Source of the DNA: Candidatus Poribacteria bacterium
Lineage (GTDB): Bacteria; Poribacteria; WGA-4E; WGA-3G
Assembly: GCA_965242965.1 (NCBI GenBank)
Contig: OZ251518.1
Location: forward strand, 672,001 to 736,000
Length of the DNA: 64,000 bases
Direction: 5' to 3'
Numbering within the stretch: position 1 is the stretch's first letter; each line of letters starts with the position of its first letter. The translations under genes were made by a program, and so were the position numbers. Under the pieces are notes generated by a model. The model was given only the letters and a program-made list of their open reading frames with translations. It ran no database searches and was not told the origin of the DNA. Shown here piece after piece: positions 1-64,000 of the stretch.

Positions 1-265
1 GAAAATAGCGGTTTTGTCCGCAAAGGGCGGTGCGGGCAAGACAACCGTCTCAATCAACCTCGCTGTCTCTGCAGAACACGCGGGACACGCGACCGTCCTC
101 ATCGATTTGGACCCGCAGGCCAGTGCCTGTCGCTGGCCGGACGTTCGAGAAGACGACACGCCCGCTGTCGTGTCGGCGCACGCGGCGCGGCTACCGCAAC
201 TGCTTCCGGACAGCGAACGTGCCCTCAAACGCAGCGGCGACGTTCCGAATGTCATCGTGATTTAA
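1..265 (+). pseudogene. Truncated ParA-family ATPase (N-terminal fragment; start codon at or just before the window edge)
   Basis: KIAVLSAKGGAGKTT deviant Walker A and VLIDLDPQAS motif; stop after about 88 codons versus about 200 aa expected. Confidence 0.75.
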
Positions 266-357
266 GGGACAAGCACCTTTCATGGCAAGAGTCCTACATG
301 CGGAGTTACCAGCATCGCGGTGCCCTGTGTCTCCGGCGCGGGCGCGCAATTATTGTG

Positions 358-1095
358 CTATCTGGAGAAGTTCATCTTCCGCTGGAAGTCTCCACCCTCA
401 AAGGGACTTTTCTCTGTCACCTCTCCGGTTCTCAAGTTCATCCACCCGATAATCTTGCCGCTTTTCGTTCTCGCAGGCTTAAACACTTCACCGGTGGCGG
501 TATTTGTTACCGTGTCGTCTGCCGCGGTCTGCCGCTTGGGAGTAGCATCCTGCTGTTTCACGGCTTTCATGGCAGCCTTGACGATATTCGGTGGCACGAC
601 AGCTTTGAGGGCGTTCAACTCTGCCTCGGTCTGCTTGAGACGCTTCCCTGCTGCATCAGCCCGAAGCTTCTCTGCAGCAGCTTGCTGTTCTGCCCGCTGC
701 TTTTCGTTTTCGGCGCGCTGAAGAAGAGACTGTCCCTGTGTCTGGCGCGTGTGAAGAGTGGCACCTTGCGCCTCATTTCGCTGCCTTAATGCTCTTGCCT
801 CATCTTCGGCATCGACTGCGCGAAGAACTGCGTTTCGCGCGCTATCCCTTTCAGCGTCGGCTCGTTGACGTTCTTTAGCGATGGCGACCTCGGCGGTGTC
901 AGCGCGTTGTCGTTCCTTCTCGCATTCAGCCACGGCTCGGTTTCGCGCCGCTTGATACCTCTCGGCGGTATCCCTTTCCTTCGCTAATGCTTTCTCTAAC
1001 TGCACCTTCTCATCAAGACTCTCGCGCTTGGCGGCGTTGGAAAGATACCATCCCACGCCGAGAACTAGACAGAGAATGATGACGACGATTTCCAT
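358..1095 (-). CDS. Membrane-anchored coiled-coil protein of unknown function
   Basis: AAAGGAG SD, N-terminal TM (IVVIILCLVLGVGWYL), Ala/Glu/Arg-rich coiled coil with repeated KERQRAD. Confidence 0.75.
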   Translation of the reverse strand: MEIVVIILCLVLGVGWYLSNAAKRESLDEKVQLEKALAKERDTAERYQAARNRAVAECEKERQRADTAEVAIAKERQRADAERDSARNAVLRAVDAEDEARALRQRNEAQGATLHTRQTQGQSLLQRAENEKQRAEQQAAAEKLRADAAGKRLKQTEAELNALKAVVPPNIVKAAMKAVKQQDATPKRQTAADDTVTNTATGEVFKPARTKSGKIIGWMNLRTGEVTEKSPFEGGDFQRKMNFSR

Positions 1096-1551
1096 GCGTA
1101 TTCTCCTTTGTTCGGTGAGGCAGAGGGCAGCGCTGCACTGCCGCTAGTGGGCTTCTCGGTTCGCCCTAAAAAAACAAGGCTACTGCCCCTTGGTGCCCCG
1201 ATGGCTCAATGCGCGAAAGGGTTTGATGTGCACACTGCACGCTATTGATGCCGCCGCGGGACCGAATCCGTTTCGCATCCGCCTAATCTTTATACCTATG
1301 CAGTCTACCACAAATCCACGGAAATGTCAACTCTTCCTGAATGTTTTTTCAGCGACTTTGCAGGGAAGTCTGTCCCTGGCTCGACATGCACTACTGCTAC
1401 TGGGTACTCCGTTCCATCTTGCGACAGAGCATCCACTGGTAGATATTTTTAGGATTGCGGCATCATATTTGATGATTTTGTTTTGGGGTGGGTGAGGATA
1501 AGGCGATATTTCTTCCGGTGAAGAGGGTTTTTCCGGTTCCGATGCGCGATG

Positions 1552-2066
1552 CATTGAGACTAGGAGGTCTCTCCTACAAGGGGAGCATCGGGCCTTCCTC
1601 GCTCTGTAGTTTGCGATCGCCTGATCGCAAACGGAGCATCGAGACTAGGAGGTCTCTCCTACCAATCGAGCCCCACTCTGTAGGTCAAGATCGCCTGCTC
1701 TTGACCCGTTCGGGATCGCCCGATCCCGAACTATGGTCTCTCTTCACCGTAGCGCGGGGGCCTGTCCCCCGCGATCGTTGCATGGCGAGGGACAGGCCCT
1801 CGCCCTACGGTAACCCGGAGCGTTTTTTCCGTCGATCTGTTCGGGAGCAGGTGCTCCCGAACTACGGTCTTTTCCAAGGTCCAAGCACGGCGAGGGACAG
1901 GCCCTCGCCCTACGGTAACCCGGGCCGTTTTTTTTCGTAGCGCGGGGGCCTGTCCCCCGCGAGTGTTGCATGGCGAGGGACAGGCCCTCGCCCTACGGTA
2001 AGATGGGGCGTTTTTTTTCGTAGCGCGGGGGACAGGCCCCCGCGAGCGGTGCATGGCGAGGGACAG
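1552..2066. repeat. REP-like palindrome mosaic
   Basis: Multiple GTAGGGCGAGGGCCTGTCCCTCGCC / GTAGCGCGGGGGCCTGTCCCCCGCG units plus GAGACTAGGAGGTCTCTCCTAC and GTAGGTCAAGATCGCCTG.TCTTGACC units. Confidence 0.9.
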
Positions 2067-2074
2067 AGGACAAA

Positions 2075-3004
2075 CTACTGATGCTGCGCGTTGCACAACA
2101 AATTCCCTGCCCGCGCGCACGCCACCTGCTCCAACTGAAGCGTCGTATGGCCAATGCCGAAATGCGTTTGCAATTCGACGTTGATTTGCTCCAGAATCCG
2201 ATCGTGTGCTAAAACGGTGTTTTCGTTTACCACAATATGCGCGCTCAAGGCAGAATAGTTGGAGCAGAGGGACCAGATGTGCATGTCGTGCACGTCTTTC
2301 ACGGGGTCTAAGCGGCGGAGATGCTCGGCGACGGTGTGCGCATCCGCATTCCGTGGCGAGTTTTCAAGCAGGATATGCACCGCCTCTTTTGTAACGTTCA
2401 CCGCGCTGACGAGGATAATCCCGCCGATGAGGAAACTGAGGATGGCATCGACAGGATACCAACCTGTCCAATAGATAATCGCGCCGCCGATGACGACACC
2501 TACCGACGAAAGCGTATCGCCGATGACATGCAACACCGCGCTGCGGACGTTGAGGTTGCCGTGGCTCTCTCCATGCAACTGCCACAAGATAATCAGGTTC
2601 GCTACGAAGCCGAGGCACGCCACAATCAGCATCCCACTGACTTTAATCGGCATCGGTTCCATATAGCGATGATACGCCTCATAGAAAATCCATCCGGAAA
2701 TCCCGATCAGCGATACGCCGTTAAGCAACGCGGCGAAGACCTCGGCACGGTGATAACCGTAAGTCCGCAACGCCGTCGCGGGGCGCGTGGATAGATAGAT
2801 GGCGAACCAGCTGATGAGCAGCGACAGCACGTCTGACAGCACATGCGCCGCGTCGCTCAGCAACGCTAAACTGCCAGACCAGATACCGCCGATGACTTCG
2901 CCCAAAAAGACGATAAATGTGACCAGCACGGCAAGCTTGAATTTCTTTTGTAGGTGCGTCTGGTGGCTATGTTCGTGAAGGTTTTCGTGATGATGGCTAT
3001 GCAC
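2075..3004 (-). CDS. Cation diffusion facilitator (CzcD/ZitB-like Zn/Co/Cd efflux)
   Basis: His-rich N-terminus, SLALLSDAAH, TYGYHRAEV, LHVIGD, VHDMHIW motifs. Confidence 0.93.
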   Translation of the reverse strand: MHSHHHENLHEHSHQTHLQKKFKLAVLVTFIVFLGEVIGGIWSGSLALLSDAAHVLSDVLSLLISWFAIYLSTRPATALRTYGYHRAEVFAALLNGVSLIGISGWIFYEAYHRYMEPMPIKVSGMLIVACLGFVANLIILWQLHGESHGNLNVRSAVLHVIGDTLSSVGVVIGGAIIYWTGWYPVDAILSFLIGGIILVSAVNVTKEAVHILLENSPRNADAHTVAEHLRRLDPVKDVHDMHIWSLCSNYSALSAHIVVNENTVLAHDRILEQINVELQTHFGIGHTTLQLEQVACARAGNLLCNAQHQ

Positions 3005-3113
3005 CGTTCCTCCGTTATCCTATGCTGCCGTAGATGCGGAATTTGCGAGAGTTAGGGCAAATTCCCTTTCTCCCGCGCCTGCGCGGGTTCATCTGGGCAA
3101 AGCCGATAGGGTA

Positions 3114-3422
3114 TTAGTCAGCCGCCTTGCTCTCGGATTTGCTGCTGTTACCGCTGTCTGTCTTCTTCTCTTTTTTCTCGGCTTTTTTCTTCGTGCCGCT
3201 AGAAGACTCTTTGTCCTTTTTGGCGGATTCTTTGTAGCCTTCGCTGCGGTAATCGGTGATGTAGAAACCGGAACCTTTGAAGATGAGTCCCGCGCCCGCG
3301 CCGATGAGCCGTTTCACTTCGCCGCCGCAATCCGGACATTCTGTCAGTACCGGCGCGGTTATCCCCTGAAACCGCTCAAATCGGACTTCGCAGGCGAGGC
3401 ATTTATAGTCATACGTTGGCAT
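3114..3422 (-). CDS. FmdB-family zinc-ribbon protein
   Basis: MPTYDYKC..C ... CPDCGG ... FKGSGFYITDY signature. Confidence 0.92.
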   Translation of the reverse strand: MPTYDYKCLACEVRFERFQGITAPVLTECPDCGGEVKRLIGAGAGLIFKGSGFYITDYRSEGYKESAKKDKESSSGTKKKAEKKEKKTDSGNSSKSESKAAD

Positions 3423-3527
3423 ATCGCAGTTGCCTCCATTTCTTTCTTGCGAAAAAAGATAATTTCTGATACATTTTAATCGGTTTAATCAGAATTGTCA
3501 AGACTTTTTTGTAAATAGGAGATTTCC

Positions 3528-4886
3528 ATGTTTCAATGGCGCATTGATGCCGATAGTTTCCCTCTCGGCAAGGGACCGATGGTGATGCTGTTTCTTTTCC
3601 TCATCTCAACGATTTTCATCTTCGCGCGTTCTGAAGAAGGTGGCGAGAAATTGGAATTCTGGATCTTTGCCAACACCCATTTTGAGGAATACCAAGCGCG
3701 CATCCCTATTTTCGAGGCGCAGAACCCCGGTGTCAACGTCCAACTCATCAACTTCGGCGGCACCATGCACGACAAACTCCTTGCCGCCATGCTGTCTAAC
3801 TTCGGCGCGCCAGACCTGGTGGAAGTTGAGATTACTTCCATCGGGCGGTTCCTCAAGGGCGCGATTGACGAAGTCGGGTTCGTCGATCTGCGTCCGAACT
3901 TGGAAAGTGAAGGCTGGATGGAAAAATTAGTCGTCAGCCGGTTCACACCGTGGTCCTACCGTGGACGCATTTACGGCATCCCGCACGATTTACACCCGGT
4001 AATCCTGCTCTACCGCGATGATCTGTTTAAGGCTGCCGGGGTTGATATGACCGAGGTTGAAACGTGGGACGACTTCATTGCGGCAGGCAAAAAAGCGACG
4101 CGCGATGTGGACGGCGATGGCACGGTAGATCAGCACGCTATCGTCTTGGACCGGCGCACCGAAAGCGACTATTTTCCGCTCCTCCTCCAACAGGGCGGCG
4201 GCTTTTTTGACGAAGAAGGTAACGTCATCATCGATAGCGAGCTCGCAATCGAGACGTTAGAATTTTTTGTTTCGCTGTTTAACGAGCATAAAATCGCGAC
4301 ACCTGTCTACGGCACCTGGCACGGCGACCCGAGCAATTTTGCCGCGATGCAGGATGGTAAAATCCTCTCCATTCTCGCCCCAGATTGGTATGTCGGCATC
4401 CTGAAAAGTCAGGTGCCGCAGATGGCGGGTAAATGGCGGGCTGTCCCGATGCCTGCGTGGAAGCCCGGTGGCAGGCGCACCACGACGCGCGGCGGCACGA
4501 TGATAGGCATCACCACGCAGTGCAAAAATCCTGAGCGCGCTTGGGAACTCCTCAAATTTACCTACTTTGACCGGGGAGGGTTAGTCAACCGATATGAAAC
4601 GACGCGGATTATTCCGCCGCTCAAATCGGCATGGGACGCGCCTATCTTCAAAGAACCAGACCTTTATTTAGGGGGACAACCGCTAGGCGCGCTGTTTATT
4701 GAACTAGCACCCGATTTGCCGCCGCGCTATCAGAATCCCTACTGGGCGGAAGGGGCAGACCTGCTGAACGACGCTATCTTCGCCGCTGTCACGGAAAAGC
4801 AGACACCGAGGGAGGCATTGACGGCACTCGCCGAGAAGGTCCGCGCGCTTATCGCGAAGGACCAGGGACGTTGGGGGAATATGTAG
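3528..4886 (+). CDS. Sugar ABC transporter substrate-binding protein
   Basis: APDLV, YGIP, LLYRDDLF, TWDDF, AWELLKF motifs; followed by a permease. Confidence 0.9.
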   Translation: MFQWRIDADSFPLGKGPMVMLFLFLISTIFIFARSEEGGEKLEFWIFANTHFEEYQARIPIFEAQNPGVNVQLINFGGTMHDKLLAAMLSNFGAPDLVEVEITSIGRFLKGAIDEVGFVDLRPNLESEGWMEKLVVSRFTPWSYRGRIYGIPHDLHPVILLYRDDLFKAAGVDMTEVETWDDFIAAGKKATRDVDGDGTVDQHAIVLDRRTESDYFPLLLQQGGGFFDEEGNVIIDSELAIETLEFFVSLFNEHKIATPVYGTWHGDPSNFAAMQDGKILSILAPDWYVGILKSQVPQMAGKWRAVPMPAWKPGGRRTTTRGGTMIGITTQCKNPERAWELLKFTYFDRGGLVNRYETTRIIPPLKSAWDAPIFKEPDLYLGGQPLGALFIELAPDLPPRYQNPYWAEGADLLNDAIFAAVTEKQTPREALTALAEKVRALIAKDQGRWGNM

Positions 4887-4892
4887 GCACCT

Positions 4893-5792
4893 ATGAAAAT
4901 GAAACCGCGTTCATACCGCTTTTGGCATCAGCAGCAGAAAATCGCGCCGTATCTCTTCATCGCCCCGTTTTATCTGCTCTTCGTCTTGTTTATGGGTTAC
5001 CCGCTCATCTCGTCTCTCGTGATGAGTCTTTACGAGATGCGCGGGTTTCAGAGTCGCGTCTTTGTCGGTATCGGCAATTTCACGGATTTGTTCCGCGACC
5101 CGATTTTCTGGAAGTCGCTGCGGAATACCGCCTATTTCGCCATCGGCACGCTCACGCTCCAATTGCCCATCGCGCTATTATTAGCGATGTTGCTCAACTC
5201 CAAGTTCGTCAAGGGGAAGAATGTGTTGCGTCTCGCCTTCTTTGCGCCGGTGTTGGTAGCGGGTGTCTTCGTCGCGATTATCTTCAATCTCGTCTATGAC
5301 CAGCGTGCAGGATTAATTAACAATGAGTTGATTCTTTTCGGGCGCGAAATCGGCTGGCTGAACGAGGAAAACTACGTCATGCCGGCGGTGATTTTAACGG
5401 GCGTTTGGCAGTGGGCAGGCTTCAACATGATTTACTTTTTGGCGGGGTTGCAAGGCATCCGTCAGGAGCTCTATGAAGCGGCAGCCGTAGATGGCGCGAA
5501 TTGGTGGCAGGCGTTCCTTCACGTCACGCTGCCCTCATTGCGGCCGGTGATAGCCTTCGTTTTTGTCGTGTCAATGATAGGTTCGCTGCAACTCTTTGAC
5601 TTGCCTTACATTCTAACGAACGGCGGCGAGCCTGCGGATGCCGGTTCAACTATCGTGATGTATCTCTACAAAAACGGGTTTCAGTTCATGCGTCTCGGCT
5701 ATGCGGCGACGATTGGGTGGGTGCTATTTTTCATTATCGCCGTTATTTCGATTGTCCAATTGAAATTGCTCGGTATCTTCCGAGATGAATAG
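4893..5792 (+). CDS. Carbohydrate ABC transporter permease (MalF-like)
   Basis: EAA loop LYEAAAVDGANWWQAF, multiple TM helices. Confidence 0.93.
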   Translation: MKMKPRSYRFWHQQQKIAPYLFIAPFYLLFVLFMGYPLISSLVMSLYEMRGFQSRVFVGIGNFTDLFRDPIFWKSLRNTAYFAIGTLTLQLPIALLLAMLLNSKFVKGKNVLRLAFFAPVLVAGVFVAIIFNLVYDQRAGLINNELILFGREIGWLNEENYVMPAVILTGVWQWAGFNMIYFLAGLQGIRQELYEAAAVDGANWWQAFLHVTLPSLRPVIAFVFVVSMIGSLQLFDLPYILTNGGEPADAGSTIVMYLYKNGFQFMRLGYAATIGWVLFFIIAVISIVQLKLLGIFRDE

Positions 5793-5843
5793 AGAAATCG
5801 GTAGGCGTGCTTTCAACGCGCGCCGCTTCAAAAGGGAATCAGT

Positions 5844-6554
5844 ATGCTCATTTTACCAGCCATCGACTTGCGCGATGGGAAGTGCGTGAATTTAGTGCAA
5901 GGCATCGCCGAACAGGAGACTATCTTTTCCGACGCGCCGATAGAAATGGCGCGCCAGTGGCAGGAGGAAGGCGCGGCATATCTCCACCTCGTCGATTTAG
6001 ACGGTGCGTTTCAGAGAGAATCGGCGAACTTGCATATCGTCGGCGAAATTGTCTCCGTTTTGGATATTCCTGTCCAACTCGGTGGCGGCATCCGAACGTT
6101 GGAACAGGTGGAAGCCGTGTTGGAACTCGGCGTTCATCGGGCGATTATCGGCACGGCTGCGCTGCAGGATCCGGCTTTGGTGAAACAGGCTTGCGCGCGT
6201 TATGGCGAACGCATCGCTGTCGGCATTGACGCGAAGGACGGCGCGGTTGCTACACACGGATGGCTGGAGGTTTCGCGAAAGTCTGCCGTTGAATTCGCGA
6301 AGGAGATGGCAGCATCAGTTCATACGTTGATTTACACCGATATTAAGAGCGATGGCATGCTCAAGGGCCCCAATGTTGCAGCGACGGCTGATATTGTGAG
6401 CGCGGTGCCAGCCGATGTCATCGCTTCGGGGGGAGTCACGTCGCTTGAGGATATCGTTGCGCTGAAAAAGATTGGTGCTAGTGGAGCGATTGTCGGGCGT
6501 GCTCTGTATACCGGCGCGCTTTCATTGCCGGATGCAATTGCCGCTGCGCGATAA
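5844..6554 (+). CDS. hisA: ProFAR isomerase (histidine biosynthesis)
   Basis: ILPAIDLRDGKCV, LHLVDLDGA, QLGGGIR, YTDIKSDG, VIASGGV, GRALY. Confidence 0.95.
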   Translation: MLILPAIDLRDGKCVNLVQGIAEQETIFSDAPIEMARQWQEEGAAYLHLVDLDGAFQRESANLHIVGEIVSVLDIPVQLGGGIRTLEQVEAVLELGVHRAIIGTAALQDPALVKQACARYGERIAVGIDAKDGAVATHGWLEVSRKSAVEFAKEMAASVHTLIYTDIKSDGMLKGPNVAATADIVSAVPADVIASGGVTSLEDIVALKKIGASGAIVGRALYTGALSLPDAIAAAR

Positions 6555-6706
6555 AAAATAGGACAGACGCAAATGCCATGATTTTCCTGCTTGTCCTGCG
6601 TCTGCGATAAAAAAGTTTGCTTAATGTAAATGTGATGTGATATACTAATGTTAACTTTCATGGGGCGGCATTTGCCAGCCCAAATTTTAAGGAGGAAATT
6701 CACATC

Positions 6707-7465
6707 ATGAAAATGAAACTGTTTCTGTGTGTGCTGTGTCTCGCGTTTTTCGCGGATGGGCTATTGCCCCAAACCGCGCCGGTAGATGAAGCGACACGGC
6801 TCACCCAGGTTGAAATCGCTTTGGAATTCCAGAACAAGCAGCTTGGCAGAATGGAGGGGACGATGGACCGAATTGATGGGCAGATGGATGGTATGCTCAT
6901 GTGGGTAATCGGCTTATTCGTTGGATTCGGCATTGCCGTTTACGCGCTCATCCATCAACTCAGAGCGCAACTCACCGAAATGATGCATACGTTTGGCACC
7001 CACTATGCAGATCTGGTTCTGCGGATGTCACAATTGCAGAGCGATCTGGTGGTGCAAATATCTGAACTGCGGGGCGATGTCAATGGGGTAAAGAGCGATG
7101 TTGCGACGGTGCAGCAGAATCTCACGAAGGTTGAGAGCGATGTCAGTGCCGTGAAATCAGAGTTGCAGGCCGATATCAGTGCCGTGAAATCAGAGTTGCG
7201 GGCCGATGTCAGCGACGTGAAATCAGAGTTGCGGGGCGATATCGGCGACGTGAAAATCAATGTCGGCGGACTCCAAAAGGATGTCGCAATCATCCAGAAG
7301 GATGTCGGCGAACTCAACGAGAAAGTCGATGGCATTGATGCGCACGTGACAGAAGTTGAACGCAGCACCAACGCGCAGCTCACCGACATTCGCGAAACCC
7401 TCGCAAAGCAACAGGAAACCGAAACCGAAACGCCGAAAAAGGAAGCCGATTCCTTGAAAACGTAG
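6707..7465 (+). CDS. Signal peptide + TM + hendecad-repeat coiled-coil protein (DUF1640/MempromCC-like)
   Basis: Signal-like N-terminus, TM MLMWVIGLFVGFGIAVYALI, 11-aa repeats (DVSAVKSELQA) encoded by 33-bp DNA repeats at about 7139-7258. Confidence 0.75.
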   Translation: MKMKLFLCVLCLAFFADGLLPQTAPVDEATRLTQVEIALEFQNKQLGRMEGTMDRIDGQMDGMLMWVIGLFVGFGIAVYALIHQLRAQLTEMMHTFGTHYADLVLRMSQLQSDLVVQISELRGDVNGVKSDVATVQQNLTKVESDVSAVKSELQADISAVKSELRADVSDVKSELRGDIGDVKINVGGLQKDVAIIQKDVGELNEKVDGIDAHVTEVERSTNAQLTDIRETLAKQQETETETPKKEADSLKT

Positions 7466-7519
7466 GGAGAAACTCCCTTGTTTAGAGATGTCTGTAGTTC
7501 GGGCTCAGACGAGCCCGAA

Positions 7520-8680
7520 CTATAGCAGTGAATTGACAACCCCAATCCCGATGCACGAACCCATCTTCTTCATCTCAAACCGCGTGCCGACTTCCATCGC
7601 TAACGGTAAATCAAGCCTCATGGTGACTTGCGCGTCCATGCCCGGTGTGATGATTGAAATATCTGGTGGGAGTCGGAGATGCGTTGGCATGTCAATCCCC
7701 CATAAATGTATTACCAGCCGGTCGTTGTCAATAAGCGGCATGTGCGTGCTGTTCTCCTCGTGTGTTAGGAGATAGACAATCGCCGTAAACGCAGAATGCG
7801 ATTTGATAGTCTTCGGTGTGCAAAGCACCTGTCCCACAGAGAGCCAATCCGGTTCAGCCTCCACGCGCGCTTCATTCTCTTTGATGCCGAGGCACCGCGT
7901 CTTGATTCGTTCCCCTTTGCCGACGACATCGACGGCTTGTCCTACGGCGAGATGCCCTTGGGCAATTTCGCCTCGCGCCGTGACGCTATCGCGCGTCTCT
8001 TCGGTAATCTCATAAATCGGCATGATGAGCGGCAGGTTTGCGCGGTTAATAGGTTCCGGCATGTGCCGATTCATCGCGAAAACCAGATCGACAATTGGCT
8101 TCCACTGCGCCGAGGCAAGTTTGTGGCCTTTGTAAGTTAATGCTTTGCGCGCGTCGCCGACAATGATAGGAGACGTTTCCTCTTCCCATCCGCACTCGCT
8201 TAGCAGTTCACGCATCTCCATCTGACAAATGTCTAGCAGTTCATCGTCTTCCGGAATGCCGCCGGTGTTGAGGAACGGAATCACCGTCGTCAGATGAACG
8301 TGGCTGGCGAGACAGAGCAGTGCTTCAGAGTCCGGCGTGACTCCCTCAACGGCGTTCACCACCCAGAGCGCGCCCTGAATAGCTGGTGAACCGCTCACAA
8401 GCATCTTGACGACATCCTGTTGCGTTTCGCAGTCAATCTGCGTATAAAATTTGCCGCTGGTTTCATAATCAACAGCGCGGTAGGTAATACCGACCCTTTC
8501 ACGAATCGGGTGGCGCATCGGGATTTGTGTATCAAAACTGCCATCGATATCGGTATGAATAGCCCCGATTCTCGCGACAACCTTTGCGATGGCGGCTGTT
8601 AACGTCGTTTTTCCGTGCCCCGGTGCGCCGAGTGTGCAGATAGGCAAGGCGCGGTGCGTGGCGGCTCTTTTCTTGTTCAT
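7520..8680 (-). CDS. Divergent EF-Tu-like protein with degenerate GTPase motifs
   Basis: Colinear with EF-Tu throughout (GHGKTTLTAAI, DDELLDICQMEMRELLS, GQVL, HSAFTAIVYLLTHEE, AMEVGTRF, GIGVV); AAGGAG SD before ATG 8680. Confidence 0.85.
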   Translation of the reverse strand: MNKKRAATHRALPICTLGAPGHGKTTLTAAIAKVVARIGAIHTDIDGSFDTQIPMRHPIRERVGITYRAVDYETSGKFYTQIDCETQQDVVKMLVSGSPAIQGALWVVNAVEGVTPDSEALLCLASHVHLTTVIPFLNTGGIPEDDELLDICQMEMRELLSECGWEEETSPIIVGDARKALTYKGHKLASAQWKPIVDLVFAMNRHMPEPINRANLPLIMPIYEITEETRDSVTARGEIAQGHLAVGQAVDVVGKGERIKTRCLGIKENEARVEAEPDWLSVGQVLCTPKTIKSHSAFTAIVYLLTHEENSTHMPLIDNDRLVIHLWGIDMPTHLRLPPDISIITPGMDAQVTMRLDLPLAMEVGTRFEMKKMGSCIGIGVVNSLL

Positions 8681-8785
8681 CGATTTCTCCTTTTTTCTAT
8701 TTCGCAAGGCATTCGCTGAGGGTTTCTGTTGCGAGCCTGTCTCTCTGCGTAACCTGATATTTTCGGTTTTGGATGCTAATTTATT

Positions 8786-9185
8786 GAGGGTGTTTCATAA
8801 ATCCGTTTGCGCGCTGATAAGCCCCCTTCATCGTAGGGCGAGGGCCTGTCCCTCGCCATGCTTCGCGTACCCCAGACCCTCCCTTCTGTAGGGCAAGAGC
8901 ACCTGCTCTTGACCTGTTTGTGATCAGGCGATCACAAACTACAGACAGGGCGCGATAAGCACCCTCCATCGTAGGGCGAGGGCCTGTCCCTCGCCATGCC
9001 TCGCGCTACGGAAAAACGTCTCTGCAGGTCCGTAGGACCTAAAACGCCCCCGCTTGCCGATGGCCAACGCAGGGGACAGGCCCCCGCGCTACGGAAAAAT
9101 CGAGACCAGGAGGTCTCTCCTACGGTATTGCATCGAGACCAGGAGGTCTCTCCTACCCAAAGAAACGGATTTATGAAACACCCTC
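8786..9185. mobile_element. MITE-like element: 23-bp perfect TIRs, 7-bp TSD, REP cargo
   Basis: GAGGGTGTTTCATAAATCCGTTT ... AAACGGATTTATGAAACACCCTC, flanked on both sides by ATTTATT (8779-8785, 9186-9192). Confidence 0.8.
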
Positions 9186-9228
9186 ATTTATTATAGCAAA
9201 AATTCGCGTATTATGCAATAATAGTCTC

Positions 9229-9723
9229 ATGTTACGCCAAAAGATTTACCATCTTAACGAACTTGCGCCGCTTCTTCAGGATGCCAAAGCCGCGGGCAAA
9301 GTCGTCGTCACGACGAACGGATGCTTTGACGTGCTACATCTGGGGCATCTCCGCTATCTCCAAGCCGCGCGGGAACTCGGAGAGTTGCTGGTTGTCGCAG
9401 TGAATAGTGATAGTTCGGTTCGGCAGCTCAAGGGCGAAAACCGGCCGCTTGTCCCTGAATCAGAGCGCGCCGAAATGCTCGCCGGCTTGGAATGCGTTGA
9501 TTACGTCGTCATCTTCCCTGAATTAACGCCGGTTGCGTTGCTTGCCGAGCTCAAACCCAACATCCACGTCAAAGGCGGCGACTACAAATTGGAGCAGCTC
9601 GTTGAGAGGGAAGTTGTTGAGGCGCACGGCGGCAAGGTTATCGTCGGACTGAATGTCCCCGGCAAATCCACGACGAATCTCATCCAAGTGATTTGCGAAC
9701 GATATACCCGTGGCGGCCCGTAG
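9229..9723 (+). CDS. rfaE2: D-glycero-beta-D-manno-heptose 1-phosphate adenylyltransferase (RfaE domain II)
   Basis: TNGCFDVLHLGH, AVNSDSSV..LKG..RP, VKGGDY, GKSTT. Confidence 0.92.
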   Translation: MLRQKIYHLNELAPLLQDAKAAGKVVVTTNGCFDVLHLGHLRYLQAARELGELLVVAVNSDSSVRQLKGENRPLVPESERAEMLAGLECVDYVVIFPELTPVALLAELKPNIHVKGGDYKLEQLVEREVVEAHGGKVIVGLNVPGKSTTNLIQVICERYTRGGP

Positions 9724-10023
9724 CGCGAGGGCCTGTCCCTCGCGAGCCCTAGAACGCGTGTCCGGCCGTAGCGCGAGGGCCTGTCCCTCGCGAAGCCTCG
9801 GTGCAGACTAGGCTCGGCGAGGGACAGGCCCACCTCTGTAGTTCGGGAGCACCCGCTCCCGAACGGGCAGGATCAGGCGATCCTGACCTACAGAGGTGGT
9901 GCGCTCTGACAGCCAAACACATGGCGAGGGACAGGCCCTCGCCCTACGGTGAAAGGGGAGGCGTTTTTTCACCGGATCGCGGGGTCTGTCCCCGCGACGT
10001 TGAGCGAGTTATGAAACACCCTC
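9720..10023. repeat. REP mosaic ending in a solitary TIR copy
   Basis: GTAGCGCGAGGGCCTGTCCCTCGCG units; GAGTTATGAAACACCCTC at the right end. Confidence 0.85.
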
Positions 10024-10060
10024 ACTTAACTTACCGAAAAGAGACGAAAGGTAACAAAAC

Positions 10061-11473
10061 ATGCACATCAACAACCCATTGACAGTTCAGGAGCTCAAAC
10101 CCCACATCGAAAGGCTTTTTGAACTCTCTGGCAAAAAGATTTTAGCGATTGAGGAAACCTGGCCCGCCGAAAAAGGCACGCCTGTCTTCACCGTCGCCGG
10201 CACCTACACAACGCGCGGGTGGACAGAATGGACGCAAGGCTTCCAATTCGGTTCTGCCATCCTCCAATTTGAGGCGACTGGCGATGAACAGTTCCTGGAA
10301 ATCGGCAGGCAGAACACCATCGAAAAGATGGCACCGCATGTCACGCACATCGGTGTCCACGACCACGGATTTAACAACGTCTCCACATACGGCAACCTCC
10401 GCCGTTTAATGCGAGAAGGCATTATCCCGTGGAACGACGGTGAGATGCACTTTTATGAGCTCGCCTTGAAAGCCTCCGCCGCCGTGCAGGCGAGCCGATG
10501 GACACCTATTCGTGCGCGCTTTCAAAGCGCGGGCAGCGAGGACGGCGCGGGGTATATCTATTCTTTCAACGGACCGCATTCCCTCTTTTCGGATACTATC
10601 CGTTCGCTGCGGGTATTGGGGCTTGGACATACCCTCGGTGCAGTCCTCATGGGCGAAGGCGATGTGCCGATTTCGTTGTTAGAACGCCTGATTCACCATT
10701 CCGAGACTACAGCGGCCTACAACGTTTACTACGGCGAGGGGCGCGATGCTTATGATTTACGCGGGCGCGTCGTCCACGAATCTATCTTCAATACCAACGA
10801 CGGCAACTATCGGTGCCCAAGCACGCAACAGGGATATTCGCCGTTTACGACGTGGACGCGCGGGCTCGCGTGGATTATCACCGGCTACGCCGAACAACTT
10901 GAGTTTTTCGATACGCTGACTTCGGAAGCCCTGGAACCATTTTTGAATAGGACGGGAACGCCTGTTCCTGTTACCTTGCACATGCGCAAAGCGGCGGCGG
11001 CAACCGCTGATTTCTATATTGAGAATACCGCGCAGGATGGAATTCCGTATTGGGATACGGGTGCTCCCGGTTTAGCGCAACTCGGCGATTATTTGGAAGC
11101 ACCTGCGGATCCGTTTAACGACGCTGAACCGGTGGATAGTTCCGCTGCAGCCATCGCCGCGCAAGGGTTAATTCGCCTTGGTAACTACCTCAAAAAACAT
11201 GGCGAACTTGAGGCAGGTCAGACTTACTATCAGGCAGGTTTGACGGTAGCGCAGACGCTTTTCTCCGCGCCATATCTCTCCGAATCGGATGCGCATCAGG
11301 GGTTGCTATTGCATTCGGTTTATCATCGTCCGAATGGTTGGGATTATGTGCCGGCGGGCAGGCAAATTCCGTGCGGCGAGGCATCGATGTGGGGTGATTA
11401 TCACGCGCGGGAGCTCGCGCTGCTGTTGTGGCGAGAGATTGAGGGGGAGTCGTATTTGAGTTTTTCTAACTAA
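10061..11473 (+). CDS. Glycoside hydrolase family 88 (unsaturated glucuronyl hydrolase-like)
   Basis: WTEWTQGF, HDHGF, TWTRGLAW, GIPYWD, DSSAAAIAA, WGDYH. Confidence 0.88.
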   Translation: MHINNPLTVQELKPHIERLFELSGKKILAIEETWPAEKGTPVFTVAGTYTTRGWTEWTQGFQFGSAILQFEATGDEQFLEIGRQNTIEKMAPHVTHIGVHDHGFNNVSTYGNLRRLMREGIIPWNDGEMHFYELALKASAAVQASRWTPIRARFQSAGSEDGAGYIYSFNGPHSLFSDTIRSLRVLGLGHTLGAVLMGEGDVPISLLERLIHHSETTAAYNVYYGEGRDAYDLRGRVVHESIFNTNDGNYRCPSTQQGYSPFTTWTRGLAWIITGYAEQLEFFDTLTSEALEPFLNRTGTPVPVTLHMRKAAAATADFYIENTAQDGIPYWDTGAPGLAQLGDYLEAPADPFNDAEPVDSSAAAIAAQGLIRLGNYLKKHGELEAGQTYYQAGLTVAQTLFSAPYLSESDAHQGLLLHSVYHRPNGWDYVPAGRQIPCGEASMWGDYHARELALLLWREIEGESYLSFSN

Positions 11474-11491
11474 CAAGCTTCTCCCTTTCTC

Positions 11492-12095
11492 CGTAGGGCG
11501 GGGGCCTGTCCCTCGTCATGCATCGAGCCGCTCACCCTCACCGTAGGGCGAGGGCCTGTCCCTCGCCGTGCCATCTGGAGCAGGATTTCCAAGATAAGCA
11601 AGAGATGAGCAGGATTTTCAAGATTTTCAAGATTTTCAAGATTAGCGTCTTCATCTTGGTAATCTTGTCTTTTTCATGATAATCCTGCTCTGATTTTTCA
11701 AGATTTCCAAGATTAGCAGGATTAGAGGTTTTTATTCCGTGGAAACGTCTCTTAAGGTCTGTAAGACCTTAATGTCTATAGCGCGCCGCGCCGCGACGAT
11801 GCCTAAGGTCTGTAGGACCTTAATGTGCGTTTTATTTGGTGGTTATCCAAACCGCGCTGCCGCACCGTAGGGCGAGGGCCTGTCCCTCGCCATGCCAAAA
11901 ATCCCCTTTCACCGTAGGGCGAGGGCCTGTCCCTCGCCGTGCCTCGTTTGTCGCAGAAACCGTTCGTGGCCTCTGGGCTTCGGACGTTTCTCGTTTCGTC
12001 GGCGAGATCGCGGGGGACAGGCCCCCGCACTACGTTCCCAGGGACGTTTTTCGTTTGGATCGAACGTTCGCGAGGGACAGACCCTCGCGCTACAG
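11492..12095. repeat. REP mosaic including a 9-bp CAAGATTTT/CAGGATT microsatellite (11578-11725) and CTATAGACATTAAGGTC-type units
   Basis: Direct inspection of tandem and inverted units. Confidence 0.85.
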
Positions 12096-12221
12096 TAGCA
12101 GCGTTTTTTTTTCGCGAAATAACCTTGACAAAAAACGCGACATTTGCGACAATAAAAAAACCGAAATTCGTGTAGAATGTGGTTAATTGTGAACATTTCC
12201 ACGATTTTTCGCAGAAAATGT

Positions 12222-12251
12222 TTGACATTTATTGCATTTTTCGTGTATAAT
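12222..12251 (+). promoter_or_regulatory. Sigma70-type promoter
   Basis: TTGACA (12222-12227), 18 bp, TATAAT (12246-12251); a second TTGACA lies at about 12125. Confidence 0.7.
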
Positions 12252-12326
12252 AGTTGCAAATGCGGTGAAACGCGCGAAAAAAAACGTGCCACCGCGAGAC
12301 CGAAACCGAACAAAGGAACGATACCC

Positions 12327-12497
12327 GTGAACCAGCGAATTAATTCTTCCATTGCTACCGAGGTCGCCGTAGACCTGCCCGGGCCCCGCGAGATGCCGCA
12401 CATCCGGTGCGCGTCTGGCCCGTTTGTCGCGCTGTCACGAGTTCCCGTTCGGCTTGATGTCCAGAGGGGAGGATTTACCCCCCCCCTACTTCACTAG
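12327..12497 (+). other. Putative 56-aa leader ORF ending in a C9 tract
   Basis: AAAGGA SD then GTG; C9 at 12478-12486; lies in a long leader before the 12744 CDS. Confidence 0.4.
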
Positions 12498-12743
12498 CGT
12501 TAATTAGTTTTTCTTCACAAGACAGCGGCGACTTTCGTCGTCCTGTTGTCATTGACCCCGCACGCATTCTTTGCGTGGCGGGTTATTTGTGTTGCATTGG
12601 GACTGGCCCAATACATGTTTTCTTATAATCTCGTAAAGCCGCTATTCAGACAGACGAAGATGGATGGGCACCGTGCCCATCCACGCATCCTCGGTATGCA
12701 CGCGCGTTGACTCGCGCGCAACAAACTTAAAGGAGAACAAGAA

Positions 12744-13352
12744 ATGAACCGCAAAATCATTTGCATCGTCATTGCACTCATGGTTTTAAGCCTCGGTGCA
12801 ATCCTTGTCGCAGTTGAACCTGAACTCACAGGCGATGTAAACCGCGACGGTATCGTGAACATTCTCGATTTGGTGGAAGTCGCCTCACAATTCGGAGAGC
12901 AGGGTGAACCCGCCAACACCGTCACAAACGTGGGGCAGTTCCAAAACGATTTAAACGGACTCCCCGTTAACGTCACACTCTCACCACTGGAAAACGCAGA
13001 GGTTGAGACGGTTAGAGCGCGAGACGTACAGCAGAATCATTGGGACTATAACGGACGGTTCGTCCGTTTTACAGGTGTCGTTGACTACGTTAACACGACT
13101 TACCTCGACCCGCTAGACCTCCAATCGGAGGTAGTCTGGAGTCTGCGCCTTGAAGGGTGGCCATGGATTTATGTGTACCTGCTGGATGCGCCGAATATAT
13201 CCATTCTCCCCGAAGCATACCAAACGGGGCACAAATATGAATTCACAGGGTTTTTCATAAGATATGAGAAACACGCAGAATGGAGCAAAGACGGATTCAC
13301 ACAAATACGCGTCTACGCTTTTGAGATTCGGCATCTGGGGGAAGCGGATTGA
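12744..13352 (+). CDS. Secreted protein with dockerin-like/EF-hand motif and possible OB-fold C-terminal domain
   Basis: AAAGGAG SD, signal peptide, GDVNRDGIVNILDLV motif. Confidence 0.8.
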   Translation: MNRKIICIVIALMVLSLGAILVAVEPELTGDVNRDGIVNILDLVEVASQFGEQGEPANTVTNVGQFQNDLNGLPVNVTLSPLENAEVETVRARDVQQNHWDYNGRFVRFTGVVDYVNTTYLDPLDLQSEVVWSLRLEGWPWIYVYLLDAPNISILPEAYQTGHKYEFTGFFIRYEKHAEWSKDGFTQIRVYAFEIRHLGEAD

Positions 13353-13409
13353 TACGAACGCCCGCGCCGCGGATATTCCCGCGGCCGGGTCTTCTTAAAG
13401 AAGGAGATT

Positions 13410-14438
13410 ATGATGTTGAAAAATGCTTTTTTATCTCTGTTTTTCCTACTCGTCAGCGTCCACGCCGCCGTCGGCAACGCAGACCTGAACGCAGACGGAA
13501 AAATCAACATTCAAGATTTAGTCATCATTGCGCAGCATCTCGGCACCGACAACACAGAAGTAGACCAGAACGGGGACGGAGAAATAAATATCCTTGACCT
13601 GGTCCTGGTTGCAGGGCTTTTAGGTGAAACGCCAACAAAACCCGAGACCCCCGAAGGCATGGTGCTTATCCCTGCTGGCACATTCCAAATGGGCAGCGAG
13701 GACGAGGAGGCAGGCGATGACGAACAGCCCGTGCATACCGTCCACTTGGATGCGTTCTATATGGATAAATATGAAGTCACGAACGCGCAGTTCAAGGCAT
13801 TCCTCGACGCAAATCCAGAGTGGGGAAAGGATAACATTGAGGACAGGTATAACATTGAGGACAGGTTCCACAAGGGCTTATACCTTCGTGAATGGACTGA
13901 CAATAACTACCCCGCCGGGAAAGCAGACCATCCGGTGTATCAGGTGAGCTGGTATGCAGCAATGGCGTATACCGAGTGGACAGGCAAGCGGCTGCCGACA
14001 GAGGCGGAATGGGAATATGCCGCACGCGGTGGGCTTGCGGGGAAGAAGTATCCCTGGGGCGATACGATTTCCCCCGCTGATGCGAACTACTGGGACAGTG
14101 GCATCGGCGATACGACACCCGTTGGGCAGTATGCGGCGAACGGGTATGGGTTATATGATATGGCAGGAAACGTGCGGGAATGGTGCCTTGACGTATACGA
14201 TTTCAAGGGTTTATACGCTGTCTCTGAGAACAATCGGAATCCTATCGCCAGTGGGGAGAGCCTCCAAGAACTGCGTGAGAACTTCACAAGTATCCCGGAA
14301 GACTCCTATCGCGTGTTGCGCGGCGGCAGTTGGTTCCAAACGGCACAGTACTTGCGTGTTGCCAGTCGCGAATGGAATAAGCCAACGTACGCGGACGCAG
14401 TCCTCGGTTTTCGTTGCGTGCAGCCAGTTACGCCTTGA
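13410..14438 (+). CDS. Secreted dockerin-like + formylglycine-generating-enzyme (FGE-sulfatase/C-type lectin fold) domain protein
   Basis: DLNADGKINIQDLV and DQNGDGEINILDLV; FQMGS, RLPTEAEWEYAARGG, LYDMAGNVREW, RVLRGGSW, GFRC. Confidence 0.92.
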   Translation: MMLKNAFLSLFFLLVSVHAAVGNADLNADGKINIQDLVIIAQHLGTDNTEVDQNGDGEINILDLVLVAGLLGETPTKPETPEGMVLIPAGTFQMGSEDEEAGDDEQPVHTVHLDAFYMDKYEVTNAQFKAFLDANPEWGKDNIEDRYNIEDRFHKGLYLREWTDNNYPAGKADHPVYQVSWYAAMAYTEWTGKRLPTEAEWEYAARGGLAGKKYPWGDTISPADANYWDSGIGDTTPVGQYAANGYGLYDMAGNVREWCLDVYDFKGLYAVSENNRNPIASGESLQELRENFTSIPEDSYRVLRGGSWFQTAQYLRVASREWNKPTYADAVLGFRCVQPVTP

Positions 14439-14459
14439 GACTTAACACTTTGACAACCT

Positions 14460-14487
14460 CGCCGCGGATTTCCGCGGCGTTTTTTTT
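14460..14487 (+). terminator. Rho-independent terminator
   Basis: CGCCGCGG-ATTT-CCGCGGCG followed by T8. Confidence 0.85.
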
Positions 14488-14547
14488 ATCATTTTGATTA
14501 TGAACAATTTGTTAATTGGCGTTATCATCGGTGCATTGCTTGCGGTG

Positions 14548-15020
14548 ATACAGGCCCCCGCGCTACGTCACCTAAAACACCCCTTCTCCCCGCGTAGGGC
14601 GAGGGCCTGTTCCTCGCCGCGCCTAAGGTCCTTTAGGTCCTTAATGTCTATAGTCCCTCGCAACACGATGCTCCCTAAGGTCCTTTAGGTCCTTAATGTG
14701 CAGTTGTGCAGTATGTCTCGTTTCATTAAGGTCCTAACGGACCTTGAAAACTACGTAAAACCCGTTTTTCTATAGACATGCAGGTCCTAAAGGACCTGAA
14801 GAGGCATCCATTGCAAAAAGAATGTTCGTTGCGCGGGAGATAATCCTGTAAATCTTGTAAATCCTGTAAATCCTGCTTCAGGCAGTTAACATCGCGGGGG
14901 ACAGGCCCCCGCGCTACGGTGAAGAGTAGAAAACCGCGCCGCCGCACCGTAGGGCGAGGGCCTGTCCCTCGCCATGCATCGAGACCAAGAAGTCTATCCT
15001 ACGCCTGTCCCTCGCCATGC
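14548..15020. repeat. REP mosaic with AGGTCCTTTAGGTCCTTAAT units and AATCCTGTA microsatellite
   Basis: Direct inspection. Confidence 0.85.
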
Positions 15021-15099
15021 TTGCAAAAAAAATTACTTGACATTCAAAGCGAATTTATGATACTCTTTATTTAATCACTCCGAAGAGGAAACTGAAAAC

Positions 15100-15792
15100 A
15101 TGCAAGCGATTATTCTCTGTGGTGGACTTTCCACCCGACTCGGAAAGACGACACAGCACCTCCCCAAAATTCTCCTCAAAATCGGGGAGCGGACGGTGCT
15201 GGAATGGCAACTCGCGCTGCTGGCAGAAGCGGGCGTGACAGAAGTCATCCTCGCCTCCGGGCACCTGCACGATGTGCTTTACGCGCACGTCGGGGAACGT
15301 TACGCCGGGATGAAAATCCGATACGCCAAAGAGGAGAAACCGCTCGGCACCGGGGGCGCGATTCAGAACGCGTTCCGGTTAGTTGACGCATTTCCTGTCT
15401 TCGTGTTGCACGGCGATATTTTGTTGAAAGGCATCTCGTTGGCTGAGATGCGCGCCGCTCTCCGGCCCGAAATGGACGGCTTAGTCCTCGGCGTGCCTGT
15501 CACCGACCTCGGTTCCTATGGCGAGATCGTCGCCGATGCAGATGGACGAATCGTTGCTTTTCGGGAGAAGCAACAGGCGGCGCGCCCCGGATGCGCAAAC
15601 GGCGCGGTCTTCCTCTTCAACCGAACGATTGTCAACGCCTTTCCACAAAAGGACAAATTCTCGATCGAACGCGACGTTTTTCCGTTCGTAACGCAGTTAT
15701 ATGTTTACAATATCGCACCCTCGCGGTCGCGATTCTGGATAGATATTGGCGTGCCGGAGCGGTTGGAATACGCCCGGCAACATTTCATTTAA
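15100..15792 (+). CDS. Sugar-phosphate nucleotidyltransferase (HddC/GMPP-like)
   Basis: AIILCGGLSTRL, LPKILL, EEKPLGTGGA, WIDIG. Confidence 0.88.
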   Translation: MQAIILCGGLSTRLGKTTQHLPKILLKIGERTVLEWQLALLAEAGVTEVILASGHLHDVLYAHVGERYAGMKIRYAKEEKPLGTGGAIQNAFRLVDAFPVFVLHGDILLKGISLAEMRAALRPEMDGLVLGVPVTDLGSYGEIVADADGRIVAFREKQQAARPGCANGAVFLFNRTIVNAFPQKDKFSIERDVFPFVTQLYVYNIAPSRSRFWIDIGVPERLEYARQHFI

Positions 15793-15810
15793 CATTTAAA
15801 GGAGAGACTC

Positions 15811-16626
15811 ATGTCAGTCTTTGATGCAAAAGCACTTGAATTTTGGGAAGAAAACGGCTACGTCGTTGTGCCGGAGGCAGTTCCCATCGAAAATTGCCGC
15901 GCCGCCGAACAAGCCGTTTGGGACTTCCTTGAGATGGAACGCGAGAATCCGGAGAGTTGGTATCCCAATCCACCGCGGCGGAGCATCATGGTGGAGATTT
16001 ACCAACATCAGGCACTGTGGGATAACCGGCAGTATCCGCGCGTGCATCAGGCGTTTTCGGAAATCTGGGGCACCGACAAGCTCTGGGTAAGTTTTGACCG
16101 CGCCAGCATGAATCCACCCGAACGTCCGGATTGGAAGTTCACCGGTCCTTATCTGCATTGGGATATGTCGCTGGACGATATGCCGGTGCGGTTGAAGGTG
16201 CAAGGCGTGCTATACCTCGCTGATACGCCCGGCAACCAAGGCGCGTTTACCTGCATCCCCGGTTTCCATAAGAAATTGGAGGCGTGGATGAAAGAGCTGC
16301 CGGAGGGCACAAATCCGAGGGAAGTGGTGCGCGAATACCAAGCGGAGGCAGTCCCCGTTGAGGGGAAAGCCGGCGATCTGGTGATTTGGCACAGTGCCTT
16401 GCCGCACGGCAGTAGCCCGAACTCCGCCGAGCGGCCCCGCATGGCGCAGTATATCACCATGTCGCCCGCGCCGACGAACGGTAACCCTGAGAAGCGGATT
16501 GAGGGATGGCGCGAACGTCTCACCGGACTCGGAAAAGAGAAGAGGGAGAAAGAGCATTACCACGGGAAGACCGCGGATTTGACACCGCTGGGTAAGAAAC
16601 TCCTCGGGTTGGATGCGTGGGGTTAG
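15811..16626 (+). CDS. Phytanoyl-CoA dioxygenase (PhyH) family protein
   Basis: ENGYVVV, LHWD, AGDLVIWHSALPHG. Confidence 0.9.
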   Translation: MSVFDAKALEFWEENGYVVVPEAVPIENCRAAEQAVWDFLEMERENPESWYPNPPRRSIMVEIYQHQALWDNRQYPRVHQAFSEIWGTDKLWVSFDRASMNPPERPDWKFTGPYLHWDMSLDDMPVRLKVQGVLYLADTPGNQGAFTCIPGFHKKLEAWMKELPEGTNPREVVREYQAEAVPVEGKAGDLVIWHSALPHGSSPNSAERPRMAQYITMSPAPTNGNPEKRIEGWRERLTGLGKEKREKEHYHGKTADLTPLGKKLLGLDAWG

Positions 16627-16644
16627 TTTTTTTGTGGTTGAATG

Positions 16645-17525
16645 TTCGCGAGGGACAGGCCCTCGCGCTGCGGGCGGCCGCGGGGTCCTAGGGTCCGCGA
16701 GGGACAGGCCCTCGCGCTACGGGAGCTGGGAGAAGAACCCTCTCTCACACCGTAGGGCGGGGGCCTGTCCCCCGCCATGCTTGGGGTGCTGAACGCTCGC
16801 GAGGGACAGGCCCTCGCGCTACGGGCCGAAGACGGGGTTCTTTTCGGCTGAACGTTCGCGAGGGACAGGCTCTCGCGCTACGGGTTCGGGGAGAAGAAAC
16901 CTCTTACGCACCGTAGGGCGGGGGCCTGTCCCCCGCCATGCTTAGGATGCCGAACGTTCGCGAGGGACAGGCCCTCGCGCTACGGGCCAAGGATGTTTTC
17001 TGCTTGGATGCACGTTCGCGAGGGACAGGCCCTCGCGCTACGGCTTCGGGGAGAAGAAGCCTCTCTCACACCGTAGGGCGGGGGCCTGTCCCCCGCCATG
17101 CTTGAGGTGCCGAACGTTCGCGAGGGACAGGCCCTCGCGCTACGGGCCGAAGACGGTGTTTGAGGTTTCGCGAGGGCCAGGCTCTCGCGCTGCGGGAGCG
17201 TGGAGAAGAACCCTCTCTCCCACCGTAGGGCGGGGGCCTGTCCCCCGCCATGCTTGGGGTGCTGAACGCTCGCGAGGGACAGGCCCTCGCGCTACGGGTA
17301 GGAGAGACCTCCCGGTCTCGATTTCTTCCCGCGGCTTCGCGAGGGACAGGCCCTCGCGCTACGGGTCAAGGATGGTTTTCTGCTTGGATGCACGTTCGCG
17401 AGGGACAGGCCCTCGCGCTACGGGCCGAGGACGGTTTTACGGGCCGAGGACGGGGTTCTTTCGCGGGGGACGGGCCCTCGCGCTACGGACTAACGAGTCG
17501 AGACCAGGAGGTCTCCCCTACCGGG
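16645..17525. repeat. Long REP array (CGCGAGGG/GGCGGGGG stem variants)
   Basis: Repeated CGCGAGGGACAGGCCCTCGCGCTACG and GTAGGGCGGGGGCCTGTCCCCCGCC with related spacers. Confidence 0.92.
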
Positions 17526-17544
17526 AAAGGACGGTTTTTTTGTC

Positions 17545-18870
17545 ATGGATAACCTACTCGCTGCACGCGCGCAGATGGCGATGTCTCTCGCGTTTCACAT
17601 TATTTTCGCCGCCGTCGGCATGGCGATGCCGCTGCTCATGGTAATCGCAGAAGGGTTGTGGCTGAAAACACGCGACGCTGTCTATCTCACTCTTGCAAAA
17701 CAGTGGGCAAAAGGCACTGCGATTATGTTCGCTGTCGGCGCAGTCTCCGGCACCGTGCTCTCCTTTGAACTGGGACTGCTTTGGCCGGAGTTCATGGCTT
17801 ACGCAGGCCCTATCATCGGCATGCCGTTTTCATTAGAGGGACTCGCGTTCTTCCTTGAGGCAATCTTCCTCGGCATTTACCTTTACGGCTGGGAACGTGT
17901 GCCGCGCTATGCGCACTGGTTCGCCGGTGTGATGGTGCTGATAGGCGGAACTTTATCAGGCATCTTCGTCGTCACGGCGAACGCTTGGATGAACACGCCG
18001 ACAGGTTTTTCAATCGTCAACGGAGAGGTGACAGACATTGATCCGATTGCGGCGATGCTGAACCCCTCTTCGTTCAGTCAGGCGTTGCACATGTGCTTGG
18101 CGGCGTTCCTCGCTGTCGGGTTCGCGGCGGCGGGTATCCACGCCTATCTGTTGCGCCGCGACCCGAGCAACGCTTTCCATCGGAAGGCGTTCGCTATCGC
18201 GCTGAGCGTCGGCGGTGTCATGGCAATCCTCCAACCCATCTCCGGAGATATCAGTGCCAAGAAGCTTGCAAAGCATCAACCCATCAAACTGGCGGCGATG
18301 GAGGGGCAGTGGGAGACAGAACGCGGCGCGCCTCTACGCATCGGCGGTATTCCTGACGAAGAGGCTGAAGTAACGCGCTATGCAATTGAGATTCCAAAGG
18401 CACTCAGTTTTCTCGCGCACTTCGATTTCAACGCCGAGATTATGGGACTGAAAGACGTGCCGAAGGAGAACCGTCCGCCTGTAGCGATTGTGCATATCGC
18501 GTTTCAAATCATGGTAGCGTGCGGTATGATAATGCTCACCGCGGGCTGCATCGGCGGTTGGCTCGCATGGCGGCGGAAAAGCCTGCCGACAGATGGATGG
18601 TATCTCCGATTCGTTACGTGCTGCGCGCCGCTCGGGTTTATCGCCATTGAAGCAGGTTGGACCGTCACGGAAGTCGGCAGACAGCCGTGGGTTATCTATA
18701 ACGTCATGCGAACGGCGGAGGCGGTGACCCCGATGCCAAACCTCGTTATTCCGTTTATCAGTTTCACCGTGCTTTACATTTTCCTTTCTGTCATCGTCGT
18801 TATCTTATTGCGTCGTCAATTTTTCCAAAGTCTGTCCATTCTTGGGGAGGAACCCGATGTTCGCTCTTGA
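17545..18870 (+). CDS. cydA: Cytochrome bd ubiquinol oxidase subunit I
   Basis: AFHIIF, GAVSGTVLSFE, ANAWMNTP, QPIKLAAMEG, EVGRQPW. Confidence 0.95.
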   Translation: MDNLLAARAQMAMSLAFHIIFAAVGMAMPLLMVIAEGLWLKTRDAVYLTLAKQWAKGTAIMFAVGAVSGTVLSFELGLLWPEFMAYAGPIIGMPFSLEGLAFFLEAIFLGIYLYGWERVPRYAHWFAGVMVLIGGTLSGIFVVTANAWMNTPTGFSIVNGEVTDIDPIAAMLNPSSFSQALHMCLAAFLAVGFAAAGIHAYLLRRDPSNAFHRKAFAIALSVGGVMAILQPISGDISAKKLAKHQPIKLAAMEGQWETERGAPLRIGGIPDEEAEVTRYAIEIPKALSFLAHFDFNAEIMGLKDVPKENRPPVAIVHIAFQIMVACGMIMLTAGCIGGWLAWRRKSLPTDGWYLRFVTCCAPLGFIAIEAGWTVTEVGRQPWVIYNVMRTAEAVTPMPNLVIPFISFTVLYIFLSVIVVILLRRQFFQSLSILGEEPDVRS

Positions 18871-19846
18871 ATTCTGGATAGCGGGCGTGATGCTTATCTC
18901 GCTCATCATCTATATGTTGACAGGCGGGGCGGATTTCGGGGGCGGCGTGTGGGATCTGTTTGCGACGGGAACGCGGGCGAAAGCGCAGCGCGAACTCATC
19001 ACACAAGCCATCTCACCTATCTGGGAGGCGAATCATGTCTGGCTTATCCTCATCGTTGTGCTGCTCTTCGTGGCGTTTCCGACGGCGTTCGCGACGATTA
19101 GCACCGCCTTGCACATTCCGCTCACTTTAATGCTTATCGGGATTGTGCTGCGCGGTTCAGCGTTCGTTTTCCGCACCTACGATTCGCAATCGCTCACAAC
19201 GCACCGTCGCTGGAGCCGCATGTTCGCCATCTCCAGTATCATCACGCCGGTGATGCTCGGCGTGACGTTGGGCGCGGTGGCTACCGGCACCATTCACAGC
19301 GACGCGCCCCCGGATTTCATATCACCGTGGCTCGCGCCATTTCCGTTTGCGATAGGCTTTTTTACGCTGACGCTTTGCGCGCTGCTCGCCGCTGTCTATC
19401 TGACATTGGAAACGGAAGACGCGGCATTGCAGGCGGATTTTCGGTTGCGTGCGTTGATATCCGCAGTCAGCGTCGGTGCGATGGCAGGGCTCAGTTTCCT
19501 CCTATCTGCCGAGGGTGCCCCGACAATTCGGCGCGGGTTGAGTGCTACGCCTTGGGCGGTGCCGTTTCACATCGTCACTGGTGCGATAGCCGTATGGGCC
19601 CTCTGGGCGATTTGGCAGCGTCAATACCGTCTCGCGCGCATTCTTGTTCCGTTGCAAGTGTCCCTGATTATTATCGGGTGGGGGATTGCGCAGTATCCCT
19701 ATCTCGTTACGCCGGATGTGACGTTTTCAAATAGTGCTGCACCGGCTTCCGTTCTCCTTCCGGTGTTGGTTGTGGTGGTGCTTGGGGGGATGTTGTTGGT
19801 GCCGGCGTTTTGGTATCTCTATGCGGTTTTTAAGGGGAGAGGCTAG
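18857..19846 (+). CDS. cydB: Cytochrome bd ubiquinol oxidase subunit II
   Basis: GADFGGG, PIWEANHVWLI, LRGSAF; overlaps the cydA end, GAGG SD before ATG 18857. Confidence 0.94.
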   Translation: MFALEFWIAGVMLISLIIYMLTGGADFGGGVWDLFATGTRAKAQRELITQAISPIWEANHVWLILIVVLLFVAFPTAFATISTALHIPLTLMLIGIVLRGSAFVFRTYDSQSLTTHRRWSRMFAISSIITPVMLGVTLGAVATGTIHSDAPPDFISPWLAPFPFAIGFFTLTLCALLAAVYLTLETEDAALQADFRLRALISAVSVGAMAGLSFLLSAEGAPTIRRGLSATPWAVPFHIVTGAIAVWALWAIWQRQYRLARILVPLQVSLIIIGWGIAQYPYLVTPDVTFSNSAAPASVLLPVLVVVVLGGMLLVPAFWYLYAVFKGRG

Positions 19847-19879
19847 CGCGGGGATTACGTTTTAGAAAGGAGCTCCGAG

Positions 19880-20683
19880 ATGTTACGTCAATTTTTTCGC
19901 GATCATCGCTTTATTGTTCTGCTGATTGGTTGTGGTTTTGTCGCTATCGTCGGATATAAGTGGCTATCCCATTCCAACCGATGGCACGAAAGAAGCGTGC
20001 ATCGAGACCGGGAGGGCGCGCCTACGGTATTGCATCGAGACCAGGAGGTCTCTCCTACGGCACCGCGCACCATTTCTCCGCCAGAGATTTCGGCAGAGAA
20101 ACGCCAAAGAATCAGCGAATTATATGATAGGCACAGTCCAGACCGGGATAATGTGAACAGGGATGCAGATTGGGCGACTACCGGGCCGCCGCGGGAAGAA
20201 GTTGATATTCTAGCGGACGGCTTGGATGCTTTGAGTGCGGCCAAGTTTCTGAAAGCCTTAGGTGGGTATGCCGCCTATGCGCGCGAGTATGCGGACAAAG
20301 CCCTCGCAGCGAACCCGGACGATTTTGAAACGCTTCTCGTCTGGACTAAACTTCGGGTTGATGATGAAGAGCGGGAATATGGATATCGCAGACTGCTGGA
20401 AATGGCTCCGAATTCCATTACCGTGTTGACAGGACTAGGATCCTTGCTTGCAAACGACGCGCCAGAGGAAGCTATTGAACATCTAGAAAAGGCAAACAGC
20501 CTAGATGCGACTGCAGGCCTTTATGAATTAGGCTGGGCATACCAAAGAGTTGGTGAGTATGATAAAGCAGTAACCGCCCTCAAAAAAGCGTATCAACGCT
20601 ATAACCGACCGAGGATGCTTAGTGAAATTCGATCGATTGAGGCTGGCACACCGCAAGTTCCGCTCATCCAACAACTAAAGTGA
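19880..20683 (+). CDS. Membrane-anchored TPR-repeat protein carrying an in-frame REP-derived segment
   Basis: AAGGAG SD, N-terminal TM, TPR-like LGWAYQRVGEYDKAV. Confidence 0.8.
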   Translation: MLRQFFRDHRFIVLLIGCGFVAIVGYKWLSHSNRWHERSVHRDREGAPTVLHRDQEVSPTAPRTISPPEISAEKRQRISELYDRHSPDRDNVNRDADWATTGPPREEVDILADGLDALSAAKFLKALGGYAAYAREYADKALAANPDDFETLLVWTKLRVDDEEREYGYRRLLEMAPNSITVLTGLGSLLANDAPEEAIEHLEKANSLDATAGLYELGWAYQRVGEYDKAVTALKKAYQRYNRPRMLSEIRSIEAGTPQVPLIQQLK

Positions 20684-20691
20684 AAATAGAT

Positions 20692-21225
20692 GAGGGTGTT
20701 TCATAAATCGCCCAACGTCGCGGGGGAAACCTGCTCGGATGCGCGTGTGGCATCCGAGGGCCCCGCGCTGCGATAAAAAAACGCCGCCCCTTCACGTAGG
20801 GCGAGGGCCTGTCCCTCGCCATGCTTCGATCTACCGAACGATCGCGGGGGACAGGCCCCCGCGCTACGGTGAAAAAAACGCCGCCCCTTCACGTAGGGCG
20901 AGGGCCTGTCCCTCGCCATCGTCCGCGCAATCCAACGCGCGCGAGGGGAACCCGCTCGGATGTGCGTGTGGCATCCGAGGGGCCCCGCGCGACGATGAAA
21001 AAAACGCCGCCCTTTCCCGTAGGGCGAGGGCCTGTCCCTCGCCATCGCTCGCGCACTCCAACGCTCGCGGGGGACAGGCCCCCGCGCTACGATGAAAAAA
21101 CGTCTCTTCAGGTCCTAAAGGACCTAAAAACATAAGTTGTCGATGGCCATCGCGGGGGACAGGCCCCCGCGCTACGGGAACATCGAGACCGGAGGTCTCT
21201 CCTACGGGTGTGCATCGAGACCAGT
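20692..21225. repeat. TIR copy followed by REP mosaic
   Basis: GAGGGTGTTTCATAAATC at about 20692, then GTAG palindromes. Confidence 0.85.
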
Positions 21226-21299
21226 TTGACAAAATGTTGTCCAATGTGGTATCATAAGATTAATCAGAAATGGAAATTCACTGAAGAAGGACACGCTTT

Positions 21300-22760
21300 A
21301 TGTTAACAATTCCCGAGTTGAATAGCCTCCACTACGGCGACAATCTCCACATTTTGCGGCAATGGCCCGATAATTGGGTGGACATCGTCTATGGAGATCC
21401 GCCGTTCAATTCCAAGCAGCAATATAATCAACTTTACGCGCTGGAAGCGGAGGTGGCGAACAAAGGGACGCGCGCCGCGTCGCTGAAGGCGTTTGACGAT
21501 ACATGGCACTGGACTCCCGATGCACAGGCACGTGTTGATGAGCTCACCGGCATGGTTGCCTCGCCGATTGCTAAAGCCATTGGCGGGTTGCACCAGATTC
21601 TCGGCGACTGCGGGATGATGGCTTACGTCAGTTACATGGCGATTCGCTTGATTGAGATAAAGCGCGTCCTCAAGCCGACCGGCACGTTCTATCTCCACTG
21701 CGATGCGACAGCAAGTCATTATCTCAAAATCGCTCTGGATGGGGTTTTCGGTGCTGAGAATTTCCGGAACGAAATTGTGTGGCACTACCACATGGGAAAT
21801 GCCCCAAGGAAAGATTTCCGCCGAAAACATGATACCATTTTTCGGTATTCCAAAACCGCTGATTACAAAGGCGTTGATATGAGGGTACCGAGAAGGATGG
21901 ATGCCTCCCGTTACAATAAGGTGGATGAAAACGGGAGACGCTATCACGAAAACGGCGTTGGGAAAAGGTTCTACATGGATGAGGGAAAAATCCCCGATGA
22001 TGTCTGGACCTACTGTGAGGACAAAAAACTCACACAGTTGAACTCCCGGGCGAAAGAGCGTCTAGGATACGCGACCCAGAAACCCCTCGCCTTGCTTGAT
22101 AGAATTATCAGAGCCTCCTCAAACGCAGGGGATATTGTGTTGGATCCGTTTTGTGGCTGCGGCACTACTGTTGTCGCCGCCGATAACTTGAAGCGCGACT
22201 GGGTTGGCATTGACATTAATCCTGCCGCGCTGGATGTCATCAAAACACAGCGGTTCCCGGGTCGAGACATCCCAACCTACGGTGTGCCTGCAGACTTAGC
22301 GAGTGCGCGGCGGCTCGCCGGTGAACATCGGCGGCATTTTGAGATATGGGCTGTGAACCTCATCCCCGGTCTTGCGCCGAACGAGCGCGGCGGCGCAGAT
22401 GGCGGCATTGATGGCATCGGGAACACGCTGGAAACGCCCGATGGCGACTATACGAAAATTGTCCTCGGTCAGGTGAAGAGTGGGAAGTTCTCGCTCAGCC
22501 AGCTGCGCGATTTCTTGCATGTCGTGCAACGTGAAAATGCCGTGATGGGTGTCTATATCACCTTAGAGGATGTCACTTCATCGGCGGCGCAGAATGAGGT
22601 GGCGAAACTCGGTAACGTGCAGATAGGGAATCACGTTTTCCCGCGCGTGCAACTTTACTCGGTTGAGGGTTGGTTTCATGAGCGGCTGCCGCAGTTGCCG
22701 GATATGATTAATCCGTATACGGGCAAACCGCTGCAGCGTGCGTTGCCGTTAAGTTTTTAG
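21300..22760 (+). CDS. N6-adenine/N4-cytosine DNA methyltransferase (beta class) fused to a C-terminal Mrr-like nuclease-fold domain, copy 1
   Basis: DPPF before DPFCGCGTT; ATQKP; C-terminal DGGIDG...QVKSG. Confidence 0.9.
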   Translation: MLTIPELNSLHYGDNLHILRQWPDNWVDIVYGDPPFNSKQQYNQLYALEAEVANKGTRAASLKAFDDTWHWTPDAQARVDELTGMVASPIAKAIGGLHQILGDCGMMAYVSYMAIRLIEIKRVLKPTGTFYLHCDATASHYLKIALDGVFGAENFRNEIVWHYHMGNAPRKDFRRKHDTIFRYSKTADYKGVDMRVPRRMDASRYNKVDENGRRYHENGVGKRFYMDEGKIPDDVWTYCEDKKLTQLNSRAKERLGYATQKPLALLDRIIRASSNAGDIVLDPFCGCGTTVVAADNLKRDWVGIDINPAALDVIKTQRFPGRDIPTYGVPADLASARRLAGEHRRHFEIWAVNLIPGLAPNERGGADGGIDGIGNTLETPDGDYTKIVLGQVKSGKFSLSQLRDFLHVVQRENAVMGVYITLEDVTSSAAQNEVAKLGNVQIGNHVFPRVQLYSVEGWFHERLPQLPDMINPYTGKPLQRALPLSF

Positions 22761-22792
22761 GGAACGCAGAAAAAAAGAATAGGAGACAAAAG

Positions 22793-24256
22793 GTGGTATC
22801 ACGAATTCCGGCGTTGAATAGCCTCCACTACGGCGACAATCTCCACATCTTGCGGCAATGGCCCGATAATTGGGTGGATATTGTCTACGGAGATCCGCCG
22901 TTTAATTCCAAGCAGCAATATAATCAACTTTACGCGCTGGAGGCGGAGATGGCGAACAAAGGCACGCGCGCCGCGTCGCTGAAAGCGTTTGACGATACCT
23001 GGCACTGGACTCCCGATGCGCAGATGCGCGTTGATGAACTCACCGGTATGGTTGCTGCGCCGATTGCTAAAGCCATCGGCGGGTTGCATCAGATCCTCGG
23101 CGACTGCGGGATGATGGCTTATGTCAGCTACATGGCACTCCGTTTGCTTGAACTTCATCGCGTTCTCAAACCTACCGGCAGTATCTACATCCACTGCGAT
23201 GCGACGGCGAGTCATTACCTCAAGTTGTTGATGGACGGCATTTTCGGTCCGAAGAACTTCAGAAATGAGATTGTGTGGTGTTACCCGCCCGGTGGACAAG
23301 GACCCAAGTTGGCGTTCCATCGCAAGCACGACATTATCTTGTTTTACGGGATGGCTGAAAAAGAGGGCGTTTTTCACCGTCCCTATACCGCGCTGACAGA
23401 AGCGGCGGTGAAAAAGTTTAACAAGAGAGACGAAGCAGGCAGAGCCTACAAAGAATATCCGGGCGGTAGAAGTTACCTTGATGCCTCCCCCGGGCGCGCT
23501 ATTCCGAGTTGGTGGAGTGATATTCCATCCCTGGGGCAGACGCAGTCGAAAGAGCGTCTCGGCTATGGCACCCAGAAGCCGCTCGCGCTGCTTGAGCGTA
23601 TCATCGGTGCATCGTCAAACGCAGGGGATATTGTGTTGGATCCGTTCTGTGGTTGCGGTACTACTGTTGTCGCCGCTGATACCCTGAAGCGGAACTGGGT
23701 TGGCATTGACATTAATCCCGCCGCGCTGGATGTCATCAAAACGCAGAGGTTTCCGGGCAGAAACATTCCTACCTACGGTGTGCCTGCAGATTTGGCGAGT
23801 GCGGCGCGGCTGGCCGGTGAGCATCGTCGGCACTTTGAGATATGGGCTGTGAACCTTATCCCGGGTCTTGCGCCGAACGAGCGCGGCGGCGCAGATGGCG
23901 GCATTGATGGTATCGGGAATACACTAGAAACGCCCGATGGTGACTTTACGAAAATTGTCCTCGGTCAGGTGAAGAGTGGGAAGTTCTCGCTGAGCCAACT
24001 ACGCGATTTCTTGCATGTCGTGCAACGTGAAAATGCCGTGATGGGTGTCTATATCACTTTAGGGGATGTCACTTCCTCGGCGGCGCGGAATGAGGTGGCG
24101 AAACTCGGTAACGTGCAGATAGGGAACCACGTTTTCCCGCGCGTGCAGCTTTACTCGGTTGAGGGTTGGTTTCATGAGCGGCTGCCGCAGTTGTCGGATA
24201 TGATTAATCCGTATACGGGGAAGCCGCTGCAGCGCGCGCTGCCGTTAAATTTTTAG
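22793..24256 (+). CDS. DNA methyltransferase + Mrr-like domain, copy 2
   Basis: Same motifs as copy 1; AGGAG SD before GTG; different central segment. Confidence 0.9.
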   Translation: MVSRIPALNSLHYGDNLHILRQWPDNWVDIVYGDPPFNSKQQYNQLYALEAEMANKGTRAASLKAFDDTWHWTPDAQMRVDELTGMVAAPIAKAIGGLHQILGDCGMMAYVSYMALRLLELHRVLKPTGSIYIHCDATASHYLKLLMDGIFGPKNFRNEIVWCYPPGGQGPKLAFHRKHDIILFYGMAEKEGVFHRPYTALTEAAVKKFNKRDEAGRAYKEYPGGRSYLDASPGRAIPSWWSDIPSLGQTQSKERLGYGTQKPLALLERIIGASSNAGDIVLDPFCGCGTTVVAADTLKRNWVGIDINPAALDVIKTQRFPGRNIPTYGVPADLASAARLAGEHRRHFEIWAVNLIPGLAPNERGGADGGIDGIGNTLETPDGDFTKIVLGQVKSGKFSLSQLRDFLHVVQRENAVMGVYITLGDVTSSAARNEVAKLGNVQIGNHVFPRVQLYSVEGWFHERLPQLSDMINPYTGKPLQRALPLNF

Positions 24257-24279
24257 TGAACGCCATTGAGAAAGTGCAA

Positions 24280-24752
24280 CGGTGAGGGGGCGTTTTTTAT
24301 CGTAGCGCGGGGGCCTGTCCCCCGCGATCGTTGGATGGATCGAAGCATGGCGAGGGGAACCCGCTCGGATGCGCGTGTGGCATCCGAGGGCCCACGCCCT
24401 ACGGTAACGCACGCCGTTTTTTATCGTAGCGCGGGGGCCTGTCCCCCGCGATCTCCATCGGCAAGAGGGCGTTTTAGGTCCTCCCCTCTCTGTAGTTTGT
24501 GATCGCCTGATCACAAACGGGTCAAGATCGGGCGATCTTGACCTACAGGGGTGATGCGCTCTGACAGCAGAACGCTGGCGAGGGGAACCCGCTCGGATGC
24601 GCGTGTGGCATCCGAGGGCCCTCGCCCTACGGTGAAGGGGGCTTTCTGCCGCCCTATTGCATCGAGACCGGGAGGTCTCTCCTACCGGGGAAACGGCATC
24701 GTGCGGGATGTCACAAAACCCTTTTGACAACGACGAGTTATGAAACACCCTC
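24280..24752. repeat. REP mosaic ending in a TIR copy
   Basis: GTAG palindromes; GAGTTATGAAACACCCTC at 24735-24752. Confidence 0.85.
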
Positions 24753-26761
24753 AGTTCAGACAAACCCTATTTCTCCCCATTGCCGCCTTGTTGTGCCTCT
24801 TTATTTTGGCAGAGGTAAACTATCCGCGGCTCGCGCCGCACTCGCAATTGGCACTCTTCGCCATGTTGGGACTGATACTCGTATTCCTTAAATATCCTCT
24901 CCACCCGCGTGTGGCAGATAACGTCGCGTGTCAAGTTCTTGATGGAGTATTGGCGACGGGTGTCCTCCTCTGTTTCGGCTATGTCATTGTTCAGACAGAA
25001 CCGCTATTTGAATCACTCTGGCTTGATGGAAAATCTCTCGGGGACCGGGCGGGAGCCGAACGTGTCGTGGATTACGTTGTCGGCGCGTGCGGGCTCCTAC
25101 TCATTCTTGAAGCGACGCGCCGAACAGTCGGCGTGACGCTCATGCTCCTCGCCTGTATCTTCCTGATTTACGCCGCATTCGGGCAGCTGATGCCGACGTG
25201 GCTTTTCCCGCATCGGGGGTATCCCCTTGAACGCATCGTGAGCCAGACGTTCCTTCACAGCCAAGGCACCTTCGGCATCGCGCTGCGCGTCATGTTTACT
25301 TACGTCTTCCTCTTCGTGCTATTTGGAACGTTGCTGGAACGCACCGGCGCGACGCGCTATATCCTCGAATTGGCGCGACGTATCTTCGGCACGAGTGCAG
25401 GCGGACCGGCGAAAGTCGCTGTCCTCAGCAGCGGCATGATGGGCTCGCTCTCCGGCTCCGCCGTCGCGAACACGGCGACAACCGGCACGTTTACGATTCC
25501 CTTAATGCAACGCGCCGGTTTTAAACCCGCAATCGCTGGCGGTATTGAAGCCGCGGCGAGTTCCGGCGGCGCGCTAGTGCCACCGATTATGGGCGCGGGC
25601 GCGTATATGATGTTGGAAATCGTTGAACCGGCTGTCACGTATTTGGAAATCATTCGGGCGGCGTTGTTGCCGGCGGTGCTTTATTATACGGCGTTGTTGT
25701 GCATCGTGCATTTTTATGCGAAGAGGAATCGGGAGGAGGTATTGCATCGAGACCGGGATGTCTCTCCTACTGATGTTGGGGTAGGCGGGACATCCTTGTC
25801 CCGATACGGCGAGAACGGGAAGAATCAAGACCGGGAGGTCTCTCCTACGGGGGAGGAGGATGCGCCGACGAGGATACAAGGGGTTGTGTTTTTCACGGCG
25901 TTTCTTACCTTAATTGGGTTTCTGCTGATGGGTGCCACGCCGTTTCGCGCCGTGAGTTGGAGTCTGCTTGTTGTCGTCGGTGTCAGTCTATTTCGTCCTG
26001 AGACCCGACTCGGCATTTCTGGGATTTTAAAGGCGATGGAAAACGCGGCGCATAGCGGCGTTTCGTTAATTGCAGCAGCGGCATGCGTCGGGATTATCCT
26101 CGGTGTCGTCACGCTGACAGGAGTCGGCGGGAAACTGCCGTCGGCACTGTTGCCTCTCGCATCGACGAACTTAATCTTGGCACTCCTCCTGCTGATGATT
26201 TCAACGATTATTCTGGGGATGGGATTACCTTCTTCTGTCTGCTACTTGCTGATGGCAATTTTGGTGGGTCCGGTGCTACTTGATTTAGGCGTAGTCCCGC
26301 TGGCGGCACACTTCTTTATCTTCTATTTCGGGATGATGTCGATGGTAACGCCGCCGGTAGCATTAGCGGCGTATACCGCGTCCGCCATCGCGAGTTCCCG
26401 AATAATGCCGACAGCGTTCGCCGCTTTCAGATTCGCGCTCGTCGGGTTCGCGCTGCCGTATGCGTTTGTTTTGCGGCCGGAGTTGCTGTGGCTCAATGCG
26501 GCTGGCGGCGCGCCTGCGCTGTGGGTAGTTATTGTCAATCTTTGCCTGACATTGATTGGCACCGTTATTTTCGCGGCAGGTGTCGCCGGGTATGCTTTCA
26601 AAACAGTGACACTTTGGGAGCGCGGGATCCTATTTATTGCAGTCGCTCTCCTCTTTTTTATCCCTACTGAAATGCAGTGGTTGTGGGTGCATGGAGTAGC
26701 ACTGCTTGCAAGTATTGCCGTTTTTTGGTATAATAGGGTTAAAAATGAGGGTGTTTCATAA
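24740..26761 (+). CDS. TRAP transporter 4TM/12TM fused permease
   Basis: GGPAKVAV, SGSAVAN, EAAASSGG..PPIMGAGA, ILGMGLP, TPPVALAAY. Confidence 0.92.
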   Translation: MKHPQFRQTLFLPIAALLCLFILAEVNYPRLAPHSQLALFAMLGLILVFLKYPLHPRVADNVACQVLDGVLATGVLLCFGYVIVQTEPLFESLWLDGKSLGDRAGAERVVDYVVGACGLLLILEATRRTVGVTLMLLACIFLIYAAFGQLMPTWLFPHRGYPLERIVSQTFLHSQGTFGIALRVMFTYVFLFVLFGTLLERTGATRYILELARRIFGTSAGGPAKVAVLSSGMMGSLSGSAVANTATTGTFTIPLMQRAGFKPAIAGGIEAAASSGGALVPPIMGAGAYMMLEIVEPAVTYLEIIRAALLPAVLYYTALLCIVHFYAKRNREEVLHRDRDVSPTDVGVGGTSLSRYGENGKNQDREVSPTGEEDAPTRIQGVVFFTAFLTLIGFLLMGATPFRAVSWSLLVVVGVSLFRPETRLGISGILKAMENAAHSGVSLIAAAACVGIILGVVTLTGVGGKLPSALLPLASTNLILALLLLMISTIILGMGLPSSVCYLLMAILVGPVLLDLGVVPLAAHFFIFYFGMMSMVTPPVALAAYTASAIASSRIMPTAFAAFRFALVGFALPYAFVLRPELLWLNAAGGAPALWVVIVNLCLTLIGTVIFAAGVAGYAFKTVTLWERGILFIAVALLFFIPTEMQWLWVHGVALLASIAVFWYNRVKNEGVS

Positions 26762-27041
26762 ATCGTCCCCGTAGGAGAGACCTCATGGTCTTGATGTTCC
26801 CGTAGCGCGGGGGCCTGTCCCCCGCGAGCGTTGGGGTACGCCGACGATGGCGAGGGCCTGTCCCTCGCCCTACGGTGAGGGGGGGGCGTTTTTATCGTAG
26901 CGCGGGGCCCTGTCCCCCGCGATCTCGATCGTCCCGATGTGTTTTTCCTCTTCTGTAGTTTGTGATCGCCTGATCACAAACGGGTCAGGATCGGGCGATC
27001 CTGAACTACAGAGCCTGGAGTGCGACCGATAGGCAAAAAAT

Positions 27042-28331
27042 ATGAAAGTTGCTTATATCACTGCGGGAGCCGCCGGCATGTATTGCGGCACCTGCATCCA
27101 TGACAATACCGTCGCGACGGTGCTGAAAAAACAGGGACATAACGTCACCTTGATTCCGACATACACGCCGACCCGCACCGATGAGGCGAATGTCAGTCTC
27201 AATCGCGTCTTTTTCGGGGGCATCAACGTCTACCTCCAACAGAAACTCTCGCTGTTTCGGCACACGCCGTGGGCGGTAGACAGGTTGTTGGATAACGCAA
27301 CCCTGCTGAACGGATTATCCCGTTTCAGCGGCTCAACCGATGCACGCGACCTCGGGCAACTCACCGTCTCAATGCTCAGCGCGGAACAGGGACATCAAAA
27401 GAAGGAATTAGCGAAGTTAGTGCAATGGTTCCAGACAGCGAACCGCCCTGACATCGTCTATCTCACCAATTCCATGCTGGTGGGCTTCGCGCGGGAGGTT
27501 AAAAACGCATTAGGCGTGCCAGTCATCTGTGCGCTCCAAGGCGAAGACATCTTCCTGCAAGACCTAATTGAGCCCTATAAAACCGAGGCGTTAACCCTCC
27601 TCGCCGAACGCGCAGCGGATGTAGATGGTTTTGTCGCCCCGTGCCGATACTACGCGCGCTTCATGGCGGATGCGTATCTCAAGGTGCCGGTGGATAACAT
27701 TGACGTGGTGCCGCTCGGATTGAACCTTGATGGACACGGCAAGGCGGATAGCAGACCGGGGCAGCCGCCGTTTGTTATCGGCTATTTGGCGCGTATCTGT
27801 CCCGAAAAGGGGTTGCACATCTTAGTAGACGCTTTTTACGCGCTAACGCAGGAGTTGGGAAAAAAGAACATCCACCTCCACGTCGCAGGCTATTTAGGCA
27901 AGAAGGACAACCCCTATTTTGAGGAGTTGGAGAGCCAAATTCAGGCATGGGGATTAGCGGCGAGTTTCGTGCATCACGGCGAGGTGACGCGCTCCCAAAA
28001 GATCGACTTTCTCAACGGCTTGCACGTTTTCTGTGTGCCGACGGTCTACCGCGAATCCAAAGGATTGTCGATTTTAGAGGCACTCGCGAACGGCGTGCCG
28101 GTTGTGCAGCCTCGGCACGGTTCGTTCCCAGAAATGATTGAGGCGACCGGGGGTGGCATTCTCGTTACCCCTGAATCGGCGGAGGCAGTGATGGAGGGTA
28201 TCAGGGAACTTTACAACGATGCGGAACGGCGTGAACACCTCGGACGCACCGGACAATCTAACGTGCATCAGAAGTTTAACGATGCAGCGATTGCGGCGCA
28301 GCTCTTGGCGGTATTTCAAAAGTATCTTTAG
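27042..28331 (+). CDS. Glycosyltransferase family 4
   Basis: MYCGTC.HDN, GYLARICPEKG, ESKGLSILEALANGVPVV. Confidence 0.9.
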   Translation: MKVAYITAGAAGMYCGTCIHDNTVATVLKKQGHNVTLIPTYTPTRTDEANVSLNRVFFGGINVYLQQKLSLFRHTPWAVDRLLDNATLLNGLSRFSGSTDARDLGQLTVSMLSAEQGHQKKELAKLVQWFQTANRPDIVYLTNSMLVGFAREVKNALGVPVICALQGEDIFLQDLIEPYKTEALTLLAERAADVDGFVAPCRYYARFMADAYLKVPVDNIDVVPLGLNLDGHGKADSRPGQPPFVIGYLARICPEKGLHILVDAFYALTQELGKKNIHLHVAGYLGKKDNPYFEELESQIQAWGLAASFVHHGEVTRSQKIDFLNGLHVFCVPTVYRESKGLSILEALANGVPVVQPRHGSFPEMIEATGGGILVTPESAEAVMEGIRELYNDAERREHLGRTGQSNVHQKFNDAAIAAQLLAVFQKYL

Positions 28332-28353
28332 CAGGATAGACGTAATTCGTACT

Positions 28354-28864
28354 GAGGGTGTTTCATATCTCAATTTCTTCTCGGTAGGCGAGCCCTCGGG
28401 TCTCGATTTCTTCCCGGTAGGCGAGCCCTCCTGGTCTCGATGTTCCCGTAGGGCGGGGGACAGGCCCCCGCGATGGCTCAAGCACCGTTTTTTTTTCGTA
28501 GCGCGGGGGCCTGTCCCCCGCGAACTCCATCGTCCCGAGGTGTGTTTCCCCTCTGTAGTTTGTGATCGCCTGATCACAAACAGGTCAGGATCAGGCGATC
28601 TTGACCTACAGAGGTGAGACAATCTGACACCAAAACGATGGCGAGGGGAACCCTCTCGCATGCGCGTGTGGCATCCGAGGGCCCTCGCCCTACGGTGCGG
28701 GGGTGGCGTTTTTTTTCGTAGCGCGGGGCCTGTCCCCCGCGAGCGTTGGAGTGCGCGAGGCATGGCGAGGGACAGGCCCTCGCCCTACGGTGAAAGGGAG
28801 GCGTTTCTTTCACCGCATCGCCGGGCATGTCTCCTTGATGTTGAGCGATTTATCAAACACCCTC
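28354..28864. mobile_element. TIR-bounded REP cassette (degenerate, no clear TSD)
   Basis: GAGGGTGTTTCATATC ... GATTTATCAAACACCCTC enclosing REP units. Confidence 0.6.
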
Positions 28865-28897
28865 AACTAACTAACAATATTTATAGGAAAACAAATT

Positions 28898-29368
28898 ATG
28901 GTAAAATGGCTGATTTTTGTCATCATGACTGTGGCATCATGGGGACTTTACGGGATTTTTCTGCACAGAGGGCAACTCTCAATGGAGGATGCAGTCCATG
29001 GACGATTCAAAGCGTTTCTCTTCGTCGGACTCGCCTATCTCTTGACGGCAGTCATCGGTTCAGCAGTGATGCTTATTCTGAACGGTGCAGAGTGGCAGTT
29101 CACAAGCAAGGGTGTATCCTGGTCCTTCCTTGCCGGGCTTGTGGGCGCGATAGGCGCGTTCGGGGTGTTACTCGCCTTTGGCGCGGGCGGCAGGCCTGCC
29201 GTGGTGATGTCTATTGTCTTCGCGGGCGCGCCGATTGTAAACGCTGTCGTCGCGACGTTAGCGCATCCGCCACCGGGCGGCTGGGGCACGGTGCGCTGGC
29301 AGTTTGTCGCGGGGATTTTGCTCGCCGCAATCGGTGGCTGCCTTGTTACGTTCTATAAGCCGAGTTAA
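28898..29368 (+). CDS. Small DMT/EamA-like membrane protein
   Basis: Five hydrophobic helices; SWGLYG, VMSIVFAGAPIVN. Confidence 0.8.
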   Translation: MVKWLIFVIMTVASWGLYGIFLHRGQLSMEDAVHGRFKAFLFVGLAYLLTAVIGSAVMLILNGAEWQFTSKGVSWSFLAGLVGAIGAFGVLLAFGAGGRPAVVMSIVFAGAPIVNAVVATLAHPPPGGWGTVRWQFVAGILLAAIGGCLVTFYKPS

Positions 29369-29713
29369 AAGAGGGTATGCGTCGGATGGAACGTAGATAT
29401 GTATCTTGACGATTTCTACTATCCTTTTTGCGGGGGTTGTCTCTAATATACAAGAAAGGAGACAAGACCGTTTCGTTTGGGGATGCATTGAGAGCGGGAG
29501 TATTGCATCGAGACCAGGAGGTCTCTCCTACTGATGTGTGGGTAGGCGGGACATCCTTGTCCCGATACGGTATTGCATCGAGACCGGGAGGTCTCTCCTA
29601 CCGGGGAGAAAAACGCTGTCCCGCTACCGTAGGGCGAGGGCCTGTCCTTCGCCGTGCCGGGAGGACAAGTCTACCGTGGAGTAGCGAAATAGTTTTGTGA
29701 AGGGAGAGTTTTC

Positions 29714-30298
29714 ATGCATTCGGAAGAATTAACCGACGCAAGCGATGCTGAACTCATCGTCGCCGCGCTCGCAGGAAATACAGAGGCGTTTGACGTGCTG
29801 GTGCTCCGCTATCGGCGCGCCATGCTGACGGTGGCACAGCAGATTGTCCGCAATCCCACCGATGCGGAAGATGTCGTCCAAGATGCATTATTGCTGGCTT
29901 TTGAAGCACTGCCGCAATTGGAAGATCTGAACCGATTCGGCGCGTGGCTCCATACCATCACCCGGAACCGCGCCTTGCGGCATTTCAAAAATACTAGCCG
30001 CTATGCACCGCAGGAGGACATGGAACCCTATGTCAATCGCGTAACAGACCCGAGTGCCACGGATCCCGCCGTTATTTATGAACGGAAACAGGCGCGGCAA
30101 GATGTCAGAGACGCAATCATGGAACTCCCTACCGAGTTTCAGGAGGTTATCCAACTATATTACTGGGCAGAGATGCCGCAGAAACGAATGGCGGAATTCC
30201 TCTCGGTCCCGTTGACAACGGTGAAGTGGCGACTGCACAGAGCGAAGGCGTTGCTCAGAACGTTGTTAGAAAAGCGCGGCTACGGTGACGATGTCTGA
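29714..30298 (+). CDS. ECF RNA polymerase sigma factor
   Basis: DAEDVVQDA, FGAWLHTITRN, TVKWRLHRAK. Confidence 0.93.
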   Translation: MHSEELTDASDAELIVAALAGNTEAFDVLVLRYRRAMLTVAQQIVRNPTDAEDVVQDALLLAFEALPQLEDLNRFGAWLHTITRNRALRHFKNTSRYAPQEDMEPYVNRVTDPSATDPAVIYERKQARQDVRDAIMELPTEFQEVIQLYYWAEMPQKRMAEFLSVPLTTVKWRLHRAKALLRTLLEKRGYGDDV

Positions 30299-30349
30299 TC
30301 CGGATGCGATTTTCAATCAAGTTCGGGGGAGAGCCAAACACTGCCCCTC

Positions 30350-30810
30350 AACCGTAGGGCGAGGGCCTGTCCCTCGCCGTGCCGGGGGTTATCCTATCGC
30401 TGTTTGGGTAGGCGGGACATCCTTGTCCCGATAGGGTATTGCATCGAGACCGGGAGGTCTCTCCTACTGATGTTTTGGTAGGCGGGACATCCTTGTCCCG
30501 ATATGGCATTGCATCGAGACCGGGAGGTCTCTCCCACGGGGAAAGAGAAAAATGCTCCCCCTCCACCGTAGGGCGAGGGCCTGTCCCTCGCCGTGCCGGG
30601 GGTTATCCTATCGCTGTTTGGGTAGGCGGGACATCCTTGTCCCGATACGGTATTGCATCGAGACCAGGAGGTCTCTCCTACTGATGTTTGGGTAGGCGGG
30701 ACATCCTTGTCCCGATACGGTATTGCATCGAGACCAGGAGGTCTCTCCTACCGGGTGAGAGAAAAACGCGCCGACGAACCGTAGGGCGAGGGCCTGTCCC
30801 TCGCCGTGCC
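30350..30810. repeat. REP array of GAGACC.GGAGGTCTCTCCTAC / GTAGGCGGGACATCCTTGTCCCG doublets
   Basis: Alternating inverted units with internal duplication. Confidence 0.9.
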
Positions 30811-30852
30811 GAGACCTGGGGAACACAAACGACTTATCGAGGTATATCTATT

Positions 30853-32241
30853 ATGGAACAACAGAGGCAAAATGAACTCCGCGGGCTATTCCATCTCTTG
30901 GAACATACCGCGAAACTCGCAGAGGATTCGGTGCATACGGATGCCTTCAAAAATGGCGAGGCGCGATGCATCATTCAATTCAATAACGTGCTGACGCGCC
31001 TGCGCGACATTGATGCCGTGCCAGACGGCCTCTTTGACGCGCTCCACGATACGGCATCTTTCGGCGAGATTGGCATTGCGTGCCATCAACTCGCCGCGTA
31101 TCTCAACGAAGAGTTGACAACCTCCTCCGATTTCAGAGGATGGGTAACCGGCTTTTTCGGGAAACGGTTTTTAGAGAACGTTCAGGAAGAACTGAGCGGG
31201 GCAGAAGAGAAAATCGGAGAACTGATTCGCAAGTCTGTCCCCGATTTCTTAACCGAAAGCACGCTGGCGGACATTGAGGAGGCGTTCCCGGTCGCGCCCG
31301 GCGGATGCCTCACGGTTGATGTGCCCCTCGGGACGATTGACGTTCTGACAGCGGAGAGTGATACCCTCGCGGTGCGGGTGCGGCGGTCCGCGCAGTTAAA
31401 AGCAGACCGGCGCGCTGGGGAACTCCTCAAAGATTTGGATATCAGCATCACCCACGATGCAGCTGATGTGGAAATTAAGGCGAATTTCAGAGGCGCGAAG
31501 AAGGCACTGAACAAGGCGCGCAACCGACTTGACGTGCAGTTTGAGATTGTTGTCCCGCATCGTTACAACGTCGATTTGAAGACGAGTGGCGATGACATCG
31601 CCGTTGAGAATCTGGAAGGGAACGTCAACGCGCAGACAACTGGCGGCGAACTCCATTTGGTTGACATCACCGGCAAGATTGATGGGCGTACTAGTGGCGG
31701 CAACCTTGAGTTGCATGCGTTCAAAGGCAATGCAGAACTCCGAACGTCCGGCGGCAACATTAACGTGCAAACCGGCACCGGCGATGTGAACGCGAAAACG
31801 ACTGGGGGCAATCTGCACCTCACCGAAGTCAACGGGTTTATCATTGGAAGTGCCGCTGGCGGCAATCTTTCACTCAGCGATTGTGCTGGCGGCGCAGATG
31901 TGAAAACGGCGGGTGGAAGTGTGGTGTTAGATACCGATGGGGCAGTCAACGCGAAAGCCGCTGGAGGGGGCATCCGCGCGCATCTCCGCAGCCAGATTCA
32001 GGACGAGTGTTTCTTGGAGACAGCAGGCGGCAGCATTGAGGTTACCCTCATCCCTGATGTTGCTGTGAACGTCGATGCCAAAGCACTCGGCGGCGCGGTG
32101 AAGACTGCATTTCCGGTCGTCTCGGAGATTACGGGACCTGTTAGGCCTGGGTTATTGCAAGGTGCGATTAATGGCGGCGGACCGCCGTTGAAAATTCGCG
32201 GCTTGGGCGGCGGCATCTCGCTGAAACAGGCGGATGAGTAG
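30853..32241 (+). CDS. DUF4097 (adhesin-like beta-strand repeat) protein, possible partner of the upstream ECF sigma factor
   Basis: Repeated (K/R)T(S/T)GG(N/D) units; GAGG SD before ATG 30853. Confidence 0.82.
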   Translation: MEQQRQNELRGLFHLLEHTAKLAEDSVHTDAFKNGEARCIIQFNNVLTRLRDIDAVPDGLFDALHDTASFGEIGIACHQLAAYLNEELTTSSDFRGWVTGFFGKRFLENVQEELSGAEEKIGELIRKSVPDFLTESTLADIEEAFPVAPGGCLTVDVPLGTIDVLTAESDTLAVRVRRSAQLKADRRAGELLKDLDISITHDAADVEIKANFRGAKKALNKARNRLDVQFEIVVPHRYNVDLKTSGDDIAVENLEGNVNAQTTGGELHLVDITGKIDGRTSGGNLELHAFKGNAELRTSGGNINVQTGTGDVNAKTTGGNLHLTEVNGFIIGSAAGGNLSLSDCAGGADVKTAGGSVVLDTDGAVNAKAAGGGIRAHLRSQIQDECFLETAGGSIEVTLIPDVAVNVDAKALGGAVKTAFPVVSEITGPVRPGLLQGAINGGGPPLKIRGLGGGISLKQADE

Positions 32242-32756
32242 TTTGTGATCGCCTGATCACAAACGGGTCAGGATCAGGCGATCCTGACCTACAGGGGTGA
32301 GGAGGTCTGCCAGCCAAACGCATGGCGAGGGACAGGCCCTCGCCCTACGGTGCGGGGGTGGCGTTTTCACCGTAGCGCGGGGGCCTGTCCCCCGCGATGG
32401 CTCAAGCACCGTTTTTTTTATCGTAGCGCGGGGGCCTGTCCCCCGCGATCGTTGGATTGCGCGAGCTCCGTCGTCACGATGTGTGTTTCCCCACTGTAGT
32501 TTGTGATCGCCTGATCACAAACAGGTCAGGATCAGGCGATCCTGACCTACAGGGCCTGGAGATCGAACGATGGCGAGGGACAGGCCCTCGCCCTACGGTG
32601 CGGGGGCGGCGTTTTTTGGGGGCCTATCCCCAGCCCACCCAAAAATTTTCTTGCAAAATTTTTGTGATTTGCTATAATGTTAAAAAATCGTTCGTGATTT
32701 GCGACACAAACTTTAACGAGGCACCACGCCTCGCAATGCACACAAAGGAGCATAAC

Positions 32757-34076
32757 ATGATGAAAAACGTTCATATCAGGCTGGTATTCGTGTTAATCGT
32801 TGCGTTGGCATGCGTCAGCGTGCCGGCGAACGCGCAGGAATCCCTGACTATCGTCTGGGCAGAATGGGATCCCGCGAATTATCTCGCCGAACTCTCCAAG
32901 GATTTTACCGCCGAAACAGGGATTCCGGTCGATGTCGTCCAGATTCCGTGGGCAAATTTTCAGGACAAGGTATTCACTGCCTTCGTTGGGAAAAGCGACC
33001 TTTACGACATCGTCATCGGCGATAGCCAGTGGTTGGGGAGGAATTCTGTCGGTGGACACTACATTGAACTCACCGAGTGGATTAACGCCAACATCGACGT
33101 TGCGTCTATCTACGGTCCGGCGATGACAGCGTTCGCCGAGTATCCGAAAGCGAGTAAGAAGTATTGGGCATTGCCCGCGGAAGTGGATGCCGCTGGTTAC
33201 GTCTACCGGAAAGACCTTTTTGAAGACCCGGGTGAGATGTCGGCGTTCCAAGCGAAATACGGCTATGCGCTCGCGCCGCCGAAAACGTATGCGCAACTCC
33301 GCGATGTCGCCGAATTTTTCACGCGTCCGGCGGATGATCTCTACGGTATTGCGACGTGGTATAGCAAGGAATACGATGGCATCACGATGGGTTTCCAGCA
33401 GGTGATGTGGAGTTTCGGCGGCACCTACGGCGATGCGGCGAGTTACAAAGTGGCCGGGCATCTCAACACGGAGGATGCTGTCAAGGCACTTGAATTTTAC
33501 ACCGATTTGCTTCAATTCGCCCCGCCGGACGCGCCTAACTACTATTGGCAGGAGACGCTGAATGCCTATGTCTCTGGCAAGGTTGCGATGGCGATGAACT
33601 ATTTCGCTTTCTTCCCCGGTGTTGTCAACGCTGAGACGAACCCATTTTCGCACGACAAGAGCGGGTTCTTCATCGCACCCGCCGGTCCGAAGGGGCACTA
33701 TATCAGCATCGGTGGGCAGGGGATGTCCATTTCCGCGTATTCCAAAAATCAGGATATCGCGAAGCAGTATATGAAGTGGTTCATGCAGAAACCGGTTCAG
33801 GAGAAGTGGGCGGAACTCGGTGGTTTCACACCGCATAAAGAGGTGTTGCAATCGGATGCGTTTAAGAAGGCGACACCGTTTAACATGGCGTTCGCCGCGA
33901 GTTTCCCGTATCTTCGCGATTTCTGGGCGGTGCCGGAATATGCGGAACTGTTAGAGGTATGCCAAACGAATTGGAGTGAGGCTATCTCCAAAATCAAATC
34001 CGCGAAGAAGGCATTGGATGCCATTGCCCGCAAGCACGAGGAAATCTTCGAGGATGCTGGCTATTATGATGAGTGA
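32757..34076 (+). CDS. Sugar ABC transporter substrate-binding protein
   Basis: AAGGAG SD, signal peptide, WAEWDPAN, YRKDLF. Confidence 0.92.
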   Translation: MMKNVHIRLVFVLIVALACVSVPANAQESLTIVWAEWDPANYLAELSKDFTAETGIPVDVVQIPWANFQDKVFTAFVGKSDLYDIVIGDSQWLGRNSVGGHYIELTEWINANIDVASIYGPAMTAFAEYPKASKKYWALPAEVDAAGYVYRKDLFEDPGEMSAFQAKYGYALAPPKTYAQLRDVAEFFTRPADDLYGIATWYSKEYDGITMGFQQVMWSFGGTYGDAASYKVAGHLNTEDAVKALEFYTDLLQFAPPDAPNYYWQETLNAYVSGKVAMAMNYFAFFPGVVNAETNPFSHDKSGFFIAPAGPKGHYISIGGQGMSISAYSKNQDIAKQYMKWFMQKPVQEKWAELGGFTPHKEVLQSDAFKKATPFNMAFAASFPYLRDFWAVPEYAELLEVCQTNWSEAISKIKSAKKALDAIARKHEEIFEDAGYYDE

Positions 34077-34097
34077 TGCCGCGTGCCGGATTTCATA

Positions 34098-34470
34098 ACC
34101 GTAGGGCGAGGGCCTGTCCCTCGCCATGCAACGATCGCGGGGGACAGGCCCCCGCGCTACGATAAAAAACGCCTCTCGTTACCGTAGGGCGAGGGCCTGT
34201 CCCTCGCCATGCCTCGGGTACGCGGACGCTCGAGGGGGACAGGCCCCCGCGCTACGGTTGGTGAGGCTGCCTCCTTTCACCGTAGGGCTTGGGCCCTCGG
34301 ATGCCATACGCGCATCCGAGCGGGTTTCCCTCGCCATGCTTGGGGTACAAGAACGTTCGCGGGGGACAGGCCCCCGCGCTACGGGTCCAGATGGGGTTCG
34401 CCTCGCCATGCAACGCTCGCGGGGGACAGGCCCCCGCGCTACGGGCCTAGATGGGGTTCTCCTCGCCGTG
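34098..34470. repeat. REP array inside the ABC operon
   Basis: GTAG palindrome units between the SBP and permease genes. Confidence 0.9.
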
Positions 34471-34507
34471 CGGCGATGGCCCTAAACCCGCTTTCATCTG
34501 AAAATAT

Positions 34508-35410
34508 ATGCAAACAAACCGTTTCTCGCGTGGAATGAGCGACTACCAAGTCAAGATGGCATTCATCATGCCCACCATGATTTTGCTCATCTTGATGAAC
34601 ATTTTCCCGCTACTGTGGTCCCTCTATTTAAGTTTCCATCGCTATAAAGCCTCAATGCCGACAGCCGCGCGGTTTATCGGGACGCGCAACTACGCGCGCC
34701 TGCTGGCAGACCCCGAGATGTGGGGCTATTTCCAAACCACCGCCTATTTCGTCGTCTTAGCTGTCACGGCGCAATTCCTAATCGGGTTTGGACTTGCGCT
34801 GCTGCTGAATCGCGAGTTCCGGTATAAAGGCTTCATCACGACGCTCCTCCTGCTGCCGATGATGTTATCGCCTGTTGTCGTGGGGCTATTTTGGCGGTTC
34901 ATTCTCTCTTCCGATAACGCGGGCTTACTGAACTTCTTTCTCAGTCCTTTTCTCAAATCGCCTATCGGCTGGACGACAAACCCGAAAGTAGCGATGCTGG
35001 CGGTTGTCATCGTTGATACGTGGATGTGGTCCCCGTTTATGATGCTCATCGCGCTGGCAGGATTAAGCGCGGTGCCGAAATACCTCTATGAAGCCGCCGA
35101 TGTGGACAGAGCCTCCGCATGGTTCAAGTTCCGATGGATAACGTTACCGTTGGTATCGCCGCTCTTACTCATCGCGCTCTTGTTCCGCACGATGGACGCG
35201 TTCAAAATGTTTGACATTGTTTATGTCCTCACGCGCGAAGGCGGCCCGGGCACAGTCACGGAGACTGTCTCGATGAACCTCTATAAACTTGCGTTTCGGA
35301 ACTATAACACCGGCAAGGCGTGCGCGATGGCGTATATCCTGCTGGTTATTATCGTCGCGCTGAGCAACATCTACGTCAAATATCTCAATCGCGTCAAGGG
35401 AGAGGCATAA
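34508..35410 (+). CDS. Sugar ABC transporter permease (MalF-like)
   Basis: LYEAADVDRAS EAA loop. Confidence 0.93.
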   Translation: MQTNRFSRGMSDYQVKMAFIMPTMILLILMNIFPLLWSLYLSFHRYKASMPTAARFIGTRNYARLLADPEMWGYFQTTAYFVVLAVTAQFLIGFGLALLLNREFRYKGFITTLLLLPMMLSPVVVGLFWRFILSSDNAGLLNFFLSPFLKSPIGWTTNPKVAMLAVVIVDTWMWSPFMMLIALAGLSAVPKYLYEAADVDRASAWFKFRWITLPLVSPLLLIALLFRTMDAFKMFDIVYVLTREGGPGTVTETVSMNLYKLAFRNYNTGKACAMAYILLVIIVALSNIYVKYLNRVKGEA

Positions 35411-35417
35411 CGCATTT

Positions 35418-36668
35418 ATGCAGAATCGAAAAAATTTTGGACACTATCTCATCCTCGCGCTCATCGCTGTCACCGTGGTCCTCTATATCATCCCAATTTA
35501 TTGGATTGTGGCGACATCGCTGAAGGCACCGGGGGACATCCATACCAAACTCCCGAAGTTTATTTTCAGCATCTCGTTGGAAAACTATCAGGAATTGATT
35601 GAGGAGGCGGAGAATGTGTGGGGAGTGGCGTTCCTTTTCATCGCGGAGGCGATTGGGGGGCTGCTTCTGTTCGCGTTTTTTTCAATTGCATGGAGGAGTC
35701 AAGACCGGGGGGGAGTATTTAAATGGGCAAAGCACATCGGTTTAGTTTGGAACGGCATCTTCGTTGTGACGTGCCTCTACAGTTTTTTCACCCTACCGCC
35801 GTTGCAGAGTCGCCTCCAGACAGATGTCCGCTTCCATTTTTTGACGTTAATCGTCTGCGCGGTGGTAACCTATCTCCTGATTTTCCCGGCATCGGTTAGC
35901 GTGCTGTGGAAACGGGGGGCGCGTTCATCGCCACCGCAAGATGCGAAAAGACAACGCCTTGCCTTTGTCGGTCCCACTATTTTTGCGACGATTGCAGTTT
36001 GCGTTGCGTTGGCAAACGGTGGTTCTAAGTATTTCTATCAACTGCTCAATAGCATCATCATCGGTGGCGGCAGCACGATTCTCGCCGTTGGGTTAGGCAC
36101 GCTGTCCGCGTATGCCTTCTCGCGGTTCAACATCGCCGGGAAAGACGATTTACTGTTTTTCATTCTCAGCACTCGGATGCTGCCGCCGGTTGTCGTGGTT
36201 ATTCCGATTTATCTGATGTATAGCGCGCTAGGGCTGCGCGATACGCACTTGGGGCTTATCCTCCTCTATACGACGTTCAACGTTTCGTTCGCGGTCTGGT
36301 TGATGAAAGGGTTTATTGACGAGATTCCAAAGGAGTATGAGGATGCCGCGCTCGTCGATGGCTACACGCGCTTCCAAACGTTTTTGAAGGTAGTGCTGCC
36401 GCAATCGGTGACAGGTATGGCGGCGACGGCGGTATTCTGTCTGATTACGGCGTGGAACGAATTCGCCTTCGCATTGGTGCTAACGGAAGTCGGCGGTAGA
36501 GCGGTGACTGCGCCGCCTTCGATTACCAGTGCCACCGGTTCTACGGGGATGGATTGGGGGAAAATTGCGGCAATGACGTTTGTTTTTCTCTTACCGGTTG
36601 CGATTTTTACGTTCCTGATGCGGAGTCATCTGTTGCGTGGTGTGACGTTTGGCGCGGTGAAAAAATGA
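35418..36668 (+). CDS. Sugar ABC transporter permease (MalG-like) with extra TM insert
   Basis: EDAALVDG EAA loop, AWNEF; about 140 extra hydrophobic residues after ENY. Confidence 0.9.
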   Translation: MQNRKNFGHYLILALIAVTVVLYIIPIYWIVATSLKAPGDIHTKLPKFIFSISLENYQELIEEAENVWGVAFLFIAEAIGGLLLFAFFSIAWRSQDRGGVFKWAKHIGLVWNGIFVVTCLYSFFTLPPLQSRLQTDVRFHFLTLIVCAVVTYLLIFPASVSVLWKRGARSSPPQDAKRQRLAFVGPTIFATIAVCVALANGGSKYFYQLLNSIIIGGGSTILAVGLGTLSAYAFSRFNIAGKDDLLFFILSTRMLPPVVVVIPIYLMYSALGLRDTHLGLILLYTTFNVSFAVWLMKGFIDEIPKEYEDAALVDGYTRFQTFLKVVLPQSVTGMAATAVFCLITAWNEFAFALVLTEVGGRAVTAPPSITSATGSTGMDWGKIAAMTFVFLLPVAIFTFLMRSHLLRGVTFGAVKK

Positions 36669-37026
36669 GTGGGTTTCATGTTTCGATGCACACCCGTAGG
36701 AGAGACCTCCCGGTCTCGATTTTTCCGGTAGGAGAGACCTCCTGGTCTCGATTCTCCCCAGTAGGAGAGACTCCGGGTCTTGATGCGCACCGTATCGGGA
36801 CAAGGATGTCCCTCCTACCGTAAGGCATCGGGCGCACCTCTGTAGTTCGGGAGCGCCTGATCCCGAACGGGTCAGGATCAGGCGATCCTAACCTACAAAG
36901 GAAGGCGTTTTTTCCTCGTAGCGCGGGGGCCTGTCCCCGCGACGTTGAGCGATTTATGAAACACCCTCAGTTTATGAAACACCCTCAGTTAAAATGACGT
37001 AAACCGTCGAGACCAGGAGGTCTCTC

Positions 37027-37797
37027 CTACGGAGAAGAGAGCTCCAATGCCTCGCGAACCGCTTGGCGAACCTCGGTGGCGATTTTTACTGCATGCTGTG
37101 CATTGGTGGCGGTTGCGGATTCGCCAGGGGACCGGAAATCCACTGCGTGCGTCGTAAATGCCGCAAAATCCGCATACCATGCGCGCCACGCAGGAAGCGT
37201 CGGCACGATTAAATCCAGCAATTCTTCTAGACTGTGTGTCCGCTGCACCGGAAGGTTCGCTTCTTGCAGCCACGCCTTCAGGAACTTCTCAATACACTGC
37301 TGCGCGTGAAAACAGATGGTATTATAGAAGTTTCGTGTTGCGCTGTGCTGGAGTTCCTTTACCGCGGCGTAATCCTCCTCAGCTCGCTCTATATACTCCA
37401 AAGTCAACGGATTCATCGGGTTTCCTACTTCCTTCTCGCGCTGTTCATCGGGCGTTTCCAATGCTTTTTTGGAAAAACCACCGGCATCATAAAGCACGTC
37501 GCCTTTTTCAAGAATTTCTCGGAGAAACCAATCATTGTGCGCGACACGATAGGCAATCTCTGCCGGCGACCGGACGAGTAAATCCGTGCGAAACCGATGC
37601 GGGATGCATCGCCGGATTTCTACCGCCTTGTCCCGTTGCGCCGATGCGGGAATCGGCATCACAACGAGTAGATCTACATCGGATGCTTCCGTTGGCGGGT
37701 TGCCATACGCATACGAACCAAAGAGAATAATTTGGAGTGGTGCGAATTCGCGCACGATGTCATCACAAGTTGCTTGAATCTCTTTTCGGGAAATCAT
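37027..37797 (-). CDS. Fused MNT nucleotidyltransferase-HEPN domain protein
   Basis: LFGSYAYG...SDVDLLV; ICFHAQQCIEKFLKA, THSL. Confidence 0.88.
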   Translation of the reverse strand: MISRKEIQATCDDIVREFAPLQIILFGSYAYGNPPTEASDVDLLVVMPIPASAQRDKAVEIRRCIPHRFRTDLLVRSPAEIAYRVAHNDWFLREILEKGDVLYDAGGFSKKALETPDEQREKEVGNPMNPLTLEYIERAEEDYAAVKELQHSATRNFYNTICFHAQQCIEKFLKAWLQEANLPVQRTHSLEELLDLIVPTLPAWRAWYADFAAFTTHAVDFRSPGESATATNAQHAVKIATEVRQAVREALELSSP

Positions 37798-38334
37798 GAG
37801 CTGTGCCTCCTTTGGGGACAGGTTGTCCGTGTCCTGGTTGAAAAAAACGCCTCTCCTTCACGTAGGGCGAGGGCCTGTCCCTCGCCATGCCCCGGTCTGA
37901 GCAGCAACCATCCGTGGTCTCTGGGCTGCGGGCGTTTTCCGCAGCGGTGGAGAGATCGCGGGGGACAGGCCCCCGCGCTACGGGAAAAAACGCCACCCCT
38001 CACCGTAGGGCGAGGGCCTGTCCCTCGCCATGCAACAATCGCGGGGGACAGGCCCCCGCGCTACGGAGCATCGAGACCAGGAGGTCTCGCCTACGAGGGA
38101 AGAGTCGAGACCAGGAGGTCTCTCCTACCAGGAAGGCATTGATATATGAAACCCTCTCAAGTTATATATAGGATACCATAATACCAAACTGAAATGCAAA
38201 CTTTTTTTACGCCTCACATCAAATTCGCATGAAGATTAAAGAGACTCAAAAAAACTTGACAAATTTAATGCAACATGAGATAATGTGTATTAATTCTAAA
38301 CACCTTCATTTTTTGACGAAAGGAAATACGCACT

Positions 38335-39507
38335 ATGCCACTTGGTAGAAAAATACGATATGGAATGGTAGGCGGTGGGCCCGATGCCTTCATCGGGGCT
38401 GTTCACCGGAAAGCCGCTGCGCTTGATGGCGAAATCGACTTGGTTGCAGGCGCGTTTTCATCATCACCCGAAAAATCGCGACAACAAGGCGCGGCACTCT
38501 TCCTTGACGAAAACCGCGTCTACGGTTCTTACAAGGAAATGGCGGAAAAAGAGAGCCAGCTCCCCGAAGGCGAACGCATCGACTTTGTCTCAATCGTGAC
38601 ACCGAATCACGTTCATTTTGATGTCGCCAAAACCTTCATCGAAGCAGGGTTTCACGTCGTCTGCGATAAACCGATGACGACGACGGTAGCCGATGCTGAG
38701 GCACTCTGCCGTCTCGTCAAGGCGCACGATGTCATCTTCGCGCTGACGCATAACTACACCGGTTATCCGATGGTGAAGGAGGCGCGCGAGTTGGTGAAGG
38801 CGGGCAAACTCGGCACACTCCGCAAAATCGTCGTGGAGTATCCGCAGGGATGGCTCTCCACGTTTTTGGAAGACGAAGGCGCGAAGCAAGCCGTCTGGCG
38901 CACAGACCCGAGTCAAGCCGGTGCTTCATCTTGTATCGGGGACATCGGTTCGCATGCCGAGAATCTGGCGCACTATATCACCGGGCTTGAGATGGAGGAA
39001 ATCTGCGCCGACATGACGACGTTTGTCGAGGGGCGGCTGTTAGAAGACGATGGAAACCTCCTCGTGCATTATGAAAACGGCGTTCGCGGCGTGCTTTTCG
39101 CCTCGCAAATCTCTGTCGGCGAAGAGAATAACCTGCGCATCCGCGTTTACGGCACCGATGCCTCGCTAGAATGGCAGCAGGAAAACCCGAATTATCTCTA
39201 TGTTCGTGTCCCGGACGGACCGGAGCAGGTTTACAAGCGCGGTAACGACTATCTTTCGGAGATTGTGCAGCACAACAGCCGCATCCCGTTTGGGCATCCG
39301 GAGGCGTTCATTGAAGCGTTCGCGAATATTTATGTCAACGCGACTCGCACGATGGCTGCCAAAATCGCAGGTGAGGCACCGGGCGAATTTGACACCGATT
39401 TCCCCACCGTTCAGGATGGCGCGCGCGGCGTGCATTTCATCAACACCGCCGTGGAGAGCGGCAACCAACGCGGCTGGGTAGACGCGCGGTATACACCGCC
39501 AGCCTAA
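38335..39507 (+). CDS. Gfo/Idh/MocA oxidoreductase
   Basis: GMVGGG..AFIG..HR, TPNHVH, CDKP, DIGSHA. Confidence 0.93.
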
Positions 39508-39826
39508 CCCGTAGCCTAACCCGTAGCGCGAGGGCCCGTCCCTCGCGAACGTTCAAACAACTTAACCTGTAGCGCGAGGGCCTGTCCCTCGCGAACGTTC
39601 AAACAACTTAACCGAGGGGGTTTCATAACTCCGTTTCGGAATTTATCCCGCCTTGGAGGGCGGGCGAATACCGGAAGGCATCGGGCGCACCTCTGTAGTT
39701 CGGGAGCGCCTGCTCCCGAACGGGTCAGGATCAGGCGATCCTGACCTACAGAGCGAGCATTCAAACAACTTAACCCGTAAGGCGAGGGAAACCTGTCCCT
39801 CGCAAACATTCAAATAGGAGGATAAC

Positions 39827-40825
39827 ATGGCAAGACCTGTGACACTGTTTACAGGACAATGGGCAGATTTGACACTGGAAGAACTCGCACAGAAGGCGAG
39901 CGGCTGGGGCTACGATGGCTTAGAACTCGCCTGCTGGGGAGATCATTTTGAGGTAGACAAGGCCCTCGCCGATGACGGCTACTGCCAAGGCCGGCACGAT
40001 CTGCTAGCCAAATATGGGCTGAAGGTCTGGGCGATAAGCAATCATCTCGTCGGACAGGCAGTCTGCGATAACATTGATGCCCGGCACCAAGGCATCGTGC
40101 CAGAATACGTGTGGGGCGACGGCGACCCGGGAGGCGTTCAAGAACGCGCAGCCGAAGAGATGAAAAATACGGCGCGCGCCGCCGCGAAACTCGGCGTGAA
40201 CGTCGTCAATGGGTTTACTGGCAGCTCCATTTGGCACCTGCTTTACTCGTTCCCACCGAACGACCCGGGGCAAATTGATGCCGGGTTTGAAGATTTCGCG
40301 AACCGGTGGAATCCGATCTTTGACGTGTTTGACGAAGTCGGTGTCAGGTTCGGACTGGAAGTGCATCCCACCGAGATTGCGTTTGACATCGTCACGGCGG
40401 AGCGCGCCATTGAGGCACTTGATGGCAGGAAAACGTTCGGTTTTAACTATGACCCGAGCCATCTCGGTTATCAGGGTGTTGACTACGTCGCGTTCCTTGA
40501 ACGGCTGAGCGATCGGATTTATCACGTCCACATGAAAGATGTCTGGTGGGCTGACACGCCGCGGTTAGCAGGCGTTTTCGGCGGGCATTTGGATTTCGGC
40601 GATGCGCGGCGGTACTGGGATTTCCGCTCCATCGGGCGCGGCAAAATCCAGTTTGAGGAGATCATCCGAGCCCTCAACAACATGGGATATGACGGCCCTC
40701 TCTCCATTGAGTGGGAGGACAGCGGCATGGACAGGGAGCACGGTGCTCGCGAGTCCTGCAGTGCCGTGAAAGGGTATGATTTTGAGCCCTCCGATGTCGC
40801 CTTTGATGCGGCATTTGAGGATTAA
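39827..40825 (+). CDS. Sugar phosphate isomerase/epimerase (TIM barrel)
   Basis: [37 protein letters not shown]. Confidence 0.93.
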
Positions 40826-40827
40826 AT

Positions 40828-41168
40828 GAGAGTGTTTCATAACTCCGTTTCGGTATTTATCCAGCCTTGGAGGGCAGCGAATACCGGCAGGCATCGGGCC
40901 CATCTCTGTAGTTCGGGAGCGCCTGCTCCCGAACGGGTCAGGAGCAGGTGCTCCTGACTTACAGGGCCTGGGCGCGCGGACGATGGCGAGGGACAGGCCC
41001 TCGCCTGCCAATCGGTATTTATCCTGCCTTGGAGGACGGGCGAATACCGGCAGGCATTGGGCCCATCTCTGTAGTTCGGGAGCACCCGCTCCCGAACGGG
41101 TCAGGAGCAGGTGCTCCTGACTTACAGGGCCTGGCGCGCGGACGCAGGCGAGGGACAGGCCCTCGCCT
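40828..41168. repeat. TIR variant + duplicated repeat unit (also present at 39614-39755)
   Basis: GAGAGTGTTTCATAACTCCGTTTCGG; two near-identical units of about 166 bp. Confidence 0.85.
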
Positions 41169-41208
41169 GCCAATTTGATGTGCAAAAAAAGCATTCACAG
41201 GAGAAAAA

Positions 41209-42603
41209 ATGCCAATTGTCATACCGCGCCTCGTCGTAGAGGTGTTTCAACATACAAACTTCCGAGGCAAAATGGGGTATGTCGTTGAGCCCGTGCAGCA
41301 CACTCGGCATATCGGGTTTCAGGACAATATCTCATCGCTTCGCGTTTACAAAGGTCCGAACTTTTCGTCAAATCCGCACTACAAGGTTCTCCTTTATCAG
41401 CATACAAACTACCGTGGGCGAAAGTTGGCACTCGGGCCCGGATTTTATCCAAATTTGCACGATACTGCCTACAATTTTGGGGACAGAATTTCGTCCATTA
41501 ATTTCGGTTCCGCGCTAGAGGTAGTTGGGCCGGAGTGGGGCACGATTCCGCTAATTGTGGATTGTTACGAGCATGTTGAGTTCCGAGGCAGAAAAATCAC
41601 TATCCTGCGTGATATAGCGAATTTGCGAGATGCGCAGGGGCGTTCGTGGTTTGAAGATCGGATTTCGTCTATCCGCATTTTCAAAGGACCTGATTTTCCA
41701 TCGGATGGTGCTGAGGTTGTTTTCTACGAACATCCCGATTTTGAAGGCGCGAGCCTCCCTGTCCGCATGGAGCCGATGGAGTATAAGAAAGAATTGCCGA
41801 ACCTCCATCTGCTGCCACAAAGTTTCGGGGATTCCATCTCCGCCGTTAAGATTGAGGGTTGGGCATCGTCCGGTGAATTCACGGAAATGGTGTTTGAAGA
41901 CGAATTCATTGGGAATCGGATGCGTCCCGAATGGCGATGGGAGGACCCGAAGGGCGGCGGTGCCTGGGCGGAACGCCAAGGGTATTTACAAATGCGCACC
42001 GAACCAGGGCAAGACCTCTGGCACGGACCCAACGGCAGAGGCGGCGATATGAGTGCCCCGCGGTTGTTGATGGAAGTTGAAGGCGATTTTGCGATTGAGA
42101 CGCGGATGCCCATCACGCCGCAACAGCGCGAACATGGCGGGTTGCTTGTCTGGAAGCATGCCAACCAATTCCTCCGATTGGAGAAAACCTCGGGACCGCA
42201 CGCCTTCCGCGGCGATGTCCGGTTTGAAAGGCATGTCAACCGTGGTTATCAGCTGCGAGGACGCGGCGGCGGACTTAAAAACGCGCGTGAGCTCTTCCTC
42301 CGGATAGAGCGACGCGGGAATCAGTTTTCCTCCTTCGCTAGTGACAATGGAATTCAGTGGCGGAGTTGCGGACAGACGAATGTCGGGATGGGCCATCGGG
42401 TGCGTGTCGGTTTGCATGCGTTGTGTCCGGGAAATATTCCGCCTACGTTGACACGATTTGACTTTTTCCGTCTCTTTAAGCGGCGGAGTGAGGCGGCCGA
42501 GTATCGTCCGATTATTGCGCAGCCTGTCGGCCAGCAATCTGACGAGGAGCGCGAGCGTCTCGTCGCCGACCGGCGCGAACGCGCAATGCGAGATCTTGTA
42601 TAA
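41209..42603 (+). CDS. Beta/gamma-crystallin repeat + ConA-like (DUF1349-type) domain protein
   Basis: Four Greek-key motifs (F/Y)xHxx(F/Y)xG...D.ISS; C-terminal SAPRLL..VEGDFAIET, GGLLVW. Confidence 0.82.
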   Translation: MPIVIPRLVVEVFQHTNFRGKMGYVVEPVQHTRHIGFQDNISSLRVYKGPNFSSNPHYKVLLYQHTNYRGRKLALGPGFYPNLHDTAYNFGDRISSINFGSALEVVGPEWGTIPLIVDCYEHVEFRGRKITILRDIANLRDAQGRSWFEDRISSIRIFKGPDFPSDGAEVVFYEHPDFEGASLPVRMEPMEYKKELPNLHLLPQSFGDSISAVKIEGWASSGEFTEMVFEDEFIGNRMRPEWRWEDPKGGGAWAERQGYLQMRTEPGQDLWHGPNGRGGDMSAPRLLMEVEGDFAIETRMPITPQQREHGGLLVWKHANQFLRLEKTSGPHAFRGDVRFERHVNRGYQLRGRGGGLKNARELFLRIERRGNQFSSFASDNGIQWRSCGQTNVGMGHRVRVGLHALCPGNIPPTLTRFDFFRLFKRRSEAAEYRPIIAQPVGQQSDEERERLVADRRERAMRDLV

Positions 42604-42620
42604 GGGGCTGCCAATAAAGT

Positions 42621-42986
42621 GAGGGTGTTTCATAAATCGTCCAACGTCGCGAGGGACAGGCCCTCGCGCTACGGGGTAGAAGAGTTTCCATGCCACCGTA
42701 GGGCGGGGCCTGTCCCCCGCCATGCTGCAGTCTGGGGTAGAAGAGTTTCCATGCCACCGTAGGGCGGGGGCCTGTCCCCCGCCATGCTGCAGTCTACCGA
42801 AACCTCGCGAGGGACAGGCCCTCGCGCTACGGGATAGAAGACTTTCCGTGCCACCGTAGGGCGGGGGCCTGTCCCCCGCCATGCTGCGGTCTACCGAAAC
42901 CTCGCGAGGGACAGGCCCTCGCGCTACGGGGTAGGGTGACGCATCGAGACCTGGTGGGCGCGCCAACGGATTTATGAAACACCCTC
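42621..42986. mobile_element. MITE-like element: 18-bp perfect TIRs, 8-bp TSD, REP cargo
   Basis: GAGGGTGTTTCATAAATC ... GATTTATGAAACACCCTC, flanked on both sides by AATAAAGT (42613-42620, 42987-42994). Confidence 0.82.
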
Positions 42987-43007
42987 AATAAAGTGAAGGA
43001 GGATATC

Positions 43008-43844
43008 ATGTTTCAGAAAAGCATCTGGATTCAGACGATAACCGCGCTACTGTTTATCCTTTTCGCGTCGCTGCAACCAGCCGATGCACTTGTCGGCGCG
43101 GTGGAAAACGGCTTAGTCGCGTACTGGTCCTTCGATAAAGACACGGTGCAGATAAAAAAACAGGCGACAGACCTTTTGTCAGGTCTCGCTGCCAACGTTT
43201 TCGGGGATCCGGAGTTAGCACCCGCCGCCGATTGCAAAGTCGGCGAGTGTATTCTATTTGATGGCAGCGTTGACAGGTTTCTTGTCGAAGATGCCGAACC
43301 GCCGAAAATCAACCGCGATTGGGACGAAATCACGCTGGAATGTTGGGTTTACATTACGGCGTTGGACGATAGTTGGAATCGCATCATCTCGCTTGATGAC
43401 ATGCCGACGAACAGCGCGGTTGCCAGTCTCTATTACGACGATGATGACAACCAGCACGGCTTTTTCATTCGCGCGGGCGGCAAATCGACGCAGGCTGCAC
43501 AGGATAACGTGTTGGAGGATATCCCGCTTGAGCAGTGGCTGCACCTCGTTGGAACTTACGATGGCGAGACGGTTCACTATTATGTGAACGGCCAGCAGAA
43601 GAAAAGGTATGCCATGAAGGGCGGCAAATTGCCGAAAGGCGGGCTGCTGCTTGGCATCGGTGACCGGTCGGACGGCTGCGATTGCGATACTATCCAGGGA
43701 TATATTGACGAATTCCGCATCTATGAACGCGCCCTGAGCGCGGCTGAAGTGAAAAACAACATGGATGCAGAAGGGCTGGATGTTAGTCCTTCCGCAGAGC
43801 AGTTGAGCGTCACGTGGGGGCATATCAAGGCGAGAAGGAGATAA
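43008..43844 (+). CDS. Secreted LamG/concanavalin-like domain protein
   Basis: Signal peptide, LVAYWSFD, WLHLVGTYDG, GYIDEFRIYERALS, C-terminal LSVTWGHIK. Confidence 0.88.
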   Translation: MFQKSIWIQTITALLFILFASLQPADALVGAVENGLVAYWSFDKDTVQIKKQATDLLSGLAANVFGDPELAPAADCKVGECILFDGSVDRFLVEDAEPPKINRDWDEITLECWVYITALDDSWNRIISLDDMPTNSAVASLYYDDDDNQHGFFIRAGGKSTQAAQDNVLEDIPLEQWLHLVGTYDGETVHYYVNGQQKKRYAMKGGKLPKGGLLLGIGDRSDGCDCDTIQGYIDEFRIYERALSAAEVKNNMDAEGLDVSPSAEQLSVTWGHIKARRR

Positions 43845-43887
43845 TGGCATCGAAAGCCGAGTCAATTATGGAAAGACGGAGAGAGAC

Positions 43888-44928
43888 ATGAATGCAACGA
43901 AGAGCAGAGCGGAATACAAAAATACCGGCATTGGCGTTATCGGTTGCGGCGGCATGGGCAGAAGCCTCGCTACCAGCGCGCACGCCGTTGAAGGGATAGA
44001 GGTTATCGCTGTCAGCGATTTGCATGAGGAACTGGCGAAGAAGCTCGCCGAAGACCTCGGGGCAACCTACACCTTAGATTACCACGAGTTGCTCGCCGAT
44101 GACAACATCTGCGCCGTGCTTATCGCTTCACCGCCGTTTATGCATAGTCCGATGGCTGTAAACGCGGCGAACGCCGGCAAGCATATCTTCTCCGAAAAAC
44201 CGATGGCCCCGACGCTCGCCGCTTGCGATGCGATGATAGCCGCCGCTGCGGACAACAACGTCAAACTCACCATCGGGCTCGTGTGCCGTTACCATGCGAC
44301 GCATTCTGCCGTGCGCGAGATTGTGCGTAGCGGAGAATTAGGCGCGCCTGTCTGCATGATGGTGCATCGGATTGGCGGGCCGTGGCGGAGCGGCGGACAT
44401 CACACCCCATGGCGATTGGCGCGCGCGAAATCAGGCGGCAGCCTCATGGAAATCAACGCGCACGAGATTGATTTCATGCGTTGGACCTGCGGTGAAGTCG
44501 CCTCTGTCTATGCCGCCGGCGGACAGTATATCCAACAAGAGAGTGACTATCCTGATGTCGTGCTTGCCTCGTTGCAGTTTAAGAACGGTGCTGTCGGACT
44601 GCTCCATTCCAGCCATGTTTCTGCTGTGGGAGGGTATGGCGGCCGTGTGGATTGCGAGGGCGGCTCCATCTATTTTCCACAGATTTGGGGTGGCGATGCG
44701 ACGCTCCAGATTAAGCCGTTTGAGGGTGAGGGTAGACGTATCAAGATTTCAGATATTCAGGTGCCGCCTCCGGTGCAGGAGGAAATCCGCGTCTTCGTTG
44801 AGGCAATCCGTAACGATACGCCGCCGCTGATTACTGGGGCTGATGGCCGCGCCGCCGTTGAAATCGCCTTGGCGGCGTATCAATCCGTTGAGAGTGGACA
44901 GCCGGTTGCGTTGCCGCTTTCTCAATAA
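43888..44928 (+). CDS. Gfo/Idh/MocA oxidoreductase
   Basis: IGVIGCGGMG, SEKPMA, HEID. Confidence 0.92.
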   Translation: MNATKSRAEYKNTGIGVIGCGGMGRSLATSAHAVEGIEVIAVSDLHEELAKKLAEDLGATYTLDYHELLADDNICAVLIASPPFMHSPMAVNAANAGKHIFSEKPMAPTLAACDAMIAAAADNNVKLTIGLVCRYHATHSAVREIVRSGELGAPVCMMVHRIGGPWRSGGHHTPWRLARAKSGGSLMEINAHEIDFMRWTCGEVASVYAAGGQYIQQESDYPDVVLASLQFKNGAVGLLHSSHVSAVGGYGGRVDCEGGSIYFPQIWGGDATLQIKPFEGEGRRIKISDIQVPPPVQEEIRVFVEAIRNDTPPLITGADGRAAVEIALAAYQSVESGQPVALPLSQ

Positions 44929-45099
44929 ACCGTCGCCAGTCCTCGTAGGGCGAGGGCCTGTCCCTCGCCATGCTGCACGAGACCGGGAGGTCTCGCCTAC
45001 GGGGACATCGCCGCCTGTCTGTCGCCACGTTGAAACGCTGAACATCGAGACCGGGAGGTCTCGCCTACCTCAAACTACGATTTTGAATGAGGAAAAACT

Positions 45100-46038
45100 A
45101 TGAAAATCTCTGTCTGGGATGGTGGGCTTTCAGATGCCTACCTGAGACAAGTCACGCAGCTCGGTGCCGATTGCATCGATTTTGGAAACGGGGGCTCTTT
45201 CCCCGGTGTCAACGAACAAGGTTATCCGGATTTGGATGAGCTCCTGAAAATCAAAAAGCGTATCCGTTCCTGGGGGTTGGACATCAATCGTGTCACGCTT
45301 CCGAATATCACCGAGAAGTTCATGAAGGGACAGCCCGGTGGTGAGAAAGAGTTAGAGAATACGTGCAACGCGCTCCGCGTTTTCGCCGAAGCCGGGGTGC
45401 CTATTGCGCGGCAACGCTTTTGGGGCGATACGTTTGACTACCTGATGACGCGCTATTCTGCTGTGCATAGAGGCGGCTATATCTCCCGTGGGGAGAGCCG
45501 CGCCGCTACAAAGAATCCGCCGCCCACTCCGACGGTGGCAGAGCTTGACGTGTGGTGGGAGCGTTTCTGCGAGATTTACGGTGCCCTTGTCCCAATCGCT
45601 GATGAATACGGCATCAAACTTGCCATTCATCCGTCAGATGTGCCGAATCCGGATACGCCGCTTGGCAGTCTGGGTTTTCATCGGGTTATTGATGCGTTTC
45701 CAAGCAAAAATGTCGGTTACCTCTATTGCTGCGGTACCCGTGCGGAAGCCGGTGGGAGTGCTATCGTTCTTGATGAAATCAATAACTATGGGCGCAAGGG
45801 ACGCATTTTTATGATTCATTTGCGGAACGTGCGCGGCAGTCTTGCGACAGCGGGTGCTTTTGAGGAAACTCTCTTGGATGATGGCGATATGAACGTGTTC
45901 AAGATTATCCTTGAACTGCGGAAAGTCGGGTTTGATGGGTGCATTAACGCCGATCACATTCCGAAGTTGGAGGGGGATGTCGGCTTGGCGTATTCAGTGG
46001 GGTATATCAAGGCACTGTTTGCGGCGTTGGCGGTGTAA
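45100..46038 (+). CDS. Mannonate dehydratase (UxuA)-like protein
   Basis: KLAIHPSD, IHLRNVRG, DDGDMN, ADHIP. Confidence 0.82.
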   Translation: MKISVWDGGLSDAYLRQVTQLGADCIDFGNGGSFPGVNEQGYPDLDELLKIKKRIRSWGLDINRVTLPNITEKFMKGQPGGEKELENTCNALRVFAEAGVPIARQRFWGDTFDYLMTRYSAVHRGGYISRGESRAATKNPPPTPTVAELDVWWERFCEIYGALVPIADEYGIKLAIHPSDVPNPDTPLGSLGFHRVIDAFPSKNVGYLYCCGTRAEAGGSAIVLDEINNYGRKGRIFMIHLRNVRGSLATAGAFEETLLDDGDMNVFKIILELRKVGFDGCINADHIPKLEGDVGLAYSVGYIKALFAALAV

Positions 46039-46087
46039 GATTCCTATTTCGCTGAGGGTTTCGTAGGGCGAGGGCCTGTCCCTCGCC

Positions 46088-46606
46088 CTATTCGTTGATG
46101 AGCGATTCGCGCGCATGTTTCGTTTTTCTTATCGCGTCGGCAATATTGCCTTCATAACTGCATCGCGTTGTATAAATCAAGGATTCTTGCCCGCGAAAAA
46201 TCACTCCGGCCCGTTTACTTCGTTTTCTGCGCCGCGTCTTGGGAATTCTCCCACCGTGGACAAGGAGTGGTATACAAATCGTTTTGACATTCCTTGGCAC
46301 TATGCGAGCGGCAATGCGCGCACCTTCTTGCAGCTGCTTGATGGCTTCCGACGCGTCAACTTGTCCACGCTTGAGTTCCATTGGGACGGTAACGAGACTT
46401 TCCTGTTCCGTGTCAATGGAAAAGAGGATAAAGTCGCATTGCGCTTTCACGGCTCTGTCTTTTGGAAACGCGAGATCAACGTCTAACATCACCCGCTCGC
46501 GCGGGAGGTTCGCCAAAGAGACGCGACATCCTTCTCGTGTGTAAGACTTGGCTTCCCTATCGCCTATCCACCGGCGAATGTCGTCAAGCACCTCATGTAG
46601 ATTCAC
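46088..46606 (-). CDS. Putative PD-(D/E)XK nuclease-fold protein coupled to the upstream ATPase
   Basis: CDFIL...ELKRG....A.KQL; likely GTG start at 46606 overlapping the ATPase end. Confidence 0.65.
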   Translation of the reverse strand: MNLHEVLDDIRRWIGDREAKSYTREGCRVSLANLPRERVMLDVDLAFPKDRAVKAQCDFILFSIDTEQESLVTVPMELKRGQVDASEAIKQLQEGARIAARIVPRNVKTICIPLLVHGGRIPKTRRRKRSKRAGVIFRGQESLIYTTRCSYEGNIADAIRKTKHARESLINE

Positions 46607-47801
46607 TTGCACTACCACCTTCCTGCTTTTCGACGTGGGTTTGGAGAGCCACCGCACGGTTATATTGAGTTTCGGAAACGTCTTCATATTCTTCCGGATA
46701 GATGCCGCCTCTCACTTCAAAGGGCAGTTCTGTCACTGCGCCACACCGTCGGAACCGCCAAACGCCTACCTCCTCTGGCAGCAGCCACGTTTCGATTTTT
46801 TCCTCTTTTTCGTCTAGCATTCCTTCCAGCATCAGGGTGCTGATTTCTTCGACGAGCCAATCGCTGTGGGTTGTGACGAGCACTTTCACGCCAGCGCGAA
46901 CTAACCGGCCAAGCGTTAACGCGAGGTTCACTTGTGCACCGGGATGCAGGTGCGCCTCCGGTTCCTCAATGATGAGGAAATCACCCGGGTGAACGATGCT
47001 CCGGAGAAACATGACTAACGGCGCGAGTTCGGCTACCACGGAAGAGGCATGCCTTAGCGCGAGTTCGGTTTTCGCACCGTACGGACGGTAGCGCACCTCC
47101 GGATACCCACACGCCGAGGGACTCACGTGTAAATGGCCGGAAAGCACCTCTGCTTCCAATCTTTTTGCAAGATACCGCATGTTGCCATTTTGCGTCTTGT
47201 CCTCCTGATAGCCGCGGATGTGCTGCAGAAAGGCTGCGGGGATGCATGATAGGAACGGCATCTCTAGCAGGGGTTCATCCTTCATATAGGGGGCGTGTTC
47301 TCTCAATGAATTGGCAATGAGCCGCTGTTGCTGCATCAGCCCACTGCGAGCCGCCGGGAGGTAGTACCGATTTCCTGCATGCCAACTGGCAGCGGAGCCG
47401 TTGTCGGTTTCTGAACGGAGTGTCCACGCTGCATCGGCGGCTGTCACGTGGATACCCCAGCCATCAGCGGCACCATTGCGCACTTTTAGTGAGAGTGACA
47501 TCTCGTCCGGATGTTCTCCTGTCACTCGTTGAAGTGCCGAAATCGTTTCCAAATCGAAGCAATTTCTGAGTTCCCTCTCTAAGTCAGTATAGACGATGTC
47601 TTCAGCGGCTTTTGGTGCGCTGCCTGCGAAAACACCGTGCAACGCATAAACGAGCGTCGCGAAATAGGTTTTACCGGTGTTGCTCGGGCCGAGGAATACG
47701 GTAAGTGGCCGTAAGTCGACTGTGCCTTCGGGAATCGGACCGAAGTTGCGGACAGCAATTTCCACTTTCGGTTGCGGTGCGGTGTCATTAAGGTTGCTCA
47801 T
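46593..47801 (-). CDS. ABC-type (AAA_15/AAA_21-like) ATPase
   Basis: VRNFGPI, GPSNTGKT, LPAARSG, IIEEPEAHLHP, VTTHS. Confidence 0.88.
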   Translation of the reverse strand: MSNLNDTAPQPKVEIAVRNFGPIPEGTVDLRPLTVFLGPSNTGKTYFATLVYALHGVFAGSAPKAAEDIVYTDLERELRNCFDLETISALQRVTGEHPDEMSLSLKVRNGAADGWGIHVTAADAAWTLRSETDNGSAASWHAGNRYYLPAARSGLMQQQRLIANSLREHAPYMKDEPLLEMPFLSCIPAAFLQHIRGYQEDKTQNGNMRYLAKRLEAEVLSGHLHVSPSACGYPEVRYRPYGAKTELALRHASSVVAELAPLVMFLRSIVHPGDFLIIEEPEAHLHPGAQVNLALTLGRLVRAGVKVLVTTHSDWLVEEISTLMLEGMLDEKEEKIETWLLPEEVGVWRFRRCGAVTELPFEVRGGIYPEEYEDVSETQYNRAVALQTHVEKQEGGSASEST

Positions 47802-47934
47802 CGTCAGTTCTCCTGTTAAGATTTGATGAAAAGTTTGATACTATGATACCATATTTTCGCGGAGAAATCAATCCAAAAACCGAAATACCGCGGCGGCATT
47901 TCGGTTTCCATCTACGATGAAAAAACGTCGCCCC

Positions 47935-48430
47935 TTCACGTAGGGCGAGGGCCTGTCCCTCGCCATCGTCCGCGCAATCCAACGATCGCGGGGGCCTGTC
48001 CCCCGCGCTACAGTAACGGGAGGGTTTCTTGGTCGAAAAACGCCCCCTTCCGCGTAGGGCGAGGGCCTGTCCCTCGCCATGCTGCGGTTTACCGGACGTT
48101 CGCGGGGGATAGGCCCCTGCACTACGAAAAAAAACGTCTCTTAGGTCCGTAGGACCTTAATGTCTATAGCCGGCGCGCCTGCGAAGAATCCTAAGGTCCT
48201 TTAGGTCCTTAATAGATTTTGCGAAGTCTGCGCGTGTTTTTTATTAAGGACCTAAAGGACCTTGATAGAGAGCGACACGTTTTTCTATAGACATTAAGGA
48301 CCTAAAGGACCTAAAACGTCACCGCTTGACGATGGAGCTCGCGGGGGCCTGTCCCCCGCGCTACGGGAACATTGAGACCGGGAGGGCGCACCGGCAGGAA
48401 GAAATCGAGACCGGGAGGTCTCTCCTACCG
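47935..48430. repeat. REP mosaic with CTATAGACATTAAGGACCT-type units
   Basis: Direct inspection; closely related block at 53260-53530. Confidence 0.85.
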
Positions 48431-48647
48431 GGAAGGCATCGAAATATGGAACACCCACTTTCAATTATCTTGCAATGCTTCCGCTGCTCGTGTAAGATAG
48501 GCCAGATAAGATAGGACAAACGCAGGGCGGCACCAGGTAGGCGCGCAATTTCAATTGTGCGCGGTTTCAAATCGCACCTACCAGTGAAGAATGATAATGC
48601 ATTTGCGTCCGTCCTATAAGATGGAAAACAGAAAGGAGGTTTGACTC

Positions 48648-49478
48648 ATGATAGGCATCTCTTATCATGCAGGCGGCATGAAGGACCTGCCGCTGAAACA
48701 GGTTATCGGTATCCTCGCCGAAGTCGGCTACGATGCCATTGAGATGATGTGCGGCCCCGATGCACACATTCTGTCAGGAGAAGTGAACAGCGCGTTGCTC
48801 AAAGAGGTCAGGGCGATGACGGAAGACCACGGCTTAAAAGTCGCTGTCATCAATCCGTTTACCGGAAAAGGGTTATATCACCTCGCACTGGAGGATAAGC
48901 AAACCGCGATGGACCATTATGCTTTGCTCCAAGATGTCGCGGTGGCACTTGGTGCGCACGGCGTTAATTTCCTCACTGGTTACGGTGGCGACAAAGGTGA
49001 CGCGTTCGCGTGGCGGCTTCTCGTTGACGTGCTGAAACCGATCTGCCGTCGCGCAGAAGAACTCGGCATCACGATGCATATCCATAACCACGAGGCGACG
49101 ACGATCGATGCCTCTTCCAAGGTTACTTTATTGATTGAGCATGTCGGTTCTGATGCGTTGAAGGCACTCAACGACATCACCAATTTCTATCACCTCGGCG
49201 AGGATATCGCGGCGGTGACAGAGAAGTTGGGCGCGTTCACGGCGCACTGCCATGTCAAAGGTGTGACAGGCATGTATCCGTATAGCACTTTCCTCATTCC
49301 CGGTGAGGAGGGAGACGCGTTAGATTTCCGCACTTTCGCTGAGGCGTTAGGCAAGGTAGGCTACGATAAATACGTTTCGGTGGAGACTTTTCCGCACATG
49401 CGGATGGAGAAGGCGCGCATCGCTTATGAGATGATGGCGGGGACGTTGCAAGAGTTGGGGCTGCGGGAAGTTCGGTAG
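48648..49478 (+). CDS. Sugar phosphate isomerase/epimerase
   Basis: GYDAIE, IHNHE, DITN, HCHVK, VSVE. Confidence 0.85.
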   Translation: MIGISYHAGGMKDLPLKQVIGILAEVGYDAIEMMCGPDAHILSGEVNSALLKEVRAMTEDHGLKVAVINPFTGKGLYHLALEDKQTAMDHYALLQDVAVALGAHGVNFLTGYGGDKGDAFAWRLLVDVLKPICRRAEELGITMHIHNHEATTIDASSKVTLLIEHVGSDALKALNDITNFYHLGEDIAAVTEKLGAFTAHCHVKGVTGMYPYSTFLIPGEEGDALDFRTFAEALGKVGYDKYVSVETFPHMRMEKARIAYEMMAGTLQELGLREVR

Positions 49479-49539
49479 GAGAAACCTTGAAACTCGGTAG
49501 GCGCGCTTTCAGAACGCGCCTACCCGAGATGAGACGCGC

Positions 49540-50328
49540 CTACAACTCTAATGCCTTAATGCCCGGCCAATCGCGCCACATATCCTCGTTGGGCGGTTCC
49601 TCCTGCGTCTGCGGCAGTTCTGTCTTCCGGAAATCGTAAAGCACCGCTTGCCGAATCTGCCGCGAATAATTATGTCCAGCCGCATGCCCAATGCGATGAT
49701 GCCAGAACACAATATCACCGGCGTTGCCGTAACACTCAACACCCGGCTCCCGGCTGAGCCGCTCCCGGTCTGCGTCATACGCCGGTTTCGGTTCGTTCTT
49801 ATACTGCGAATGGTAATCGTAATAGAACGTGCGATGGCTCCCCGGCCAGACGGTGAACCCGCCGCCTTCCGGTGGCACATCGTCAATATAGCCGACAACA
49901 CCGAGGTGAAACGGATGCGCGTCGACGTGACACCCGATCGATTTCTTCGGGACATCGCCGTATGGCAGCGTGCAGTAGATGCCGCGCACGCGTTCGGGCC
50001 GAACGAGATTCCCTTCACCTAAAAACTGCTCTGCCATCCGCCAGACATTTGCATCGGTGGCGAGGAGGCGCACCATCCACTCTTCACCGCCCGGTTCCCG
50101 GAAGTTCCAACGGAAGCCTTTCCGCTTGTTGTCGGAAGCCTCGTTTTCTTCTTCGGGCGCGAAGGGGCCTATCCACGTTTCAGGATTCTCGCGAGTCCGT
50201 CCTAACGGGGCTCCCTCCCAAAGTCGCGTCCGCGCGCGTTCCATCAATTCTGGGTCGAGGACATTCCGTTTGACCAGGTAGCCGTTGTCTCTGAAAAATG
50301 CAATCTCTTCACGTGTGAGTTCAATCAT
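49540..50328 (-). CDS. PhyH-family dioxygenase
   Basis: FFRDNGYLV, HVD, GGFTVWPGSH, GDIVFWHHRIGH. Confidence 0.88.
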   Translation of the reverse strand: MIELTREEIAFFRDNGYLVKRNVLDPELMERARTRLWEGAPLGRTRENPETWIGPFAPEEENEASDNKRKGFRWNFREPGGEEWMVRLLATDANVWRMAEQFLGEGNLVRPERVRGIYCTLPYGDVPKKSIGCHVDAHPFHLGVVGYIDDVPPEGGGFTVWPGSHRTFYYDYHSQYKNEPKPAYDADRERLSREPGVECYGNAGDIVFWHHRIGHAAGHNYSRQIRQAVLYDFRKTELPQTQEEPPNEDMWRDWPGIKALEL

Positions 50329-50782
50329 GATTCCGCTCCTTTTGTATTATGAGTTTAACGTTTCTTTTAAGAAAAAGCAAGAAAAATATGAGCAGGATTG
50401 AGCAGGATTTACAAGATTGAGCAAGATATGAGCAGGATTTACAAGAAAAGACAAGATTAGCAAGATTATATGAGAGTGTTTCATAACTCGCTCAACGCCG
50501 CAGGGGACAAGTCCCCGCGCTACGATGAAAAAAACGCCGCCCCTTCACGTAGGGCGAGGGCCCTCGGATGCCACACGCGCATCCGAGCGGGTTTCCCTCG
50601 CCACGCGTTCTGCTGTCAGACCGCATCCCCCCCCCCTGTAGGTCAGGATCGCCTGATCCTGACCCGTTTGGGAGCGGGTGCTCCCGAACTACAGATGTCT
50701 CTCTTACGGTATTGCATCGAGACCAGGAGGTCTCTCCTACCGAAGCATTGAGACTAGGAGGTCTCTCCTACGGGAATATCTC

Positions 50783-50811
50783 TTGACACGAAACCCAATT
50801 TCAATTACCAT
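50783..50811 (+). promoter_or_regulatory. Sigma70 promoter giving a probable leaderless mRNA
   Basis: TTGACA-17-TACCAT, ATG 7 nt later, no SD. Confidence 0.55.
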
Positions 50812-50818
50812 AAACCGC

Positions 50819-53023
50819 ATGCGAAAATCGATAACCATCTTTATTCTGCTATCACTTTTATATCCGATGCTTCTGTTTGCGCATCAGGAAGGCACAGGCG
50901 AGCATGTCGTTTCGGCATATCGCATTGCCGAGGAGCCGCCGCACATTGACGGTAAACTTGACGATACGGTGTGGCAGCACGCCGAACCTGTCCGTGGTTT
51001 CGTTCAGTTGGAACCCGCGCGCGGCGAAGCGGCGACAGACGATACGGAATTCCGCATTGCCTACGATGCGCATCACCTTTACGTCGCCTTCCGATGCTAC
51101 GATGCCGAACCCAAAAAGGTCATCAATCGTATCACGCGGCGCGGCGATGTCTACGAATCCGATGTCATCGCTTTCTTTTTGGATCCGCACCATGATCACC
51201 GGACCGGCTACAAATTCGCCACAACCCCCGGCGGTGTCCAAAGCGATAATTACCGTTATGAAGACACGCGGCGCGATAGCAATTGGAAAGGCATCTGGTG
51301 GGTGGAAGGCACTATTGATGCACTCGGCTGGACAGCGGAGTTTAAAATTCCGTTCGCCAACTTCCGATTTACCGATAAACCGACGCAAACTTGGGGATTT
51401 GACGTTGAAAGAGTCAACCGCCGAAAAAGCGAAGTCACTGTCTGGAAGCAGTTGACGCAGGCGGGTGTCGTCACGCGGATGTCCGACCTCGGGCATATGG
51501 TGGGCATTGCTGATATTGACACGGGAAAGAACTTTGAAATCTCGCCTTATCTGTTAGGCGGCGGTTCCGATGAATCAGATGCGGCTGGCGGACAATTCGG
51601 GACTGGTGTGGATGTCCAATACAATCTCACCAGCGCGCTGAAGGCAAACATGACGCTGAATCCCGACTTCGCGCAAGTTGAAGCAGACCAGCTGGAGATT
51701 AATCTGACCCGGTTTCCGACGCGTTTTCCCGAGAAACGTCCGTTTTTTGTAGAGGGAAATAGTTTTTTTGAGACACCGTATGATTTGGTGTTTAGTCGCC
51801 GGATTGGGAGTCGGGGCAATATCTTGTGGGGCGGCAAACTTACCGGGAAAGTCGGTGAGTATTCGCTCGGGGTTTTGGGAAACCAGACCGGGGAATTTGG
51901 GCTTTTCAATGAAACAGATTCGCCGCTAGAAACGCAGGCAGAGTCGGCGTGGTTTTCGGCGGTGCGGCTCAAACGCGACATCCTCAAACGTTCTAACATC
52001 GGGATTTTGGTGGCGAACAAGGAGCAGGCGGATACGCACAGCCGCGTCGGTGGTGTTGACATGAACCTCGCGCTCGGCAAAACCTATCATCTTACCGGGC
52101 AATATGCTGGCAGTTTCCACCCGGGCGAGGATACGGACAACTTCGCCGCCACCGTCGATTTCGCGCAGCGGAACTATCTCTGGAGCAGCCTTGTCGGAGT
52201 GGAGCATGTTGCGCCGAACTTTGACATCAACCAGACAGGATTTCTCCGCAAGGAGCGGCATCGCGGGTGGCAGCGCGTCTATCTGCGGGGCTCCTATGCG
52301 CCGAAGTGGGCAACGCGGGATATTTATGCGAGCCTCAGCACCCGTTTATCGCAAAACCTCTGGACACCGGCATATTTTACCGATTGGGCATCGCGCAATC
52401 CTGAATTAGCCATCTCGCCTGAATTTGACGAAGACTTGTTGGATTGGTATGTCCGCGCTGAGGTGAGCCTCGGATTCAGGGAGAAGTTTTTTGATGGCAT
52501 TCAGGCTTACTACTACCGCAGCCGCGAGGTGGAGCTCACCGAGGTTTTCACGGCGAACGGCTACGGGTTTTTTGTCGATACCAATTCCACGAAGCCAATT
52601 GAGGTTGGCGTGGGAGTAACGTTCGCGGACTATTTCAACTTCACGCGGCAGCAGACTGGCAAACAGCGGCAGCTTCTCTTTGCGTTAACGCTTCGGCCCC
52701 GGAGTAATTTTTCGGTGGAATTAGACAGCAGTTATGCGCAGACACTCGATCTGGCGGGCACAATTGATGGCAGATTTTTCGTCAGTTCCTTGCGCGGTAC
52801 CTATCTATTCACACGTGAGACGTTCCTGCGTATTTTCGCGCAGACCGGGCGTGAACGGCCGTTCTCCACCGATGTCAACGAAGACTATTTGTTGAGTCTC
52901 TTGTTCGGTTGGGAGTATCGTCCGAAGAGTCATTTCTTCGTTGCCTACAATGAGGCTTGGCGCAATGGCGCGTTGGATAATCGCGTGCTTGTGGTGAAGG
53001 TGACGTATCTTTACAATTTGTAG
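50819..53023 (+). CDS. CBM9-like + DUF5916 outer-membrane protein
   Basis: Signal peptide, IDGKLDD..W, WTAEFKIPF, LNPDFAQVEAD, EKRPFFVEG, beta-strand C-terminus. Confidence 0.87.
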   Translation: MRKSITIFILLSLLYPMLLFAHQEGTGEHVVSAYRIAEEPPHIDGKLDDTVWQHAEPVRGFVQLEPARGEAATDDTEFRIAYDAHHLYVAFRCYDAEPKKVINRITRRGDVYESDVIAFFLDPHHDHRTGYKFATTPGGVQSDNYRYEDTRRDSNWKGIWWVEGTIDALGWTAEFKIPFANFRFTDKPTQTWGFDVERVNRRKSEVTVWKQLTQAGVVTRMSDLGHMVGIADIDTGKNFEISPYLLGGGSDESDAAGGQFGTGVDVQYNLTSALKANMTLNPDFAQVEADQLEINLTRFPTRFPEKRPFFVEGNSFFETPYDLVFSRRIGSRGNILWGGKLTGKVGEYSLGVLGNQTGEFGLFNETDSPLETQAESAWFSAVRLKRDILKRSNIGILVANKEQADTHSRVGGVDMNLALGKTYHLTGQYAGSFHPGEDTDNFAATVDFAQRNYLWSSLVGVEHVAPNFDINQTGFLRKERHRGWQRVYLRGSYAPKWATRDIYASLSTRLSQNLWTPAYFTDWASRNPELAISPEFDEDLLDWYVRAEVSLGFREKFFDGIQAYYYRSREVELTEVFTANGYGFFVDTNSTKPIEVGVGVTFADYFNFTRQQTGKQRQLLFALTLRPRSNFSVELDSSYAQTLDLAGTIDGRFFVSSLRGTYLFTRETFLRIFAQTGRERPFSTDVNEDYLLSLLFGWEYRPKSHFFVAYNEAWRNGALDNRVLVVKVTYLYNL

Positions 53024-53545
53024 TAGGAGGGACATCCTTGTCCCGAAGCATCGAGACCGGGAGGTCTCTCCTACCGGGCGAGATCGCGGGGGACAGGCCC
53101 CCGCGCTACGGTAAAAAACGTCCCCTTCACCGTAGGGCGAGGGCCTGTCCCTCGCCATGCTTTTTGCTAGCAGACCGCATCCCCCCTGTAGGTCAGGATC
53201 GCCTGATCCTGACCCGTTTGTGATCAGGCGATCACAAACTACAGATAGGGGAGAACAAAAAACGTCTCTTGTTCTCTTCAGGTCCGTAGGACCTTAATGT
53301 CTATAGCCTGCGCGCCCGCGAAGAATCCTAAGGTCCTTTAGGTCCTTAATAGGTTTTGCCAGGGCCGCGTGTTTTTATTAAGGACCTAAAGGACCTTGAA
53401 AACGGGCCGACACGTGCTGCTATAGACATGTAGGACCTAAAGGACCTAAGATGGCCTCTTGACGCTGGCGATCGCGGGGGACAGGCCCCCGCGCTACGGG
53501 AACATCGAGACCAGGAGGTCTCTCCTACCGGGGTGCAAAATTTCG

Positions 53546-55156
53546 TTACCGGACACCGAGTGCCGAGGGACGTTCTTGCACGACAGGAATCACATAACTC
53601 CGAATCGTCAGCCCATCCAATTCCTCTGTTTCGACACGCGGCACCGGCGTTTGACGATGGTCGAACACGACGTAATATCCCTGCTGCATGCCTTCCGCTT
53701 GGAGATAGACGGCGAGTTGCTGCTTGCCGGCTTGATGTGATTTCTCGCCTTGCCAAATTTTGGTTTCAACGATATGCTTCTGCCCGGCGTGGAAAATCAC
53801 CAGGTCTGCCCGGCCGCGCCCGGTTTGCACTTCCAGCAGCATGTTGCCGCGCACCTGCCTTACAAACTGATCGAGATAGGCGAACAGCAGAGACTGCCCT
53901 ATGTATTCTTGGGGTGTTTGCGGCACCTGGAGTATACGAAACCCTGCGCGTGCGATGAAGTCGCGGAAGTTATCTAGCAGCCCAGCCATGTCAATTCCAC
54001 CAGCAGGCGTGAGGTAATCGTAATAACCGTTGCCGGTATCCTGCGGATAATATTCTGCCTCTAGTCCGTTAATCGTCGGTTTGAAGGTTTGCAGGATACG
54101 GTATAAATAGATGGGATTGGCGATCTCGCACTGCCGGTTCGCGCCACGTTTGATAACCCCGTAGGTGGCAAGTTCGCTGATGTCCTCATCGTCTAGATTG
54201 AAGTCTTGGCTTCCATCGTCCGAGGTGATGCGCATTAGCACGCGTTGAAAGCGCGGGTTCCGACGAACATTGGTAGTGAGGTGCGTGATATTGACGTTCC
54301 GTTCGGTCAGGATTTCCTTGTGTGCCTCCAAAAAGTGCGCCATGCCGATCGTCTCGGCTTTTGGAATGTCCATCTCTTCGGTGAGTATCTGCGCCATACG
54401 GTTGACGAGGAACGGCTGTCCGCCTGTCTGTTTATGCAGATTTTCAACCACTTCTGGCGCGAATGCTTGCCCCACTTCATCGGTATATTGTCCGAACAGT
54501 TCATGCACTTGTGTTAAGGTAAAGTTGGGTAGACTGAAGTCGTCTTGGATATTAAACGGCGAAACAGACCAGTCGTAGTTCAACTGCGACACACTCTTCA
54601 CACCGGTAATGCCGACGCTATAGGGGCAGCGGGGCAGCTCTTCATCATCGGTGAGGTAGATGCGGCGGAGTGTGTAGAGAAAATCGCTTAGTGCCGCGGG
54701 CGGAATGCCGTCAAACTCGTCGATGACGATGACAACCCGTTGTTCTGGTAACAATCCCGCGAGGTGCCGAAAGAACCTTCCCATTGAGAAGTGATCGGTG
54801 AGGGTTGTGCTTTCTAGAAAACGCGCGAGGGCATCCGGCAGAACCTGCCCGCGCCGGCGGAATACCTTGCGGATTTCCTCGTGAATATCTTCATAAAGAT
54901 AGTGGTAGAAATCTGCCAGTGACGCGTTGCGAAACACTTGGAAATCGAGTTGGATAGGCAAATAGTCGGGTGCCTCCGCTGTCAGTCGCTGGAAAGCCCA
55001 GTGAAAAAAGGTGGTTTTGCCTGTCTGCCGCGGCGCGAAAAGCACGATGTATTTTCCCTGTTTCACGCGGTTGATGAAATCGGCGAGTTCTGTCTCGCGG
55101 GGGACGACGTAGTGTTTGTCAGGATAGACGCGTCCTTGCGTCCAAAAATTTCTCAT
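53546..55156 (-). CDS. AAA-like ATPase with C-terminal PD-(D/E)XK-type domain
   Basis: APRQTGKTT, VIDEFD, SPFNI, TGGQPFLVN, GRADL...VETK....QL..Y. Confidence 0.87.
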   Translation of the reverse strand: MRNFWTQGRVYPDKHYVVPRETELADFINRVKQGKYIVLFAPRQTGKTTFFHWAFQRLTAEAPDYLPIQLDFQVFRNASLADFYHYLYEDIHEEIRKVFRRRGQVLPDALARFLESTTLTDHFSMGRFFRHLAGLLPEQRVVIVIDEFDGIPPAALSDFLYTLRRIYLTDDEELPRCPYSVGITGVKSVSQLNYDWSVSPFNIQDDFSLPNFTLTQVHELFGQYTDEVGQAFAPEVVENLHKQTGGQPFLVNRMAQILTEEMDIPKAETIGMAHFLEAHKEILTERNVNITHLTTNVRRNPRFQRVLMRITSDDGSQDFNLDDEDISELATYGVIKRGANRQCEIANPIYLYRILQTFKPTINGLEAEYYPQDTGNGYYDYLTPAGGIDMAGLLDNFRDFIARAGFRILQVPQTPQEYIGQSLLFAYLDQFVRQVRGNMLLEVQTGRGRADLVIFHAGQKHIVETKIWQGEKSHQAGKQQLAVYLQAEGMQQGYYVVFDHRQTPVPRVETEELDGLTIRSYVIPVVQERPSALGVR

Positions 55157-55286
55157 CGGGGTGGCTCCTTATTGTCTCGTGCTTCAAGTTTAATTATTCT
55201 ATCAATTTGCGAAAATGAAATCAAGGAAATTCCGCGAGATAGGAGCATTGCGCGGTAAGGATCGTTAATCTTAATCTTGACTTAGA

Positions 55287-55341
55287 CATTTTTCTTGACA
55301 AAGGTGTAGGAATAGGGTATAATAATAATCTAATGGACAAG
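55287..55341 (+). promoter_or_regulatory. Consensus sigma70 promoter block, copy 1
   Basis: TTGACA (55295-55300), 17 bp, TATAAT (55318-55323). Confidence 0.8.
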
Positions 55342-55704
55342 ACAAGAATTCAAGACCGGGAGGTCTCTCCTACTGGAAGCGATCGCGGGGGACAGGCCCC
55401 CGCGCTACGATGAAAAAAAACGCCCCCTTCACCGTAGGGCGAGGGCCTGTCCCTCGCCATGATGAAGTTCGGTTACGGTGTTTGTCGAGACCGGGAGGTT
55501 TCTCCTACTGAAGAGATCGAGACCGGGAGGTTTCTCCTACTAGACGAGATCGCGGAGGACAGGCCCCCGCGCTACGATGGAAAAAACGTCCCCTTCACCG
55601 TAGGGCGAGGGCCTGTCCCTCGCCATTTTTTGACGCGGTGGGTTCGGGGAGGACAGCCTCCAGCGGCCGCTGCTATGCCGGTTTCCTAATTGTAACGCGC
55701 CTTT

Positions 55705-56193
55705 TCAATCAGGAGTCATAGTACTGCCAGAGTTTCCCTCCTGTAACCATGTATATGGATTTTCAACGCGCACGTGGAGATGTTCACTAAGACGTTTCGC
55801 GCGTTTGAGCATGCTGTCGTCTGTCGTCAGAAGGACCGCTGCATCTGCACTCTCCGCGCAGGCAATATGCAAGGCATCAAACCACTTAAAACCGAGGGCT
55901 TCTAACTGAGTGGCGCGTGCAGTTTCCGTTTCGCCAATAAGAACCATTTGCTGCGCTAGATTAAATGTGGCAGATATCTCATCGCGTTCTGTCAAATGAG
56001 GGTTCTCATCAACTTCATTGACTAAAACCTCACTGATAATCCAATGCAGTTGTCCTGTTGAAAAATAGTCAAGGATTTCTTCAACGGCCTCGGTTTCAGC
56101 GCGCACCCGGTCTTGCGTCTGGTCGTCATAGGGGCGGCCTAGACAACAGGTATCCAGATAGATTTTCTGATAGGGGTGGAACTGCATTTGCAC
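55705..56193 (-). CDS. PIN-domain (VapC-like) toxin
   Basis: IYLDTCC..RPYDD, DALHIACAE, LLTTDD, ENP. Confidence 0.9.
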   Translation of the reverse strand: MQMQFHPYQKIYLDTCCLGRPYDDQTQDRVRAETEAVEEILDYFSTGQLHWIISEVLVNEVDENPHLTERDEISATFNLAQQMVLIGETETARATQLEALGFKWFDALHIACAESADAAVLLTTDDSMLKRAKRLSEHLHVRVENPYTWLQEGNSGSTMTPD

Positions 56194-56201
56194 GAAGGCA
56201 T

Positions 56202-56687
56202 CTACTCCTTTTCTCTCAGCGGATTATTCTCGCGCTTCTCGCGGATTCGCGCCAGAAATTCTTCCTTATCCACTGTGTCCAGCCAGTTGCGACGCGCAAC
56301 CGTGGCATCGCCTGTCCCCGGTTTACACAACCTGCCGAATTTCATCAGGGCGGCGGCACCCAGCTGCTCTCCAATCGCATGGAGCCCAAACTGATAAAGT
56401 GCCGAATCTGTCATTTCATTGATGGCCTCCCACAGTTCACTGCGGGCACAACTTATAGGCAGGCTTGACTCTGGCTGCTGCGGTGCCAACTCTTGCATCC
56501 CTTGTGCAATCGTCTCCGCCTCCATGCGCTCCACCCATTTATAGCGGGCTGCGGCCTGCTCGCCGCGAGAAATTTGACTATATTGAAGAAACCGCTTCAA
56601 CCCAACCGGACCTAGGTTATCCAAAAGCACCTCAAGAACCAGGAGATATACCTTCCGGTCTGTCATATCTCGGATGTTCATTTCCAC
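56202..56687 (-). CDS. Putative antitoxin with internally duplicated domain
   Basis: Immediately upstream of PIN; two similar halves (MTD...LG....RF/KF....G....R..W). Confidence 0.75.
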   Translation of the reverse strand: MEMNIRDMTDRKVYLLVLEVLLDNLGPVGLKRFLQYSQISRGEQAAARYKWVERMEAETIAQGMQELAPQQPESSLPISCARSELWEAINEMTDSALYQFGLHAIGEQLGAAALMKFGRLCKPGTGDATVARRNWLDTVDKEEFLARIREKRENNPLREKE

Positions 56688-56761
56688 TCACCTCCAATTA
56701 TCTATTTTACCTTAAGGTTTCGCAAAATGTCAAGCAGATTTTCCAAGCGAAATAGAGACTT

Positions 56762-56816
56762 CATTTTTCTTGACAAAAGTGTAGGAATAGGGTATAATAA
56801 TAATCTAATGGACAAG
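56762..56816 (+). promoter_or_regulatory. Consensus sigma70 promoter block, copy 2
   Basis: TTGACA (56770-56775), 17 bp, TATAAT (56793-56798); 54/55 identical to 55287-55341. Confidence 0.8.
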
Positions 56817-56971
56817 CATCAAGACCGGGAGGGATTTCCTACTGGGTAGGAGGGACATCCTTGTCCCGACATTGACAAGACATCGAGACCAGGAGGTCTC
56901 TCCTACCGGTGTTTGTTGAGACCAGGAGGTCTCTCCTACTGAAGAAATGTATAAAAAGGAGGTATTGACAG

Positions 56972-57550
56972 ATGAAAATTATGATGTGTTTATTTTTGTT
57001 GGTGTTTTTTGCATCGCCGATATGCGGTGCGCTCACCGACGCGGATTTGGAACAGATTCGCAAGATTACGGAGACTGCCAATGCGAAAACGGAGGCACGT
57101 ATCAAGGCATACGTAGACCTCAAAATCGAGGCATCGGAGAAGGCAACCATAGCCAAAATCGAGGCGTTGGAGAAGGCAACCACAGCCAGAATCGACGCAG
57201 TGAAAACCGAAATCGAGGGATTGCGGGTGGCAACCGCAACCGAAATCAAAGGATTGCGGGAGGCAAACACAATTGAGGTTCGCGCGGTGAAAGAGGAGGT
57301 CAAAACATCGCGCGCTACCCTCTATTGGTGGATAGGGTTGTCAATAGCGGCGTTCGGTTTTTTCTATCACCAGTTGAACGGGATACAACGGACACTGGGG
57401 CGGTTGCTGGAACGCACTGACATCATCGTAGAGGAATGGATGCGGCGTTCGGCGGAGTTGGATGCGGAGCGAGAGGAAAATGCGGCGTTGCGCGCCGAGA
57501 ACGAACGCCTGAAAGCACAACTCGGTGCCAAGGAGAGTTTGAAGGTATAA
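56972..57550 (+). CDS. Signal peptide + hendecad coiled coil + TM protein
   Basis: AGGAGG SD, signal peptide, 11-aa repeats KIEA.EKAT.A, TM LYWWIGLSIAAFGFFY. Confidence 0.8.
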   Translation: MKIMMCLFLLVFFASPICGALTDADLEQIRKITETANAKTEARIKAYVDLKIEASEKATIAKIEALEKATTARIDAVKTEIEGLRVATATEIKGLREANTIEVRAVKEEVKTSRATLYWWIGLSIAAFGFFYHQLNGIQRTLGRLLERTDIIVEEWMRRSAELDAEREENAALRAENERLKAQLGAKESLKV

Positions 57551-57903
57551 AGCCTCTTTTACCGTAGGGCGAGGGCCTGTCCCTCGCCGTGTTGCAGTTC
57601 GGTTACGGTGTTTGTCGAGACCGGGAGGTCTCTCCTACCGATGTTGCGTTGAGCGCGGGAGGGTTCTCCTGCTGGACGCGATCGCGGTGGACAGGCCCCC
57701 GCGCTACGATGAAAAAAACGCCCTATTCACCGTAGGGCGAGGGCCTGTCCCTCGCCGTGCAGGGGGATGACGAACGATCGCGGGGGACAGGCCCCCGCGC
57801 TACGGTACATAGAGTGCAACTGAAAATCGCGGGGGACAGGCCCCCGCGCTACGATGAATAAAAACGCCCCCTTCACCGTAGGGCGCGAAAAGGAGGCACA
57901 CAC

Positions 57904-58698
57904 ATGGTTTCCGCAAAAGCGATTCAAGAAACTTGTAATGACATCATCCGTGAATTCGCACCGCAACAAGTTATCCTCTTCGGTTCTTACGCGTATGGCA
58001 CACCGACAGAAGACTCCGATGTCGATCTGTTTGTCGTGATGACAGGCATGAAATCAAACGCGCGCGAGGAAGCATGGGAAATGAAAAAACGCCTCCCTGA
58101 GCGGTTCCGTCTCGATTTACACGTGCGCTCACCGGAAGAGTTGGCGTATCGCGTCTCGCATAACGACTGGTTTCTGCGCGAGATTCTCGAAAAAGGCGAT
58201 GTGCTTTATGAAAATGGACAAACCTCCTCGGGCGCGAAGGCTTATCCCGCGCCCGGTCGGTTGGAGGCTTTGGTGCCGATTTGGCAGGAGGCAGGTGCGA
58301 TGAACCCGTTGACACTTGAATGGGTAGAGTTGGCTGAGGCCGATTATGGTTCGGTGAAGTTGCATCTTGAGCATGCATTCAAACCCCCGTTCTATAATAT
58401 CATTTGTTTCCACGCGCAGCAGTGTATCGAAAAATACCTGAAGGCGTGGTTACAGGAAGCGAACCTCCCGACACCGCGCACGCACGAATTGAATGAGTTA
58501 TTGGATTTGTGCGTGCCGACGCGCCCGGCGTGGGAAGCGTGGCGCAGTGATTTTTCGGCGTTTGATAAATACGCTGTCGATGCGCGTTATCCCGGTTATA
58601 TCGCGACGGAAGCGGATGCTGAGCATGCAGTGGGCATCTGCAACGAGGTGCGTCAGACAGTTCGCGACATGCTGGCACTCGGCGAAGAGGCGGACTGA
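57904..58698 (+). CDS. Fused MNT-HEPN protein (paralog of 37027-37797)
   Basis: LFGSYAYG...SDVDL; ICFHAQQCIEKYLKA, RTHEL, ARYPG. Confidence 0.88.
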   Translation: MVSAKAIQETCNDIIREFAPQQVILFGSYAYGTPTEDSDVDLFVVMTGMKSNAREEAWEMKKRLPERFRLDLHVRSPEELAYRVSHNDWFLREILEKGDVLYENGQTSSGAKAYPAPGRLEALVPIWQEAGAMNPLTLEWVELAEADYGSVKLHLEHAFKPPFYNIICFHAQQCIEKYLKAWLQEANLPTPRTHELNELLDLCVPTRPAWEAWRSDFSAFDKYAVDARYPGYIATEADAEHAVGICNEVRQTVRDMLALGEEAD

Positions 58699-59194
58699 AT
58701 CCTGTTGAACAGGCCGCTGCGATTTTTTTTCTTGACAAATCTATCGCGTTTTGGCATAATAGAAATTATTAGTTATTCGGGTGCCGTTCTTCTATAGACA
58801 TTAAGGTCTTCCAGACCTTAAGAAAAACCTGTTCCGCCGTAGGCGAGTTCGGCCACGGCATCAAGACCGGGAGGGCTCTCCTACCGGACGACGATCGCGG
58901 GGGACAGGCCCCCGCGCGACGGTCAAAAAAACGCCTCCCCCTTCAACGTAGGGCGAGGGCCTGTCCCTCGCCATGCCGGGAATGACGAGAGATCGCGGGG
59001 GACAGGCCCCCGCGCGACGGTCAAAAAAACGCCTCCCCCTTCAACGTAGGGCGAGGGCCTGTCCCTCGCCATGCATGCCGCGTGGCGAGGCGGTGCGCAA
59101 ATAAACTTGACAACTTGCTTGGAAGAAGGTATCCTAACGTGACAGAAACTCCTCTGACATGCGGCCTCCGACTTTCATCAAGAAGGAGACGTTC

Positions 59195-59677
59195 ATGTCA
59201 AAGGGAGAAAAACCGAGTAAATTTGAGAGTCTAATGCGCTTACTAGATAACAATGGTGGGCCCGTGCTGGCATTGCTGGCCTTGTTGGCCTTCGTTGTTT
59301 ATCTGGTTTACGCGCATGTTTATCCGACTAACGCCGTGGTGAAGACGTTGGAGCGGCATGGCAGTGCTGCACAAGTTGTCTCCGTTGCGTTCATTTTACT
59401 GGTTGCGTTAGTTGCATGGGGGTATAGAAAAGTGTTATTTAAGATTGCTGAGCGGGAACAGCTCAGAGAACGCGTCATCCGATCGGAGGCGCACACCGCC
59501 GAATGGAAAGAACGTGCCACCCAGTTGGAAGCGCGCAACGCTGAGTTGGAAGACAGCAAAGCCCAATGGGAGCAACGCTTCACCCAATCGGAAGCGCGCA
59601 ACGCCGAACTTGAACGGCGCATCGCCGAATTGGAAAACGGAAGACAGCAGCCTCCCGATGAGGAAGAACAGCACTAA
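59195..59677 (+). CDS. 2-TM + coiled-coil protein, tandem copy 1
   Basis: AAGGAG SD, two TM helices, heptad C-terminus. Confidence 0.75.
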   Translation: MSKGEKPSKFESLMRLLDNNGGPVLALLALLAFVVYLVYAHVYPTNAVVKTLERHGSAAQVVSVAFILLVALVAWGYRKVLFKIAEREQLRERVIRSEAHTAEWKERATQLEARNAELEDSKAQWEQRFTQSEARNAELERRIAELENGRQQPPDEEEQH

Positions 59678-59944
59678 GTTGACCGCGTTTCGCGCGGCGG
59701 AGTGCATCGAGACCGGGAGGTCTCTCCTACTGGTAGGAGGGACATCCTTGTCCCGACAGTGACAAAAATCGAGACCGGGAGGTCTCTCCTACGGGACGAA
59801 CGATCGCGGGGGACAGGCCCCCGCGCTACGTAATAACGGTCCGGTCCATCGTAGGGCGAGGGCCTGTCCCTCGCCATGCCAGGGAATGACGACAATCGCG
59901 GGGGACAGGCCCCCGCGCTACGGTGTATGGATAGGGAGACGTTC

Positions 59945-60406
59945 ATGTCAAAGGGAGAAAAACCAAGTAAATTTGAGAATCTGATGCGCTTACTAGATAA
60001 CAATGGTGGACCGGTGCTTGCATTTCTTGCATTGCTTGCCTTCCTTGCTTATCTCACTTACGCGCATGTTTATCCGACTAACGCCGTGGTGAAGACGTTG
60101 GAGCGGCATGGCAGTGCTGCACAAGTTGTCTCCGTTGCGTTCATTTTACTGGTTGCGTTAGTCGCATGGGGGTATAGAAAAGTGTTATTTAAGATTGCTG
60201 AGCGGGAACAGCTCAGAGAACGCGTCATCCGATCGGAGGCGCACACCGCCGAATGGAAAGCACGCGCCACCCAATTGGAAGCGCGCAACGCTGAGTTGGA
60301 AGACAGCAAGACTGAGTTGGAAGACAGCAACGCTGAACTCAGAGCGCGCATCGCCGAATTGGAAAACGGAAGACGGCAGCCTCCCGATGAGGAAGAACGG
60401 GACTAA
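59945..60406 (+). CDS. 2-TM + coiled-coil protein, tandem copy 2
   Basis: GGAG SD; near-identical to copy 1 with a shorter coil. Confidence 0.75.
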   Translation: MSKGEKPSKFENLMRLLDNNGGPVLAFLALLAFLAYLTYAHVYPTNAVVKTLERHGSAAQVVSVAFILLVALVAWGYRKVLFKIAEREQLRERVIRSEAHTAEWKARATQLEARNAELEDSKTELEDSNAELRARIAELENGRRQPPDEEERD

Positions 60407-60677
60407 GCCCATCGCGTTTCGCGCGATGGAGTGCATCGAGACCGGGAGGTCTCTCCTACGGGACGACGCTCGCGGGGGACAGGCCCCCGCGCTACGTAAT
60501 AACGGCCCGTTCCGCGGCCCGTAGGGCGAGGGCCTGTCCCTCGCCATGCCAGGGATGAACGAACGCTCGCGGGGGACAGGCCCCCGCGCTACGTAATAAT
60601 GGCACGTTCCGCGGCCCGTAGGGCGAGGGCCTGTCCCTCGCCGTGCCGGGGAATAACGAATGCCGTTCTCCTATAGA

Positions 60678-60981
60678 CATTTTACTGGTTGCATTAGTTG
60701 CCTGGAGGTATAGAAACATGTTATTTAAGGTTGCCGAGCGTGAAGAGTTAATAGCGCGCATCGCCGAATTGGAAGAACGCAAGGCCAAATTGGAAGAACG
60801 CGACGCTGAACTGAAATGGCGAGCTGCCGTACTAACTGCACTGGAACAGGGGGGTGCCAAATTTGTTGAACTAGAACGGCGTGTTACCGAACTTGAATCG
60901 CGCGATGCAAAAAAAACAGCGCGCATTGCCGAATTGGAAAACGGAAGACAGCAGCCACCCGATGAGGAAGAACAGCAATAA
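60678..60981 (+). pseudogene. 5'-truncated third paralog of the 2-TM coiled-coil gene
   Basis: ILLVALVAW.YR..LFK.AERE ... RIAELENGRQQPPDEEEQ; N-terminal half replaced by repeats. Confidence 0.7.
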
Positions 60982-60996
60982 CGACCCGTTCTCCCA

Positions 60997-62135
60997 CCGT
61001 AGGGCGAGGGCCTGTCCCTCGCCATGCCGGGGGATGGCGAGGGACGTTCCTCTATAGACATTCAGGCCGAGGGCTGTCCTGAAATCAGCGCAGCCTTGCG
61101 AACCAAAAGGTCTTAGGTCCTTTAGGACCTACATGTCTATAGCACACCGTGCTGGCCACTTTTCAAGGTCCTTTAGGTCCTTAATAATGGGAGATATGCC
61201 TTCGTCAAGCACATTAAGGTCCTACGGACCTTAGGATTTTTCATGTGCCGTTTTTCTATAGACATTAAGGTCTTACAGACCTTAAGAGGGACGACGAACG
61301 CTCGCGGGGGACAGGCCCCCGCGCTACGTAATAATGGCACGTTCCGCGGCCCGTAGGGCGAGGGCCTGTCCCTCGCCATGCCGGGGGATGGCGAGGGACG
61401 TTCCTCTATAGACATTCAGGCAGAGGGGCTGTCCTGAATCAGCGCAGCCTTGCAAACCAAAAGGGTCTTAGGTCCTTTAGGACCTTAATGTCTATAGCAC
61501 ACCGTGCTGGCCGCTTTTCAAGGTCCTTTAGGTCCTTAATAATGGGAGACAGGCCGTCGTAAAGCACATTAAGGTCCTACGGACCTTAGATTTTTCAGGT
61601 GCCGTTTTTCTATAGACATTAAGGTCTTACAGACCTTAAGAGGGACGACGAACGCTCGCGGGGGACAGGCCCCCGCGCTACGGTAAAAAAAACGTCCCCT
61701 TCACCGTAGGGCGAGGGCCTGTCCCTCGCCATGCCGGGGGATGGCGAGGGACGTTCCTCTATAGACATTCAGGCCGATGGGCTGTCCTGAATCAGCGCAG
61801 CCTTGCAAACCAAAGGGTCTTAGGTCCTTTAGGACCTTAATGTCTATAGCACACCGTGCTGGCCACTTTTCAAGGTCCTTTAGGTCCTTAATAATGGGAG
61901 ATATGCCTTCGTCAAGCACATTAAGGTCCTACGGACCTTAGGATTTTTCAGGTGCCGTTTTTCTATAGACATTAAGGTCTTACAGACCTTAAGAGGGACG
62001 ACGAACGATCGCGGGGGACAGGCCCCCGCGCTACGTAATAATGGCACGTTCCGCGGCCCGTAGGGCGAGGGCCTGTCCCTCGCCGTGCCTGGGTCTACCG
62101 GACGATCGCGGGGGACAGGCCCCCGCGCTACGGTA
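60997..62135. repeat. Three tandem copies of a compound repeat of about 355 bp
   Basis: Units starting at about 61000, 61353 and 61706 share CTATAGACATTCAGGC..., AGGTCCTTTAGGACCT and GTAG REP parts. Confidence 0.9.
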
Positions 62136-62421
62136 AAAAAACGTCTCCGCGCTACGATAAAAAAAGGGCCGCCGCGCGCGACGTGAGAAAAAAAACTGAA
62201 AAAATCGCGGAAAAGACCAAAAAAATCGCATTTTTATTATTTTTTTCACTTTTTTTCGTTTTTTTTTCAACTTTTTCTTGACAAAAAACGTCATATATGG
62301 CATAATTGACGCAAATAACGCAAAAATGTCAACCAACTCGCGGTTTTTGTCGATTTTTCTTGCATAAATCGCGCGAATAGGGTATCATTTAGCAAATTCT
62401 GACGCAATAGAGGAGAAAAAC

Positions 62422-64000
62422 GTGAAGAATCGCTCTCATGGATACTCCGGCAACGTTGTTAAGGAAGCACGCGGCAATAATATCCGCGCTCAACAAAGCT
62501 TGCACACGCAAAACGTGGGCGAGCCAATCGCGTTCTCGCGTTCAAAAAATGACTATGCATTACACAGATCGGGACTTAACCCCCCCCTTAACTATACGGA
62601 TGTTAACCTCCGATACACCAGAGCGACGCGCCGGTGAAATCGGGGGCCATCGAGACCAGGAGGTCTTGCCTACGGTGGTGCATCGAGACCAGGAGGTCTC
62701 GCCTACCGGGATATTGCATCGAGGCCAGGAGGTCTCGCCTACGGGGAGCAATCGGGACGCTCGCCGCCGAATATCGGTTGCGGGGCTACTCGCGTTCGCG
62801 CTCGCCTGCGCGCTATTCGCATTGCCACACAATGCCGCCGCGCAAATACTCGCGGGAGGCTATGGCCCAAGCGGTTTCACACCGGCGGCACTGTTTCGGA
62901 ATACCACGCCACGCTTTGTCACAACCTACGAGGACAATCGGTTCGTGATGCGGCTGACCACGGGGCCCGGCGGCTATCTCTATGACTCGCGAAATCCGAG
63001 CGGAGACGGCTCGAACATCCGCTTTGAGATACTGCGCGATACTTACCACGACAGTCAGTCTAACGTTGTGACCGGCTGGTGGGGAGATAATTCCCACTTC
63101 GAAGTGCTGAATACCGCAAGAGATGGATACCAGCGCGGCACAATCCTATTCAAGACTGCTCCAGACTACGAAAATCCGACCGACAGGCGGCTTAGGTACC
63201 AAAGACATCAACCGCTGAGGAACCCCTGGTTGCCGCACCTCGGGCGTGAAGAATCGCCCTGGTACACCCGGTCTTATCGGGAGGATAACCAATATTGGCT
63301 CTCGGTCCGCGTCACGCTTGACGGGGTCGCGGGCGCGCATCCTACCTATCTCACAATACCTGTCTATGTTGAGAAAGACCTGGATAAGGAACCCCCGGTT
63401 TTCCGGGACACTTTGCCCTCCCTTTTCCATGTTACCGAAAATCACAGACTCGTGACGCAATTGCGACTTGGGGGCAGCAATGCGCATATCTATGATCTCG
63501 CGAACCCGCAAGGACAAAGCGAAGGCCGCTCAATAACCCTCGGCATCACAAGCTGGGGTGATGGCGGCAAGTTTAGCGTCTTTAACAGCCCGAGTGGTAT
63601 CTACGGCAGAGGTGCAATCGTATTCAACGCTGCACCCGACAAGGAGAATCCAACCGACATACTCATCGCTGGGACCTCGCCGGCGGGTAACAACGGCTAT
63701 CACTTGGAACTCTCCGCCAGCGTGACAGACAGACTCGGCGCAACGCATACCTCAAAGCAGAAGCTGATTGTTCGTGTTGTGAACGAATGGGACACGCCGC
63801 CGCAGAAACCCATCAACCTCCGGCAGACCGCGGTGGGCTCCGGCTCGGGCGAAGCCGGGCGCACGGTGACACTCAAGTGGACCCAGCCTGTTATTCAGAG
63901 TAGAGATGACGCGCCTTGGAAATACCTGGTCCAAGTGTGGGGGTGGGATCCTGACCGGCGTGTGCTCAGCACCTTTATTAACATCCCGAGATTTGATTTC
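62422..64000 (+). CDS. Large secreted cadherin-like + fibronectin type III surface protein (runs off the window; start ambiguous across a C8 tract)
   Basis: Frame with codons starting at 62438 is open to 64000: signal-like RRRISVAGLLAFALACALFALPHNAAA, FKTAPDYENPTD, FNAAPDKENPTD..GNNGY, PPQKPINL..VTLKWTQP; absent from the ORF track because it has no stop. Confidence 0.8.

Follow-up and report, generated by a model that had tools for sequence, protein, structure and literature searches.

The stretch of DNA analysed here, hereafter the window, spans 64,000 nucleotides of a Candidatus Poribacteria contig (OZ251518.1, positions 672,001 to 736,000), and the presence of a diverged EF-Tu-like gene on its minus strand is confirmed (Table 1). 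The earlier note on this DNA had described an intact 386-aa open reading frame with a good Shine-Dalgarno sequence, and both parts of that description hold, the frame running uninterrupted from 8680 to 7520 with AAGGAG upstream of its ATG. An alternative TTG start at 8707 in the open reading frame listing would lengthen the same frame to 395 aa, but the ATG is preferred because 127 of 230 orthologues measure exactly 386 aa. The inverted repeat at the end of the gene lies between convergent genes and resembles a terminator hairpin; it is absent from the output of a simple terminator scan, and no T run is present.

The neighbours of the gene are hisA, a coiled-coil protein (6707-7465) and rfaE domain II, which bears out, for the window, the earlier placement of the gene outside any ribosomal operon. 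Pfam searches of 68 of the 69 open reading frames of at least 80 aa in the window identified neither ribosomal proteins nor other elongation factors, the tRNA scan and Rfam each returned zero matches in the window, and a promoter scan reported two sites (2.1 expected), none of them upstream of the EF-Tu-like gene. The gene counts as native, with a GC content of 0.539, a GC3 of 0.61 and an RSCU distance of 0.38, the last within the 0.19-0.63 spanned by the window. The window also holds several defence-type genes, encoding HEPN/nucleotidyltransferase proteins, a PIN protein, an AbiEii-like AAA protein and two methylase-nuclease fusions. The adjacent coiled-coil protein was considered as a co-conserved partner and rejected, since it has just 12 homologous clusters, against 423 for the EF-Tu-like protein. 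Three contigs carry both genes, which says little about partnership.

Table 1. Features of the EF-Tu-like gene and its flanks (window coordinates; residue numbers of domains are those of the window protein)
Feature	Position	Strand	Basis or remark
Coding sequence, EF-Tu-like protein	7520..8680	minus	386 codons + TAG (stop 7520-7522)
Shine-Dalgarno AAGGAG	8687..8692	minus	Sequence read; GGAG at 8687-8690, ATG 6 nt on
G domain (residues 12-205)	8066..8647	minus	Pfam GTP_EFTU 12-184; AF2 model
G1 / Walker A GAPGHGKT	8606..8629	minus	Gly18, Gly23, Lys24, Thr25 kept; His19, Val20, Asp21 replaced
G2-like stretch RVGITYR	8477..8497	minus	Register versus canonical RGITI ambiguous
G3 remnant DCETQ	8420..8434	minus	Asp kept; Gly83 to Thr, His84 to Gln
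G4 remnant NTGG	8258..8269	minus	Asn kept; Lys, Asp lost
Helix D EDDELLDICQMEMRELLSE	8195..8251	minus	Acidic face conserved; representative alignment
G5 remnant GDAR	8147..8158	minus	Ser173 to Asp, family signature
Domain 2 (residues 216-290)	7811..8035	minus	AF2 model, conservation; includes family-specific hairpin
Family-specific domain-2 hairpin VGQAVDVVGKGERIKTR	7895-7945	minus	Entropy 0.07 for residues 251-260
IKEN junction	7874..7885	minus	14 residues of canonical aa-tRNA 3'-end loop missing; alignments
Domain 3 (residues 291-386)	7523..7810	minus	Pfam GTP_EFTU_D3
Altered T-stem patch STHMPLIDNDRL	7715-7750	minus	In domain 3
KKMG	7559-7570	minus	In domain 3
Inverted repeat, 15-nt arms, 93% complementary, 4-nt loop	7492..7525	none	Overlaps stop codon

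The earlier reading of the protein as colinear with EF-Tu is sustained from end to end by the alignments. With phmmer, residues 8-385 align to residues 9-392 of E. coli EF-Tu chains (E 4.9e-51; best match overall 6gfu_A, E 4.8e-57), and BLASTP against E. coli TufA finds 121 identities in 390 positions (31%, E 7e-53). Pfam recognises GTP_EFTU at residues 12-184 (59.1 bits; gathering score 26.5) and GTP_EFTU_D3 at residues 291-385 (46.3 bits; gathering score 27), the two domains that define membership of the EF1 family of the translational GTPase (trGTPase) superfamily in Pfam terms, and GTP_EFTU_D2 is unmatched at E<=1. Comparison with trGTPase HMMs upheld the homology to EF-Tu, but with scores of ~203-211 bits that lie under the EF-Tu cut-offs of 449-522: the NCBIfam models gave 203.2 bits for TIGR00485 (curated cut-off 522.4), 211.5 for PRK12736 (452), 209.5 for PRK12735 (479) and 208.6 for PRK00049 (449). 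The SelB model TIGR00475 reached 18.2 bits against a cut-off of 242.25, and the protein stops after domain 3 at residue 386, without a C-terminal winged-helix extension; as for CysN/NodQ, the 21 NCBIfam families listed at E<=1 include no CysN model. An AF2 model of the window protein (pLDDT 92.5, pTM 0.90) retains the three-domain EF-Tu fold, superposing on solved EF-Tu structures with TM scores of 0.83-0.90 over ~390 columns. A model of the type B relative P0122 has a pLDDT of 91.6, with low confidence just at residues 1-7 and in a domain-2 insert at 271-275. Searches of the ESM Atlas returned generic EF-Tu clusters and nothing more specific, and the best match in a BFVD structure search (TM 0.44) was to giant-virus EF1-like proteins.

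The window protein belongs to a large family. As a query it retrieved 423 homologous protein clusters at 90% identity, the best 120 of which are 69-97% identical to it and, in 118 of these 120 cases, 385-401 aa long; the type B relative P0122 retrieved 334. Wherever the source name of a family member gives an organism, that organism is Candidatus Poribacteria, and the proteins themselves are named 'elongation factor Tu', 'GTP-binding protein' or 'hypothetical protein'. Residue counts were made on 230 family members and column comparisons on 23 representatives less than 80% identical to each other; the canonical comparison set consisted of 71 EF-Tu sequences taken from tuf loci found in genome contigs, and the MAFFT alignment took in 302 sequences. 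On the inferred tree the family forms a single clade (all 26 of its rows, support 100/100), separated by a long stem from canonical EF-Tu. The median tree path within the family, a single phylum by source names, is 1.01, versus 0.64 among 22 canonical EF-Tu sequences from many phyla. The family keeps 57 of the 179 canonical-invariant columns. Among its 23 representatives, 128 alignment columns are conserved at 90% or above, and 50 of these differ from the canonical majority. These roughly 50 family-specific conserved positions cluster in helix F and the linker, in the domain-2 hairpin and in the former T-stem patch of domain 3.

The borders of the family were assessed by comparing a family HMM with a canonical HMM on 149 representatives. 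Five preferred the family model, namely three fragments, P0123 (+31 bits) and P0209 (+8 bits); P0128, P0132, P0213 and other odd EF-Tu-like singletons did not and are not counted as members. A small cluster (P0149/P0413/P0415; seven members on contigs of at most 3.5 kb) combines family-type domains 2 and 3 with the absence of a GK[ST] P-loop, so that nucleotide binding may be dispensable in these proteins, or the copies may be broken. Among the matches listed, 15 megabase contigs carry non-type-A members and ~37 carry type A, with none common to both, a hint which suggests that type A and the other types are lineage-specific orthologues and not co-resident paralogues. Scanning genome contigs with the pattern HGKTTLTAA, common to every EF-Tu, listed 80 loci, all of them ordinary tuf, 29-35% identical and none from Poribacteria. 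No family member was found among phages (19 records, the listed ones being ordinary EF-Tu at 31-32% identity) or among plasmids (89 records, all below 60% identity; eight listed at 31-32%, five of these annotated as tuf). Our literature search found no account of a Poribacteria EF-Tu-like family; passages in a sponge proteome preprint, a hibernation-factor preprint and PMC3444138 had no bearing on it.

These data bear on whether the gene might be a decaying pseudogene or a functionless relic of a tuf duplication, as its degenerate GTPase motifs and the faster evolution of the family relative to canonical EF-Tu could suggest. Set against this are the intact frame with its Shine-Dalgarno sequence, hundreds of full-length orthologues, more than half of which share the exact length of the window protein in the set of 230, the 50 newly conserved columns, and a near-invariant P-loop. 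On one of the contigs that carry both genes, moreover, identity to the window copy is 81% for the EF-Tu-like protein and only 50% for the coiled-coil neighbour. A pseudogene is thus close to refuted, and the earlier claim that the gene is retained stands.

The nucleotide site combines strict conservation with systematic loss. All the motif strings quoted in the earlier note are present in the protein: GAPGHGKT (residues 18-25), RVGITYR (62-68), DCETQ (83-87), NTGG (138-141) and GDAR (175-178). The first still satisfies the Walker A pattern GxxxxGKT in full, and its key residues are kept almost throughout the 230 members (G18 in 230, G23 in 230, K24 in 229, T25 in 229), as are the Mg-site residue D80 (229) and N135 (230). 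Within type A, the P-loop block at residues 21-30 has an entropy of 0.07 and is among the least variable blocks. Other canonical residues survive in few members (D21 in 5, His19 in 0, G83 in 2, K136 in 58, D138 in 19, S173 in 0), and the full set of D21, G83, H84, K136, D138 and S173 is present in none of the 230, versus 71 of 72 canonical EF-Tu. NKxD is intact in 2/230. His84 follows a different course, being retained in 182/230 members; the window copy has Gln. The switches are heavily altered, with 0/11 canonical-invariant columns kept in switch I and 4/18 in switch II. The G2 motif had been described as shifted, which proves to depend on the aligner: phmmer and BLASTP set GIT on GIT and place a two-residue gap after it, and MAFFT opens no gap at this stretch, which puts T66 opposite E. 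coli N63. In 212/230 members the residue at position 66 is Thr or Ser.

At G5, Ser173 is replaced by Asp in 226/230 members. The sister sequence P0123 carries NKID together with GSAR, and the family members P0392 and P0330 combine NKxD with GD(V/A); these combinations argue that the Ser-to-Asp change at G5 preceded the loss of the G4 Asp. Because few parts of the protein are as conserved as the P-loop, nucleotide binding is probably retained. The two residues needed for ribosome-stimulated GTPase activity are His84 and Asp21, and H84Q EF-Tu retains some activity, according to the cited part of a review of trGTPases (PMC5084732). With His84 present in 182 members, some hydrolysis may still be possible, and many members could hydrolyse GTP by an altered route, which is conceivable because of that residue and of the Thr or Ser at position 66. 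The label 'pseudo-GTPase' applied in the earlier note is therefore only partly borne out: it is plausible for the window protein, in which Asp21, Gly83 and His84 are all replaced, and fits less well with the near-invariant P-loop and the widespread His84 of the family.

Changes in domains 2 and 3 are concentrated on the face that binds tRNA in EF-Tu. The gap of roughly 15 residues reported earlier in domain 2 amounts to 14 (19 residues versus 33 in segment 262-280), and across the family the segment at this deletion ranges from 19 to 75 residues. In the loop that meets the aa-tRNA 3' end (E. coli residues 257-281), 0/15 canonical-invariant columns are kept. The residues that form the aminoacyl pocket in EF-Tu structures are replaced (H66 by A/S, E215 by R/Y/H, F218 by I/T/V, T228 by R/Y, E259 by K/R) or, for N273, deleted, and R318 is also replaced in the family. 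In domain 3, canonical E378 and G379, presumably T-stem contacts, have become Lys in 230/230 and Met in 229/230 members (K372 and M373 of the family). The domain-3 patch at residues 311-320 is likewise changed from canonical and, with an entropy of 0.15, is among the most conserved blocks. The earlier conclusion that the protein is not a working EF-Tu is supported by this loss of the 3'-end loop columns together with that of Asp21, Gly83 and, in the window copy, His84.

An elongation factor dedicated to some unusual tRNA or aminoacyl-tRNA, comparable to SelB, MM1309 or nematode mitochondrial EF-Tu variants, would account for the retention of all three domains and for a former tRNA-binding face that is strongly constrained, albeit with different residues, and EF-Tu paralogues with altered tRNA specificity have precedents in the cited portions of two reports (PMC4329189, PMC1636415). 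Delivery to the ribosome, on the other hand, requires a ribosome-activated GTPase, as the cited text of PMC5084732 has it, and here Asp21 and Gly83 are lost; the aminoacyl/A76 pocket is deleted, with a loop of variable length in its place, the T-stem contacts have been converted to near-invariant Lys and Met, the SelB score is far under its cut-off and the window has no tRNA gene. We regard such a factor as highly improbable.

The acidic face of helix D, which we take to contact the bL12 C-terminal domain in EF-Tu, is conserved among the 23 representatives (E144 23/23, E152 23/23, D142 22/23, E155 21/23), and K89 is kept in 22/23. Thr382, presumably the site phosphorylated by Doc, is kept in 3/23. 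The helix D acidic face also contacts EF-Ts, and among the ten EF-Ts-contacting residues of EF-Tu named in the cited part of that work (PMC9529903), two are firmly kept (D142 and E152). The other eight are altered or vary: Val replaces P111 in 22/23 representatives, and Asp354 is kept in 0/23, Asp141 in 1/23, Asn355 in 5/23 and Glu117 in 6/23. Conservation of this face would be more in keeping with a role tied to the ribosome or to EF-Ts than with an entirely new ligand.

The earlier note had suggested a mimic, a decoy or an EF-Ts binder. In the form assessed, the protein would absorb EF-Tu-targeting toxins, phage factors or antibiotics, or would sequester EF-Ts. Defence systems do act on or through EF-Tu: Lit and type IV Thoeris cleave it, and Avs7 uses it as a scaffold, as described in the cited part of PMC12803255; several defence-type genes lie within the window, and D142 and E152, which contact EF-Ts, are conserved (22/23 and 23/23). 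A mimic should nevertheless preserve the surfaces that its targets recognise, yet 57/179 canonical-invariant columns are kept overall and 0/11 in switch I, eight of the ten named EF-Ts contacts are changed or variable, and Thr382 is kept in 3/23. The window protein has no PADLOC match, its coiled-coil neighbour has weak coiled-coil matches alone, no family member occurs in the 19 phage or 89 plasmid records, and the adjoining hisA and rfaE domain II are housekeeping genes. The suggestion is therefore poorly supported, and we consider a decoy very unlikely.

The conservation of helix D, as good as or better than that in canonical EF-Tu, would also be consistent with a ribosome-associated, hydrolysis-deficient factor that docks on the bL12 stalk via this helix and, in place of aa-tRNA, escorts or stabilises some protein or another RNA. 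K89, kept in nearly all representatives, and the changed but highly conserved patch at residues 311-320 of domain 3 point the same way. Such a factor would be analogous to EF-Tu(GDP) with Balon on hibernating ribosomes, where, in the cited part of the structural report, EF-Tu in its open GDP form binds Balon with those domain III residues that otherwise bind tRNA, and makes further contacts with 16S helix h5 and the C-terminal domain of bL12 (PMC10901736). No Balon, eRF1 or Pelota-type gene, however, is present among the 68 of 69 window open reading frames scanned, and the part of domain 2 that adjoins the deleted loop can be anywhere between 19 and 75 residues long. Asp21 and His19, which we take to face the sarcin-ricin loop, are gone in nearly all members. 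A factor of this kind is, in our judgement, distinctly unlikely.

The best reading of the sequence data is that the protein is not an elongation factor, nor a GTPase that the ribosome activates, but a nucleotide-binding EF-Tu derivative that most likely performs a new job. More specifically, we see an even chance that the gene is a neofunctionalised EF-Tu paralogue, from a family seen solely in Candidatus Poribacteria, and that it encodes a nucleotide-loaded binding module with a new ligand. Under this neofunctionalised-paralogue reading, the protein would still bind nucleotide, possibly guanine nucleotide. The replacement of the G5 Ser by Asp would have taken place at the base of the family, ahead of the loss of the G4 Asp, and because the G5 Asp arose first the base-recognition carboxylate may have moved from G4 to G5 instead of vanishing. 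The ribosome-activated GTPase of EF-Tu would have been lost, since Asp21, Gly83 and, in the window copy, His84 are gone, and aminoacyl-tRNA delivery would have been given up, leaving a slowly hydrolysing or non-hydrolysing nucleotide-loaded binding module whose remodelled former tRNA-binding face might hold a different ligand, protein or RNA. A bolder version, in which the family would be the first bacterial pseudo-GTPase or rewired GTPase derived from a trGTPase, phylum-wide, with its carboxylate moved from G4 to G5, without the residues for ribosome activation, and with a new ligand other than aa-tRNA on the old tRNA-binding face, is unlikely to be correct in full. In that version the ligand might be a factor that mimics tRNA on stalled or hibernating ribosomes, with the conserved bL12-binding helix D as the way to it.

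Few proteins in biology are as conserved or as well studied as EF-Tu, and the Poribacteria are a sponge-associated phylum of uncultured symbionts. Conserved throughout that phylum, the family constitutes a natural experiment in the re-use of a translational GTPase; it allows the idea of a relocated base-recognition residue to be tested, with Ser to Asp at G5 followed by loss of the G4 Asp, and might point to a new partner for the translation machinery of these symbionts. It also poses an annotation hazard, as the paralogue could pass for the EF-Tu marker in phylogenomics because sources label family members 'elongation factor Tu', among other names.

In comparison with canonical EF-Tu (tuf; TIGR00485), the window protein shares the three-domain fold, colinear over residues 8-385, as well as the Walker A Gly, Lys and Thr, Asp80, Asn135, Lys89 and the acidic face of helix D. 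It differs in lacking Asp21, Gly83, His84, the Lys and Asp of NKxD and the G5 Ser, in a domain 2 shorter by 14 residues, in the unconserved switch I and aminoacyl-tRNA pocket of its family, and in a genomic setting outside the str/tuf operon context, with codon usage ordinary for the window. The sole distinct EF-Tu-like bacterial subfamily named in the cited part of a 2015 survey is actEF-Tu/EF-Tu3 of Actinomycetales (Atkinson, PMC4342817). Both it and the Poribacteria gene are diverged second genes of the EF-Tu type, confined to one lineage and out of reach of gene conversion; unlike the Poribacteria gene, actEF-Tu is presented there as a condition-specific, antibiotic-resistant translation factor and is still an elongation factor. 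Judged by that description, the Poribacteria family, without the catalytic and tRNA-pocket residues, would differ from actEF-Tu.

SelB and the SelB/EF-Tu/aIF2-gamma-like protein MM1309 are likewise paralogues within the EF1 family whose cargo changed on a preserved fold, and MM1309 binds GMPPNP, GDP and Cys-tRNACys in the cited part of its description (PMC4329189); in contrast, the aminoacyl pocket of the Poribacteria family is gone and the window protein has no C-terminal extension. A parallel for the loss of Asp21 is eIF2-gamma, which lacks this residue and is the one trGTPase not activated by the ribosome. It differs, within what the same source covers, in keeping its other G motifs, in binding Met-tRNAi and being activated by another protein, and in being an archaeal and eukaryotic subunit of a heterotrimer (PMC5084732). 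PseudoGTPases such as the class i domain of AAGAB resemble the window protein in joining a GTPase fold to degenerate G motifs. Class i denotes incompetence for both GTP binding and hydrolysis, and the AAGAB domain engages in protein-protein binding via a non-classical interface, in the cited part of that work (PMC12490416). The Poribacteria family, with its near-invariant P-loop and Mg site, probably departs from that class and is more likely to bind nucleotide than class i pseudoGTPases; our literature search found no bacterial pseudoGTPase derived from a trGTPase. Finally, EF-Tu(GDP)-Balon (PMC10901736) and the Avs7 scaffold (PMC12803255) are similar, in the cited parts of the two reports, in that EF-Tu acts as a structural partner through domains II/III without tRNA delivery. 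No Balon or Avs7 homologue was seen near the EF-Tu-like gene (Pfam on window open reading frames, PADLOC). In both of those systems it is the housekeeping EF-Tu that is recruited, whereas the Poribacteria have a separate, dedicated and diverged gene.

The earlier note on this DNA, which read the product of one gene as an intact EF-Tu paralogue resembling a pseudo-GTPase, had suggested alignment to translational GTPase (trGTPase) HMMs, structure prediction, and the collection of orthologs with a phylogeny, all of which were run. Against PDB sequences, the window's EF-Tu-like protein (P0001) gave 60 phmmer matches, nearly all to EF-Tu (best E-value 4.8e-57), with E. coli EF-Tu residues 9-392 aligned to P0001 residues 8-385; BLASTP found 121 identities over 390 positions (31%) with E. 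coli K-12 TufA. The Pfam domains GTP_EFTU and GTP_EFTU_D3 exceed their gathering scores in P0001, and GTP_EFTU_D2 has no match. Four NCBI EF-Tu models score 203-211 bits, below their curated cut-offs of 449-522, the EF-1-alpha and SelB models reach 38 and 18 bits, and the NCBI models listed include none for CysN. The AlphaFold2 model, built on a 62-sequence alignment (pLDDT 92.5, pTM 0.90, with values below 50 only at residues 1-8), has an EF-Tu fold, with TM scores of 0.83-0.90 against solved EF-Tu structures; its best matches are GDP-type, open forms, and no weight is put on the predicted state. P0001 is homologous to EF-Tu without being one itself.

The composition of the gene (GC 0.539, GC3 0.61) is ordinary for the window, as is its RSCU distance of 0.38 (range 0.19-0.63 over 30 genes), and nothing in base composition or codon usage suggests recent import. 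On one side lie hisA (269 bits to TIGR00007) and the gene for a coiled-coil protein of 252 aa; on the other, beyond 548 nt of intergenic DNA, is a divergent rfaE domain II gene (193 bits, cut-off 181.5). The intergenic region holds two copies of a 16-nt palindrome, 17 nt apart, and further short inverted repeats, which could be operator or repeat elements. The coiled-coil neighbor is very fast evolving: on a 43218-bp contig its homologue shares just 56% identity with the window's copy, and the EF-Tu-like protein of that contig clusters at 90% identity with P0002, a relative 97% identical to P0001. With only 12 homologous clusters, the coiled-coil protein was rejected as a co-conserved partner. 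No match to P0001 was found by PADLOC, no family member in the phage and plasmid records searched, and no phage look-alike in the BFVD structure search; the window contains no Rfam matches or tRNA genes.

Coordinates of the EF-Tu-like gene, its neighboring elements and other genes of the window
Feature	Position	Strand	Remarks
EF-Tu-like CDS	7520-8680	minus	386 codons, TAG stop, uninterrupted frame
AAGGAG upstream of EF-Tu-like gene		minus	6 nt gap to ATG at 8680; sequence reading
15-nt inverted repeat	7492-7506, 7511-7525		93% complementary; overlaps EF-Tu-like stop codon, between convergent genes
Palindrome GAGACCAGGAGGTCTC	9102-9117, 9135-9150
Coiled-coil gene	6707-7465	plus
Tandem genes	21300-22760, 22793-24256	plus	81% identical (394/489), differing mainly in a central stretch; each N6/N4 DNA methylase plus C-terminal Mrr/NA-iREase-type nuclease domain
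Two defence-type proteins, each with both a nucleotidyltransferase and a HEPN domain	37027-37797, 57904-58698	minus, plus
AbiEii-like AAA	46593-47801		defence-type
AAA_35/AAA_22 ATPase	53546-55156		defence-type
PIN	55705-56193		defence-type
Two dockerin-bearing proteins and a protein with beta/gamma-crystallin domain and DUF1349	12744-14438, 41209-42603	plus, plus	one dockerin-bearing protein with FGE-sulfatase domain

Searching 5.8 billion clustered proteins with P0001 identified 423 homologous clusters (E ≤ 1e-3). Of these, the top 120 show 69-97% identity, and 118 of the 120 span 385-401 aa. A second search with P0122, a 52%-identical type B relative, returned 334 clusters. The subtypes form a continuum, comprising type A, with P0001 (GAxGHGKT, GVGITYR, DCETH, LNT..), type B (392-405 aa; GGVEHGKT, QTYVSYK, DGLSH, LNKAE, GDAE), a 407-aa group, and type C (386 aa; GGAQAGKT, GVGLDYR, DCVSH, LNQTE). 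Among the matches listed, all 13 source names bearing an organism are Candidatus Poribacteria. When 1.84 billion representatives at 50% identity were scanned exhaustively with HMMER, only P0122 (425 bits) and P0123, a sister sequence outside the family (272 bits), fell between the family and ordinary EF-Tu, the next match scoring 172 bits, and the family HMM outscores the canonical one in only 5 of 149 further representatives. A careful maximum-likelihood tree with 49 rows places all 26 rows from this large, full-length family in one clade (100/100) and unites the family with P0123 (100/100); a quick tree of 70 rows agrees. When these 49 rows were also put through a quick tree, the median path came to 0.64 for the canonical EF-Tu (22 sequences, many phyla), 1.01 for pairs inside the family and 3.59 from one group to the other; the first two values indicate that the family evolves faster than EF-Tu. 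Across 23 representatives sharing less than 80% pairwise identity, conservation reaches 90% or more in 128 columns, 50 of which differ from the canonical majority; by its sequences, the family appears clearly constrained. A canonical tuf in family-bearing genomes is assumed from the universality of EF-Tu. A full-text literature search, with most subscription journals outside its coverage, found neither a degenerate EF-Tu paralogue in Poribacteria nor a trGTPase-derived bacterial pseudoGTPase.

In the type A orthologue P0005 (413 aa, 5011778-bp contig), extra residues are inserted at two places, behind helix D and in the variable domain-2 loop. The P0149/P0413/P0415 branch, a single cluster with 7 members whose contigs do not exceed 3.5 kb, has family-type domains 2 and 3, no GK[ST] P-loop, IDQP at G4 and N-termini that vary between members; these are either a further-degenerated form or broken or misassembled copies. 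Many EF-Tu-like metagenome singletons with other degenerate G motifs (P0128, P0132, P0133, P0135, P0145, P0150, P0213 and others; for example GNPGNGKS, DCSSH, NKIN) were rejected as members and considered separate oddities, since the canonical HMM outscores the family HMM on them.

All motif strings quoted in the earlier note occur in P0001 (GAPGHGKT, a complete Walker A motif, RVGITYR, DCETQ, NTGG and GDAR), and the shortening it described in domain 2 holds, at 19 residues versus 33 in canonical EF-Tu. For the G2 that it described as shifted, the register of the GIT string is aligner-dependent and ambiguous, with phmmer and BLASTP placing GIT on the canonical GIT followed by a 2-residue gap, and MAFFT (302 sequences) aligning Thr66 of P0001 to E. 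coli Asn63 without gaps. Of 179 canonical-invariant columns (95% or higher conservation across 72 canonical EF-Tu), the family keeps 57: 11/19 in the P-loop and helix A, 0/11 in switch I, 4/18 in switch II, 0/15 in the aminoacyl-tRNA 3'-end loop (E. coli 257-281) and 18/40 in domain 3. Among 230 full-length members (E. coli numbering), Gly18, Gly23 and Asn135 are kept in all, and Lys24, Thr25 and Asp80 in 229 each; His84 is kept in 182, Lys136 in 58, Asp138 in 19, Asp21 in 5, Gly83 in 2 (Thr in 153, Ser in 65), and His19 and Ser173 in none, the latter being Asp in 226. Asp21, Gly83, His84, Lys136, Asp138 and Ser173 occur together in no member, versus 71 of 72 canonical sequences. According to a review of trGTPases (PMC5084732), ribosome-stimulated hydrolysis requires both His84 and Asp21, and Asp21 is conserved in all of these GTPases but eIF2-gamma, whose activation does not come from the ribosome. 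In type A (158 sequences, 91 representatives), variation is lowest in three blocks: the P-loop at residues 21-30 and the domain-2 hairpin DVVGKGERIK, each with an entropy of 0.07, and the domain-3 patch STHMPLIDND (0.15). The residues that line the aminoacyl/A76 pocket and contact the T stem in EF-Tu have all been replaced in the family. Several of the changes run from acidic to basic or aromatic (E215 to R/Y/H, T228 to R/Y, E259 to K/R, E378 to K in 230/230), and G379 is Met in 229/230. The site of the deleted domain-2 loop varies from 19 to 75 residues across the family, and in the type B model the sole internal low-confidence stretch (residues 271-275) lies there.

The sister P0123 retains canonical NKID and GSAR, and members P0392 and P0330 keep NKxD with GD(V/A) already present, which suggests that Ser173 changed to Asp first and that Asp138, the G4 Asp lost in nearly all other members, disappeared later, on more than one occasion. 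The Ser of G5 lies beside the G4 Asp in Ras-type G domains, so an Asp at G5 could serve base recognition, taking over from the lost residue; it is possible that this carboxylate moved from G4 to G5. For this reason we do not regard a loss of GTP binding as demonstrated, and the pseudo-GTPase label for P0001 is offered as a hypothesis. A pseudoenzyme review (PMC10211241) raises the possibility that required residues have "migrated".

All functional statements on the family are sequence-based, and this applies equally to its putative partner surfaces. For the M. tuberculosis EF-Tu/EF-Ts complex, ten EF-Tu residues are reported as EF-Ts contacts (PMC9529903); these were converted to E. coli numbering and scored in 23 representatives. 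Asp142 (22/23) and Glu152 (23/23) are firmly kept, Pro111 is replaced by Val in 22, and the remainder range from His84 (16), Gln124 (11) and Ala85 (8) to Glu117 (6), Asn355 (5), Asp141 (1) and Asp354 (0). Helix D nevertheless has a fully conserved acidic face (E144 23/23, E152 23/23, E155 21/23), which in EF-Tu also binds the bL12 C-terminal domain; this leaves open a possible link of the family to the ribosome stalk. On hibernating ribosomes, open EF-Tu(GDP) is positioned alongside Balon by way of domain III, bL12 and helix h5 (PMC10901736), and the conserved helix D face of the family may echo these bL12-mediated Balon/EF-Tu(GDP) ribosome contacts.
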